This document shows positions 1 through 55,819 of a stretch of DNA of 55,819 bases, one piece after another. The position numbers and the translations under genes were made by a program. The notes below the pieces were generated by a model. That model did not search any database, was not told the origin of the DNA, and saw nothing but the letters and a program-made list of their open reading frames with translations. Within the stretch, counting starts at the first letter, position 1. Each line of letters starts with the position of its first letter. The DNA is from Perkinsus chesapeaki ATCC PRA-425. Taxonomy: Eukaryota > Protista > Perkinsozoa. The stretch is from positions 1-55,819 of the forward strand of contig JAAPAO010000189.1 in the NCBI GenBank assembly GCA_013115145.1, written 5' to 3'.

Positions 1-198
1 AGTAGGAGATATAATATAAAATATGTTACTAGTGCGGAGTAGGAGGAGATATAATATAAAATATGTTACTAGTTATACTAGTTCTCCTTCCCTTTCTTCT
101 TCTAACTACTTTCTTCCTCTTCTCTTTCCTCTTCCTTTACTTTTGCCATCTTCCTTTCATTTGCCTTCTGTGCCATATCTTCGTGCATTCGCCTCAAA

Positions 199-1130
199 TC
201 AACAGCAGCAGCTCTCTTTGATGAGGAAGAGGCGGCGGCGCGGCCGGTGACAGCAGCAGGCCCTATCATACAAATATCTATTATTAAAGAAGAGAGCGGT
301 ATGATGACCTTTATTATTCTTATTAGTAGTAGTAGTAGTCTGCTTTGGTGTTGGGTCATGTTTAGCAGTACTAACGGTTGTAGGGAGTAATAAAAAGTCA
401 TCATCGTCATCCTCATCATCAGCATAGGCAGCATCCGCCCAACTTGGACCTGCTAATTTCCATACCAACTTTCCCACAAATCTTCTCCTACCTGCTCTAA
501 TGTGTTGTCTGTCACTTTTCTTTTTATTATCTTTTTTATCTTTTATTACTCCATCAATAGTATTATCATTATTACTATCATTATCCCTCGGTGGGCTGTT
601 ACTATCATCTCTATTATTATATACTGCCTGCCCACTATAGCTAGTTGCTCGTGTATTGTCTCGGAGTTGGCCAGTCGACCTCCTCGACCCTCCACCACCA
701 CTCGCCGTCTTGTCACTTTTTAATCCTTCTCTTTCGTCAGAACCATTATTATTCCCATCTAAAGTCATACCGATTTTTCCCCAGATTTTCCCTGAATGAC
801 CCACCTTTAGCCGTTAAAACAGGAGGGCCACCATCTTTAAGCACCTATCACCACTCGTATCACCACCCCTTACCCTTAAACCGCTTACCTCATCATCCTT
901 TCTTTTATGACTCAATGTCCCTTGTCTAATTAATACTCCTGTTTTCTCTTCAGGTGTTACTGGTGCAGTTGTTGATGGAGAATCACCTTTATTCGCTTTA
1001 ATAACGACTTTACTCGCTTTAGCCTTCTTTTTAAAAAGTGTTCTCTTTCTTGGATCTACCGCTGCTCTATTTGTCATCTCTCTATTTTTAATACCGCTCT
1101 TTTCTTTAATCGTAGATGTTATTTCCTTTA
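199..1130 (-). CDS. Hypothetical low-complexity Lys/Asp/Asn-rich protein, 3' exons only
   Basis: Adjacent minus-strand ORFs 814-1077 (extendable upstream to ~1130) and 199-804 with protein-like composition; exon joins not resolved; no recognisable domain. Confidence 0.4.
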
Positions 1131-1289
1131 TAGGAATTGACGTAATTTAAAGGCGCGTGAAAGTTTAAGACGATTCAACACCGTCAAACTGAAAGTAATA
1201 TCATCATCCTACGACCATAAGCGCGCGAAAACATGGAAACGCAAAAGTGGTAAACATGAAACGCTTCGCTCCGCTGTCAAGCCCTAAAA

Positions 1290-2517
1290 ATGGTAAACAT
1301 GAAACGCTTCGCTCCGCCAAAATGTGCGATTCCTGTTGTGGAGATTTTGGCCGCAGTCGTAATGGGAATTAATTCCAGTAAAGGAGATACTAAAGATTGT
1401 GTAAATGATGGTAATAATAAATAATATATTCTTATTTATAAAGATCCGCCGATTTATACATCTTTTTCCCATCACTAGTTTTTAACAATCGACCGTATCT
1501 ATAATAACATGGCTATTAACAAGTATCTCTTAGTAGCTCAGATGGACCTATTAAAATGATGGTACCACTCTGCGCCTGTCTTGTTGTTTTTGAGGCCAAA
1601 TGGTCCCAAAAAGGTTTTAATTCTTCCTTTCGTTTTAATCTTGACCTTGGTGATGGTGTTAATTTATCGGGGACATCCTCTGCTTGAATAAATACATAAC
1701 CGAGATATCTAATAACAAATAATAAGTGTTGTTCACTTTACCTCCAAGTTGAGCTATAAAATATCTTTACTGGAAAATTGGCGCATTAGTTATAATATTT
1801 CAATTTTATGAGATTGTCTTTCCTTATATACCCATTTGTGTCAATAAATCTGGTATTTCATCTTTGGTAGATTCCGCGGTCTACAAATCGGCATCGATCG
1901 AAATAGGCAAACTCCTTGAATGTGATGACTGGATTCGGAAAGACAGCGATGTTATACCAGTTACAGATCCGTAAGGATGGCTAGAGGTGTCAGAAAAGAT
2001 AATAATAGCAGTTATTGGAAGTTAAATGGTGGAGCAATGTCGATATGTGAGGGATTAAGCAGGATAAGTCACGCGCCCAACAATGTAGTCGAAGTTAAAC
2101 GAATGGTAAGAGAAATGCGATGTATTTGGTGACACGGTTGGCAGTTAAACAATCTACCGAGTGGGCGTGGGTTCGAATCGCTGGTGAGGGTTTTTATCGA
2201 CGAGATTAAATTAATATTCAAAATGTACGAGGATGGAGGTGTTGCTGCGAATGGAAGTATAGCGGCAGGGAACGCTTTATCAGTGGTACTTGGTGGAAAG
2301 TTGGGGAGTTGGTGGAGAATACGGTATGACAGGTTTTAAGACTGGCAGTTAGGCTTTTACCAGCAGCGAGGATGCCTGTATTAAGGGAATTGAGCAAAGA
2401 AATGGAACGACTGTTTGGAAGGAAATCTGAGCTATATGAGGATACGGTAGAAGTCGATTGGACTGCTGCTGCTGCTGCTGCTGCTGGGATTCGGCAGCTG
2501 GTGGTGGAATAACCCAC
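1290..2517 (+). CDS. Multi-exon hypothetical protein (tentative model)
   Basis: Removing GT-AG intron 1971-2011 joins ...DSDVIPVTDP to YWKLNGGAMSICEGLSRISHAPNNVVEVKRM in frame; strong donor GTAAGA at 2106. Other junctions unresolved. Confidence 0.4.
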
Positions 2518-2715
2518 TTTTAGGGCTCTTTACGGCAAAGGATGGTTTAATTTGTCTTATTAGGTTAGTCTATACTCGTCATTATTTGAATTATGTATCA
2601 CATTATGGCGAATAGAAGACACAAAGAAGGACAATAATGGTAGATAATAAGTGCAGCAACAGGGATTTGAACCATGGACCTTTCGATCAATAACAGATAC
2701 TACTTCCTCACTCAG

Positions 2716-4843
2716 CAGCGGTGCTTCTATTTCGACCGAAGATGCCTCGTCGTCACCATCCACTATTGTGGTTTATCCCTATTTAAATGACTTCGTTGCT
2801 GCTATCATCGATCATTCTTCCCCCGAAATCTCCCTCGAGAATTTCATCCTCTTATTACTGCGAGCGATGACGTCCCCGATGGTACGATTGCAAAATACAG
2901 CCATGGCGGTTTTTAATATCATGGTAAAATTTCCCGGAAAATTTTCGGAATCTTTTTTATTCAGGCTCATTTGGATCCAAAGATACGTGCTATCGGAAAA
3001 GATATCTTCGTATCTCGATCGCACCCGGAAGAATTTAATATTCTTTTGGCAAGATTGTCGCTGCAGTTGATACAGAAAGGCCGCCGACAGGAATCTTTGG
3101 AACTATTAACATTGTAAGAACAAAGAGGCAACGGAAAAATATTCTCGAAGGTATACGGTATTAGTGCGGTCTCCGAACGCTTTGGCCTCATTACAGGCCA
3201 GGACTGATGCTGATAACACATTAATACCACTTGCAGAAACTATGTAGTAAAGTTGGGGGGAGGGGGGGAATAGTTGCTACATGTCTCAGTAGTTACCAAG
3301 CAACATTATCACCTTCTTCCCCATCTTTACTCATGTCAATAAGAGTTATAATATTATTATTAATGGTTAGATGAAATATCGGTATGAATGCGAATACTCA
3401 ATTCTGTTAGGTCCGTCAGGTTGGCTGTTCTCTTAATGCCTCTGAATGCATGCTCAAGAAGCGGGATTTCCAGGGCTTATATAAAAGTGAGCAAGTTGTC
3501 AATAATTGCAAAGATTGTTACCTTCAGGAGACCACCTGGAAAAGAGTAGCAGCAGCGATGACGATGATGAGGAGGAGGAGGAGGATGCTGAACTTGATTC
3601 AGCTAGAGCTGTCAGTATGTCTCCTGGAATCGGGGGCCGGCTTTTAAGTTTTGATCAGTTGTGAAATTATTTCGCTTGTTCATTTCTGTCATGTCATGAA
3701 CAGTTGGAGCAAACATATCATTATAATGTCGACGACAACAACGTATTAAATAATCTTAGGAAAATATTGTAAAAAATTACCATTTATTAAAATGATTCTC
3801 ATTTTTTAAGTTCTTTCAATAACGAAATAAATGGCCCATCACGTTTCATGGGCTGCTGGCCTTCTTTCTGTCAGCGCAGCGACAAAGAGGGCGAATTAAT
3901 CTAATAATAAAGACATGCAATAGTGACACTGGCGGGAATAACTTTGACATAAACTCGTATATGGAAGTCTGAGGAACGGCGACATCATTAATCCTCAGGT
4001 CGCATAGGAATTTTAAACAACTGGAAGAAGTATGGTAGCTTTTCTTCTTTTTCTTTTCCTTCATCGCTCATTTCATCATCATCGTTAGGTGTATCGTCGA
4101 TATTAGTGTTGGTATTGGTTCGAACGGCCCATTGGAACTACTCTACAGGAAGGGATGAGTTTTTAACAATCGCCATTGCAGCAACCTTACAGAATCTGGC
4201 ACGGGCTGGAGTGAAGAATTTGAATTGGTTGGTGGTGCAGAAACTACTTGCATTCACTAAGTTGATTGCTAAAACGACACCAGTGAGATCTGAGGTGATC
4301 CAGACACCTAATGAGTTGCTATTGTTGAGTCTGATGTGTTTGATAACAACATCGATGGCTCCGATAAATATATTGAGTAACACTCCACTGGTCTATGCTT
4401 TATTACGGGAACATGAAGCTGTTTTAATGAATAACACAAAAGGGGACACAAAAGGGGACATTCAATCGTGTCGAGGCTGTCTCCAATCTATGTGTCAAAA
4501 GTTATGTCAGATTATTGATCTGGGTGGTGATGAAGATTGGCTTGACACTGCCAATTTGAATGATATTATGAAATATATCACCGGCAAACTAGCCTCATCC
4601 GGTGCCGCTGATACCGGTCGTGACAGCCTTGGGTTCAACGAAGCTTCTGCTGGAGGGCCTTGTGGGAAGTGCTTCAATCGATGTTTTAACTACAATGATA
4701 ATGCGCAGACTAACTGTGATGAATTGATTTGGTCTGTGGTTTTCGAGACCAGTATGCCAGTTCGATGGACTTACTGGTTACCACCAGTTCCTACCCGGCC
4801 TGCTGTCGGGGTAGTTCATAGTAGGAAAACATCTATCGGATGA
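2716..4843 (+). CDS. DYM: Dymeclin/HID1-family protein, multi-exon; only the last exon 4089-4843 is securely assigned
   Basis: Last exon reads SSILVLVLVRTAHWNYSTGRDEFLTIAIAATLQNLA...ILSNTPLVYALLRE. This matches the dymeclin motifs [32 protein letters not shown] and NPNLVYALLY (recalled). Upstream exons at ~2716-3170 and ~3527-3660 are tentative. Confidence 0.65.
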
Positions 4844-4929
4844 ATTGTTGTATATTTCTATCATTTCGCTGGAATTGAATTTGTCAATTATTGAATCATT
4901 AACAGTATTATTATCATCCACCACCACTG

Positions 4930-5571
4930 ATGATGATGTTTAATACATTATTACTTATATTCACTTTCATCATTCAAGGCGTTCACCTTCGACCAGCCGA
5001 TCCGGATGGCAGTGGCGCAGAAGCGGCGGACTTTTCTCCCTTAGACCCTGTCGAAGATTTGATCTATGTTGGCGAGATAACACTGACATGCATTCTAAGG
5101 GTCATCCTTCTAGACTCGGTTGTGCTATCATTTCGTAATACAACCGATGGTCCAGAAATGCAGATGTCGGTGACTGCAAGGAAGAAGAATAATAAGCAAC
5201 ACCTTTTGACGCATCGACTGTCGTGGTATAGAATTGAGGTAGATGGGGATGGTATGATGAATATATTACCAAGAAATGGAGATGAGGAAGAAGAGTACGA
5301 GTCCAGTAGGAAGCATATATACGATATGATAATCAAACCTGAACATAAGCATCTGAAAATGCCAAAGTTGATTGAGAAGCATTATGAGATACCAATTACT
5401 TACAATTGTACCACAAAGGAATTGTCTATCGACTTCAGGCTTGCTAGGGATTTACCGTTGGCTATTTTGACGAAGTCTATCATTGGTATTGGTGGAGGTG
5501 ATCTTGGCGAGAAGAAGAAGGATTCGCTACTCAGACAGGTCTTGGAGCGTAATCATCATCCTACTCACTGA
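4930..5571 (+). CDS. Intronless secreted hypothetical protein (213 aa)
   Basis: Open ORF with hydrophobic N-terminal signal-like peptide MMMFNTLLLIFTFIIQGVHL. Confidence 0.7.
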   Translation: MMMFNTLLLIFTFIIQGVHLRPADPDGSGAEAADFSPLDPVEDLIYVGEITLTCILRVILLDSVVLSFRNTTDGPEMQMSVTARKKNNKQHLLTHRLSWYRIEVDGDGMMNILPRNGDEEEEYESSRKHIYDMIIKPEHKHLKMPKLIEKHYEIPITYNCTTKELSIDFRLARDLPLAILTKSIIGIGGGDLGEKKKDSLLRQVLERNHHPTH

Positions 5572-6899
5572 TTATATTTATTCACTATTTATTATAATGT
5601 GTGTTGTGAATGTTCTTATTCTTCTTCCATTCGATGATGATGATGTTGTTGTATAGACCCACTATACCTGGTTCCTAGTTAATCAGCCAATCATTACCCG
5701 ATTAATAGTCCTGCTTATAGCATCCTTTTAGAGGATGAACCTGAACATGACCAAGTGATAACCTCGATCCACCTTAAAGAAGTGATAAACCACCTCTATC
5801 ACAATGAGCATAACCTCGATCCACCTCCAGAATTTCCAACTCGCAAAGTTAGTCGCCGTCTACGTGCGTAGCGTGGATTAAAGTGGATTGGATTTCGAGG
5901 ACATCTTCTCTTATTTTGAAGCCGGTCGCCTCCTGTCTGTTTATATGCTAAAAGGGTTTAGATAACATCGTCTCCAACTTGTTCTTCGGAGATGGTTTAA
6001 TACCTACACCATCGTTGTCGGTGAAAGAACTACATAGTGGTGGCTCTTCAGGTTCATCGTACTTATCCCAGTAGAATCGGCTTGAGCAAAGAATGGGCAG
6101 TTGACAGGTTCAGTCTAGTCATAATGAATTGTGGTGTAGGATGTCACCCGGGACAGGATGACATCATTGAAAGATGTTATGACATGAAGAGATATGTCAC
6201 CGGCCTGTCAAGATTATTGAGACTTCCTTACTTTGAGTAATGATTGTTGCCAGTGGTGATGACAGATGGCTAGTAGGAAATAATGCCCAAATAGGAACGC
6301 ACAGGTCTCTTAGTCCATACCTTGCATACCTTTATCCACCTCGATCAGCTTTGTAAAGGTTTCAGTGGATACCATTCAATTCGTATGATTATCTGTCAGA
6401 CTAGAACCAGACTCTTTCAGCCTCGGTCTGAAGGACCCTGTAGCCTCGGACACTTCGGTAGCGTTGCATCACAATTAGACGAAGTAATACTTTTAGTTTA
6501 ACCCACGGATAGAATTATGCTAGTACTGGTTGAAGATACCGGCAAATTTAAGTTCGATTCGTGCATCCCACAACAGAAAAGATTGTTTCAAGCACGAATC
6601 GTTGTAGCTGAGGGAGACCAACCTAGATTTCAATATTGGTCCGGTCACTCCCTTATAGACTGATCGACACTTTGGTCTCAATACTCCCACTGTTTTGTTC
6701 ATTGTCTCCGGAATCTTATTACTTGCAGACATTCAAAAGAAGCCAATCGAGTTAAACTTGCTCTATCTCAAAGCACAAAGGCCGATTTCCAAGCTAATCT
6801 TCAATGACCTTGAGTATCTCCCAGATAGTAAATCAAGTAAATTCGAGGTTAGCTCAACTCTGGACATTTACGATATATCCGATACTAGTTCCTTGTGTC

Positions 6900-8669
6900 A
6901 TGTTTCATAACGATGAAGATACCACCAATAACAAGCCCTCATCATCGTCTTCATCATCATCACACTGTCATGCCGCTGCCGCCGACGATACTTCCTCCCT
7001 CTTAAGTCGCCTTAACATCGTCGAGCTCACTGATTGCCAAAATTTCCCAGCCGAACACATTCGGGAGAAGCTCGCTTTGGAGGTGGTGAATATTTCCTAT
7101 TAGATATCTGCTGGTTCATTATACGGATAGGTACATCGTTATTATGATGATTACATCACTATTAAAAGGGTTGGTATCGATCCTGAAGCCGGTGGGACAA
7201 TAACTGATATTGATGCTACGTTGAACAACAACGATGGCAAGTGAGGCAACGGTCTGGGCGATTATTATAAAAATATTCTTTATTTCCATCATGTTTGAGA
7301 AGTCCATTTTCCTTTCCATTATTGATACTAGTTCAATGCAGCCTATTTCAGATCATTTCCAATCACCATAGTCTGTCAGCATCCATCATTCCTTACCTAC
7401 TCCACCACTGATAATGATGGAACACCAGTCGAAGTCTCTGATTGGGTACATCGCTCCGCTCGAGGGGGATGTTATTTTATCATCAGATTTCGACTATGTG
7501 TCCCTTTGGCGCCTCAGACGAGTGCCGAACTTTATCTGCTTTCCTACACTTTGGGCATTCAAAGTGGTGCGGGAAAAATAATAAAGAAAAGGTGAATTTC
7601 AATCTGAAAAATTTCACTCGCACTTCTCAGGACGCGCGTACCATCGAGCTGTCCCCTAAATTGTGTCGCACATCGTCTTCGCAACTTGCCGATGAGTAAG
7701 CCAACATCTAATCACTTTTGCTAAGATATTTCAGACGGTTTGCTAAAGCAAGATATCTACGGGGAGTTGGTCGACGAGCGAAGGCATTGGATGCTCTACT
7801 AGGAGTTCTAGAATTAGACCCAGATCATAGCCAAGCACAGCAAGCAAGAAAATCTTTGTCGTTGTTTCCTATATATCCTTCACAGTACTTCTCACATCTT
7901 TTCGATGAAGTTGCAGAGAGTTCGATAGAAGCACGAACTCCACCTCATCACTCTGGCGGTGCTGCATCATCTTCCTCCTCGACAACCTCGGCTTACCACC
8001 ACGCCGCTACAGCACCAGTTCACAGCAGAGCTGCTGCTGGCTCGGGTGGCATGCATAGTACCGACAAGAGTTGTTTATCTATCTACACTGGTGGTAGGTA
8101 GACGAAGCAGTAGCTCAGTTACTGGTGGCAATAGAAGTGATCAAGGGAGATCTGCTACAGTAGAGGCCTCTTCACCTGCCGATTCTGTGAGTTAGTTAAC
8201 CTTCCTCAGTCGACGATGATTTAACCCCTCCATTGAATCACCATTATTATAATTTATTTCCTAGATAGGACATTCTCCGATCTTGGTAGCGGAAATATCT
8301 TTTCCGGCTTCCTTGACATACAGGCTTTCGAATTCCCTCAGCTCCTCAATGAGGTCAAGAAGGATATCATCATTTCGCTCAAAGCTTTTGATCAGTTAAC
8401 CCCTTACTTTCAATTCACCATCACGTGCCTCGGCCAACTGAACTTCTTTACGTCCGACGACCAGCACCACTAACATTCAAGATGTGTTTTATCGCACCTC
8501 AATTGCTCAGATGCTCCTCCCAGATGATGGTCGTCCTCCACTTCCCCCCGATTCTACCACTACTGCCAGTCAGTGGAGCAGCAGGAGCACCACCCCGACA
8601 AGTGGTTGTTGTCTTTCTGATCACGATGATAATGATGATGATGTTGTTCTGGATTATTTTTATCATTAG
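6900..8669 (+). CDS. Multi-exon protein with a TPR-like motif
   Basis: Exon at ~7735 encodes FAKARYLRGVGRRAKALDALLGVLELDPDHSQAQ (TPR-like helix pair ending LELDP). Further plausible exons at ~8266-8395 and ~8480-8669; boundaries approximate. Confidence 0.5.
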
Positions 8670-8745
8670 TGTTTCGGTTATTGCCACGTTTTGGTGTTCT
8701 ACTGAACAGTACATGAACGAAACAAAGTGAAAACGCGGAAAATAC

Positions 8746-10653
8746 TCATATTTCATCCGACAACAAATCAGATAAGGAGACAACAACGCCATCAGTTGTG
8801 ATATATGATACACTTCTAGCAGCATCGACTTTCATCTTATCATCATCGTCGTTGTCGTTGGTAGCCTTCTCATGGCTTCTTTTCACTTCTTCTTTGTCCG
8901 CCCTTTCATTTGCTTTTAGTGCATCTCCATTGCGGGTTGCTGATGGAGCCTCATGACGAGCCTTCCTTTTTTCGTAGTGTGATCTGGATGAAAGTGGGCG
9001 GATGTCACAAAGGAAAGTAGACGGCTCGGCCTGAAATGAATCTTTCCCGGAAGAAATAGAACTTGACAGAATGTAGATGTAGTTATTGATACACACTATT
9101 CCCTACCTGTAATATGTCTTCTAAATATTCGTACACCTCTCTTTGTTTTTCTTGACTATTCTGAAGATTTCTAATTAATTCCATTTCTTCCTAATAGAAG
9201 ACAACAAAGTGGATATCATTGCTGCCGCATGAATGACATAAGTACGGGTATAATGCCCCGTAATCATAGTCTAGGCATTTACTACTGCGCCCTATCCATT
9301 GCGGAAGTTCCTTATCAGGAGGACTTCATTTATGTTATAAAAACCCCCTATGAGGGAGGTATAATTCTGGCTTCGTCTTAGGAAGTTCCTATACCAGGAG
9401 TCCTATCTATCCATATTAGCTTTTTACCAAGGTAGTTGGCTTTATGTCAAATGCTGCTACCACAACTTACTCGTTCCATTGCACGGATTTCTGCTTCAGT
9501 TTTTTTCATCAAGTCCTCCTCCTTTTCGTATCGTTTCTCCATTTCACTTTGTCTCTGGGCCTGACGTTCCTCAATGAGTTTAATTCTGGCTTCATTAGCT
9601 TTGTAACTGCTCGAGAACGCCTTGCTCCAAATTAGCGTGTTGCGCGCCGTTACTGTGAACGCCTCACATATTCCCGACGCTTCCGTGCTAGCTTCATATC
9701 ATCTTCGTGCTTTTTCTCGATTATTTCCGTCATAGCCTGATACCGCTCCCTCTGCAAAGTTAACTTCTTTCAGGGTATACCCTTTTCTCATCTCGTGCTT
9801 GTCTATAAATATCTGTCTTATTGTCTTGTACTCTTTCTAACTTCTCTCTAATCCTGTATCGATTACTTTCACGTTGCTCACAGGCCTTCATACGAATAAG
9901 CTCCAATCGTTTATACTCTGAATCATCCCTGATGAACATGAAACATGGATATATAATATAATTGATTCATATTATGAATCATTAAGTAACATGTATAATA
10001 TTCATAATTCAAGATAATATAGTATTCAGCAACCTACCGACTCTAGATGGAGCACTTTCTCAGGTACTGTAGTTATGGAAATGAGATTTATCATGTCTTT
10101 AAAGCTGCATAGAGATGTGGAATTTAATCAGGTTATCTAATCGAAGTGTCGGTTCGACTTAAGAGTGATGGAAAAGCATCGCATGACATAGATAGTTTTT
10201 CCTCGATAAGTTTCAGAATCGTTCCTTGAACGATTTGACGGTCAAATTTTGACCTTTGGGTTTAAACTCACTTGTTCGCGCGTTTAAGTCTGGCTTCGGC
10301 ATTCTCACGTTTGGATCTAATTAGCTCATCAGCTCGTCTTTTTGCCTCAGATATCCTTTTTTCTGTTCTTATCTGAGATTCACCCTATTAACATCTACCA
10401 ATGTTGCGTATACAGAGTCAGCCTAGGCGATAGCTTGATTAGACAATGTTTGCTTCTTCTCCCTCACCCCTTCATTTCTAAGTAGGGCAATCCTATTGGC
10501 AAGAAGTTCGGCATCTTGTTCGAATCGTTTGCGTGCATCGATCAGTTCAGATAGAGTTCTCGTTGTTACAGCTGAGATGAGAATCCCAAGTCATTGGAGT
10601 ATCAGCGGCCTACCTGATGGAGATGAGCCCTTGGCCGGTTCAGGATAGTCCAT
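8746..10653 (-). CDS. Conserved protist-type coiled-coil protein of unknown function, multi-exon
   Basis: Hand-spliced: MDYPEPAKGSSPSAVTTRTLSELIDARKRFEQDAELLANRIALLRNEG...IRTEKRISEAKRRADELI...KKTEAEIRAMER|EEMELIRNLQNSQEKQREVYEYLEDILQ|AEPSTF...; canonical GT-AG junctions at the joins checked. Confidence 0.72.
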
Positions 10654-11652
10654 ATTTAAAATCTATACTAGTACTAGACAATTAAGGTTCGATTAACTGA
10701 TGTCATATAGTGTCATCTATTAATAGTAATTACTAGTCCCCAACAGTGGAGCTAGTCAAAGGACAGCAGAGACTTGTGAAGAGGAGATGGTTTCGCCGAT
10801 TTAAGGATTTTACTTCGATACACAATCCTATAGCATGTGTTGGACATTTTCACGAGCGCTTGTCCAACACAATATCAAGTGTTTTGGAAAGGTTTACTGT
10901 TGGCTGGGACAAATGCCTCTCGCGAGGAGGCGGAACGATGGGCCTGCGACAGATATAAAATATTGCGCTTTGGCTGAAAAGACCGATACTCAACCACGAG
11001 AGGAATAGCAGTTTGGACAGACGAGGCAAATACGCGTAGAGCAGCAATGCCAGCTGCAAGGTCAAATGGTATATCACTAGTGTTCATTAAGCAGTTGAAG
11101 GAATGTACCTGTGAAATGAATTACCTAGTGTATCTCAAGAAGAGGAGGAAGCGAGTAAGCTTTAAGAGAAAAACAACAATTTATTCATGGGTAACTCCTC
11201 TGCTAGCAACTGCTAGGCAATATTCTTGGTAACGACCTTCATTTTCATGTCATGTGAATTACGTCCACTAGATGACGAAGATCCCGATAACAGCAATTCG
11301 AGAGTTACCCCCCCACAATCTCAGCGGGGAACAAAAAGGGGGGCAGATGGTCAGCAGAAAAGTATCCGTGCAAAAGAACTGTTAAACCATCTTCGGAATG
11401 GGAAGGCCTCCGAGTGATCTAAGTAATCTAGACTCTATGCTACTCCACAGTACTTCATGTTTACTTTCCCCATATGAGATAGTCATTTTACTAGGCAAAG
11501 TGACATCGGCTGTCATCTCCTGTGAGTGCACCGTGAGCCTCTGTGTAACCTCCGCGCAAAGCTAACAATTTCCGTAGTGCAATATGAATGTAATGATCGA
11601 TTCTAAATCCCCTACACATTTCCGATCGAGAGTCGTCGTCAATATAGTAACA

Positions 11653-12192
11653 ATGTCTCGTCTGTTATTTTTACTAGCCTCCTATTATGTACCGCTTGGT
11701 TTTGGTACGGGTTGGAACGACAACTGGAAGCCTCGCACCATGATTGACAGGTTGTCTAAGAAGGGGCATATGAAGCTCACCCCCAAGGAGGATAATAAAT
11801 GTTCTACGGTTAAATCAGTTTCAGTAGCATTCAATAAAGATACAGTACAACTGGGTCTTACTTACATGCTGAAAGGGCAGAGAAAGAGCGAGATTATGAT
11901 AGATTCAACGGTTGAGTATTCAGTTGAGGAGGAGAAAGGTAGAATATATATGTTCTTGAAGCCATCAAATGACGAGGAGATATCAAGCGTCGCTGATGGT
12001 CTGAGATGGTTGAATGCTCATGTAGCTGGGAAGGCTGTGGATGCTGAGAAGTCCGCTGGTCTTGCTGTGGAGCAGTTGACCAAGAACACAGTGAAGGTTG
12101 CTGCGCAGCTCGGTGGCGGTGTGCAATGTGGTTTTGAAAAGACTATCCGCTTACCTCCCCCTCCACCACCACCTACAGCTGGAGGGTTATAA
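11653..12192 (+). CDS. Intronless, probably secreted hypothetical protein with C-terminal polyproline
   Basis: ATG at 11653 gives MSRLLFLLASYYVPLGFG (signal-like); open to TAA at 12192. Confidence 0.7.
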   Translation: MSRLLFLLASYYVPLGFGTGWNDNWKPRTMIDRLSKKGHMKLTPKEDNKCSTVKSVSVAFNKDTVQLGLTYMLKGQRKSEIMIDSTVEYSVEEEKGRIYMFLKPSNDEEISSVADGLRWLNAHVAGKAVDAEKSAGLAVEQLTKNTVKVAAQLGGGVQCGFEKTIRLPPPPPPPTAGGL

Positions 12193-12378
12193 ATGTTGTG
12201 ATAAGTATGATGTTGATGTAAGAAGAAGCGTGTTGAGTTATAGTTTGAATGGTAATTTATTCCTCATGCCAATGGATGATGTTTAATCATTGGTAACAGT
12301 GGTACCATAGTTACTTCATAGGGCTGGGGAAGTATGCGTACCAACACTCTCTATATCCGTGCCCTTATACCCATACCA

Positions 12379-12501
12379 CACCCTCAGCCCAGGACTAGCG
12401 GAGGGTGGGGTAGTATCACCCTCAGCCCAGGACTAGCGGAGGGTGGAGTAGTATCACCCTCAGTCCAGGACTAGCGGAGGGTGGGGTAGTATCACCCTCA
12501 G
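12379..12501. repeat. Tandem repeat, 38-bp unit x ~3.2, each unit containing an inverted repeat
   Basis: Unit CACCCTCAGCCCAGGACTAGCGGAGGGTGGGGTAGTAT starts at 12379, 12417, 12455, with a partial copy at 12493; one substitution each in units 2 and 3. Confidence 0.95.
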
Positions 12502-12629
12502 TAGAATCAAGTACATTCCAATAATTAGGTTTCCATGCACACCATCACCGAGGGTAAGGTTAATATAGTATCCCAAAGATGTTGTAGCCCTTACCTGTTA
12601 CAAGGAACTAGCGACATGAAAGTGTGTTG

Positions 12630-14400
12630 TTACATGCCCATCGACAGTGGGTAACGGTGCTGGTTCCGATCCGAGGATGAGTGGTGGGTATGAAGCAAGC
12701 AAAGCTCGGTTGCTCGGCCGGGGCTAGGGATAGTTTGTACAAGCGAATCAGTATACATAGTTACGAGCGAAGGCTTGACAAAGGGAAGGTAAGGGCATTT
12801 TTGAAGGTCAACAACGGGCATTGAGAGAGACATACTCGAATCAGGATAATCGTAATCCTGGTTAGGGAAAATAAATTGCCCACCGATGAAGGTATTCCTA
12901 TTATTATAATACTTTAAACTCTAGATTTATTGTAATGGACAATAACAGAAGGCTGATGTGCTACTTTCTAGCACAATTGATGATGAGAATTCTCATCACA
13001 ACTTATCATTCAATCACGATTACGTGATCGATCCAATAGGACTCATAAAAGCAGACTGCAGGCCTGCAGTTGACGATACAGGTGTCTGAGCAGGAAGAAA
13101 ATATACCCCGGGTGGGATTCGAACCCACGGAAGAGCTAGTAGAGTGAAATCATTCCCTTACTTGTGGGCTGTTGAGAGAGGCTTCTTCTGTTTGCTGCTG
13201 TATGTTTGGAGAGCCAAAAGGCGAGGAAGTGAACGACGAACAACATGAAGCTGCTGCTGAGTTGCTCTCGTTTGTCGATCCACTACAGTCTTCTTCTTTC
13301 TGCTTTACCGTTGCTGAAACTGGCATGCGCGTCGAGAAATAGGAGCCTATAATAATGAATATAGTTAGAAATAATAAAGCCCAGACTTACGGGTGATAGT
13401 CAGAACTCTCGGACCAACAGTATGAGGTTTAATAATAATAGCAGCATCACCGTGTCGCAGGCAACAACCACAGACGTCGTCAGTTCCGGTAGTATCAAGT
13501 AGGTTTGGTAATTTAGCATAAGCTAGCCAAATGACGAGTATGAGGGCAGAAGTCGTACCGAGTGTGTAAAGTAAATAAAAAAGGGTTATCCTGAGGTAAT
13601 CGAAAGGTCTAGGGTTCGAATCCCGAGATGGACATTTATCCTACTTGAACGAAGTAGGGCGGAAGTGCTGTGCTGGAGGTGCGGCAAAGCCTATGGGCAG
13701 CCTTGTAGCGGCCTTACTGTTAGGCATCGCTTGCCTAGGAAATGCTCTGAAATGCAGATCACATTCCGTGAAGTGACAGTATTGTCCGCTCAGACACAAA
13801 ATGCTTACTTTGGTCGCTCGTGTCCTCTTAGATTCGATACTATTACTGGCTCAATTTGTGGTTGAGGGATGCCACTTTGTGTAGCAGGAGGGGGCTCACT
13901 TGGTGCTCTGTCTATAGCTCTGGGAGCTTTATCGGCGGGTTGCAAGAAATGATTACTATCAGTATTCAATGCTTCAACCTATACCAAGTTAACTGTTTTG
14001 TTGATAGTTATTGTTACTCTATGATGATGATGATGTTCGTAATGGTGGGTTTTCTGTGCCCCTCGGTGGTGAGCTCTCTTCGACCTGATAGACAGTCTCA
14101 CTGCTTAATTTTTACGCTAATCACTCGAGCTCCTCTCTACACATTCTAGTAATTGCGGATTTGTAAGTACTATTTCGAGATGTGATGATTCATTCGGCAA
14201 TAAGATCTTTCGAGAAACCGAGCAACCTTGGATACAACTTTTGTCCAACTAGTCCATCAATAAAGAGTTCAACACCTATAAGCAAACCGACCACGAAAGT
14301 TTCCGTGTAGCAGAACGATGTCCTCGAAATGACTTTGCCGAATGTCGTCGTTCAGATTCGCTAAGTACGCATAAATAGTAGTTCAGAGTCTTATAAATGC
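12630..14400 (-). CDS. Multi-exon low-complexity (Ser/Pro-rich) hypothetical protein
   Basis: Exons such as VEALNTDSNHFLQPADKAPRAIDRAPSEPPPATQSG... and MPVSATVKQKEEDCSG...SLNSPQ|TPVSSTAG; intron 13161-13086 joins in frame. Ends uncertain. Confidence 0.5.
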
Positions 14401-14503
14401 ATTTCCTATGAGAATATCTCATTGAGAAGTGATACAAATAATGTAACAGTAAGTGCATAGATTAACAAATAGTAGACCAAACAATAAACCTCTTGTATTA
14501 GAC

Positions 14504-14576
14504 GGTCCTGTAGCTCAGTGGTTAGAGCGACGGTCTTATGAGCCGTAGGTCGTGGGTTCAATCCCCGCCGGGACTA
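14504..14576 (+). tRNA. tRNA-Ile(TAT): tRNA-Ile, anticodon TAT, intronless
   Basis: GGTCCTG acceptor stem pairs with CGGGACT plus discriminator A; A-box TAGCTCAGTGG; anticodon arm ACGGT-CTTATGA-GCCGT; B-box GGTTCAATCC; 73 nt. Confidence 0.95.
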
Positions 14577-14883
14577 GTCCCCTTTGTGCTATAAAGCCAT
14601 GTATTGAAAGATATTCCACAGTATTAACGGACTGGTTGTATATATTTTAATATTTTATAGTCCAAATATATAGTTCCATTTCCCTTACTTATTATTGACT
14701 ATATCTCCTCCTTCTACTTTATAAATGGCCATCATCACTATTGATGGCAGCAGCGCATAAAATGGCCTTTTCATTTGCGCAAGGATCGGACCTGGGTCGC
14801 CAAGCAACCTGCGCAGATGCGCTGAGAAACCAATAAGATTGCAAGATTTGCCAAGATTTGCACGTATCAAGTTTATATTTGAA

Positions 14884-15989
14884 ATGACAGGTGCAAAAGA
14901 GGAGCCTTTTTGCTTTGATAGATTCCCGCCATTTTATACGTAATAATCAATATTGATGAGATTGCAAAATTTACTTTTCAGATTGCAACCTAATCTCACT
15001 GTGAGAAAGAGGCAAATAGGTCTATGGCGGGATCGAGTACTGGAAATATGTAATAGCTAGAGGTGTCAGAAAAGTAATATAATATCAGGTAAAAAGAACA
15101 AGAGGACCTTTCTCGATATATCAGTGCAGTCTGCTCCGCTCGTTGGAGAAGTTTTTGGCAACCGGGAAATTAAACGTAATAATAACGAAGAGCGTTCTGA
15201 GAATGAGTTTGGGCAGCTGGACTATCGACAAATCGGGGATGTTTCAAAAGGATATCTCCCGTGAAGGAATCATAAAATAATGTTTATTTTGGAAGTGCAT
15301 TACTCTTACTTCCACGAATCTATTCGTATTTTCCCGCGAAGCATATTATCGAGAAAACGCAATGGAAAGACAATATTAAACACCCGCATTAATATTCGTT
15401 CGAAAATTATATGGTACTTAATAACCAATTAAATATGATTGTAAATAAACTTCCGTTAATGTTTGATTTTCCTAAAAACAAATTTCGGCAGGTCAACTCG
15501 ACGTCGAGGGAATACGGGCAGTACTGACCGATTTGGTATCAACCGACAACGGGCGATGGTGCGATGCTGCCCGAACACGCTTTATGGTAAAAGGGCTTTA
15601 TTTTGGGGGTTATTGACTCCAACTAGGTTTTATGGCACACACCAGCTGAGTGGGGGCAGATTATATATGATTGGGTAATAAAGGGAGGAGGAGTGGTAGT
15701 AACATATTTAGTAGGCAACCAATACGGGGAAGTTGGGATCTGTTGAGACAGTGTTTTCACTTCACAGTGGAGAGGACTCGGAAGGTGCAGGTAATAAATG
15801 AAGTCACTGGGGTTCGAACCTGGGTGTATCGAATGACAGCATGACTTTCTTTCCTCTATGGTAGAATTCCACGGACTTCCTCCAGAGGTTATAATACTTG
15901 GATTGGAGAATCTTGAGCTCACCGGAAAGTGCGAGATTTTCCGGGGAAATACGACTGATGCCACCGGTGTTAAATTCTTTACTCAATGA
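14884..15989 (+). CDS. VPS25: ESCRT-II subunit VPS25, 7 exons
   Basis: Exons 14884-14939, 14982-15049, 15089-15175, 15492-15586, 15627-15674, 15715-15790, 15865-15989 give ...FPPFYTLQPNLTVRKRQIGLW...FGNREIKRQLDVEGI...VLWHTPAEWGQIIYDW...GEDSEGAEFHGL...TGVKFFTQ*. All are hallmark VPS25 motifs; all six introns GT-AG. Confidence 0.93.
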
Positions 15990-16643
15990 TTTTTGCAGTT
16001 TCTTTATAGTGCGAAAGATTCCTCTTTGGTTCAAATGAGTTTAATGGTGGTGAAAAGATACTCGGGCTCTCTTCCATTAAAAAATGAACATGATAGCGGG
16101 TTGGAGCTTTATCAGGTGAATGGTTGCTTGGTTAGTATATTTCGATCTTAAAAAATACTTTCTATAAAAAATTGTATTTACGATGCATTACTTGCCCACG
16201 TCTCTTTTTCGTTTCACGATAGTGCACCGAGAATTATATGCATTAATTGTAGCGAATTAGGTTGAACGGTGTCATATAGAGGAATGTTACTCGGCAGGGT
16301 TTTAAATGGTGTTGCTTCAATGATCATTCAAATTGATATTTTGTTAGTAATGGGTTCAAATATAGTGTTTCAATGTTAAGTATAAATTATTCATTATTGC
16401 AAAATTGTTAACAACAGCGAAGAAATAAGAATATATCTGGACAGGTTAAAGATGACCTAACTCAGTAAGGTTACAGGTTTCTGACTTGAGGATACTTTCA
16501 TTACATGAAACTGTTGAAAGATACTCCTCAGAATCTTCACAGTGCGCAGTCTGTGGTCAGCCTTTTATAGGTTGGGGTGAGAGGTTTCAGGAAGGATTCG
16601 CTATCTCTCTTTTCAATAATACCCTTCAATTAGTTTGTGTTTA

Positions 16644-18232
16644 ATGTCACATGGTATCCAATGTCAAAGATTCCTACTCAAAAGATACCATTGCACCGCA
16701 CTAGGAATATTTTCGATAACTCACAAGAATTTCGCTGCAGCCAGCAAAGCTTCGAATCCAGCTCAAGCGTGATACACCGCAGTAATTTCGTGGCGCGTGA
16801 CTTGCTATTCAGGTTTGCCCGACGACGGCTAGAGCAATCTAGACAGGCAAAAGGACTTGCGGCTGACGGAAAGCCCCTTCCTGACCGAATAAGTAAATCG
16901 TTGGGTGCCGGGATCGAACCCGGGACCTTCGGTTGTCAGGTTTTGACAAGGACTATTTGGGCCTTCAAGCGGACCTTATGTACAGTCTGAACGATTTGGG
17001 CAGCTCCGCCGCGATTAATACGCCCTCTGGCATTCGAGGATCAATTAATGTGAAATCGATCACGCGATCGATTTGCGAAGTTTCGCTAGGTCCTATTGAA
17101 CCGGGCTGACACCGGTTACGTTCGGAAGATTGTGAAGTTCGCGAACACTGTGACAGGTTCGACGATTCTCACCACAACCGGATTTTATTTTTTGGATTAC
17201 GTAAAAAAATTTTGTGAAATTTTCGGAAAATAATCTAATTCTTCAGATGGATGGTTATGATACAATTCCATTTATCACGGCATTGGCGACCATGTGGGTC
17301 GGTAAGCTCGACTGGCGGAGCTGGGAATCTTGGTGAATCTTTCGCACTGTATAGGTTTGCATGTCTACCTTACTACATATATTTCCCGTATAGTGGTTGA
17401 TACAGGGAAAGCTCAGATGGCTGTGAGAGCGCATAGCTTATCGGGGAAGCCAAGCAGACCGATAGTGGTAAGAGTGGAGGATTAGAGTAGCGGTTAAGAT
17501 CCTGGATTGGATACCTTTCGGTCTCTGGTTCGATTCTATGGTGGTATATTTTTAGTTTCCCGTACATGGTATGGAGAAGGTTGAAGTTGGAGATAAATAT
17601 ATCAGATTTCGGACCAAAAAAGAGTTCTGGACGATTTCAAGAATCTTCCCGTTTCGCGTACCGAGGATGCATACCATCTCAGGTAAGGAGGGATGTTTGT
17701 CTGTATGGGAGGTATGTGTTTATAATATAACTGTTGACAATGTTTCTATCACCATTCAGCTATTCATGTCTTAAATCCCACAAGTGACAGAAATGAGTAA
17801 ATACGTTATCGTTTATGGGATTGTAGATGTTGGCCATCACATAAATACATGTAATGGCTCCAGAAGGAGGAGGAGGATCCACACTTTTCGAGATGATAAA
17901 CCTAGGAATATTCGTTGACGGTTACCAAGAGCAAGCATGAAGCTAAGAAATGTTTTTCAGATTCAGACAGATATGAGAACCTCTCCAAGGACTTGGTCAC
18001 AACATCTGATCTTGGTCAGGATTATTTCCAACTTAACAACACTGCGGTTTCAACCCAAGTCATGCATCCTGGCCTTCCAGCCTTGGCGACATCTGACGCG
18101 GAGAGGAACGATGGAAAGCGAACTAAGTTCTTGGGTGCCGGCGTTGGTGTAACGAATGGCCCTCCTTATGCCGAATTCGATGGGAAGATGTCTCCAAATG
18201 ATGGTAAGGATAATATTGACTTTCAGCTCTAA
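16644..18232 (+). CDS. Multi-exon hypothetical protein, possibly organelle-targeted
   Basis: MSHGIQCQRFLLKRYHC...ASNPAQA|FARRRLEQSRQAKGL...; several GT-AG introns; terminal exon ORF ends at 18232. Full frame not resolved. Confidence 0.45.
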
Positions 18233-18539
18233 AATATTATTAGTATTCCTCAGAGGAATTGTCATATGATCGTCTCATTAACTCAATAAGTATAGCGCTT
18301 GAGGAAGACTTGGATCGGTCTGTCATCATGCGACTGCTGAGACTTACCGAGACTTGCATTGTGCCGCCGGTGTCCCATTTTCTGAGGGGACACTGTCCCC
18401 TCAGAAAATGAATCTGAAACGGTTTTCATATTTGTTCTCTCTCTCGCAATTAACCTTCGTCGAAGAGAGAATCTCACGCGCGCTCCTTCACGAATGCGGC
18501 GAGTGAAAAGTGTATTATTTTTGATTTGTCATTTTCAGA

Positions 18540-19167
18540 TGAGAAGAATACATTCATCGCGAAGGCATTCTCACCCATCACCAATTGGTGGGATAATATA
18601 TGGAAGGAGGATGAGAAGGAGAGGGTTGCGTCAGTCCGAGGAAAATTCCGTATAGAAAAGTAGTCGAAGATACAAATCGATTACGTGATCGATTATGCAG
18701 GTATAAATATCAGATGCCAGATTCGGCTGATGGGGTTTGGAAAACTGGTGGAATCCCGGAAGTGAGGAATGTTCCCGGGGGGATTCGAACCGGGGACCTC
18801 TCGGTTGTTAGGTTCGCAAGGACGTTTTATCTATACGACTTGGTCGTGACGGTTTTCCGGCGAATTCTGGAGAAGAGAGGAAACTTCTGAGGTTCTTTGA
18901 GGATCCTTTTGGAGATAAAATACAAAAGAAGGATTTACATGTTTGACAAGTGTTGTTTCTGAGGCTACCGGAAGGTCCCGGGTTCGAACCCCAGTGGGGT
19001 TACCCAACAAGAGGAGTCAATTTGACGAGAACAGTCTGAAGATGGCAAGTTGTAACGACCACCTTGTTCACCAAATTAATCGTCTTACTAGCGATACAGG
19101 ACTCACAGTAGACATGAGAGATCGACGAAAAGGCTCTTATTGTGTAGTGGACCTCAACTCCTTCTGA
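18540..19167 (+). CDS. Multi-exon hypothetical protein fragment
   Basis: Exon-like segments DEKNTFIAKAFSPITNWWDNIWKEDEKE and YKYQMPDSADGVWKTGGIPE bounded by AG/GT; last ORF ends at 19167. Confidence 0.35.
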
Positions 19168-19439
19168 GAGAGTTCATGTGTGACACAAACGGATGATGAA
19201 CGGAGAAGTTCTATCTTATCATCATCGAATATGTGACGTCTCTTCTATAGACTATCTCCTCATACGACTTTTACTCATATACTTTACATCATCATAACTT
19301 ATAATATTAGACAACATAAATGTAGATAATCAAGAAGCGCCTAATTGTATTATTTTTAGTAGCGTGAGGCACATACTACTGAAGGAACAAATCCAAGCTT
19401 AATATGCGTTTCCACTGAAACCGGTGCTACTGGAAACTT

Positions 19440-20430
19440 TCCAGGAACACTACGAGGACGTCTCCGGCTCTGTTCCCACATATAAATAAATCACAACTCG
19501 TTCGTCGTCCTTGAACTAGCCCCATAAATGGACCATCATCGAGGCTCCCGGCGGCGGTCCCGCGTGAGTAGCGTAACTGCAAGTCACGATCGTCTAAATG
19601 AGTTCACTACACCACTCCAAGATCTAATTAGTAAAAGCCAAATTAGTTGAAGCCCAGAAAAAAATGATACTTTCCCAGATCAATTTAGCAACTTGCTCAC
19701 CATGATTTCGATAAAGCTGCCTATACCATTTCACGCACAAGTGCATCACGTACGTTAAATGGGTTTCAGACTGCAACAGACAGCATTTGGTCCGATCAAC
19801 TTCGCCGATTGTGAGTCATGATTTGTGATCAACCTGTTGCTTTTAGTAGTAAGATGAGGTTACTAGGGTGACGATGTGGGTTACTAACCTCCATCATCAC
19901 GTGGGTAGTGATGAGAATTCACTGACGCAAACGATGACAGAGGAGGCGTATCAAGCATCCACCGCAGAATTGATATCTGATGGTGCATTGAGCCTCCGTC
20001 CGCTCTGGTCACGAAATTGGCCTGGGCTTCTACTAATCTGTTCTGGGTTATATTAACTTGTTCTGGGCTTTTACTAATTTGTTCTGGGTTATATTAATTT
20101 GCTCTGGGCTTTCACTAATTAAATCTTGCAATGGTATAGTTTTTGAGAAGTCACTAATCTGGTGGCTTCGACCCAATCCATACCAGTGATCGATGCCATA
20201 TGAACAAAGCAAGATATCCCTAGAGGTGTATAAAGCCGTGAGACTTTCTTTCATCTAATGAGGTGCCCCATCGACTGCGTTGATATTGTTGACCCTTGAG
20301 CACCCTCTGTAGCACCAGCACCACGCATAAACGCCTTTGCCGCCATCATAATCGTAATCTCCAGATCTATACGGCTCCTGAAGTGTCCAGCTGGACGTAG
20401 CTGCTCGAGATTTTGCTCCTCATAAAGCTC
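19440..20430 (-). pseudogene. Possible decayed non-LTR reverse-transcriptase fragment interrupted by the MITE
   Basis: Joining the MITE flanks gives ...ISDFSK|THLDDRDLQLRYSRGTAAGSLDDGPFM..., loosely like RT RG.PQGS.LGP; stops present; weak. Confidence 0.3.
19605..20141. mobile_element. Non-autonomous CACTA-like/MITE element, degenerate
   Basis: 35-bp TIRs matching 29/35: left CACTACACCACTCCAAGATCTAATTAGTAAAAGCC; right reverse complement AACTATACCATTGCAAGATTTAATTAGTGAAAGCC. Subterminal repeats of ATTAGT..AAGCCCAGA in opposite orientation at both ends; TSD unclear. Confidence 0.6.
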
Positions 20431-20876
20431 ATGTCATTTTCTGTTCTGGAATACTGCAAGTGTCTCAATTAAGCATGTTGTTAGCAAAACCATAGGAGCT
20501 TCTTCGCACACGTGAGCACTAGAACAGCTACAGCTTACACAGATGGAGAACAACAATTGCTGCACTAGAGAGCTCAACTAAAGCACGTAACTTTGCCCAA
20601 CGGTAAATCACCACCGCATCTCCCACGTATCAAGGCTACCGGCATGAGCCTGCCTTCGCTGGAAATAATGCCTATTATCGATCACATCTAAGACTTGGAT
20701 GCTCACAAACTGATACGAACTCAACATGGTGAGTTGTAGGATTAGACTTATATCCTAGATAAGAAGTTGCCGAGTAACGCTTACGAGTAAGCGAAGATGG
20801 GAGAGTCATATGACCAAACCTATGGCACTGGCCATTAAGGTTCGGAATGACCTTTAGCGGAAAAGGGGGGACAGGT

Positions 20877-21362
20877 TTAATTGGACATATCCTTTTGGAC
20901 ATTAGCGTCCGTAGAGTTGGTTTCGACCTTGCGCAGGTTATCATCCGATTCTCCGTTGCACCTGGAAAGTAATCGAGGAACATTATTTATGATAAGCTGC
21001 AGTTCATCGGTCTTATCATAATGTAACATGGCCGCGAACTGTTGCTTAGTAAAGTAAAAACCGTGAAAATCTCTGTCCATGACGAAGGGCTGTGGGGCGT
21101 CGGCGCATGGGTTATAATGCATAGGGACATCCTTTAAACCACGCTTGTTCCTCCACCAGGGTGCGAACCATCGCCAGTTGTACTGTTGATACTCCATAGT
21201 GGTGTTGTTGGGGATAGTGACCTCATGACGAACGTAAAGCTTCTTCAAGGAAGAGCCATAACTTATCTCTATGCAGTACTTAGCAGGGAGCTTGTCTAGA
21301 AGGCCACCAAAGACGGAGATTACGAGTAGCAGAGGAGATAGGATACGAGTAGCAGAAAGCAT
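20877..21362 (-). CDS. Secreted hypothetical protein, paralog A (161 aa)
   Basis: Signal-like MLSATRILSPLLLVISVFG; intronless; near-identical to 24431-24916. Confidence 0.75.
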   Translation of the reverse strand: MLSATRILSPLLLVISVFGGLLDKLPAKYCIEISYGSSLKKLYVRHEVTIPNNTTMEYQQYNWRWFAPWWRNKRGLKDVPMHYNPCADAPQPFVMDRDFHGFYFTKQQFAAMLHYDKTDELQLIINNVPRLLSRCNGESDDNLRKVETNSTDANVQKDMSN

Positions 21363-23064
21363 TGGGGAAAAGGCTGGTTACTGACAACAAGTGTAGTCCA
21401 TTAGCTCACGAGGACACTAGTAAGCTTCACAACGGAAGTAAACAAGTATATGCGGGAAAAGCTAAGACGATGAGGAAGAACCCCAATCCGCTGGAACAGC
21501 GAGAAGAGCTAATTGGGTAGTTGTTCAGAACTTGGGGGATGCCACGTCGCACGATATGTCACGTCACAGGCTATGTCATGTCGCATGACGCTGGGAGGCA
21601 GAGAGTTGATCACGTTGGATTAGCCGCGATGCTTTAGAAGTGATGGGAGATTCAACTTGTACTGACGCCGTGTGGATGATTCGTACACTCGGAGCATCTC
21701 GACACCAACACTGCTTCTTTACCAGAAGACAATGATTTGAAACAGCCCTATAAGTTGCACTATACCGCTAAAAGGTGCGTGTTCCTCGAATGTTATTAGC
21801 AAGGATCACAGTCGCCCGGGACGATCACTAATTGTCGAATGCTTGCCTATTAGTAACACCGAATACGGATAGTTTCATCAGCTTAAGATCGATGTAACGG
21901 AGGTTCACCGACGACAGTCGGAACCGTGAGAACAGGGAGGATAGAGCTCTCGAGTGGTAGGAATATTGAAAGCGACAGTGATGACCATAATAATGTTAGC
22001 TGATTCAGTTTGTTCATGGATCCTAACATAACTGTAAACAGTCATGATATGGTGAGGTTGATAATCCAATGAAGGCGACTCGGCCTTCGCCCAGCTGCTC
22101 CATCGATGCGTGTTCGTTTTTCCAATTGGCGCACAATGAGCCGCTGATTCTTTCAAAGAAGAAATCTCTGATAACGAGCTCGTTTGAACCCCAACACCAC
22201 ATTCGACAGCAAGCGAATCATCACAGCGAATCTTGTGTATCTTATGGTAATGGTCTAAATGTGCCAAGTTGAAATTTCAGGGGTGTGAAACGCGCAGGCA
22301 TGCTGTTGGCGGGGAGGAGGGCGAGAAAGGCGTTTGTCACCACGAAGGACTTCTGCGCGGGAAAAGCAAACACGGAAAGTTGGACAGATACGAGATAGCT
22401 GACTCGCGAAACTCGACCTAATTCTTTCTGGAGCAGTTAGAGGCTCTAAACCGCTCCCTAGTGACGGCTTGAACACTCTAGACATGTGTTTCCCATTATC
22501 TTTGGCTGGTGGTGAAACCGGTCACCAATATGAACAAGGATATCAAGCACAGAGTCTTAGAATCCTCTTGGCAATGATTATCGTGAATCCTATTACACGC
22601 AAGGGCACAGCCCCCTGTTAACTCAGGATCTCGAGTGGTCAACCCAATAAATAGATTATGGCAAATAGAAGGTCACCGACGACCCCAGGAGGCCATCAAT
22701 ATTCACAAACTCCAATTACTATATTCAAACTACAATATTGAGGACTTCGACAAACAGATGGGAGACGAAGAGCGGCGTTCACATGGCACCCCGGCCGGCC
22801 ACTGTGCCGGACACACTGTGAGGGGTAACACCAATAAAGGGCGAGGGAGTTAGTTACATCGTGCAAATAGCTTTAATGATTGATTCCCATTGCAAACTAG
22901 TTCGACAACAGGAAACCAAGTCTTTTGTTTCGTCTCATAGTTCCACGGCGAGCCAATGAGATGTAGCATACCTTAATCTTGCATTCTTTCACCAATGACG
23001 TCTCCGCTCGAAATAACACTTCCACCGTCCGTGTGTCGTCTTGTTTGTGTTCTATTATAAACCA

Positions 23065-23604
23065 ATGAGAACCTTCAAACGTATTTATGTCATCGCTATG
23101 CTATGTTATGCTGTTGTGGGAGATGTGCCATTGTTAGACTCAATTGATGAAGTCTTGCAGCTCGGAGAGGTCGAACTCGAAAGACAGGACAAGGATTGCC
23201 CCGAAATCCATCGCGTGTTCGCGAAGTTCACTGGCTCTCGCTTCAAAATGGACGTGATGCTGAAAATGACATTGAAGACATCAGCGAAGGGAGCTAGGCC
23301 TCCCAGCTATAGTACTTATTCCTTCACGAGCCCCATTAAGATGTTTCAAGATGGCCAGGAGGAAAGCTATTGGGTTTCATTGGACGATACTGCTGAACAG
23401 GAGAGAATGCTTGGCATAACAAATGCCTCTGTTGAAGATACCGTTATCTTGAACGAAGCATTTAAGTTTTGGATCAAAGTCGACAAAGATTTGCTCTGGG
23501 TGGTTTTGGAGTTTGCTGAGAAGGATAAGGAACCTTCTTGCCAATACGCGATGTACAAGAAGGCTTCATCAATCATGTCCCACTTGAATAGTCTACGGCT
23601 TTAA
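23065..23604 (+). CDS. Intronless secreted hypothetical protein (179 aa)
   Basis: ATG at 23065 gives MRTFKRIYVIAMLCYAVVG (signal-like); open to TAA. Confidence 0.75.
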   Translation: MRTFKRIYVIAMLCYAVVGDVPLLDSIDEVLQLGEVELERQDKDCPEIHRVFAKFTGSRFKMDVMLKMTLKTSAKGARPPSYSTYSFTSPIKMFQDGQEESYWVSLDDTAEQERMLGITNASVEDTVILNEAFKFWIKVDKDLLWVVLEFAEKDKEPSCQYAMYKKASSIMSHLNSLRL

Positions 23605-24430
23605 CCTTGTTTGATGTAACAGAACAGTGATTGCGTTTACAGACTAAACTAATGTGATAAAAATTGCACTTCACATTATGCAGTTCTACGGTAGGCCCCT
23701 CACCGTACCATCTACGGATTACGAACCGCAAACCGCCCCCTTTTTCACGGGAATCCTACCGAAGCCGATACGCGCGTACGTTAGGGGCCCTAACGTTACT
23801 TTCCTCAACTGTAAATTTCAATCGCCCCTCCCACATTTGAAGGTCACCGGCATGAGTATGCCTTCACCGCATAACGCCTATCATTTATCAATCACTTTTT
23901 AGAGGTTGATGCCTCTGGGCTACAAGTCTAATCTATTTACGTATGAAACTCCTCGGACTCCGAGGAAGGTAGTCTTGAACACGAGTTCAACTGAGTAACT
24001 TACAATAACCAATGTTTGGTATATGGCGAATCGCCATTGGCGGTAACTAGCACAGATTCTGGACTGACTAAGTCCGACTAAGGAGGCCTCAAAGCTTATA
24101 TACTTCTCTAGGGCGGATTCCCTGCGTAGGATATTTAGGTAACCTCTGAGGGCCTCACAGTCGACACTGCTTACAACGCCAAGGCAGATGAGGCTAGTGT
24201 TTCGATGGACCTACTCGTAGCCAGGGCTTTAACTCCGGAACTGTGATCAGAATTCCACTTCACTTATAACGAACTCAACATGGTGAGTTGTAGGATAAGA
24301 GTTATGTCCTAAATAAAAAGTTGCCGAGTAACGCTTACGAGTAAGCGAAGATGGGAGAGTCATATGACCAAACCTATGGCACTGGCCATTAAGGTTCGGA
24401 ATGACCTTTAGCGGAAAAGGGGGGACAGGT

Positions 24431-24916
24431 TTAATTGGACATATCCTTTTGGACATTAGCGTCCGTAGAGTTGGTTTCGACCTTGCGCAGGTTATCATCC
24501 GATTCTCCGTTGCACCTGGAAAGTAATCGCGGAACATTATTTATGATAAGCTGCAGTTCATCGGTCTTATCATAATGTAACATGGCCGCGAATTGCTGCT
24601 TAGTAAAGTAAAAACCGTGAAAATCTCTGTCCATGACGAAGGGCTGTGGGGCGTCGGCGCATGGGTTATAATGCATAGGGACATCCTTTAAACCACGCTT
24701 GTTCCTCCACCAGGGTGCGAACCATCGCCAGTTGTACTGTTGATACTCCATAGTGGTGTTGTTGGGGATAGTGACCTCATGACGAACGTAAAGCTTCTTC
24801 AAGGAAGAGCCATAACTTATCTCTATGCAGTACTTAGCAGGGAGCTTGTCTAGAAGGCCACCAAAGACGGAGATTATGAGTAGCAGAGGAGATAGGATAC
24901 GAGTAGCAGAAAGCAT
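24431..24916 (-). CDS. Secreted hypothetical protein, paralog B (161 aa)
   Basis: Same ORF as 20877-21362 at offset 3554; I saw 4 nucleotide differences, one non-synonymous (V14I). Confidence 0.75.
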   Translation of the reverse strand: MLSATRILSPLLLIISVFGGLLDKLPAKYCIEISYGSSLKKLYVRHEVTIPNNTTMEYQQYNWRWFAPWWRNKRGLKDVPMHYNPCADAPQPFVMDRDFHGFYFTKQQFAAMLHYDKTDELQLIINNVPRLLSRCNGESDDNLRKVETNSTDANVQKDMSN

Positions 24917-26071
24917 CGTTAACAAAGCCTATCACTGACAACAAGTGTAGTCCAATAGCTCTACGAAACTTCACAGCAAAGCTGGCTAAATACTGCCATA
25001 GTGTATCGTAGGAATTCAGAAGAGACGATCACGTTGGATTGGCCGTGACGCTCTCGAAGTGACGTGTAATCCAACTTGTGCTGGCGGCGCCAGTAGCGCC
25101 GCCAGATGGATAATGCCCTACACATAGTATTTACAGAGCATCTCGACACCGATATGAGTCTTAGAGTACCTTGTAACTCACAAGTTGTAAGATCCAAGGT
25201 AATAGAAATCAAGATACAGTTGGAGGAAGCGTGTTGCGTGGCTTCCGAGGTGTTGCCCGAAGCCTTTCAATGCCCCCCAATGTGAAACTTTGCCCTTGTG
25301 TGCATGCCGCACGTTGTGCTCCACGCGCCGTCACATATAGGTTGTTGGCATGCCTTACTTATTTTAATGACGCTCATGCTAGCAAATTGTCTTAGAAAGG
25401 TCTACCTAAACCAGGGTTCAGAAGCTTGTCTTTGCCTTGCCGAGAATACACGCCTTGCGGTATTGTATTTTTTTAAATCCAACCGATGGCTCCACTGGAG
25501 GCCTGTTGCTCCAGGTCGATCTCATAGTAACCCAACACTATCTTCTTAAGTGATAATGACGATAACAATTGAGGGATCAAAGGGAAAAGGAGTTATTCTA
25601 TTCTAACAAACTAATCTATGTACTTGCATGCCCTTTAGCTACAAATGGGAAGAAGTAAGTACAAGTAAACAAGTTGGAATCCGCGCACAGCAGCAGGCCT
25701 GTGACGCGCCATCGCCGCACCGGAGCGGGCCAAGGGCGCCGCGCCACCCCAATGAATCGACACGTCGGTCATGCTATGATTTAGAGTTACACTGCAAAGC
25801 CGATGCCCCACGGGTACCTTGTATTGTTCCTGAACGATGCGACGACTAGCGGTAAGAGTGTTCCTCCGGTCCACGAGTGGGCGCTCGCTTTCCAATGTTA
25901 TCCTCCTTACGGAGGCACTTGCACGTGCGTTTGCCTTGCACGATTCGAACTAGCTGAAGATTGTGTGCCTTGTTTTTATTAATCATCTTCCATACATATT
26001 TTATTTCGCTTCGTTATGTTTATGCTTATCACTTTTCAAACTCAATCACTTCAATGCATCCGAAACATGCG

Positions 26072-26698
26072 TCACTTATCATCAAATTTAACACTTGTAT
26101 CAAAAATAGGATTCTCAAGCATTCGTTTCATCTTATCACAATTCAACGCACTTTGTCGCTTTCTCAATAACGCAGCAAGACTCTCCATAATGCCATCAGA
26201 TAATGACATCTTGCTCTCTTGCAGTTTCTCAACGCATTCTGCAAAGCCCATGAGCTTCTCATCTGTAAGACTCTCTCCTTTACCAATTAATCTTCTAATC
26301 GCAGCCTCGGCCAGATCCCATTTGCCATCATTCGTAGCGGACTTCACTATATAAAGTAGAGTCGCAGCAGACAAGCCATGAAGGTTATCCTCTTTCGATA
26401 GTTCTTTATCTAGCCAGTCATTGAGGTCGACGTATCGTTTTAAAAAAGATGCATTATTAACACCAGTCCAAGCAGTGCTGATGGTTGTGGGGGTGAACTT
26501 GCATCTTGACGACCCGAGTTCGATTCCTTGCGCTTGTATTTTATCCCAGAACGTGGGGTCCTGTATTTTCATATTAACAGCCTCGGTTATCAAATCAACT
26601 ATGTGCTGGCATGATGATGAACGAATCGAGACATCTACTCGGCGAGGTAATTCGGAAACTTTTAGACCGAAACGAACCGCAGTTGAGGAACGTGACAT
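26072..26698 (-). CDS. Intronless helical hypothetical protein (208 aa), possibly organelle-targeted
   Basis: Uninterrupted ATG-to-stop ORF; R/S-rich N-terminus; amphipathic helical composition. Confidence 0.65.
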   Translation of the reverse strand: MSRSSTAVRFGLKVSELPRRVDVSIRSSSCQHIVDLITEAVNMKIQDPTFWDKIQAQGIELGSSRCKFTPTTISTAWTGVNNASFLKRYVDLNDWLDKELSKEDNLHGLSAATLLYIVKSATNDGKWDLAEAAIRRLIGKGESLTDEKLMGFAECVEKLQESKMSLSDGIMESLAALLRKRQSALNCDKMKRMLENPIFDTSVKFDDK

Positions 26699-26766
26699 AT
26701 GGAAAATAGTGGTGCCAGAAATCTTGGAAGAACAGTGACCGGTTTGTGAATGTTGGCTAAGATCAG

Positions 26767-27829
26767 GTGCAAGAGGGAATGTCTTTACCCATAGAAGAAC
26801 ACAAATCCACTATGGTCACGAGAAGTCTCTTGATAAATTATTATCGATCACGTAATCGATTTGAGGAAGAGTCGATAAAACCAAATCCCCATTCGGTTTG
26901 TCGTTGTCGAAATATCTTTCGAGAGCAGCTTCTTCTCCACCACAAATACCCCCAGCAATATGCCGCGCAACTGCCAAAGGAGAATTCCCGCGCGCCACAA
27001 AATTATGTTATTCTTACCAACGCGCGACTGGCGGGTTTGTTCTGTCGCGGCGACCAAAACTTTGACATCGAATTCATCTGCGAGACCCCAGGGTGGATAG
27101 AAAAGCCAGAGACCTTCAATCACAACAATTCTGAAACAACAATTTATCAGAAGGAGGCTACAAGGCAGTATTAACTGCTCTGCGATCGTTGGCATTCAAG
27201 CAGACTCAAGGAGAGTCGGAATTTGGCACGGGAACAAAACATGACCATTCAGTTACATGTCTATCCACTGAAGTTCTGAGTGAGCAATGCGATCAATGGG
27301 AAAATAGCCGTTCAATTCGGACGAGGAATTTCATCGTGGAAAGAAGGACGAAATTCCGGAATCGCTCGGACAAATTTTCCATGATTTTTTGGAAATTTTC
27401 CTTTCTTACTTGTGATTTTTCCTCACTTTAATTTTTCCTTCCTCTGGATCATGTACGCCGTGATCGAACTCTGGACAATCGACACTCTGAAAAATTGAGA
27501 ATATCTTTCACCTCCACAAAGCGTAGCATTTAGCCTTGAAACGTATTCTGGCGAGATATTTTTTCTAAATTCGGATGAGATTTTCCGATTTGCGGCATCG
27601 ATTCGGGAAGGAAATTTCTGAGGCAAGTTGCCTAAGATGGAGAGATTTACTGAAGGCAATCACTTCACAGCCCGAACAAAGCGGAAATGCAACGAACTCG
27701 CTGGGCTCAGAACAGATCGAGAAAATACTATCAATTCTCAATGAAAACATGATATCCTTTGCGGATGAATATTATAACGCTTGCAGAAAAGTAGTAGAGA
27801 CGATTCTATCAAATGATATACGATGTTAA
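26767..27829 (+). CDS. Multi-exon hypothetical protein
   Basis: ORF 26767-27174 and terminal exon ...RFSDLRHRFGKEISEASCLRWRDLLKAI...ILSNDIRC*; joins unresolved. Confidence 0.4.
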
Positions 27830-28059
27830 CCTATTCTCATGTTTCAGCGTCTGTGTGTGGCTCACCGGACTTTATAGATCCTTGCGAACATCCGACATTT
27901 AATAATGCTACGACAGTGCTTTGAGACTGTATAGGTATATAACCACCTCGAGTTGAGATTGCGAACAATTAACACTATCCAACTGTATTCTTTTAAAAGT
28001 GCCTTGAAGCACTTCAAGTAGTATACCAGATATATCTTTGTGTGTTTTCACGGCCATTC

Positions 28060-28747
28060 AACTCAGTACGACTATCACAATCGATGTGCTTCAGTTACCT
28101 CCAGCGTTAAATTTAAAATACTTCGACGAAACATTTACCAGAACAATATCCTTGGAAAATTTTTGATAAAATTTCCAACTGCGCTTACGTCATCATTTTT
28201 GAGTCTTCTTAAGCAATCAGTGAAAGCATCTTTATCGAAGGTCCAATGTGCTCCGCGGTATCTAAAAAGTCGCCGGTTCGATTCCTACAGTCGTCATTTT
28301 TATGATCGTAAAATATTTCACTGCACCTAAATAACTTGTTTGAAGAATATTTGAATTATCGCGAGGTCGACTTTTCATGTAAGAGAGCGTCTTCTAAGTG
28401 AAACGGTTAAGTAAATCGAACACAGGCGACTCGGGCGATATGTGATCATTTCCTTACCTTCTGGCTTTCACAGGATCGGGCATTTTTGTATCCAAATAGT
28501 GGCGGGTGAAATGGAAACCATCGAGTGGGACTAGGACCGCTGAAAAACGTATCTTTTCGCACTATGAAGGTTTTGGGAACTTACCGATATCACTTGAAGA
28601 ATCCTTGTTGATGCGATTTACCAAGTCTTTTCCGATAAAACTTTTCCCAGCTCCGGGAGCACCAACTACTCCGACTATCAAGCGTGTCTTTGACGAGCTT
28701 AAAAGATACTTTTCAAGGTCGAAAATTGACACCTGCGCGCCTGACAT
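28060..28747 (-). CDS. P-loop kinase of the uridine kinase/YggC (Yfr007w-like) family; 3' end not found
   Basis: Spliced (introns 28584-28540, 28457-28262): ...LIVGVVGAPGAGKS...IAVLVPLDGFHFTRHYLD...DPVKARRYRGAHWTFD...; shows Walker A, P(M/L)DGFH and RGA..TFD family motifs. Confidence 0.8.
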
Positions 28748-28894
28748 CTGCCAACTGTTCTGACAGAACTTCGGTTGGTTGAGGGAAATACAAGTGATAG
28801 CAAGATTGCAAGTTCTTTGGCATGCGTGCCAGTTGGCCTATATTGTATCTTGCACGCTTCAACCTAAGATATGCTTCTAGTTGCACACTCCAAT

Positions 28895-30534
28895 ATGAGA
28901 TTTTTCGTCCTTATCCCCTTCATCGCATCAGCTGCTGCTAGAATGGTACTCGAAGGGAATTTCGTGGCGCAGTGAAAATGCATCTTCCCACCTATTTGAA
29001 ATAACTGTCGGTTTGTTGATAAAAGAATAAAGCTTATTTTTCAATTTGTATTTCGCGCTTAGTTAATATAAGCAGTTTATCGCCATTCGCCAGACAGGCA
29101 GGATATTCTTTTAAAATAACAATTCGGAAAAATGCAAAAATTTCGAAGGAAACTTTTAAGGCAACGACTATCGAGTTTAAACCCTCATTGACGGAGGATC
29201 TGAAAGATTGGTAGGGAAGCTTGTTCACGAAGGCATGGTTTTAAAAGATACTTTTATCCATCGAAATATGAAATAATAGTTTCAATTAAATTTGCAATGA
29301 GTGCTGCTTATGTTCGACCTCGTAAAATATCTTTTCTTTTCAGATCAGCGATGAAGAGTTCGTGATTGAGGACCCGTAAGTATCTTTGTGCACTGCCAAG
29401 GTTTTTATTGTTACGTTTTAGGTACGAAGACTTAGGCGGTGAAATTGATGTAACGATATCTTGGGTTGAACCATGCAGGATACGTTTGAGGTTAAATTGA
29501 TGATTACTGTGTTGTATAGAGTTAGGAGTGGTAGAATATATTATGTTGTATTGCTAAACAACTCACTTTCGCGAAATCTCGTATTTTTAATGAGGGTAAC
29601 AAGTCGAATAATCCCAGATACTTGAAATGGATTATTTTCCTGCAGAGGTTGAAGCAGGTATTTCGTATCTCAAAAGATTCCCTTTTCAGGACATTCACAC
29701 CAGAAGTGATGAGTCTTATGAAAGAGAATTCAAGAGTTTCGATTCTAATAATGATGGTGGTATCGACGCACAGGAAGTGCGAGCTCTTTACAGGGGTTAT
29801 ATGGACCAAGCTGATCTATTCAAGTAAGATATTCCTCCAGGCATAAAGCTGGAAATATTTTACAAATTATTAATATATCTTTATACGCCCATGGCATGTT
29901 TTACTTGTTAAATGTTTCTTTCGCCCTTTCTTGTAGTAGTTTTTATTTCATTGGATTTAAATCATTAAATAAAAACTTCTGATTCAAAGCAGTGTTTTCT
30001 GTGACGGGAAGGCTGGGATCGAACAAAGAAGAAGAACTCGTTTGTCTTAAGGGATATAAGTTGAAGAATTTTTATTTTTTAATTTTAACAAAGGTAAAGT
30101 ATAACGCAGTTGTTACTGATGCAACTCTTATTACTAATCACGCTTTACTGGTACAGCTGTTAAAAACTTGATAGTTGTGACTGTGCATTAGTGGTGGATA
30201 GCACCGCCCGATACATCAGTTATGTAATGTATGGCGGCTTGGGTGGAAGCACGGGGAGGCTGTTCTTTTAAACGAGAGACAGGGTCCCTTGTCCGGAATA
30301 TGCTCCTCGGGAATAAAATGAAATTTGTACTAGCGCAAAAGGGAAGATGAAATTCAATCCCTATGGGAACGGTTGGCGTTTATTTATAACTTCTGGTGTA
30401 GAATCGTAGGATCTTTAATTCAGACGATCCAAGCTGTAAAACAGGTCTCTGGTAGGTTCTTCGGTGAAGCAGATAAGAACGAGGACGGCCTTGTGGACCT
30501 TGACGAGTACAAAGCGTACACGAAATCTCTTTAA
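28895..30534 (+). CDS. Small secreted two-EF-hand calcium-binding protein, multi-exon
   Basis: Signal MRFFVLIPFIASAAARM; EF loops DSNNDGGIDAQE and DKNEDGLVDLDE; last junction LFK|FFGEAD is in frame. Confidence 0.8.
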
Positions 30535-30628
30535 GGACACATTTCGATCAATTTTCTTTTTTCTGTAAAATTTCGTGTTTTGAGTTCAATTGAAATCTTC
30601 GCGGTGCGAAAAGATACTCAGTGGCAGT

Positions 30629-33255
30629 ATGAGAGTTTCCCGGAGGATATTTCGTGGCGCGGTGACTTTTGGAGGAGTTGACGTCTCTGTTGGGGTTACT
30701 GAGAGGCTGCCGAATGCGCTACCGGTTTTGGATAAATGTGAGGTAATAAAAGCATCTTGGGTTGAAGCATGCAAGATAGAAGATAGCTTATTTGTAGTTC
30801 CCACATAGTCCGTTTGATAATGTTATACAAGAAATAGACTCACAAGAGGATATCCGGGTTGTGCCGAAGTACGTGAGGAAAATAATGGCGATGAGCAGGC
30901 GGAAAAAAACGGAATTTAAAGAAGGAAAGTATTCCAGTAATATTTACGTGCAGGAGGTATTGAACTAGGGATCGTTCGGTTGGCAGGCGAAAGCTCTACC
31001 ACTGCGATAGGCAATACTTCTTATTTGTCATTCACTCTTTGTAAGGCGGGATCCTCAACGAAAGCGGCAATTATGAAGATTTCGGATAGAAGTGGAATCC
31101 CTCAGGAAGATTTTGTAATCAAATCACCCGGGATCGAATCCCGGGCAGGGCTTCTCAGATATTAACGAATAAAACGGGACCGTTCGCTCTCACCAGTCAG
31201 CGCGTTTCGGTCCGATCGACCCATCTAGCAAGGTTAAGAGAACTGGAATTGAATCAAGAGTAAATCTTGCAATCTTGCATTTCCTCAATGCCACTCTCTC
31301 AGCTTTACTGAAGGTGTAGGAGTAACAGAAATAAAAGATTTCCCGGAAAATATTTCGCCACATTCGATGCACGTTGGAAATTCATTCCGATTCCGCTATC
31401 GGCATGCCGACCAGTATCGGGAGGAGACAGCTCGACAGGCTGTGGAGAACATAAAGGAGAATGGTGTTATCAATTACTATACGGCGGAGAGGTAATAAAG
31501 GAAAAATTTCCGGTTTTTGGCGGAAAATTTTCATCACTTTTACCGGATTTTCCCAAAGATAAACTCGCTCCGGGGTAAAAGCCTTCATCGTTCGCAAAGA
31601 TGATTAAAATAAAAAATAGTTTTTCGTTGGGTTCTATAAATTTCCAGGCAGTTAAGTGGATTCTCTCAAATGAATCCAACGCCGTTAAGACGTGAAGGAA
31701 CAACTCATCCGGTTTAAATATCTTGCTCGAATTAATGTCGTTTTTCTAGATTTCCCATGAATTCGCATCTGATAGGCGCCGCGATAGAACAGGGAAATTA
31801 CGGCGAGGGAATAAAAGTGTTGGTGGATTGGTTTCGATCAACATCACCTATCGAGGAAGTGAAAGAAGCAGCCGAGGAGTAGTCGAAAGGTCCCGGGTTC
31901 GATTCCCGGCTAGGATATTTTTAGGTATATTTTTTCTGGAGATTCTGACGCAGCTATCGGGATTTTACACCGGGCAGGAGTGCACACGAAATCTGGTTTA
32001 TTGCAATTGATGGAATTATTGAACGAATCGACTGGAAATAATGCATTTGAAGGCGCGTTGAGGAGCTTTATGGAAGGGCGGCTGTGGGAAATAAGTGTTA
32101 ACCAGGCCAGTCCGTCATGGCGGTGAGTTGCTATCCTGTTCGCCCGGGTTCGATTACTGGTGGTTGCGTTTTAGGTGGAATATGGCCGCTTCCAAGCGGA
32201 TCGGTAAAAGTGTGGAAATTGAAGTTGGTGATGTAGTTTTGGATGAAGGGTGATAATTTGAGGAATTTCGGAAGTTTCAGAATGTTCCCTATAAATTAAT
32301 GTTATTTGTTTTCCCAATATTTGTCGGAGAATCTAAGAAAATCGGATCCAGATATTTCAAAAAATAGCGAAAAAGATAAGATTGCAGAAGTGCCGCGCTT
32401 AAGCAAGTACAAAGTGTACACCACGAAGAAGACGGAATTCCTGCTTCATTTCCTGGCTTTTCAGACGCCTCCGAAAAGTGACTCCTTGCATGGTTGGCCG
32501 ATTCTCCCTGTCGTCTTTGATGCTCCCGAGGGAAACACCGATCGGTAAAGAAATTGAATTGGGAACTTTGCAAGGGACTGATGAGATCGATGAACGGTTC
32601 GTTAATGAAGTTTGGACTGACGGGCTGGTTGAGGATGAGGCGGAGTTCTTCCTGGCGACAGATGCGAGATTTAGAGGAAAAATTAGATATAGTGAGTTGT
32701 TCGGCATTTACTGTTCTGGCTGGGAAAACAGGGGAATTTTGGGGAAGGAATAAAATGGGAAATTGAAAGAATAAAAAAAGGGAAAATTTAGGTAACAATT
32801 GCCAAGAAGGTTTGGTGGATGATCATAGCGGATTGAGTATAACTACTTTTAACAAACTAGAGACAGGGAAGTTTGGCAACCTTGTTGGATATCGTGAAAC
32901 CTATCAGTTTTCATTGTCATTCGGGTTGTGCTGAAATCCATACCAGCGGTGGTCCGAAAAAAATTCATTTTCTTCGGACTAACCAGATTTGATGGATTCG
33001 ATTTGGAAGTCGAACTTCTAAGAATTCCACCCGTCGGTTGGGTGGGGTCAACTGGTTGGGCAGCAGCATTGCATGAAAATTTCAGGACGGTTAGTAGCGA
33101 AACCGTGGGACGTGAATCTTACCTACGAGCTGCTCCCAACGCGTGACGTGACGCCGCCAAAGAGAAATGCGCTGCTTGAATTCAAACTGCCAGCGGGATC
33201 ATCTGGATCGATTGTTCATAAGGCTTTGACGGGGGAAGGCATGAAACGGTTGTGA
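30629..33255 (+). CDS. Pus7/TruD-family pseudouridine synthase homolog, apparently lacking the catalytic Asp
   Basis: Spliced motifs in correct order: DVSVGVTE, YLSFTLCK, FALTSQRVSV, GNSF, IKENGVINYYTAERF, SHLIG, WNMAASKRI..VGDVVL, RLVAKP, LLEFKLPAGS. Confidence 0.85.
30937..31010 (-). other. Antisense tRNA-like sequence forming a 74-nt intron of the Pus7-like gene
   Basis: Reverse complement: CTATCGCAGTGGTAGAGCTTTCGCCTGCCAACCGAACGATCCCTAGTTCAATACC (D-arm, GCC loop, degenerate T-arm); GT at 30937, AG at 31010; removal is in frame. Confidence 0.75.
31879..31924 (+). other. 46-nt intron consisting of a tRNA 3' half plus T-tract
   Basis: GTAGTCGAAAGGTCCCGGGTTCGATTCCCGGCTAGGATATTTTTAG; perfect T-arm CCGGG-TTCGATT-CCCGG; removal joins KEAAEE|YIFSGD. 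Confidence 0.85.
32123..32174 (+). other. 52-nt intron with degenerate tRNA T-arm plus T-tract
   Basis: GTGAGTTGCTATCCTGTTCGCCCGGGTTCGATTACTGGTGGTTGCGTTTTAG; removal joins SPSWR|WNMAASKRI. Confidence 0.75.
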
Positions 33256-34350
33256 TAGAATAGTTTGTGCATGCGTGCAGATTACTAAGTGGTGTTTCTG
33301 ATACCGTTTCTTGTATGGTTGTTATTTTTGCGTTGTTGAAGTAAATTAACGAAATTTCGCCGTGGAAAGTTCCTCATTTTTCGGAGTCTCTTAGGTGAAT
33401 ATTTTTCGGGGTGATCTTTGGAAATTTTCGTTCCATTAGGTTGGGGCTGAAGCTCTAATAAATAGAAGGGATTGGTGTTTGCTTCTTCTTGAAGGTTCTA
33501 CGGGAGGTTTTCTGGCAGTGCTTTGTATCCTGCTTCCTGCAAAGAGGGAGAGGTATCGAAGCAGTCGTGTCACAGTTGGTTAGTAGTAGTTGTGTTAGCT
33601 GATTGTGAGTAGATGTGATTTACATTGCACATTTCGTTACACTTGAGCATGGGCGACTATCTGTCGGGCTGTCTATGATGACAATGAAGATAGAGAAGAC
33701 AAGATGTTCACATCTACTTCATTCGATTATTAATTATGTACAAGAGTCACGCGAACGATAAGGCAAAGATGTGCACACAATTGGTATCTTTCATTGTGCG
33801 CGCGCTGTCTCCTTTTCCTTAGCCTAGCGCAACCACTATTATTGTATGTATTAATACTTCATTAGAACCACCTTAAACGACTCTTGTTGAGTTGTTGTTC
33901 AATCTACAGGCGATAAGGCAGCAATGATGATCTCAAGCAGATCACTGGGAGCCACGGTCCTTCCTATATTAGACACTAACGCAATACCACGAAATAGCAC
34001 TAACTGGATCTAGGTCTTTGACTGTTCATCAACACGAACAAGATAATTTATTAACCGACCGAAGCGACAGAATAATACGACGACACTGGCGAGACGAACC
34101 GCGTAAAGGCGGACTTGATAGACTCGGGAGCAGAGCATTTTATTAGTGAAACTAATATAAATCGTAAGGGTGGATAATATCATTCCGCCAGCTTCCGAGG
34201 TATATGGTTCTTTGATCACCCAAGTGATACCTTGCAAGGTGGCATTCAGCCTCAGACAGAGGCTAGTGAATCAAGAAGTATTCTTCGATGGAGATATGCA
34301 ATATCTTTTATAGAGAAGAAATGAACATCAATTGCATCTTCCTTGCTAAC

Positions 34351-35397
34351 CTACTTTGTATTGGCGAAGCCAATACGAGACTCTTCCCAATTGTACAAAT
34401 AGTAATGCCCGAGCAGGACATTGACCCCAAGGATCCAAACATCGCTTTCGGCGAATCGTATATTGAGATAACAGACGCCGTCGATTTCATTAACCAAAGC
34501 GGCTGGCTCCAAATTGAGAGGGATCGGTTCATTTTGAACTCCCTTGAGGAGGAGACTAACCGTGGGGAGGTTGGTGACGTCGGAGCAGGCCAGGGTGTAC
34601 CTGTCGGAATCGAGGGTTATCGACACCGACTTCGTGAGGAGAAGGAGGATATCATCCCGGGCAGAATTCGGGATGTTGATGTGATTTATTGCGGCGCCGA
34701 GTAGGGCACGACCGGACACTACAAGTCGGTTTTGAGAATCGCCGAAATCCAGAGCAACTAGTTCAACGGCACCACTTTCGTCGATAACTTGAATGAATTG
34801 TAGTGGACCGTCGTACTTGGACGGATCTTCACCACCGAAAATAAGCTCCCCGGTGGGATTGCTGGCCAATGTTAAGTACAAGGAGGTCACAGTATTGTCG
34901 ATGAGGTTCTTAGCAAGCAGCTGTTGAGCTAACGTTGTGTAGGGCGCAATGTCTTCGGAAGGCCGCCCAATACCGATAGACGCCCAAGGTCCTGGGACGC
35001 CCCCAACAGATAGACCGAATGTTACATCACTGACAGAGAATTGGGGGAATGTGATATCACCGGAATGTTGGGCGATAATAACATGGAAACCATCGGCGAA
35101 ATAAAGGGTGCCAGTTGGTCCTGTGTTGCACGGCGCGGGGTTGCACCCGTAGCAGCCGAAAACTAAGTCATTACAGCCACCAGGGACAAGCTCTTCGAAC
35201 GCATCTTTCGACACGAAGAATAGCATCGGAGATTCGGCGTCAACAAAGGCGTTAATCTCGTTACCATCGGCGCCGAATTTGGCGTATATCTGACCGCAGG
35301 AGTCTTCGAGGCAAAGGGGGGAGCGGGAGACGTCAACTTTGAGAAGTCGTTGACCATAGACACCAACGAGAAGGGCGTTGAGAAGGGCGACTTTCAG
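34351..35397 (-). CDS. Pepsin-like (A1) aspartic protease homolog, secreted, catalytic motifs degenerate; apparent CTG in place of ATG
   Basis: Frame open from 35397: (CTG)KVALLNALLVGVYG... Pepsin landmarks GSIGIG-like ASIGIGRP, SLYL, GELIFGGEDPSKYDGPL, C, LPTVSL, WILGVNVL..YYLYNWEESRIGFA are present. DTGS appears as DAES and DTGT as GAAI. Confidence 0.85.
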   Translation of the reverse strand: MKVALLNALLVGVYGQRLLKVDVSRSPLCLEDSCGQIYAKFGADGNEINAFVDAESPMLFFVSKDAFEELVPGGCNDLVFGCYGCNPAPCNTGPTGTLYFADGFHVIIAQHSGDITFPQFSVSDVTFGLSVGGVPGPWASIGIGRPSEDIAPYTTLAQQLLAKNLIDNTVTSLYLTLASNPTGELIFGGEDPSKYDGPLQFIQVIDESGAVELVALDFGDSQNRLVVSGRALLGAAINHINIPNSARDDILLLLTKSVSITLDSDRYTLACSDVTNLPTVSLLLKGVQNEPIPLNLEPAALVNEIDGVCYLNIRFAESDVWILGVNVLLGHYYLYNWEESRIGFANTK

Positions 35398-36515
35398 CTT
35401 CGAAAGCTGAATTCAGCTTGAATCTTTAAGCTGTTAATTTACCTCGTTCAACCTAAGATGATTCTCTACATGTAAAGCTAGGCCTAGTGACCGACTCAAA
35501 GATAAGTGAATGAAAGATAACGTATCTACAAGCGACATCAAAACGATACGATGAGCGGTTAGCCAACGAGTAACAGGTGGACTAAGAATGAGATGAAACT
35601 AAATAGGTCTCGCTCGCCCTCATGCGACTCCAGGGATGTACGCATCTTCGGCTAAATATGTGCTTATTTGGATGAATGAACCATGAAGCATACTGTTACG
35701 TTGACAGCCAGCTTGAGGTTCACTAACTTCGAAGTACTTTTATCATGGGCGCTTGTGCTGGATTCAGCAGTTGTATTCTAGGCTGTCTATCATTTGTGTA
35801 ATGTGTCAGTCATTGCGCGGGAAGCTCCATATCTTAGCTAAACTTTAGTAGCTACACTACTAACTATTTATCAGTAATAACTTTGTAGAAGTTGTTGTAA
35901 TTATTTTACATCTTCTGTAAGATAGACGGTGGTTTGTTTTTAGTACTAATCATCAAAACCGTCATACGCTCTTTGAGGGAGCCTGTTTGTTTGAGGAAGT
36001 GGCAAAAAACTACATGGGCGAAGTCAGTCTGGGTTGTCCAGGCGGCCTACCGGAAAACGTGCTGAACGAAGGCAGCCGACTCGGGGCGAATGAGATGAAA
36101 CGACTCGAGTGGCGGGAACGATTGGCTCGGTGCGCGGCTTCCCGCTTTGCTAAAACCTCTGTACTATGCCGTGAGTCCTCTGCGCGCTCGGGGGGGGCGA
36201 GGGAACGCGCCCACACCGTGCGTGCAGGAAGCCATCGACCGCTTATAAGGGGGGCAAGCACGTTAAGCTAACTGTGCGGCAGGGTGATAATTTATCACTG
36301 ATTTATCACTTATTTACTTTACCACTGATAAAATAAATAAGTCCGAAATTAATGCTATTAGATTATTGCCGTGGGCCGGTAAAGCTGGTCCAACGCTTTA
36401 TCCTTTAGAGACGCTGATATGACCATGGTGAGCGATATACCGTTTCTGAATGTCATCGCAGACTGTTAGCTCAAACCGTACTCGTTTCATACAACAACAT
36501 CACACATCGGCACGT

Positions 36516-36902
36516 TCACTCATCTACCTTCTCTCTTTCTTCTGTAGAAGAATTAGAATCATTCCAGTTCTTGATCTTAGCCTCGGCTTGATCGCGTTTA
36601 TTATCATCATGAAAAGCTTGAAGCCATCCGTAGCCTTGTTTATGTCCCTTCTTGTTGTAAAGCGTTTGTCTGAATATTTGGCTGCACTTGGTGTCGCTGA
36701 CGCCCTGCCCTTGAAGATCACTCATCACTTGCAAATACTCTTGTTTAGATAGGGGAATGAAACTCTCAAAGTATCCGAAACCGTCATCAACTTTATCGCC
36801 TTGGATCACAGCCTTCTCGTCAACAACGTGTATGGTGAGGCGACTTCCACTATCTTTCTTTGCCTTGTATTCGTGCCTAATTTGCATATATTTACCTTTC
36901 AT
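36516..36902 (-). CDS. Hypothetical ORF or terminal exon (128 aa)
   Basis: Open, protein-like composition; upstream exon-like fragments to ~37470 do not splice cleanly. Confidence 0.35.
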   Translation of the reverse strand: MKGKYMQIRHEYKAKKDSGSRLTIHVVDEKAVIQGDKVDDGFGYFESFIPLSKQEYLQVMSDLQGQGVSDTKCSQIFRQTLYNKKGHKQGYGWLQAFHDDNKRDQAEAKIKNWNDSNSSTEEREKVDE

Positions 36903-39900
36903 GCATAGGCCTGCTTACGAGTAGCTAACTAAGTAACTTGATTGATCTGAGCCTTGCTTCGAAGTGAAACTGCTGGTCACTTGTGGGTTGCCATCAGCAG
37001 TAGCGTAAGACAATTCGAAATCCCAGATTGGTGAGGTGATCATGCAACTGTTCCGTCCACCTTTTTTGATAACCCCAACAACCTGACTCCATTGATACTT
37101 GGTGTATTCTCAGTAGCTTACGGTTTGATCTTCAAGTTTGGTATCAATTGGCCAAGATCCGCCCAGTCTGTGACCGCGATCTACATGACCCTGACACGGA
37201 AATTGCGTGAGATACAAGATTCTTCTTGAGTCCTGCTGAGTTTGCTATTTAGCAGTCGAAACGAGCGTCTAATCTCGGTGCAATATGCCGTCCATCGTTA
37301 TGAGCTTAATCAAAACCAAGCGACAAAAACATAATGTGTTAACATGATTCGCACCAAAACACGAAATGGCGTGATGCCTGCTCTTTGAGTGACTTACATT
37401 GTTCAGCATGCCGTGAGAGGCGTGAGAGCAGGTGAAGAGCCCGAGGAACGCGATGGGTTGCAGCAGCATTACAATTATCTGATACGGATCAATGGTGGAA
37501 AATCATAGAAGCTTTTTTCGAGCATACAAAATCGCATGCCCCAAATCGGGCTGGACGATTCCGCACTACGCCGCGTTGTGTTTTACATTCACATGGCATC
37601 ATGCCAGAACTTTACGTAGACGAAGGTTTAAAACCAAAGTGAACTTTTTGCACAGTGTTATTTCCTTGGTGTTGATTTGTTTTTTTTTCGTAAAATTTTC
37701 ATTTAACCTATTTTCCCGCTCTGTTCTATCCAGACATATGACATTGTAGCCTTGTGTTGTTAATTTACTGGATTCTGGTATCTATATTATTATCCCTATT
37801 GATTATGCGTTTAACAGTTAAGGTTCTAGAGACCAGTTTTGATATCGAAATCGGGAAGGGTTGCCAGCATGCCAGATGGCTTGGACTTGTTGCCGCTGAC
37901 AAGTGAGGACAACAGCGAATACTCCCACTATTATTTCGAATAACCGAGCATTGCTTTTTTATATGAATCTTTCACTAAAAGCTGCTACGGTGTGAAATGT
38001 TTGTAGAGTAAGCCACCGTCTCCGTATGCAGCTCATCTTTGGAATTGCCTTTTCACTAATATTTCGACACGTTCGCGCTCAGGCTAAACTAATCTTTTTG
38101 GAAGAAGTTTGGTTTCCTTCTCTAAATTCCGGAAGTGTATCGAAACCTTCTTGAGTCCTGTAACTTAGTCCACCGTCCATAGACACTATTACACTCAGTG
38201 TGCATTCTCTATGAACTTACTTCGAATTAAAGTGTCTGTGTGTAGACGCAAGTTTAAGTTGTGCTCATCGTAAGATACGCTGAGCTTACAAGCGCTACCG
38301 CAGCATTCCTCATACCAACATTGGTTAAGACTAACGACGGTCGAGTCATCAAACCTAGACAAGCCATTTCGGAAATGGCTGCTGACGGAGGTGATCATTA
38401 CCTTTAAATAGTAAATGATAGGAGACGAGATATGGAACGAATGCCGAGGGATAGGGCAAGGCTCTACTCTAATCACACACACAGGAATGTTATAAGCTGT
38501 AACTCATTGCGATTCCTCTTTTTTTGAAGGAACGGGTGATCATTTCTGTCACCGACTTCCGTGATAGAACAAGACAAACGCTGGAGGGATTTCAGTCAGT
38601 TGCAGAATCCTTACAGGAATGGTCTTGATAATCTGTTGAACACGAAATCATACAAGTATTCAGAAACTTTATTTCGTATTAAGCCAAATATTTGCTTCAT
38701 TTATTTTCACAATGTAGTCTGATTATTATGATGTTATGTTTAAGATACTATCATAGTCGATTTGTCCATTCGAGGAGACGTGCTGGCTAAAGCTATCAAC
38801 TCCGATCACAGCCCGTAAGACACTACGAGAAGACGTGGGTTCAAATACTTCCAACGGCATTAGTTACCCACACCTCAAGCCAGCCGCGGGAGGCTCGGCA
38901 AAAGTGTTCGAAACCCTTGGTGTTGATGACAATGAGTCTAGACGACTGACGGAATGGAGAGAAGTAACTACTCTTGTGTTGACAAACTCAGCACTTGGAC
39001 TTTATTGGTAACCAATAAAGTCAAACAAATATTTTAACGTTGAATAATCGAATAATGACAAGGTTAAGCCGGAATCGGTATGAAGCTATAAACTTATCAA
39101 CACAAATCCAGATAGTTCAAAAAGAATTTAGGAATGACGGATCGGCGCATATCACAGCCGTTGAATATATGCAGTATAAAATGAAACCGCATGATTGAAG
39201 ACTCTGGGACGTAATCCCTTCAGGAAGCTTACGGCCCCAAGTCCGGTCTGATCAAATGCTTGATAAGATGGATACCGGGCAGAAATCGCTCCGATGAACC
39301 GCCAACTAAAGTAAGGATGACAACACTGGGAGTCTACAAATCTCTTCAGCACCGATTCATATTGTCCCTTTCTTCTTATTTCTCAGGTTGTCGGTCACTA
39401 TATGGTTCATGAGAAATGGCTCCCTCTCTACCCCCAGGTTGAATTTGGAGGGCCTTTTGAAATACCCTTGAAGCCACTCGATGCCGGTGATGGCGCTGGC
39501 TATCACTGGGTGAGATAAAAGAGAAATCCCGACTCCTCTTTTACCGCAGCTTTAGGACGCAATTCTGAGAGGACCACCGGGAACTGCCGTGTTCAAGGTG
39601 AGCCTCTGTGACCGAGTTGATCTGATATGTCGGTTATATTAATGGCCTGAATAAAATGAATGTTTGATAATCACTATTACTGATTCTCTGCATTATTGCT
39701 GACTACTCTTAGCCTTTCACGATCCTCGACCATTTGAGAGGGGGGGGCATCAATAGTTGTGAATCTCTTCCCGACTTCTGTACAGCACTGGGCCATTCAA
39801 CATCACTTCATGATACATAGTAGCAAAAGCCGGAGGAAGATTATATACACGTTTACACTTTAGCTTAGTCATTATCCTATTGATACTACTAGCACTAGGT

Positions 39901-40499
39901 TAGATGACGGAGACAATACAGTAGTTGTGTCACTGAGACTATCATGCCTTCGATTGCATCGAGAAGTCGTCAGACTACAAAATGGAAATACATTTCGCAA
40001 ATCCGGGAGATTAGATAACATATATGATAGATCCGGCACAGTACGAGGCGATAACTAACGGATTCAATTTTCCAGTTCGTGCTTCCTGATGGAACGAAAG
40101 TGATATGTGAAAGTCTTCCTGTGATCGGAAATGAAGATGATGAGCCACAGAATATACTTGAGTTCAAATGGGATGTAAGCTTCATTGGGATAAAGCTGCG
40201 GGAATCTTTATAGTGCGCAATTGAAGATACGCATTCGGAATGAGTCATAGAAAGCAGCAAATTAATAACTATAAGGTTTAAAACTATTTGAAACTCAGAG
40301 GTTATCCAGCTCAGGGACTTTTGCTAACCCTGATTGCATCTATTGAACATGATGGTTCAGAACTAAGTTCTGAATCTGTGACTCACCAAATCGAGAATAA
40401 TCTTAAACCGTTCCGTGTAAGCATTGAAATTTTCAAGCTTTTCAATCTAAAATGCTATTAGAATACTACTAGTATTCAGATAGACATTAGCCTAAACTA

Positions 40500-41400
40500 T
40501 GGCTTGCGGGTATGAGATACCATGCCGGGTACCATTAGTATGATCATCAGCCCCACAGAAATGTGTTCCTTGGGAATAGAGAAACTTTGTGGAGGTGAAG
40601 TAACAGCAAATGCATTCCTTCTGGGAATAGTTGATACTTTATGTCACAGGGCACCAACTGCGGTTTGGAGCCTCCAAATCCCAGGTGCCCTCTATCATGA
40701 AATAATACGCCGTTTGGTTCAGCATTTCTTAGAGTCCCCAACTTTCATCTGAAACTAAGCGCCGCGGTGGATGAATTGAGTCCATGAAGCCAAGTAGTGG
40801 AATTTCTTGCTCTTGAAGGAATAAGATATCTCATCCCAATGTATCATCATCTTCGTAACTGCACATCCCCCGAAATTGAGATATGCTATATCCAGTTGAA
40901 TGTTCTCATTCTCAACAAGAACACTTTACAATTGGCATCTTCTCGGCTCTAGTTAGTCGGGGGAACTCGCTATCACACGAACTGATATGATTGTGCCCAG
41001 GCGGCCGTCTGTGATGAACCCGATATGGACGAAATCGACAAGGCAACGAGCGCGAGCAGCGGTGGAGCTGATGTGAGTTGGACTTCGACAAATGCACGCT
41101 CTTGGTGGCTCGGTTGCTATTTTTTGAGTGGCGATGAATGACTTTTATTGACCCTACATTCCATTCGTAGGTGATAGATACTTCAGATTGAGAATTTCTG
41201 TTCATTTTAATGAGTTTGACTTTCGTGAACTTGCAAGGAACATTATATGTGATACTTCTGGTGACTTTGCAATTACTATATCGACAAAAATAAAGTTTTC
41301 TGTCCAACTTGTCGTATGCCGTGTTCATCCAGAAAGACCCTCGATTCATTGAAGATTGGGAGAAGTTGAAGCTGTCGTGGTTGAATACGGAGGAACGAAC
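40500..41400 (-). pseudogene. Probable degraded secreted-protein gene
   Basis: ORF 40912-41349 extends upstream into a hydrophobic stretch with no ATG; downstream frames broken by stops. Confidence 0.3.
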
Positions 41401-44400
41401 AAAGGTTAAAGTAACGTTTAGTAGTTTACTCTGAACAGCGACTTGACGTGAATATAGCTTTTTAATTATTACTTATTTCGTCGTCTCGTCTTTTCAGGAT
41501 GTACTTGTGGAGTTTTATGACGCACTAATCGACCTTTTTGATTCCTATGCTTTCATGGGCGTTGACGGTAAGCCTTTGGAAACGTATCTGCACCTACAAA
41601 GTGTTCGTCTACATGCCATTGCAGCAAATTCCGGGACATCTCAAATGAGTGGGTTTCCTCTGAGCTAACAGTTAGTCTATTGTTGGGTGTCACCCCCGCT
41701 GGCTGTGCCTTTACGATACAGTCAAGTATTGCAATCATCACTATAGATTTGCCGCAAATTACGGCTCTATTTGTGATAAGTGTAAAGTGAGACAGTCAGC
41801 TTCGTCACTGATTGTTTACTATCAGTTTTGTTACTTTAATCATAATAAACTGACAAGAAAAATGACTTAAGTACTTATTAGTAATCCTAGTGAGTTATTA
41901 GGAGGAGAAGGCAACCGCGAAGGAGAGGGATCTTCTGAGGGGAATACTATCGGTGTCGACGACTTCAAGCATCTTCTGGTGAAATTACCTCTTCCCTATT
42001 AAATATCATCTGTAACACCTCAGATGGAATGCTCGTTACTCGACTCGTCAAATGTGCTCAACTGGGGTGATGTGAAGCTCTGGCTTGTCGAGATGAATCC
42101 TGCACTCTTCTCGATGGGAAGAGCTTGCCTGCAGCAGAGGCTTGAAAGGTATCACGAACTCTCGCAGTTTCCAGCAGACGCGCCTTTCACGATTTAATCA
42201 CTACCAGTCACGTTGTACGCTTGTTATCCAGCTGGGGTTAGTGCCCCAGGAGGTACCCAGCACTCGAATCTCAAACAAAGATTCTTAGTCTTGTTTTTTT
42301 GTGAAAAAATTAGTCTTTGACTCCTTGGGGTAGTTCTCAACAAACTGGGCAATAGGAATATGATTCTCACTCAAAGGAGAGTACCACAGTAGAAGTAGGT
42401 TAAGAAAACAGGACTTGTGTAGACATCAGAGATTCTTATGGTCGCCTACACCTATAGGACTATGAACCTATCACCCCAATATGAGCAGGTCTGGTAAAAT
42501 TGAGAGTTTATTCTCGCACCTATTCGAGCTGTGACCATCCTTGATGGGAATTTTAGTCAGTCCAGCATGCCTCAAAATATATGACAGACATACGTTGGCG
42601 AGGATATCACATTTTAAGAACCGAAATTCCCATATTTGCATGTTTTGCTAGAACAGTTATACGCAGTTTGCCCGAAAGAATTAGAATTTTCGTTTTCTTC
42701 GCGAGTGCGTAGTGATACGAACAGCAGTTAAATCGCTTTGTGATTTGCTGGGGGAATATTAGCGATCAACTGTCTCCGCTCCGGCCGCAGTCTGACTGAG
42801 TCTGTCTTATTAGACTAACAAACTAATATTTCAATACTGCTGCAGGTATCAATATCTCGAGCTCTTGGTGAAATCAGCTACTAAAGTTTACGGTACGCTA
42901 TTATAAAATAGGAATCATTTGCTGGAATGATTTTTAGGGGGAGAAGGTGGCGTGGAAGATGCAGTCTTTGGTTTCATAAGGGACGTTCTTCTACCTGTTA
43001 TGGATGCGTAAACGACTGTTGGGTATAAGTAGACTAACTAGTATTCAGTATTATTGGCTTATTACACTAATCTAAACTTAGTCTGGTCCAATGACTGAGT
43101 CATCACGACTCCAATTTGCTTTCTATGTACACCCTTAGAAAGTTTGCCTAAGACCCTGTGCTATAACTGTTACTGTATGGTTGACCCGAAAAAGTATCAT
43201 CGTGGAGATCACTCTCAAGTTAATTGTGAAGTCGATTGTCTAGTATACACCAGTATTGTCACAGAACTTCTGTGCCGATGACGAGTGTATGCTCTCTCTA
43301 CAGATACGACGATGATTATATCCGGAAGCTCGCAGTAGAGAAAGACAACCTTATTGTTCTGCAGATGGTCAGATTTTCAATATCCTTGCAAGATTCGGAA
43401 TCCACTTCCATTAGGTGCGTGCCAAGTTTCGTTCGCTGCATTCATTACTCCAGCGCCCATGGGCGTATGAAGATGACGAAATGCTGGTGGCACCGGATGA
43501 CCTCAAGTGAGATCAAGATCTCTAGGCCATTTGAGCAGTTTGAGGCCAAGTGGTGCGGTAAATTATCTCCCTAGAAAATTTCATCCTACTATCGTAAGTC
43601 ATCGTAAGTATCTAACCGTTTCTTATACCATGCTTGCGGGCGAGTAGCGCCGCAGATTCTGCGCCGATACTGAATCCTTTGAACCTCTATCATACGCATC
43701 GCCTTAAAACTAATGATTCACTGCGAGTAGCTGAGATTCTGCGAAGGAGACTCACTGGCATATTGTAACCTTAAGGAAGACTTGAAGGTGTATTCTCGCT
43801 ACACATATAATATTGAGACATCCACTTTGATTCTACCGCCTTATGTGACATTGTGTAGATTCGTTCTAAAGAGCTGCATTGAGGCCTACTTCACAGCAGA
43901 TGGTGAGATATTCTCTCGAAAATATATCTGAATGCTCAACATTGACAGATGACGAGAATGATCTACAAGCTGCAGATGGATCGCGCAAGGCAGATATATT
44001 AGGAATAGGAGAGAAGCTTGAACCAGAGCATGTCGAGACGATGCTGGAAGTAAATCTTTCATCGCGGAAGCGCAGAAAAAGACACCCATTCAAATGCATT
44101 CACCAATTGCCAATTTTTGGGACCTTAACGAAAACAATGGCAACTTTTATGCTTTCAAGTCGTGCCAGAGCAAGCTAGAAATCTCCGGAATTCCCATCGA
44201 CGATCGAAATCTTCAAATCGGAGTATCACAATAATCTGTCCCTGGGCGTGACACTGTCACGGTGACAGTTTGGGCAAACAGCAGCATGCTATGCTTTCTA
44301 CAACTAGCTACCAGTGGCGACGAACCTTCAAGTTATGGCATCCCTAGCGGTCCCACTATTAGCGGACAGCTGGCGTACTGATCGCTGAGCTCTGCTATCG

Positions 44401-45471
44401 CAGGTATTTGACGGCCTTGTTGGTGATATCCTTAACAAGCGTGCTGCGGATACTGATAAGTCTGCTATGTAAGAGACGTTATTCGGAATATCTTATTCCT
44501 TAAATGATTCATCTGATGATTTATTGCATAATTTTTCAACGGTTCAGGTATTTTTGGGATTTCTTCGAGCTTCTCATGTATCTGTGTGATTCTATTAAGA
44601 GTACGATTCCTTTGCATGAAGCCATTCCTAAGGCTATCAACACTATGACAGCGATGGTTGGTCATATGACTGCAAACGGAGTTGACCTACCCAGGTAGGC
44701 CTACAATTTCCGCTGAGCTTACGGTGGTCGATTTTGTCACACGTTTGGTTTATTTTGCCGAACATTCTATTAAGTAGAAATCGAAGTCCTGTAGAATATT
44801 TTCTGTCGAAACTCTTAATTGTTGACGCATTTCGGACGCAAATGTCTACAGCGGTGCATTGTAGTATGAACCAAACCGTGACACGTTATTCAAAAAGCAC
44901 ACCAAACTTGAGAGTCTCAAATTGAGACATAATACATAGTGACTCTATAGTGGACTTCATTATTAATGAAGTCTACGATCACGGTAGTCGGCGGCTAGTC
45001 GTGATAATCTGCTTCCCTCACACTGTATGTAGGCTCTCATCCCAACCGACGAAATGGAACGATAATAACAGTTGCGTTTAACTGCAACGTTTAAACACTT
45101 GAGCTTTCAATTTATCTAACTTTTCCTTTGAACTCTTAAACTGCGACATCTTAAGCTTTCAGCCGGGAAGGATCCGAGATTGAGTATCCTTTAAACGAGA
45201 GTAATGAGGAAGTGCTTTGAATCAGCATTATTGACTGCATGCCAACGTACGTGCTTCCGAAGTATGCGTTGTTGTGTTCGATCCGAGTTGGGGTAATTAT
45301 TAACTTGTTCGCTTAGACCAGTCGTCAGTCACGAATGTGAACACTGTGTAAAACCCACAACAATATTGGTATCATATGAAGGATTCATGATAAAGGAGTG
45401 CCGAGTTAACTCACCTGAATGGGTCACCCAAGTCAACTCCTAAGGTTGTGGCGGCCTAAGTCACTCCCAAT

Positions 45472-45577
45472 GTTCATTAAACCAATTCTGAGATTCAGAA
45501 TCGATTCCAGCATCGCATTTTACGTGTAAAAAGCAGTTCTGGAATCGATTCTGAATTTCAATATCGGTTTATTGAAC
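45472..45577. repeat. 106-bp fold-back (39-bp arms), MITE-like
   Basis: 45472-45510 GTTCATTAAACCAATTCTGAGATTCAGAATCGATTCCAG vs reverse complement of 45539-45577: 5 mismatches; inner 18 bp perfect. Confidence 0.8.
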
Positions 45578-46855
45578 GATCCCACTGGCGCTCGAAGCGG
45601 TCGTTTATGTAGAGTTTTCACCAATCTCGCTTGTGGCCGCGCGATCTATACAAGCATAAGATGAAACGTGAGCTCTGTTCCTTATCGCAACTATTCATCG
45701 TAATAATAGAGCAATAAATGACAAATTCCGTTGCAACTTTGCGTAACAGTTGTTGGACCCCTTCTATAGAGGTCCAACATCTAAGTTCCAGGCTGAAAAC
45801 AAATTTCCATCCAGATTAGTTTCGTTGATGAACTCTATATTTTATACAAGGAGTGCCAAACCTTTCCGCAACATATTGCATGATGAAGTAGTAATGGTAA
45901 TTGCAATAATATACCTACACCCTCATGCTTTCACCACAGCCTTTCACCACAGCCTGATGTGATGACATGATAACCTCAGTAGTCTCATAATCTCAGTAAG
46001 ACTCTACTTCACAACGGCTTACCGAGGGTTGGGCGATTTCGGAAGATATGTGTTCCAGACACGGTTTTTTCCAACACTTCTACGGTAGGAGTCCTACCGA
46101 GCGCGGTCTTGGTTAATTTTAAAGGCATTTTATTATCACTTTTTTACCAAATGAAGTATGAAAACGAGCTTGTTTTTGGAGTGTCCCCGCTATGAGCTGT
46201 TAGAGACCGTATCACTCCACCCAACCACTGGTGTTCAGTCACTGAACTTCAGTGCCTTTGGTTACCCTACACATCACGTAAAGTAATTCATGATTTCAGC
46301 TTGCCAGACCCTCTCGAAAAAATTCCCCCTATTCAGTCAGGTGTTTTTGGTAGAATTGGCGGGTGAAGGCTAAAAATCCCGTCATCACGGGTTGAGCCTT
46401 CCCCGCCGATCATTTTCAGTTTTTTTCTCAGATCTGCATTGCCGTGTTATCAGTGTTACGAATTCGGCGAACTCACAACTTTAGTAGCACCAAGTTATCT
46501 CATTCGGGCCAACTCTGGCGAGAGTCATACGTCTTGGCTTTCGCGCTCACTGTCGTAACAGGCGTCTAGCAGTATCGCTTTTGGTCGACCGCTTGTGGTC
46601 CAACTCTACATATGATTTCAAGGATCTTTGGAGTCTCAGCTTATAATGAACGTCGTCTATCCTAGGGAATCTTTGCAAAGGTACCTTGTGTTTTGTTTTC
46701 TCACTAGAGTAAGGTGGTTCCTTCGAATTAGATATCATAAAACTCAACAGTTGCACGAAGCTAAGCAATTGAAATAATGTGGTCTATCCGAGACTTTGTT
46801 AATAGCACCAACGTAACTAAGCTCTCCCCAGTGGTACGAGTGAGCACGTATTTTC

Positions 46856-47278
46856 TCAAGTCTTTTCCAACATAATCTTATAGCCATCTCCATACGTGCT
46901 ATAGGCAAGCCCTGGCACTTCCTGGTAGAAGTTTGAGAAGTCTCCATACGTGAAGTTGCGACCAGGACAGTCAGTATTCAACTGATCTATCATCATCTCC
47001 ATCAGTTCTCTATCATCTTCTTCACCATTCACAGTATAATTCATCCCATGCGTACCAGGGAATTCCTCCACCCCCACCAGGGCACGGGATGGAGGTTTAG
47101 TTTTATCACAGGTGATACTCATATCGACGTCCGCATCATAAGGATGAGGATAGGGTTTTTGAAATGTACAATTAAAGAACAAGTAAGGGTCTGCTATCAG
47201 CCCTGTATAGATACCGTCAGGGTACACGGCATCACAGTGAGACAGCAGCCAGATGAAGAGTGTAGTGTAGAACAGCAT
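46856..47278 (-). CDS. Intronless secreted hypothetical protein (140 aa)
   Basis: Signal MLFYTTLFIWLLSHCDA followed by VYPDGIYTG; Cys pairs and N-glycosylation sequons. Confidence 0.8.
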   Translation of the reverse strand: MLFYTTLFIWLLSHCDAVYPDGIYTGLIADPYLFFNCTFQKPYPHPYDADVDMSITCDKTKPPSRALVGVEEFPGTHGMNYTVNGEEDDRELMEMMIDQLNTDCPGRNFTYGDFSNFYQEVPGLAYSTYGDGYKIMLEKT

Positions 47279-50140
47279 GTCCGATAACACGTATGTACAC
47301 TCAAAATTCTAAAAGAGAAAAAAGCAAATCAAATCTTCGTCACAAATCCCTTAGGTTTCTATGCCCGTAGAAGTGTACCCTTTGCGATGTAACTGTGACG
47401 AGCTCTCTTGAATATTGTCAGTCCCTTTAGAACGCTGTAATTTCAGGTGTCTCGAATCGTAATCAAACAAGGTTGCTACGTGTGGCTAGCCCCCCCCACG
47501 GGGATGCTCGCTCGCCCCGCGCCGCGCCAGAGCCGACAATGACTTTATAGTTGCGGCTCACTCCTCCGTATTTTCTAGAGACTGACTCAGACTGATACCG
47601 CTTATCCGCAAGTTCGCCTCACCTTAAGTCCTCACTGACCTGAAGCACCTACCTCTCATCGCCTATATGTTATCGGTAGCGCCTGATTCAAGGATATTGA
47701 CTGCTCGATCATGGATCATATATGACTCCATGTAGTTCATGCCATTGCAAAGGTCTCAATCACTACGCTCGAGGAACCGTTGCCAAATATTCCCCCTAGA
47801 AAAGCTACCCTGCTACTGGCGACGATCCGATCCCGGAAAGAACGTCCAGGAGGATCAAGGAGCCGGTCTTGTCCTACAGCATCGTCGATCTTGTTGTAGA
47901 GTGTTCCTATTCTTCGCGCCGTGACGACAACAACTAAGACAGTGTCTTCAAGACCCCCGCCTCTCAAACGAACGAACCCATTAGCCCTTTGCTGACCCAA
48001 TTTCTGACCTCCTAAGAGCATCAACGCCGACTGGAACTGAGAAGAGCGATTATCTGTCGGACGGTGTCCGACACCCTCCACCAGGTGAAGGAATCATTCG
48101 GCCGACCCTCGGAGGACGCGCCCCCCCGGCGAATTGTTCAAGAATATCTCACGAAATTTCACGACATTTCATGAAATTGCAATTTCATGCCAAATTTTAT
48201 GCAATTTAAAATCCTGAAATTTCAGGTGTAAGAGCAGGCGCATCAGCGCAACATGTCTATGAAGAAATTTGTTAGATGACTGAGGGATATGGAAAGCTGC
48301 AGAAGCTTTTTATGAGCGGAGCTTTTCTCATTTTCTCACACGCCTCATTTCGACGAGCTCTCGAGTTTGAAACGAGACTGGGATCTTCCAACTTTCGTGC
48401 GATACGTCTTCGACGCCGTGCTCTGAGGGCCACCTGTAGAGTAACTTACTCTGAGTAAGGTCGATGACGCGCGCAGTGTGGTGTGCCACGGAGACAATTC
48501 CTTTGCTCGCTCAAGGGCTCCACCGGTAGATAGCAGTAAAATCCCACCGAGTACGGGGTTCTCAGGAGTAACCTGAAACCCGAAGCCCGATCCTTATCCA
48601 TGAGGATAATCCAAATGTAATTACATCATGTAATCGGGTCGGGCGTCAGTTACCATGCACTTGATAGTTACTTGGTACAGAGATAATGCCACCAGATGGC
48701 AAGTCTAATAGGCAGGCTGGCATTACTCGATTCGCGACTTGCGAATCGGCCTTCACTATGGTAAGGTACCAAGCTACCATTAAGAGCATCGCCATACTCA
48801 GGAATAATTAGAAAAAAAATACCGTCTATATGCCGAGAACTTACGACATCTTCCCGGCATTGCTCGTTCAGATCGGTATGAGCCGTGCGGACAAGCCGCT
48901 TAAGTAAGCAATGTTCTGGTTTCTCTATGCGTGTGCTGTAACTTTTTCCTTTAGCTGACACAATCTTAGCATGTCCCTCGTGTGTTGTTTTAATTATGTC
49001 AATTGTCTCCCCGTCTGTTTACACGGGATTTCACAAACACTACTGAGTGTTTCCAGTTCTGCTATTTTAATGAATGATGGCGGGGTGCCTGAATTAGTTA
49101 TCGAGATTGCGTAATCAACGTTTGCAAGCGAAGAAGTCTTAGATTTGAAATCATTGATTTCTGGTACCTCGCGCCGCCTACACTATGAAGGCTTCACTTG
49201 GCTCGTACACCGTTTTCCCTTAAACGCTTCGGAACACTATGAAACATTGGCAATGTTACATTGCTCCGGAACAGAACACTATGTCATATCGATATTATCG
49301 ATATAGTCTCCTGAATATGAGCGTTTCTTATATTGTTGCGCGGCACTTGCCACATAATCTCCGTCAGCAGGGAGGCAACCCGTCATACATGTCTCGCCAT
49401 GCTCTCGTGCCCAATGAACTTGATAAGCTGAGCTCCTTTGCCTCTCCATACGAGGAGACGTTCGAATGTATCTTCCTACAACTTGTTGGTATCACATTCC
49501 AGCAGTGGCGTGCTGATTGATGGCGTCCATCGGATGCCATATTTCGCTTTATAGTGGGCCGTCTTGCCCGCGGGGGAGCCGGGGGGTCCACGCCTCTGTT
49601 TTTTGAGCACAGTAAAACTTAGGTTGCCCAAAGTCCACTTCAAACTCGTCAAGTTGTGTGCGGAATATGACATGTTGAGCATGCAGTTCTTTGGCTTTGT
49701 TGAAGCTTTGAGTGAAGCTCGTTCACTGGTGAAGTGTTGTAAATTGCTCTAAGTGATAACCCCACATAGTGTTCGAATACATTGTTGAATAAGCCAGCTC
49801 CTCGTCTCCCATGGGGCCATGTTCAAGTACCCTGTATCACAGTTGCGTGGACAGCGATTGTAACTTGAAGGATAGGTATCTAATGCGAGGCTATAGTCAC
49901 ATCTCGACTATCAGTTCCTGGTAGTGGCAGAAGCGGCAGCTTGCGGTATTCCACCTCCGCAGTGGTGAGCCCCGCGCCGGTGAGGAACCAAGCGCCTCCA
50001 CGCATCCTTTCCCGGTGTCTCCTTGCAAGCTCCTCGAGATAAGTTCAAGCCTTTCGGCTGAAGATCAATGGAAACCCCCGTTCCAACCATCAAGTGGTAT
50101 CTAAAATTCATCAGTTAGCTTTGAGGGAGATAAGGTTATC

Positions 50141-50757
50141 TTGAAGCGTTTCGGTAAAGTCGAAGGACCCGAGCAGTATCCATATTTTGATGTTGGTTTC
50201 GATCTCAAAGTCAACACCGCCGGTGAGGTACATATGGTGGGAAAAATGGCCGTACGTATGATTACAAGCTCACAGCTGATGACTGCAAGAAACACAGCAA
50301 CAATACAGATCTTTTCACTTGCTCGGTTTCGAGAGGTAGCAGAAACTTGGCTCGCAAGACTACTAGGCCAGGAGTTGGTCCCGTGTACTCCGGGGAGACC
50401 GGTGAACTTTTGGACTCAGCCTCAGTGTACTTCTACCGCTGGACTGATCTCGAAGGCCAATTTCATATATTTAACGCGCCTCTAGGACCTGGATCTCCTT
50501 GGGATTTCATGTACATTTCTCCGTCCTCCAGAGTTCATGAAACGAAGGACTCTGAGGGGCTAGTGATTCAGTTTAGTGACAGAGAAGGTTATGGTGGGAA
50601 ATACTTGAAAGTTACCCAGAAGTTTGTCCATGACATTGCCAAGAATGTGGTGTATCTCATACCCCTCAATAAGTCTCATCCAACAATAACGATGTATCCT
50701 CCTCCTACACGTCCTCCTTCTTGGGGAGTAGTGATGGATAACGAGTCGATTAGATAA
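50141..50757 (+). pseudogene. Frameshifted hypothetical gene
   Basis: ORF 50141-50485 is protein-like to ~50230; the frame of ORF 50347-50757 is open from ~50230 (TYGGKNGRTYDYK...); upstream sequence contains stops. Confidence 0.45.
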
Positions 50758-52260
50758 TGTAAGCTTACCAGTCATAACGAATGATTAGTCGGCTCCTGTT
50801 TTTTCAGGTGTTCGAGACCTTCTCAGGCAATCGGCAACACAGACAACCCCCACTTGCTATGTTAACCCCATTTTTCTATTATTTCTTGAAGACACGGTGA
50901 GCAGTGCCCGGAGCAAGAAGGCACGGCGCGCTCTCAAGTGCTCTTATAGACTAGCAGGTTTGCCGCTCTAAGTATACCGCTCTTTCTTTAGAATAGTGTC
51001 TAGTTCCAGTGTTTGCCGGGCTGGCTTAGCCACAGTAAATAACATTCGAGGCTTTATGAGTGCCGTTTTCGCGACACCTTGCTCAAGGATACCTCATTGT
51101 CGGATGACATCCGTCACATTGTCACACGCCTCCGCAAGAGTCTTATCTACGCGTTAGTGTCGCGGTCCGTGGCCCGTGGGGTACTCCGGATGAGAATGTC
51201 AGTCGGCTGAAGCGATTCGGCTCCTTCACGGGAGCTCTACCCATGTCATGAAAAGCACCCCATCTCTCCCGGTGTGGGCCGCACCCCATCTATCTGCACG
51301 CACCTCGTTGAGCAGCCAGGCTGATGCAGCTTCGGTTATGCCGCATATCTTGTTATGTTGACCGGATAACTTATGTGGAGCCCAAGGAGTTTATACCACG
51401 ACTAATAACTTGGACTGAATGTGGTTCACTGAGTAAATCTCACTTGACATAGTTCAACAAACTTCAGCTTTTATACCGCTGCACTTTATGCTTCATATTT
51501 TAAGCTCTTTACTGCATGTTTCCATCTTCGACACGTTGATGTACCGTACCGTACCTTTGTACTCAATAGGCTGTGATGACAGGAACATCAGACTCAAGAC
51601 GACAAAATGGTTCCTGTACCTAACCCAGCGCCTCATTGATAGACCCCATTTCCGAGGATACTTGAGTAACTCAAGTTGAGTTCAGTAAATAAACCCTAGC
51701 AAACTTCAAATGAAAGTCAACTTCATGTGAAAGTCAACCCCGCCGTAGGGTGGGTGTTCGACACTCAAAGGTTCGAGAAGTAACCTCCGAGAGCTCGTAA
51801 CGCTGCTATTTGACTGTGTAGCCACGGTGGCTAAGCCACCTCAGACATGAAAGCAGGAAGTGGAACACGCGGACCACTCGGTGTTGTTCCAAGTCGATCC
51901 TCACTAACAATATTCCGACTCGTAAGTTACGAGTCGTAACCAAACGTGAGTCTCGCACAATTCCTCAGCCAGTGCATATCCGTGGCCGCCTGCGCGGGTG
52001 CGAGGTCCTCCAGGAACGTTTAGAAAGTTGTTGGTTCGCGCTATTGCTCATCTTATTTATGCAAAAGGAAACTGAAAGTGATGAGATATTCCAGAGCCAG
52101 CTCCTATAATTGATACATACACCCCTACGGTTTGGCCCTTAATCCTGCCTAGCCTCCCGATCAACCGACACTGGGGTGGAGTCTAGTAGACTTGTTGTAG
52201 GATTCTGCGCAGTCTATGTGCATGCGTGCTAGAATAATCTATAGCTAAGCGGCCGGCGCG

Positions 52261-54902
52261 CACGGTAGGGCGATCGCTGCATTAAATAAATTAAAAAGTA
52301 CCAAATTATCTATGTATCATGAGGATCAAAATGAGCTATGTTTCGTGACAGGGAGTGCAGTAGTTAACGAGATACGGTCGGGCATGGGATTCCTATGTTA
52401 ACACAATAACACTATTTGGGAAAATAATAGAAACGAATAATGTTATGCGACACAGCTACTCTTCACTGTAACTGGCGCAGCTTCTGCGGGGTTTTTCACA
52501 ACTTGTCGAAGGCTCAGCTACTTGCTTGCGCTTAGTGTTGTATGTGGCTCCGAGATGAGCAATTCCATCAGCGTGTGACATGCAATTGATCATACTAACA
52601 CTCGCCTCTCTATTAATGGTTCCATGCAGAGACTCAATCACTTCCTCGGTGATTGACCAAGCAGCAATACCAGCATTTTCTAGGGTTCGAAGACTATCTA
52701 CTAGATGGTGAAGGAGTACATGGAGACTAAGTGTGACAGGTATATCCAGTTCAGCTATAGCTGTTTGGATCCTTTCAATTTCCTTACTCACTTCACTTAT
52801 CCAGTCATTTTCTTCACACCAATGACCATGCTCGCAATAGACCAGCTGTCGTACCCGACCCCAAGCAGCAATTATATCGGCAGCAGCAGCGTCAAACCCG
52901 GCAGCCTGCCACACATGTCCCGCATCACGCTGACCGGCGATCTTTGAAGCCAAAGCAGCACAATCCTTCCCTGTGAGAGAAACTGTCTTCAAGAAGGAGC
53001 GGTTTATTGCAGAAGACGATGTAGGCAGGGAAGATTTTATACCATAATTATCACTGAGAAACGACTCCACCTTCTGACGCTCTTCTTTGTTATTGACATA
53101 CTTCCCGAAGACAGCTTTAGCTAAGTTCATGCCAAGGTGAAGAACAGGACACGCGATAGCAACAAAAGGTGAGTCATCAAACTCAATGAGCGGATTATAC
53201 CGCTGGCCATTAACGTGGGACTTTCCCCGGCCCTTGTTGGTAGCAGCGAGTTCTCTGGCCCTGGCTGTAGTGCGCAAAGGTTCAGACTTGTCATAGACCA
53301 TCCGATACTTTTCGTAGCGACCTGAGCTTGTACAGTAAGGGCAGCCGGTTACCGTTAATCCAAGGACGACCTGAATCCATTTCATATCACCGCTAAGTAT
53401 GACCTGGTACTCTCGAAAGATGTCTTCAAGATCGGAAAATACCTTGACCATGCAATCACGCTTTTCAGCGATATCCCCAATACAGACCAAATACGGAGAC
53501 ACCTTGCTCCCTGTATCGTAGTGAGATACGTGGGTATTCACAGGCAATGCAAGAAGCTTGAAGAGTCCACCTCCGCTGTCGCCCGACAAGCGGAGAACGC
53601 ACTCGGATCCATACATCTCCTTCAAGTCGTCAACCAGATACTTGCCCATAGCAACCACGCCTCCTTCCAGCTCGAACGTGGTCCACTTAGACTTCTGTAG
53701 AGGTAGAGAGCTACTGCAGAGTAGCTATAGAGGAAAGCTGGCGGGCTAGGATGACTCGAATGCGCTCCAATGCATTGTTTGAGAGAGTTCCACTAGTCTG
53801 TATCTGGTTGAGGACATCGAGACTTATCGCAAGTCGAGATCTGGCAGGCCTTCCAAACTTCTGCTGATAAGTAGCAGGTTTACCATGCAGCTTGGGCATG
53901 GTGAACTCCTCACCCTTTCCAGCTCCTAATTGATTCCGGAAGGCAGAAGCACAGCTGGTGCTTACCTGCCCAGCAAGGTTTTCTTGCTGAGATGCGCCAA
54001 CCAGTACAGCATGTTTGCCCGAGGCGGACAAATCAGAGAATTGCAGAGGCTCAGAGCCCTCCGAGAAATCACAACTCAGCGTACCCTTAGGAACCATTAA
54101 CAAAACTGGCACGCTAGAGGAGCTGCCTGGGGCCGGAGTACTTGAGGCCGGGGCTTTATCACTGGAATTCCCTACACTCCCGACCTTCGGCCTACCAGAC
54201 TTTGAGCGCTTGATATTCTGCTTCTTAGACGTCATGTTGTCGCAGAAGTAACAAGCAGCACCTGTTTCTCCGTAGCAGTACGACAGGAATAACCAATTTA
54301 TTGGAACTTCTTTGCCACCTGGTATAGGTTCCTGGATACTAGATAACCGAGTCTTGATGCCACCCTTGAACCAGTCTTCAATATACTTTTTGGGGTCTTT
54401 TCCCAGGTGGATATTGCACGTGTTGCAAATCTGAGATGGAGCATTAGGGAGTTCCATCATCCTCGGTGTCTCATCTTTCCACACGAGTTCAATTCGGGCT
54501 TTTGTTGAGGCGCGCGAAGTCGGAGAGCCTTTGTTGTTATGCTGGTAGCCGCATAGGAAACAGAAGCGATCTTTGCACGGGATGCGAGGAGTCATGATGG
54601 AATAATACTTCCGAAAGCTGAGTAACAAAAAAGATTTACGCAAAACTTTGCGCGTTTTTGAAGCACTTCCCACTGGGAAGTGCTTCAAAAACTTCCCCGT
54701 GGGGAGTTCTCAGTGGGAAGTTCCCACGGAGTGTTAATTAGTGGAGCATGGAGAACACGCATTAACACAAGAATCCCATGCCCGACCGTATCTCGTTAAC
54801 TACTGCACTCCCTGTCACGAAACATAGCTCATTTTGATCCTCATGATACATAGATAATTTGGTACTTTTTAATTTATTTAATGCAGCGATCGCCCTACCG
54901 TG
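52261..54902 (-). mobile_element. Chapaev-like (CMC/Transib-RAG1-related) DNA transposon, 2642 bp
   Basis: Perfect 132-bp TIRs (52261-52392; 54771-54902) starting CACGG; CGGCGCG duplicated immediately outside both ends (52254-52260; 54903-54909); internal transposase. Confidence 0.95.
52456..54595 (-). CDS. Chapaev-like DDE transposase split over two frames (54595-53711 and ~53694-52456)
   Basis: N-terminal Zn motifs FCFLCG, APSQICNTC, CYFC. Core LRLSGDSG (D1), SGDMK (D2), CPYC, PVLHLG, LTGKDC, LHVLLHH, TEEVIESLH (E). These parallel Chapaev3 motifs WRLFIDSS, CGDLK, LPPLHIKLG, KIHFLHSH, SDEQGERFH (recalled). Confidence 0.88.
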
Positions 54903-55819
54903 CGGCGCGGTTGGTTATTCGCCTGCCCTTGGTGTGTTCTTGGTTATCACTCCTATCCCTAGCGTAAGCTAACTATCCCTCAAGGTCCCTCCTGTTGTGT
55001 TAACGCATCTGAGCCTCTAGTCCTACATCAACTAACTACTTAACCGAACCCGATAACAGACTGGTAGACTCCGTCTACTCTGCGAAGGATAGACTGGTGA
55101 CATTAGGAGTAACCCTCGAGCAGCGTCGGGTCGTACACTCGGTGTTCACAGCAGTAGACTGAGGCCTGTCTGCTTAGCATGCTAACGGAGACTGGTTCTC
55201 GTTACCTGCCTACTTGCCATCATTGATGCCGCATCAATAACGCTTGTTGTATGTTTTATTTGGCCAAGACTCCTTCAAAATACGGGAGACAGCTCTCACG
55301 ATGGGCTTGCCAAGCACTGCTCATTCGCGACAACCGTCACGACACACTGAATACCTCCGCTGGTCTTGTGGCAACACAGCGGAATCAAAACGACTCGAGC
55401 TTTCATAGACTCGGTTCTATGGAATGTTGATGGAGTATTTCTGTGTATATCGGGGCCAATCTGGACACATACTAAAAGACTTATAGTCATGAATGTCGTA
55501 TAACTAGCTTCAGCTTACGCAGCCAACATCAACATTCATACCGATCATTGAATGAGTTTCGTGTTTGACATTACGAGAAAATCACCAAGTTGAGTTGAAA
55601 ATAGGAGAAGCCTCCCCCGGTGAGGTAGCTCTGAACTCGTCTATTCTTATGGTTCACTAAAAAACGTTTCTCGATTATATGGTAACAGTTTTTCAGCAAA
55701 CGCGTTGGCCTCACTATGTCAACTCCTTTGTTGGACCATACTAAGCGTGGAGGATACTCCCTCCTGCCTGCGCACGCTGAATATTGTGATAAGTATCTTA
55801 GTGCATATCTTTGCATGAA

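Follow-up and report, generated by a model that had tools for sequence, protein, structure and literature searches.

Ancient relics, probably of tRNA genes, with a conserved B box in short introns of Perkinsus chesapeaki

Several short GT-AG introns in a 55,819-nt stretch of P. chesapeaki contig JAAPAO010000189.1 (hereafter, the window) consist for the most part of what appear to be relics of tRNA genes. These relics are older than the split between P. chesapeaki and P. olseni. Their 11-nt B box (tRNA positions 52-62) is under purifying selection in both lineages and in both orientations relative to the host gene, and the other parts of the tRNA, namely the outer T stem, the acceptor strand and the 5' half, have decayed or have been deleted. 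The most plausible role of the selected B box would be that of a docking site for TFIIIC, and we hold this reading as a whole with moderate confidence.

The relic introns of a Pus7-like gene

The initial annotation had described four introns of a Pus7-like gene as mostly tRNA-like, and this description was borne out: a T arm or B box, an acceptor strand and a T-run were recognised in each. The features of the gene and of its upstream neighbour are the following, the relic assignments being putative:

30629..33255, plus strand: Pus7/TruD-like host gene
30743..30797, plus strand: intron 1, 55 nt, possible fifth relic, antisense and strongly degenerate (GCTTCAACCCA), sharing a 25-mer with 29458-29482
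30937..31010, plus strand: intron 2, phase 1, 74 nt, antisense tRNA-gene relic, GT at 30937-38 and AG at 31009-10
31115..31158, plus strand: intron 3, phase 0, 44 nt, sense relic, contains CCCGGGATCGAATCCCGGG, B box at 31131-31141
31879..31924, plus strand: intron 6, phase 2, 46 nt, sense relic of the tRNA 3' part, reaching from around the anticodon loop to the terminator, with its B box at 31896-31906
32123..32174, plus strand: intron 7, phase 2, 52 nt, sense relic whose T stem is eroded, with the B box GGTTCGATTAC at 32147-32157, then TTTT and AG
29450..29689, plus strand: intron in the EF-hand gene upstream, whose splicing is seen in RNA contigs, with the GT..AG joint in run X2

The host gene was delimited with a frame map, Pfam TruD, the P. 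olseni orthologue, whose gene model carries PF01142 (TruD), and an exon-by-exon tblastn against P. olseni. Its exon 5 has a weak TruD match in Pfam (E=0.009), and the catalytic Asp appears to be missing from the protein. In the deposited annotation of the window only 32010-33255, about one-third of the gene, is modelled. Exon 5 used as a phmmer query against 1.8 billion representatives gave no match, as was the case for metagenome scans with exon 7 and with a neighbouring protein family. The search with the neighbouring aspartyl-protease ORF returned nothing beyond the protein of the window itself and a P. marinus paralogue with 35% identity, whose locus (L004) has neither a TruD gene nor DNA similarity to the window.

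All four relic introns have GT-AG boundaries, and their excision leaves an open TruD/Pus7-like frame, as had been proposed together with the coordinates. With the frame restored, the same position in P. olseni and conserved flanking exons, they are predicted to be U2-type GT-AG introns. The lengths in P. chesapeaki and P. olseni are 44/53 nt (intron 3), 46/47 nt (intron 6), 52/52 nt (intron 7) and 50 or 74/54 nt (intron 2), and length differences that are not a multiple of three were counted as support for intron status. In the listed RNA runs (X1, X2) contigs cover the upstream EF-hand gene and none covers the Pus7-like gene, and we infer the splicing of the four introns from the frames and the cross-species comparison.

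In intron 6 the variable-loop AGGTC is followed by a T arm with a perfect 5-bp stem (CCGGG/CCCGG) and the loop TTCGATT, a 7-nt acceptor strand, the discriminator, and TTTTT plus AG. This T arm (31893-31909) gave the sole T-arm-level match to Rfam among the four introns, by way of tmRNA models. The P. olseni orthologue has 47 nt and is 80% identical, and the 1-nt length difference indicates that the sequence is non-coding. The family of intron 6 looks Thr- or Tyr-like, a tentative assignment on which nothing else was built. The T arm of intron 3 reads CCCGG-GATCGAAT-CCGGG, and its 53-nt orthologue has GGTTCAATTCC and TTTTCAG; the intron 7 orthologue is 65% identical over the same 52 nt, ungapped. 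Introns 3 and 6 have a perfect T stem, introns 7 and 2 an eroded one, and the tRNA 5' half is missing from introns 3, 6 and 7.

Intron 2 had been read as an antisense tRNA from D arm to acceptor, and this claim stands in part. The complement of a B box (AGTTCAATACC) lies at 30956-30966 on the minus strand, and the 54-nt P. olseni orthologue carries a clear antisense B box, GGTTCGAATCA, after AGGTC; no Rfam match was obtained, even with a 101-nt search, and the D-arm-to-acceptor reading rests on comparison by eye together with the P. olseni B box. A 50-nt intron would result from another in-frame acceptor, at 30985-86, which is the homologue of the one in P. olseni. The isotype of intron 2 looks Gly-GCC-like, again a tentative assignment that was not relied on.

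Intron 1 is a weak candidate, which fails the B-box search; the 5' end of the EF-hand intron has the same 25-mer, with an antisense degenerate B box (GGTTCAACCCA). As for the other introns of the gene, strong conservation with respect to P. olseni extends to intron 4, which does not resemble a tRNA, and short introns may have other constraints. The long intron 5 is not alignable between the two species. Global alignments of introns 1 and 5, of unequal length, gave meaningless identities that were ignored.

The tRNA-gene signature in the window

When at most one mismatch is allowed, the window contains 16 copies of the motif GGTTCGAWTCC, about 10-fold the 1.65 expected, and none of 100 shuffles reached 16. 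The signal is carried by the strict B box only. A loose T-arm detector (at least 4 of 5 stem pairs, at most one loop mismatch) was discarded, with 75 hits against 72 expected. ARAGORN and Rfam called no tRNA in the four introns, which hold fragments and not tRNA genes, and ARAGORN with lowered thresholds returned mostly noise. A chance likeness between tRNA T arms and the GC-rich hairpins of short introns would agree with the unenriched loose detector and with the lack of Rfam and ARAGORN calls, but it is negligible as an explanation in view of the 10-fold enrichment of the strict motif, of the recurrent register of AGGTC, T arm, 8 nt and T-run, and of the conservation of the elements in a species with saturated neutral divergence.

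Further features in the window, where the relic assignments are likewise putative, are:

13086..13161, minus strand: sense relic in the 76-nt last intron of a gene on the minus strand, its T arm reading GTGGG-TTCGAAT-CCCAC
13613..13623, plus strand: relic B box of the same tRNA type as intron 6, with GTAATCGAAAGGTC upstream, more decayed in P. olseni
14504..14576, plus strand: intact tRNA-Ile(TAT) gene, 96% identical in P. olseni
15810..15820, minus strand: B box of an antisense relic whose T-run trailer is complementary to the plus-strand 5' splice site GTAATAAATG
16910..16920, minus strand: antisense relic B box at the 5' end of an intron in the plus-strand gene 16644-18946, 11/11 identical in P. 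olseni
17527..17537, plus strand: B box of a sense relic that is nearly full-length and fills a GTAAGAG...TTTTTAG intron, from the B-box search and the P. olseni comparison
18781..18791, minus strand: antisense relic B box, 10/11 identical in P. olseni
28275..28285, plus strand: relic B box, whose P. olseni orthologue retains GAGTAATCGAAAGGTC and the T arm

The relics keep the order of a tRNA gene: AGGTC, T arm, 7-nt acceptor strand, discriminator and T-run. In sense copies of both species the AG ends 17-19 nt past the B box and hence 6-8 nt beyond the 3' terminus of the tRNA, and the T-tract doubles as the pyrimidine tract before AG, as had been suggested. In antisense copies the GT begins 15-22 nt past the B box, which agrees with the proposal that it sits ~10 nt past the tRNA 3' end. 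The intron bodies carry a correctly spaced T-run trailer and lack CCA, which supports tRNA genes, rather than mature tRNAs, as their probable source. The motif and its spacing to the T-run and AG help to place introns in Perkinsus annotations.

Age of the relics and selection on the B box

The comparison was made between two species, P. chesapeaki and P. olseni, and the elements were chosen in P. chesapeaki by their B box. The four Pus7-gene introns lie at the same sites in the syntenic P. olseni locus and are tRNA-like there too. In the syntenic ~14 kb, 11 of 11 relics (the four and 7 more) have position-locked P. olseni orthologues, and no relic intron specific to either lineage was found there. 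Four-fold sites are identical in 18 of 72 cases (25%), and neutral sites between the two species are saturated. The idea that these are new introns, or that gain is ongoing, is not supported by these observations. The proposed comparison with a related species for empty sites and target-site duplications (TSDs) found all relic introns shared with P. olseni, with no consistent TSD or terminal inverted repeat (TIR); the only candidates were echoes of 3 nt (GTA/GTG) at introns 6 and 7 and the 6-nt repeat GTGGGA at P. olseni intron 2, which are too short and inconsistent to be of use. Flank identity is 50% for orthologous relics and 40% for non-orthologous pairs (permutation p about 1e-4), and this greater likeness of the orthologous flanks points to shared descent and not to re-insertion.

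In the 11 orthologous relics, the P. olseni copies match 94 of 99 specified GGTTCRANNCC positions. G53, T55 and C56 are invariant between species across relics, and R57, N59 and N60 hold 16 of the 25 between-species B-box differences (binomial p=1.3e-4). At these three positions the identity is 0.52 for orthologues and 0.52 for non-orthologues, which indicates that the unconstrained sites have been randomised. By region, the identity between species is 79% in the B box, 65% in the variable loop, 39-55% in the outer stem, 48% in the acceptor strand and 41% in the trailer. Five relics are sense and 6 antisense to their host genes, and the conservation of the B box is alike in both (43/55 and 53/66, respectively). 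The outer T stem is paired in only 58-67% of cases, and many changes break pairs.

It could be argued that the B box has no local function and is renewed by repeated gene conversion from active tRNA genes or by re-insertion, the introns being tolerated landing sites. Perkinsus has very many tRNA gene copies and tRNA-targeting Dada transposons (PMC3706591), which would favour such a process, as would an intact tRNA found in P. olseni where P. chesapeaki has a relic (see below) and B-box differences that sit where tRNA isotypes vary. We regard this as highly improbable: stems and acceptor strands would be refreshed together with the B box, yet they have decayed in both species, the orthologous flanks retain a residual similarity above that of non-orthologous pairs, and introns 6 and 7 can each be aligned over their full length with no more than one gap.

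A function at the RNA level appears very unlikely as well. The B box would then be kept as a T-arm-like hairpin or T-loop in the pre-mRNA intron, or for relic-derived small RNAs, and would be read by RNase Z/P, Pus4/Trm2 or La, with an effect on splicing or the production of tRNA-like small RNAs as the outcome. The conserved positions are the universal T-loop invariants, five double changes in the outer T stem retain pairing, as compensatory changes would, and the T-run is kept. However, the B box is equally conserved in antisense copies, where the pre-mRNA carries its complement, and the outer stem is often broken in one species. Furthermore, the 3'-half relics have no acceptor-strand partner, so that a substrate for RNase P/Z cannot form, and the A box required for Pol III transcription of their own is absent from most relics. 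Broken outer T-stem pairs and equal conservation in sense and antisense copies thus argue for selection at the level of DNA and not of an RNA hairpin. As B-box and T-loop invariants coincide, a reader at the RNA level is possible for the sense copies. The core TCGA is palindromic, and changes of G57 to A, which break the palindrome, weaken this further caveat without removing it.

Origin of the introns and comparison with known elements

In the explanation that we prefer, the relics would be DNA-level copies of tRNA genes, including the Pol III terminator, whose B box may still be bound by TFIIIC on the DNA inside Pol II transcription units, by analogy with 'extra TFIIIC' (ETC) sites. The adjacent T-run would have been co-opted as polypyrimidine tract in sense copies; in antisense copies its A-rich complement would have been taken over to begin the 5' splice site. 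The tRNA genes would formerly have resided within these introns, as one still does in P. olseni; after their death, the introns may have shrunk to the genome minimum (~45-55 nt) around the part still selected. The case in P. olseni is the orthologue of the intron at 13086-13161, of ~150 nt, which contains an intact tRNA-Ile(TAT) (ARAGORN call L001:14205-14278) next to a conserved C-terminal exon. It should be noted that an intact tRNA at the orthologous site was found for this relic only and not for the four Pus7-gene introns.

Another possibility, which we put forward tentatively, is that the ancient insertion of pieces of tRNA genes into coding sequence created the introns, the conservation of the B box being a later and separate layer. 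Either whole tRNA genes would have been inserted, or 5'-truncated cDNAs copied from Pol III primary transcripts that end in the U-run; the T-run together with AG would act as 3' splice site, and the 5' one would be a GT belonging either to the target or to the anticodon-loop region of the tRNA itself. Each intron is nearly filled by its element, and the trailers are of the gene or primary-transcript type (T-run, no CCA). The distance between the splice site and the tRNA 3' end is nearly fixed in both orientations and the 5' extent varies, as in 5' truncation, a pattern that insertion-created introns fit at least as well as shrinkage. The GT of intron 6 lies inside the string GAGTA[A/G]TCGAAAGGTC, of which 2 nt are exonic and which is common to unrelated relics elsewhere, and if the acceptor of intron 2 is at 30986, the antisense D-arm part would be coding. 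In addition, relics in the window are far commoner within introns than in intergenic sequence, and in one gene relics account for 4-5 of the first 7 introns. Against this stand the shared presence of all relics in both species over ~14 kb of aligned genes, the lack of young near-identical copies in the window and of clear target-site duplications, and the near-equal number of both orientations. Moreover, the intact P. olseni tRNA-Ile opposite a P. chesapeaki relic directly shows decay in place of an intron-nested tRNA gene, which requires no creation of an intron.

A broader proposal, that tRNA genes seeded a sizeable share of Perkinsus introns and that the retained B box couples TFIIIC to the host Pol II genes, seems to us rather unlikely. 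The segment from the anticodon loop to the Pol III terminator would constitute a ready-made mini-intron of ~45-50 nt with GTA(A/G) and T-run plus AG at its ends, antisense copies would take their 5' splice site from the complement of the trailer, and TFIIIC on the B box could, for example, mark tiny introns or cause pausing at them.

The literature search found no published description of tRNA-gene relics filling spliceosomal introns, in accordance with the initial view that this is not a described route. The closest likeness is with the ETC sites of yeasts and the B-box-only TFIIIC sites of mammals, including SINE/MIR relics: isolated B boxes without a working A box or Pol III gene, conserved between species beyond their surroundings and independent of the orientation of the nearby Pol II gene. 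In Perkinsus, too, the B box is conserved between species without an associated Pol III gene. In contrast to those sites, the Perkinsus B boxes, as putative TFIIIC sites, lie within tiny spliceosomal introns and make up most of them, are numerous per gene, and appear to derive visibly from tRNA genes whose terminator is reused as a splice signal.

Nested tRNA genes in introns of protein-coding genes and tRNA pseudogenes are common in animals. The intronic tRNA-Ile of P. olseni resembles them, and the relics would be the decay product of such genes; unlike them, the Perkinsus host introns measure 44-76 nt, the relic is the intron itself, and the decay is selective, with the B box retained. Introner elements and introner-like elements, known from Micromonas, Aureococcus, fungi and Amoebophrya (e.g. 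PMC7789003, PMC3609843), are also sequence families that fill introns of unrelated genes and bring or abut splice sites. The Perkinsus relics, however, form no high-copy near-identical family, have neither TIR nor TSD, show no lineage-specific presence, and would come from many different tRNA genes, being ancient and with one short motif under selection. A repeat search of the window disclosed no near-identical family, stems and acceptor strands differ among relics, and there are only small subfamilies with ~15-25 nt in common; identity with introners was rejected. With tRNA-derived SINEs the relics share a B-box tRNA-related sequence found in both orientations in genes, and 5' truncation would fit retroposition, but they lack a SINE body, a LINE-like tail and a family consensus, most lack the A box, and their 3' end is the tRNA-gene terminator. 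This identity was also discarded, with only the tRNA 3' portion and the T-run present. Hence, from the original suggestion of tRNA fragments as the source, derivation from tRNA genes was retained, and the introner and SINE versions of it were not.

The pair formed by the intact gene and its relic is a concrete and datable case of intron content arising and then being pared down to a selected core, and it bears on whether tRNA genes can found introns. If the seeding proposal were true, it would represent a new route of intron gain plus a new job for TFIIIC. If the preferred explanation holds, the relics would constitute a class of conserved non-coding elements with a clear biochemical hypothesis, TFIIIC binding, and if the B boxes are in use, hundreds or thousands of Pol III promoter halves would largely form the introns of an alveolate parasite.

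The Pus7-like gene and its tRNA-like introns

Two proteins of the window are present in the protein collection, one of them under the P. chesapeaki name FOL47_002983, which identifies the window as an entire P. chesapeaki contig (GCA_013115145.1, JAAPAO010000189.1, 55,819 bp). Reading of 30000-33500 with a three-frame map placed the Pus7-like gene on the plus strand, running from its ATG at 30629 to a stop codon at 33255. The predicted product is TruD/Pus7-like; exon 5 matches Pfam TruD weakly (E=0.009), and PF01142 is present in the gene model of the P. olseni orthologue. The first seven introns are as follows.

Introns of the Pus7-like gene
30743-30797, plus strand, intron 1, 55 nt
30937-31010, plus strand, intron 2, 74 nt
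31115-31158, plus strand, intron 3, 44 nt
31260-31302, plus strand, intron 4, 43 nt
31492-31749, plus strand, intron 5, 258 nt
31879-31924, plus strand, intron 6, 46 nt
32123-32174, plus strand, intron 7, 52 nt

The initial annotation had described introns 2, 3, 6 and 7 as mostly tRNA-like sequence. Their GT and AG lie exactly where it had placed them, and removal of the four joins the open frames into a TruD/Pus7-like product, as it had claimed. As proposed, intron 6 reads in tRNA register on the sense strand with a perfect T arm (AGGTC, CCGGG-TTCGATT-CCCGG, 7 nt, 1 nt, TTTTT, AG), intron 7, also sense, carries the B box GGTTCGATTAC with TTTT-AG directly after it, and intron 2 is antisense, with AGTTCAATACC on the opposite strand. 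In intron 3 the T stem is perfect and the loop has one change. Rfam, run on the four introns, recovered the T arm of intron 6 only, via tmRNA models, and ARAGORN found one true tRNA in the whole window (tRNA-Ile, 14504-14576) and none in these introns; the elements are therefore fragments and not tRNA genes. When B-box frequency was compared with chance, the strict form GGTTCGAWTCC with at most one mismatch occurred 16 times in the window against 1.65 expected, which excludes a chance origin at the level of the family. A looser hairpin detector gave no enrichment in the window; it is the B box that carries the signal. The tRNA-derived reading of the intron bodies was right.

Among the listed P. 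chesapeaki RNA runs there were contigs of the upstream EF-hand gene, confirming its introns 29450-29689 and 29824-30455, and none of the Pus7-like gene, so that splicing of the four introns rests on comparison with P. olseni. Through the neighbouring gene P0001, two P. olseni assemblies were reached in which gene order is conserved (loci L001 and L002). They are identical to each other in the compared region, and exon-by-exon tblastn placed exons 1-8, 10 and 12 on the P. olseni gene. All four introns occur there, again GT-AG and at unchanged codon positions, and measure 54, 53, 47 and 52 nt, against 50/74, 44, 46 and 52 nt in P. chesapeaki; by this comparison, such length differences would shift the frame were the segments coding. 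The P. olseni acceptor of intron 2 corresponds by homology to an in-frame P. chesapeaki acceptor further upstream (30985-86). Where intron 2 truly ends in P. chesapeaki is uncertain, and could be either that acceptor or 31010.

Other features of the gene may be mentioned. At 32545-32576 no canonical GT-AG intron mends the frame between the exon ending at about 32544 and that starting at about 32577. The deposited annotation covers 32010-33255 only (194 aa), and the P. olseni model fuses the gene with the upstream EF-hand gene. The GTKDKRA motif (31159-31215) appears to lack its catalytic Asp: in our own alignment P. chesapeaki has Gly at this position, and P. olseni has Glu. The protein, which evolves fast, may thus be a pseudo-enzyme. 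Intron 4 is not tRNA-like; its core (31264-31284, ATCTTGCAATCTTGCATTTCC) is about 22/23 identical in P. olseni despite saturated neutral sites, making it another conserved intronic element.

Age and distribution of the relics

The Pus7-like protein is evolving fast (51% identity between the two species over 294 aligned codons). Four-fold degenerate sites are saturated (18/72, or 25%, identical), and neither intron 5 nor intergenic DNA could be aligned between P. chesapeaki and P. olseni. All the B-box relics of the syntenic stretch (11/11) nevertheless have a position-locked P. olseni counterpart.

B-box relics of the syntenic stretch
Introns 2, 3, 6 and 7 of the Pus7-like gene, four relics
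13115, relic
13613, relic
15810, relic
16910, relic
17527, relic
18781, relic
28275, relic

Beyond the B box, the flanks of orthologues are 50% identical, against 40% for non-orthologous relics (permutation p about 1e-4), indicating that orthologous pairs share descent and are not independent insertions. The initial annotation had regarded these introns as new and proposed a search for empty sites in related species. None of the four positions is empty in P. olseni, and no species-specific relic intron exists among the 11; judged from these orthologues, the relic introns are not new.

Two more B-box relics (2170-2180 and 2663-2673) lie in the Dymeclin-like gene region, beyond the compared synteny, and by eye present the same sense/antisense splice-site architecture. 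Relics are grouped by gene, at 13-19 kb, 26-32 kb and 2-3 kb, and none was found at 33-55 kb of the window. A 25-mer whose reverse complement carries a degenerate B box occurs at 29458-29482 and 30754-30778 (92% identical). The two copies lie in two introns of neighbouring genes, 9-12 nt in from the 5' end, and RNA contigs confirm the splicing of one of these introns; ATCTTAGGTTGA-like strings recur in introns of the P. olseni EF-hand gene. The B-box-like AGTTCGATTCC (26517-26527), antisense inside the coding sequence of the minus-strand gene 26072-26698, is unchanged in P. olseni and encodes GIELGSSRCKF, the best-conserved stretch in a family of proteins specific to Perkinsus; this is a chance match or else an exonised relic.

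About 7 kb (~19000-26000), including a tandem duplication (300-nt copies 20715-21014 and 24269-24568, 98% identical), is missing from the syntenic P. olseni locus. On the minus strand, non-coding 12958-13055, directly past the stop codon of a gene whose product ends in ...SAFMSPIGSIT, shares strongly conserved strings with P. olseni (hairpin strings GATGAGAATTCTCATC and GTGCTAGAAAGTAGCAC, and the C-box-like GTGATGAG), and may represent a small RNA or a structured element of the 3' UTR. The spacer that separates the EF-hand gene from the Pus7-like gene contains a 32-nt string (30591-30622) with a 91% match in P. olseni, on the opposite strand and elsewhere in the locus; this may be a small element of hairpin-like form, possibly a mobile one.

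Selection on the B box

The P. olseni copies, found by position and not by motif, match GGTTCRANNCC at 94/99 specified positions. Orthologous B boxes differ 25 times in all; sixteen of these changes fall on R57, N59 and N60, positions free to vary among tRNAs (p=1.3e-4), while G53, T55 and C56 show none, and A58 and C61 one each. At the free positions orthologues are as alike as non-orthologues (0.52 vs 0.52), so unconstrained positions are randomised. Identity between orthologues drops outside the B box, from 79% within it to 65% for the variable loop, 39-55% for the outer T stem, 48% for the acceptor strand and 41% for the trailer. Pairing in the outer T stem is present in just 58-67% of the cells scored, often being broken in one species, and B-box conservation is alike in sense (43/55) and antisense (53/66) relics. 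This stem decay and equal conservation suggest that selection acts on the B box at the DNA level, or at any rate in a way that does not depend on the strand of the host transcript, and not on a pre-mRNA hairpin. By analogy with ETC sites, B boxes bound by TFIIIC outside Pol III genes, TFIIIC binding would be the most likely mechanism.

Origin of the relic introns

One relic has an orthologue that is still a tRNA gene.

Relic intron with a tRNA-bearing orthologue
13086-13161, minus strand, last intron of a minus-strand gene, 76 nt, T arm GTGGG-TTCGAAT-CCCAC

According to ARAGORN, its P. olseni orthologue, an intron of about 150 nt, contains an intact tRNA-Ile(TAT) gene, which shares 96% identity with the free-standing tRNA-Ile in each of the two species. 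The P. chesapeaki relic resembles this gene minus ~32 nt internally, with the downstream sequence lost. The pair displays one route directly, decay in place: an intron-nested tRNA gene dies, and its intron shrinks around the part still selected. How the gene arrived is not explained by it.

It could also be that an old insertion of a tRNA gene created the intron itself. In either orientation the tRNA 3' end lies next to the splice site, with nearly constant spacing (AG ends 17-19 nt past the B box in sense copies, GT starts 15-22 nt past it in antisense ones), the 5' extent of the relics varies, and in intron 6 the GT lies inside a string common to relics of other genes, all of which would fit such an origin. 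We rate it less likely than decay in pre-existing introns. The proposal that tRNA fragments are a source of new introns is not supported for any recent time and could hold for the distant past.

Metagenome scans with exon 7 and with the neighbouring protein family gave no matches. Full-text literature searches on Perkinsus introns with tRNA or B box/TFIIIC, intron gain by tRNA-derived elements, and introners with tRNA pseudogenes returned no description of tRNA-relic introns. Copies of tRNA genes are unusually numerous in P. marinus, which also has tRNA-targeting Dada transposons (PMC3706591). The introners of the related Amoebophrya are repeat-flanked and of quite a different kind from the Perkinsus relic introns (PMC7789003). 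The present analysis adds the orthologous pair of intact tRNA and relic, a test of the substitutions at each position, with a measured saturated baseline for comparison, and the uncertainty of the intron 2 acceptor. The observation of tRNA-like introns is confirmed, and B-box-bearing tRNA-gene relics are a conserved class that makes up much of the tiny introns in some Perkinsus genes.

Follow-up and report, generated by a model that had tools for sequence, protein, structure and literature searches.

The element and its transposase

The window analysed here is one entire contig (55,819 nucleotides) of Perkinsus chesapeaki, an alveolate protist and clam parasite. The protein P0001 (FOL47_002986), matched at 100% identity, identifies the organism. 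The contig contains an element of 2642 bp at 52261-54902 with the termini CAC…GTG. The left terminal inverted repeat (52261-52392, plus strand) is 132 nt long, begins CACGGTA GGG and has a run of A at positions 33-37, and the right one (54771-54902, minus strand), likewise of 132 nt, terminates in …CCGTG. Counted inward from the CAC at 52261 and the GTG at 54902, the arms matched at 132 of 132 nt, and at exactly that length, which bears out the identical 132-bp repeats of the preliminary description; extension to 141 nt lowered the identity to 98.6%. The terminal 20-mer was found at only two sites in the window, both of them element ends, while shuffled sequences would be expected to hold none. 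Inverted repeats in this family are very long (127-157 nt), and five members keep CAC[GA]G[TG][AG]GGG together with an A-run at positions 33-39, separated by a variable stretch.

Logan read contigs were used to assess copy number. The contig depth of the inverted repeat was about 225 and that of the unique flank and the interior of the element 115-122, which indicates that the genome has one copy with these exact ends. A tabulation of flanks over many copies, as proposed in the preliminary description, was thus not possible for the exact family. The remaining P. chesapeaki copies (L001 and L002) are old remnants, each retaining one end, and a derivative that is about 90% identical and carries an internal deletion appears only as one Logan contig. 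In the stretch that separates the start codon from the right inverted repeat lies a perfect palindrome with 19-nt arms and GGGAAGT repeats (54654-54692), which, as a guess, might be a promoter or a subterminal binding site; a variant contig from a second sample (S2) omits 54 nt in this region.

The sole gene of the element, on the minus strand, encodes a DDE transposase with the residue series D, D, C(2)C, H(3)HH and E. Its N-terminal reading frame (53714-54595, minus strand; 294 aa) comprises a Cys-rich, zinc-finger-like part (residues ~1-130), a linker and a pre-catalytic region, and is 53% identical to residues 1-287 of the P. olseni protein P0006. The C-terminal reading frame (52459-53700, minus strand; 414 aa) holds the catalytic core and is 54-56% identical to residues 300-718 of P0006. 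Numbered within this frame, the residues are D41, D106, C121-x2-C124, H327/H331/H332 and E352/E353, and the motif strings read DSGGG, GDMK…GL…CPYC, HVLLHH and EEVIESLH. The locus is all but absent from the RNA runs.

The two frames are parted by a break at 53711-53718 (minus strand), where the upstream frame terminates in …SSIATLQ-stop (stop codon 53713-53711); about 11 residues encoded in the relatives are lost here, and what follows downstream is read in a shifted frame. A contig of run X1 covering 52363-54800 shows zero differences, and hence the break is not an assembly slip. The P. olseni relatives, by comparison, have intact transposases of 727-730 aa with perfect inverted repeats, and the S2 variant contig gives an intact reading, …SSIATLPSKAQL, across the break site. 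A short intron that removed the stop would leave the gene unbroken and the copy autonomous, and excision of a 61-nt GT…AG interval (53755-53695) would indeed yield one frame of more than 650 codons. However, four P. olseni relatives code without interruption across the break region and share a conserved PSK… segment there, the S2 reading runs through the proposed intron site, and removal of 53755-53695 would take away residues that the relatives conserve, all of which makes such an intron distinctly improbable. Two other gene structures were rejected, namely the NCBI gene model P0001 (FOL47_002986), which would splice out about 95 conserved residues, and a tiny intron of 19-20 nt at the stop, which has either the wrong phase or a non-GT start. 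Given the frame break, and judging from the sequence, the P. chesapeaki copy is probably not autonomous.

The target site and the length of its duplication

The heptamer CGGCGCG adjoins the CAC on the left (52254-52260) and the GTG on the right (54903-54909), the duplication at both ends that had been reported from the sequence earlier. An exact abutting direct repeat with CAC/GTG ends exists for n = 2 and n = 7 only, and the complementarity of the ends reaches 2 nt beyond CAC/GTG (CG/CG). The preliminary description had predicted an empty site, and this was recovered, with a single heptamer, from Logan contigs of run X1 (one sample) and runs X2/X3 (a second sample), in which position 52260 is joined straight to GTTGGTTAT…; the reverse loose end, GCTAAGCGGC preceding 54903, was also seen. 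The unfilled site could be an allele or a paralogous copy of a host repeat, and a second, more diverged paralogue likewise has CGGCGCG once. Its single heptamer rules out a 2-bp duplication, the added DNA being the element plus 7 bp.

The element is inserted within a dispersed host repeat, the element-free copies of which have CGGCGCG once. The left part of this repeat (52192-52253, edge approximate) has a word depth 5-10x that of the unique flank, with contig breaks at 52191-52211, and the right part (54910-55058, edge approximate) has a depth of about 1400 versus about 115, with contig breaks at 55029-55058. No further copy of the host repeat was present in the DNA searched, and a tRNA-derived origin was rejected on testing. 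The depth of the empty-site contig (111) does not add up with the unique-flank depth of 115, and these contigs may represent paralogues instead of an allele, in which case the real target was perhaps slightly different.

Relatives with both ends supplied further duplications, each adjoining CAC/GTG. The closest complete relative, L006 of P. olseni, has a perfect 127-nt inverted repeat and a 6-bp duplication, CGCCCG; L005, from a second Perkinsus clade, has an exact 5-bp CGCCG; and two environmental relatives have 6 bp, exact in L007 (CGAGTG) and TGATCG/TGATTG in L008. Single ends read …CGACG|CAC in L018 and GTG|CGACG… in L019, both of the L005 clade, and …CGAGCG|CAC in L003, GTG|CGCACG… in L001 and …TAGCG|CAC in L002. 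The CAC/GTG termini are common to L003, L005, L006, L007, L008, L018 and L019. Four candidates were rejected as complete copies, since L003 (P. olseni) has its left end only, L004 is element interior without ends, L018 lacks the outermost 60 nt on its right side and L021 has no recognisable end. As an animal control, homologues of the Aedes albopictus type were inspected, and inverted repeats were present in 0 of 9 Logan contigs.

Counted from CAC/GTG, the duplications of the relatives were of 5-6 bp. The same lengths dispose of 7 bp as a fixed hallmark of the clade, for it is 6 bp in L006 and in the two environmental relatives and 5 bp in the second Perkinsus clade. Among 11 Perkinsus-family termini examined, G stands beside CAC in all 11 and CG in 10, a pattern that a conserved terminal nucleotide would explain just as well as a preference for certain targets. 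In L007 the left CAC is preceded by TG, and the same TG ends the right-hand copy, as expected of a true 6-bp duplication but not if CG belonged to the element end. We infer that the lineage makes duplications of 5-7 bp, bounded by CG (or TG), with no fixed length of 7.

As the heptamer begins and ends with CG and the exact family offers one insertion, parses of 3 bp and 5 bp also fit the P. chesapeaki copy. If the true ends were CG-CAC…GTG-CG, the inverted repeat would be 134 nt long and the duplication an ordinary Chapaev-type GCG of 3 bp; this would account for complementarity that passes CAC by exactly 2 nt and for the CG adjoining CAC/GTG at 10 of the 11 termini, and would agree with the published Chapaev length of 3-4 bp (PMC4079192). 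Applied to the relatives, however, the same parse leaves 2 bp (CC) in L006 and 1 bp (C) in L005, turning their exact 5-6-bp repeats into recurring coincidences, and it meets in L007 a TG at one side that recurs at the distal end of the right copy. It also sits poorly with RAG1 and Transib, which cut at CAC. CAC is, moreover, the invariable terminus of the group (PMC4079192), and we consider a 3-bp duplication unlikely.

A Transib-typical duplication of 5 bp would require either ends of G-CAC…GTG-C (leaving GGCGC) or a stray donor CG at one end (leaving CGGCG or GCGCG). The other Perkinsus clade does show CGNCG, 5 bp is the hallmark of Transib (PMC1131882), G adjoins CAC at 11 of 11 termini, and any split with a+b+t=7 is compatible with the empty site. 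Under this parse, however, L006 needs a 4-bp duplication or an odd asymmetric end of 1 nt and L007 needs a 4-bp duplication, while an additional CG at one end is an ad hoc device for which the data give no reason; the probability of a 5-bp duplication thus appears low indeed. The caveat of the preliminary description, that a 2-bp CG duplication would fit a single copy, with the rest of the heptamer put down to local GC-rich low complexity, was refuted by the unfilled site. The CG/CG does adjoin both ends, but the unfilled site in two samples, and the second paralogue, read CGGCGCG once and not CGGCG-CG-GCGCG, and the TG/CG of L007 makes a 2-bp repeat impossible there, so that next to no probability attaches to this parse.

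Relationships of the transposase and a proposed insertion mechanism

A homologue search of 1.8 billion representatives (E<=0.001) returned 16 clusters, from Perkinsus, a few environmental contigs and Aedes albopictus. The Aedes proteins were the only animal homologues found, with marginal similarity (E 5e-5) and a sub-threshold Pfam match to DUF1280. A profile search of a 5.8-billion collection added nothing beyond Perkinsus proteins, and by these sequence searches the family is Perkinsus-centred and poorly populated. No Pfam match, RAG1_RNase_H included, was obtained for either reading frame or for the relatives, and the core matched no PDB sequence in single or profile searches.

Structure comparison was carried out with a model of the intact P. 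olseni relative P0006, not of the broken copy. The best match was the RAG1 core (E 2.6e-9, Z 16.2, 346 residues aligned to RAG1 460-972, 14% identity), with Z scores of 13.4 for BbRAGL, 13.3 for the P element, 11.5 for HzTransib and 7.6 for Hermes; as modelled, the protein is a RAG1-core-like transposase at the level of the fold only. In the Atlas, the nearest clusters consist of unnamed proteins from cnidarians and poriferans, followed by RAG1_RNase_H and DUF1280 clusters. The N-terminal domain had no Pfam HMM match and resembled a ZAD-like CxxC…CxxC pattern only weakly (E 0.17); its nearest named atlas look-alikes, which serve as a lead only, were RAG1_imp_bd clusters (score 0.88; 173-185 shared features). 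The CAC…GTG ends, the D-D-C(2)C-H(3-4)H-E motif set, the RAG1-core fold and the RAG1-like look-alikes of the N-terminus uphold the original placement of the transposon in the RAG1/Transib/Chapaev neighbourhood.

It is likely that one young copy of a DNA transposon, of the cut-and-paste type and belonging to the RAG1/Transib/Chapaev (CMCT) group, inserted here in P. chesapeaki with a duplication of 7 bp. In the proposed mechanism, a transposase dimer would bind both identical ends, each with a heptamer-like CACGGTA, a spacer of about 25 nt and an A-run, in a layout like that of Transib ends and RSS. By analogy with RAG1 and Transib, cleavage would fall exactly at the CAC; this position and the stagger are modelled on RAG1/Transib biochemistry. 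The two 3'-OH ends would then be joined to one phosphate on each target strand, the two phosphates being offset by 7 bp and each lying immediately 5' of a CpG, and gap repair would yield the CGGCGCG duplication. The relatives would follow the same rule with other spacings, as CGCCG, CGACG (twice), CGCCCG, CGAGTG and TGATCG suggest. The recent activity read earlier from the perfect inverted repeats has to be qualified, the insertion being recent but the transposase frame of this copy broken at 53711-53718; the broken copy may have been moved by a transposase in trans or damaged just after insertion.

A further, rather doubtful proposal is that a Perkinsozoa-centred lineage, sister to Chapaev/Transib, sets its strand-transfer spacing by a CpG on each strand and not by rigid protein spacing. 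If so, the length of the duplication would float between 5 and 7 bp (CG-N1-3-CG), a different geometry of target capture in the RAG1 superfamily.

Significance and comparison with known systems

How far apart the two active sites sit on the bent target DNA can be read from the duplication length in the RAG1/Transib/Chapaev group, where this length also serves as a hallmark for classification. A lineage with CAC ends, GC-rich targets and duplications of 5, 6 and 7 bp would make this hallmark unreliable beyond animals, and the intact P. olseni transposases are naturally occurring variants with which the determinants of the stagger in RAG-like transpososomes could be explored. The kind of element is already known and the gain is incremental, the range of 5-7 bp extending the 2-5 bp described for the group. 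Recent movement of a DNA transposon is also documented in Perkinsus, for which few mobile elements are described in the literature searched; no co-mention of Perkinsus and Chapaev was found there.

Chapaev and Chapaev3 of the CMC group reportedly go back to Kapitonov and Jurka in 2007. Both are classed as CMC group transposons (PMC4079192, PMC4411706), and Chapaev has CAC as its invariable end and a duplication of 3-4 bp (PMC4079192), while Transib has GC-rich targets and a 5-bp duplication (PMC1131882). The whole clade spans 2-5 bp in the literature, so that the earlier view of 7 bp as lying beyond the known range is sustained, 6 and 7 bp both falling outside it. The comparison with Chapaev and Transib rests on published descriptions, motifs and fold. 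The Perkinsus element resembles Chapaev in its CAC…GTG ends and catalytic motif set, and in having its nearest atlas clusters among cnidarians and poriferans, phyla in which Chapaev is common; the Cys-rich N-terminal domain, for which RAG1 N-terminal clusters are the closest named look-alikes, may be a further likeness. The element differs, however, in its duplication of 7 bp (5-6 bp in relatives) as against 3-4 bp in Chapaev and TWA in Chapaev3, in GC-rich, CpG-bounded targets, in inverted repeats of 127-157 nt and in its alveolate protist host.

With Transib it shares GC-rich targets and a RAG1-like fold; its CACGGTR heptamer-like end with an A-run about 25 nt inward may correspond to the heptamer, 23-bp spacer and nonamer of Transib, and the sister Perkinsus clade has a 5-bp CGNCG (L005, with CGACG flanks in L018/L019). 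In contrast to canonical Transib, it has a putative N-terminal zinc domain and, in the P. chesapeaki copy, 7 bp; RAG1_RNase_H is not matched in Pfam, and HzTransib (PDB 6PQR) scores below RAG1 (Z 11.5 versus 16.2). The RAG1 core and ProtoRAG (BbRAGL) provide the best structural match, with the same order of catalytic and zinc-binding motifs, but identity is 14%, the ends are identical with no asymmetric 12/23 arrangement, and the element is without a RAG2-like gene, having one long pair of reading frames on one strand, both transposase. A precedent for drift in duplication length between close transposases of the superfamily is given by Nozomi-related Transib elements, which have variable duplications of 5, 3 and 2 bp and ends that change to G (bioRxiv 10.64898/2026.08.26.747230). 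There, however, the lengths fall, whereas in Perkinsus they rise through 5, 6 and 7 bp and the CAC is kept.

Anatomy of the insertion and its element-free sites

The window spans an entire Perkinsus chesapeaki contig of 55,819 bp. The element is 2642 bp long, from the CAC at 52261 to the GTG at 54902. Its arms are identical over exactly 132 nt and divergent beyond, and copies of the 7-mer CGGCGCG abut the CAC end (52254-52260) and the GTG end (54903-54909), as the preliminary description had it, coordinates included, on our recount. The terminal 20-mer had no other occurrence in the window, against a chance expectation of zero. The interval separating the start codon from the right inverted repeat holds a perfect palindrome with 19-nt arms and three GGGAAGT-type repeats (54654-54721), 54 nt of which (54667-54720) are missing from a variant in the second sample.

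Logan contigs from four DNA runs of two samples were compared with 50900-55819. In contigs of X1, a run of one sample, and of X2 and X3, runs of the second, position 52260 was joined straight to GTTGGTTAT-CGCCTGCCC…, the right flank with a single T missing, and the mirror-image loose end, GCTAAGCGGC ahead of 54903, was also seen. A second, more diverged contig carried CGGCGCG once and then other sequence. Element-free sites exist, and the 7-mer is present there once, as had been predicted for an empty site. The 2-bp CG duplication that had been allowed as a caveat is thereby excluded, since it would leave CGGCG-CG-GCGCG. The X1 depths were 111 for the empty site, 115 for unique flank and 122 for the element interior, and the flanks (~52192-52260 and ~54910-55058) are a dispersed repeat at 5-10 times unique depth. 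Because the flanks are repeated and the depths do not sum as two alleles, the empty sites are probably paralogous rather than allelic. Without the insertion this host repeat measures ~200 nt, its limits being approximate; each of the four DNA runs showed it at 5-12 times unique depth, and two or more diverged paralogues were visible as contigs. It has no other copy within the window and is not tRNA-derived, an origin we considered and rejected. The contig closes with 160 nt (55656-55819) of another high-depth repeat (6-15x), for which there are several alternative continuations; this is probably why the assembly ends there.

A contig over the left junction and inverted repeat had a depth of 225 versus 115 for unique flank and 122 for the interior; the exact ends are thus present twice, one occurrence for each arm, and there is a single family copy with the element's exact sequence. 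A 6591-nt X1 contig held a ~90% identical derivative, consisting of a repeat arm, 33 nt, and a repeat arm with a 5' coding fragment (matching 52276-52344, 54780 onward and 54483-54570), an internally deleted relative and possibly a miniature derivative of this family at another genomic site. Old relics with one end each occur at two more P. chesapeaki loci, L001 and L002. At the former (JAAPAO010000284.1, 8001-10746) the GenBank protein P0003, named 'Thymus-specific serine protease', is a chimeric gene model, with Peptidase_S28 in its N-terminal half and a relic of the element's transposase family in its C-terminal half. That the arms match perfectly over 132 nt, and that unfilled sites exist, both favour a recent insertion.

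The transposase and its interrupted gene

Pfam searches of the transposase gave no match, nor did PDB sequence searches for its core. Only 16 clusters were returned when 1.8 billion representatives were scanned exhaustively with phmmer; besides Perkinsus proteins they comprise an Aedes albopictus group (E 5e-5) and a few fragments from environmental contigs. The alignment contains, in order, DxGGG, GDxK…GL…CxxC, PxLH, HxxxH(H) and EExxExxH, a series that by alignment is the D-D-C(2)C-H(3-4)H-E signature of EnSpm, Mirage, Chapaev, Transib and RAG1 (PMC12730594). For P0006, an intact P. olseni relative, AlphaFold gave a model that was confident in the core only, and this core best matched the RAG1 core (Foldseek E 2.6e-9; Z 16.2 over 346 residues, spanning RAG1 460-972), followed by BbRAGL (Z 13.4), P element transposase (13.3), HzTransib (11.5) and Hermes (7.6). 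The nearest ESM Atlas clusters (0.97) were unnamed cnidarian and poriferan proteins of ~700 aa, with RAG1_RNase_H or DUF1280 clusters ranking lower. For the N-terminal 135 residues, RAG1_imp_bd clusters were the nearest named look-alikes (0.88), a lead only, and one to which an HMM search lent no support. Taken together, motifs, predicted fold, Atlas clusters and N-terminal look-alikes place the element in the neighbourhood of RAG1, Transib and Chapaev; its architecture, a predicted N-terminal zinc domain and a core, is Chapaev-like. The Aedes albopictus-type homologue (P0024, 542 aa) was encoded identically by nine Logan contigs from nine runs (L009-L017), none with inverted repeats around the gene; a transcript is one possible origin, a gene that is fixed or domesticated instead of mobile another.

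The gene lies on the minus strand in two frames, an N-terminal one of 294 aa (54595-53714, stop codon 53713-53711) and a C-terminal one of 414 aa (53700-52459), which align at 53-56% identity to residues 1-287 and ~300-718 of the uninterrupted P0006 (727 aa), and also to P0033 (P. olseni, 730 aa). Where four P. olseni relatives run on across the junction with a conserved PSK… segment, the window has …SSIATLQ-stop; relative to these, ~11 residues are missing and the frame is shifted. An X1 contig across 52363-54800 had zero differences from the window, so the break is not an assembly error. A variant contig of the second sample, with 6 differences over 132 nt, continues across the junction as …SSIATLPSKAQL. 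Formally, a 61-nt GT–AG interval (53755-53695) could be an intron restoring the frame, but splicing it would delete residues that are coding in the relatives. On our reading, therefore, the transposase gene of this copy is damaged. The GenBank protein FOL47_002986 (P0001, annotated as partial) matches the reading frame at 100%, and its model, which we did not adopt, dodges the stop by splicing out ~95 conserved residues. The earlier picture of a young element with a 7-bp duplication holds for the insertion and its footprint, while the gene of this copy is broken.

Duplications in relatives and the extent of the 7-mer

DNA retrieved via the relatives' proteins yielded four complete elements, in each of which a direct repeat abuts CAC/GTG, exactly except for one at 5/6. 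L006 (P. olseni, P0033; 2724-5427) has perfect 127-nt arms and 6-bp CGCCCG; L005 (distant P. chesapeaki clade, P0013; 80-2462) 157-nt arms at 94% and 5-bp CGCCG. Two are from eukaryotes in ENA metagenomes: L007 (2398-6025; 59-nt arms, 92%; CGAGTG, 6 bp) and L008 (3024-7685; arms ~85%; TGATCG / TGATTG, 6 bp with one CpG-type mismatch). Single ends from the P0013-like clade, …CGACG|CAC (L018) and GTG|CGACG… (L019), come from unrelated loci with DNA identity of only 66%, and are consistent with a 5-bp CGNCG duplication there. Further single ends read …CGAGCG|CAC (L003), GTG|CGCACG… (L001) and …GTAGCG|CAC (L002). The element's own clade shows 6 bp (L006) and 7 bp (window), with two single ends compatible with 6. 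Of the claim of a Chapaev-like element, the superfamily neighbourhood stands on motifs and predicted RAG1-core fold, but 7 bp is no clade hallmark, being one value in a 5-7-bp series. Beside these loci, the L007 contig (ERZ25766962, 2 Mb) encodes at 10407-10627, 4 kb from the 6-bp-duplication relative, a product matching Pfam RAG1_RNase_H, and this genome seems to have several RAG1-superfamily elements. L018 (P. olseni JABANP010000268.1) contains an inverted repeat of 342 nt whose copies are 99% identical (5630-5970 and 7247-7588); it flanks a DDE_3 (Tc1/mariner-type) gene adjoining the Chapaev-like relic.

The 7-mer starts and ends with CG, and any split a + b + t = 7 gives the same empty site. 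Among symmetric parses, CAC ends give 7 bp, G-CAC ends 5 bp (GGCGC) and CG-CAC ends 3 bp (GCG); an element including the G or the CG is a live rival. With these letters in the element, the duplications would become 3, 2, 1 and 2-4 bp, and a further rule would be needed by which the target has identical letters immediately beyond the duplication. L007 tips the balance: left of its CAC stands TG instead of CG, and this TG recurs at the close of the right-hand copy. A 6-bp duplication predicts such an arrangement; a conserved terminal CG would not. RAG1 and Transib, moreover, cleave exactly at CAC. CAC ends are also invariant in this transposon group (PMC4079192). On these grounds we favour, with fair though incomplete assurance, ends at CAC and a genuine 7-bp duplication.

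Proposed transposition steps and known systems

From the observed anatomy, insertion and duplication we infer that a transposase dimer would bind the identical ends, excise at CAC and join the 3'-OH ends to both target strands, just 5' of CpG on each, with a stagger of 5-7 bp set by family or perhaps by site. The first 40 nt of the ends of five family members share CAC[GA]G[TG][AG]GGG and, beyond a variable stretch, an A-run at 33-39; they resemble the heptamer, 23-bp spacer and nonamer of Transib (PMC1131882). The interpretation in the preliminary description is partly supported: the insertion is genuine and young, its 7-bp footprint is genuine too, and it comes from a putative sparse, protist-centred lineage of the RAG1/Transib/Chapaev group. 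None of the papers searched linked Perkinsus with Chapaev. In publications, Chapaev is described with duplications of 3-4 bp and Chapaev3 with TWA (PMC4079192), Transib with a GC-rich 5 bp (PMC1131882), Nozomi-related Transibs with 5, 3 and 2 bp (bioRxiv 10.64898/2026.08.26.747230) and the CMCT clade as a whole with 2-5 bp (PMC12730594); 6 and 7 bp exceed these ranges.
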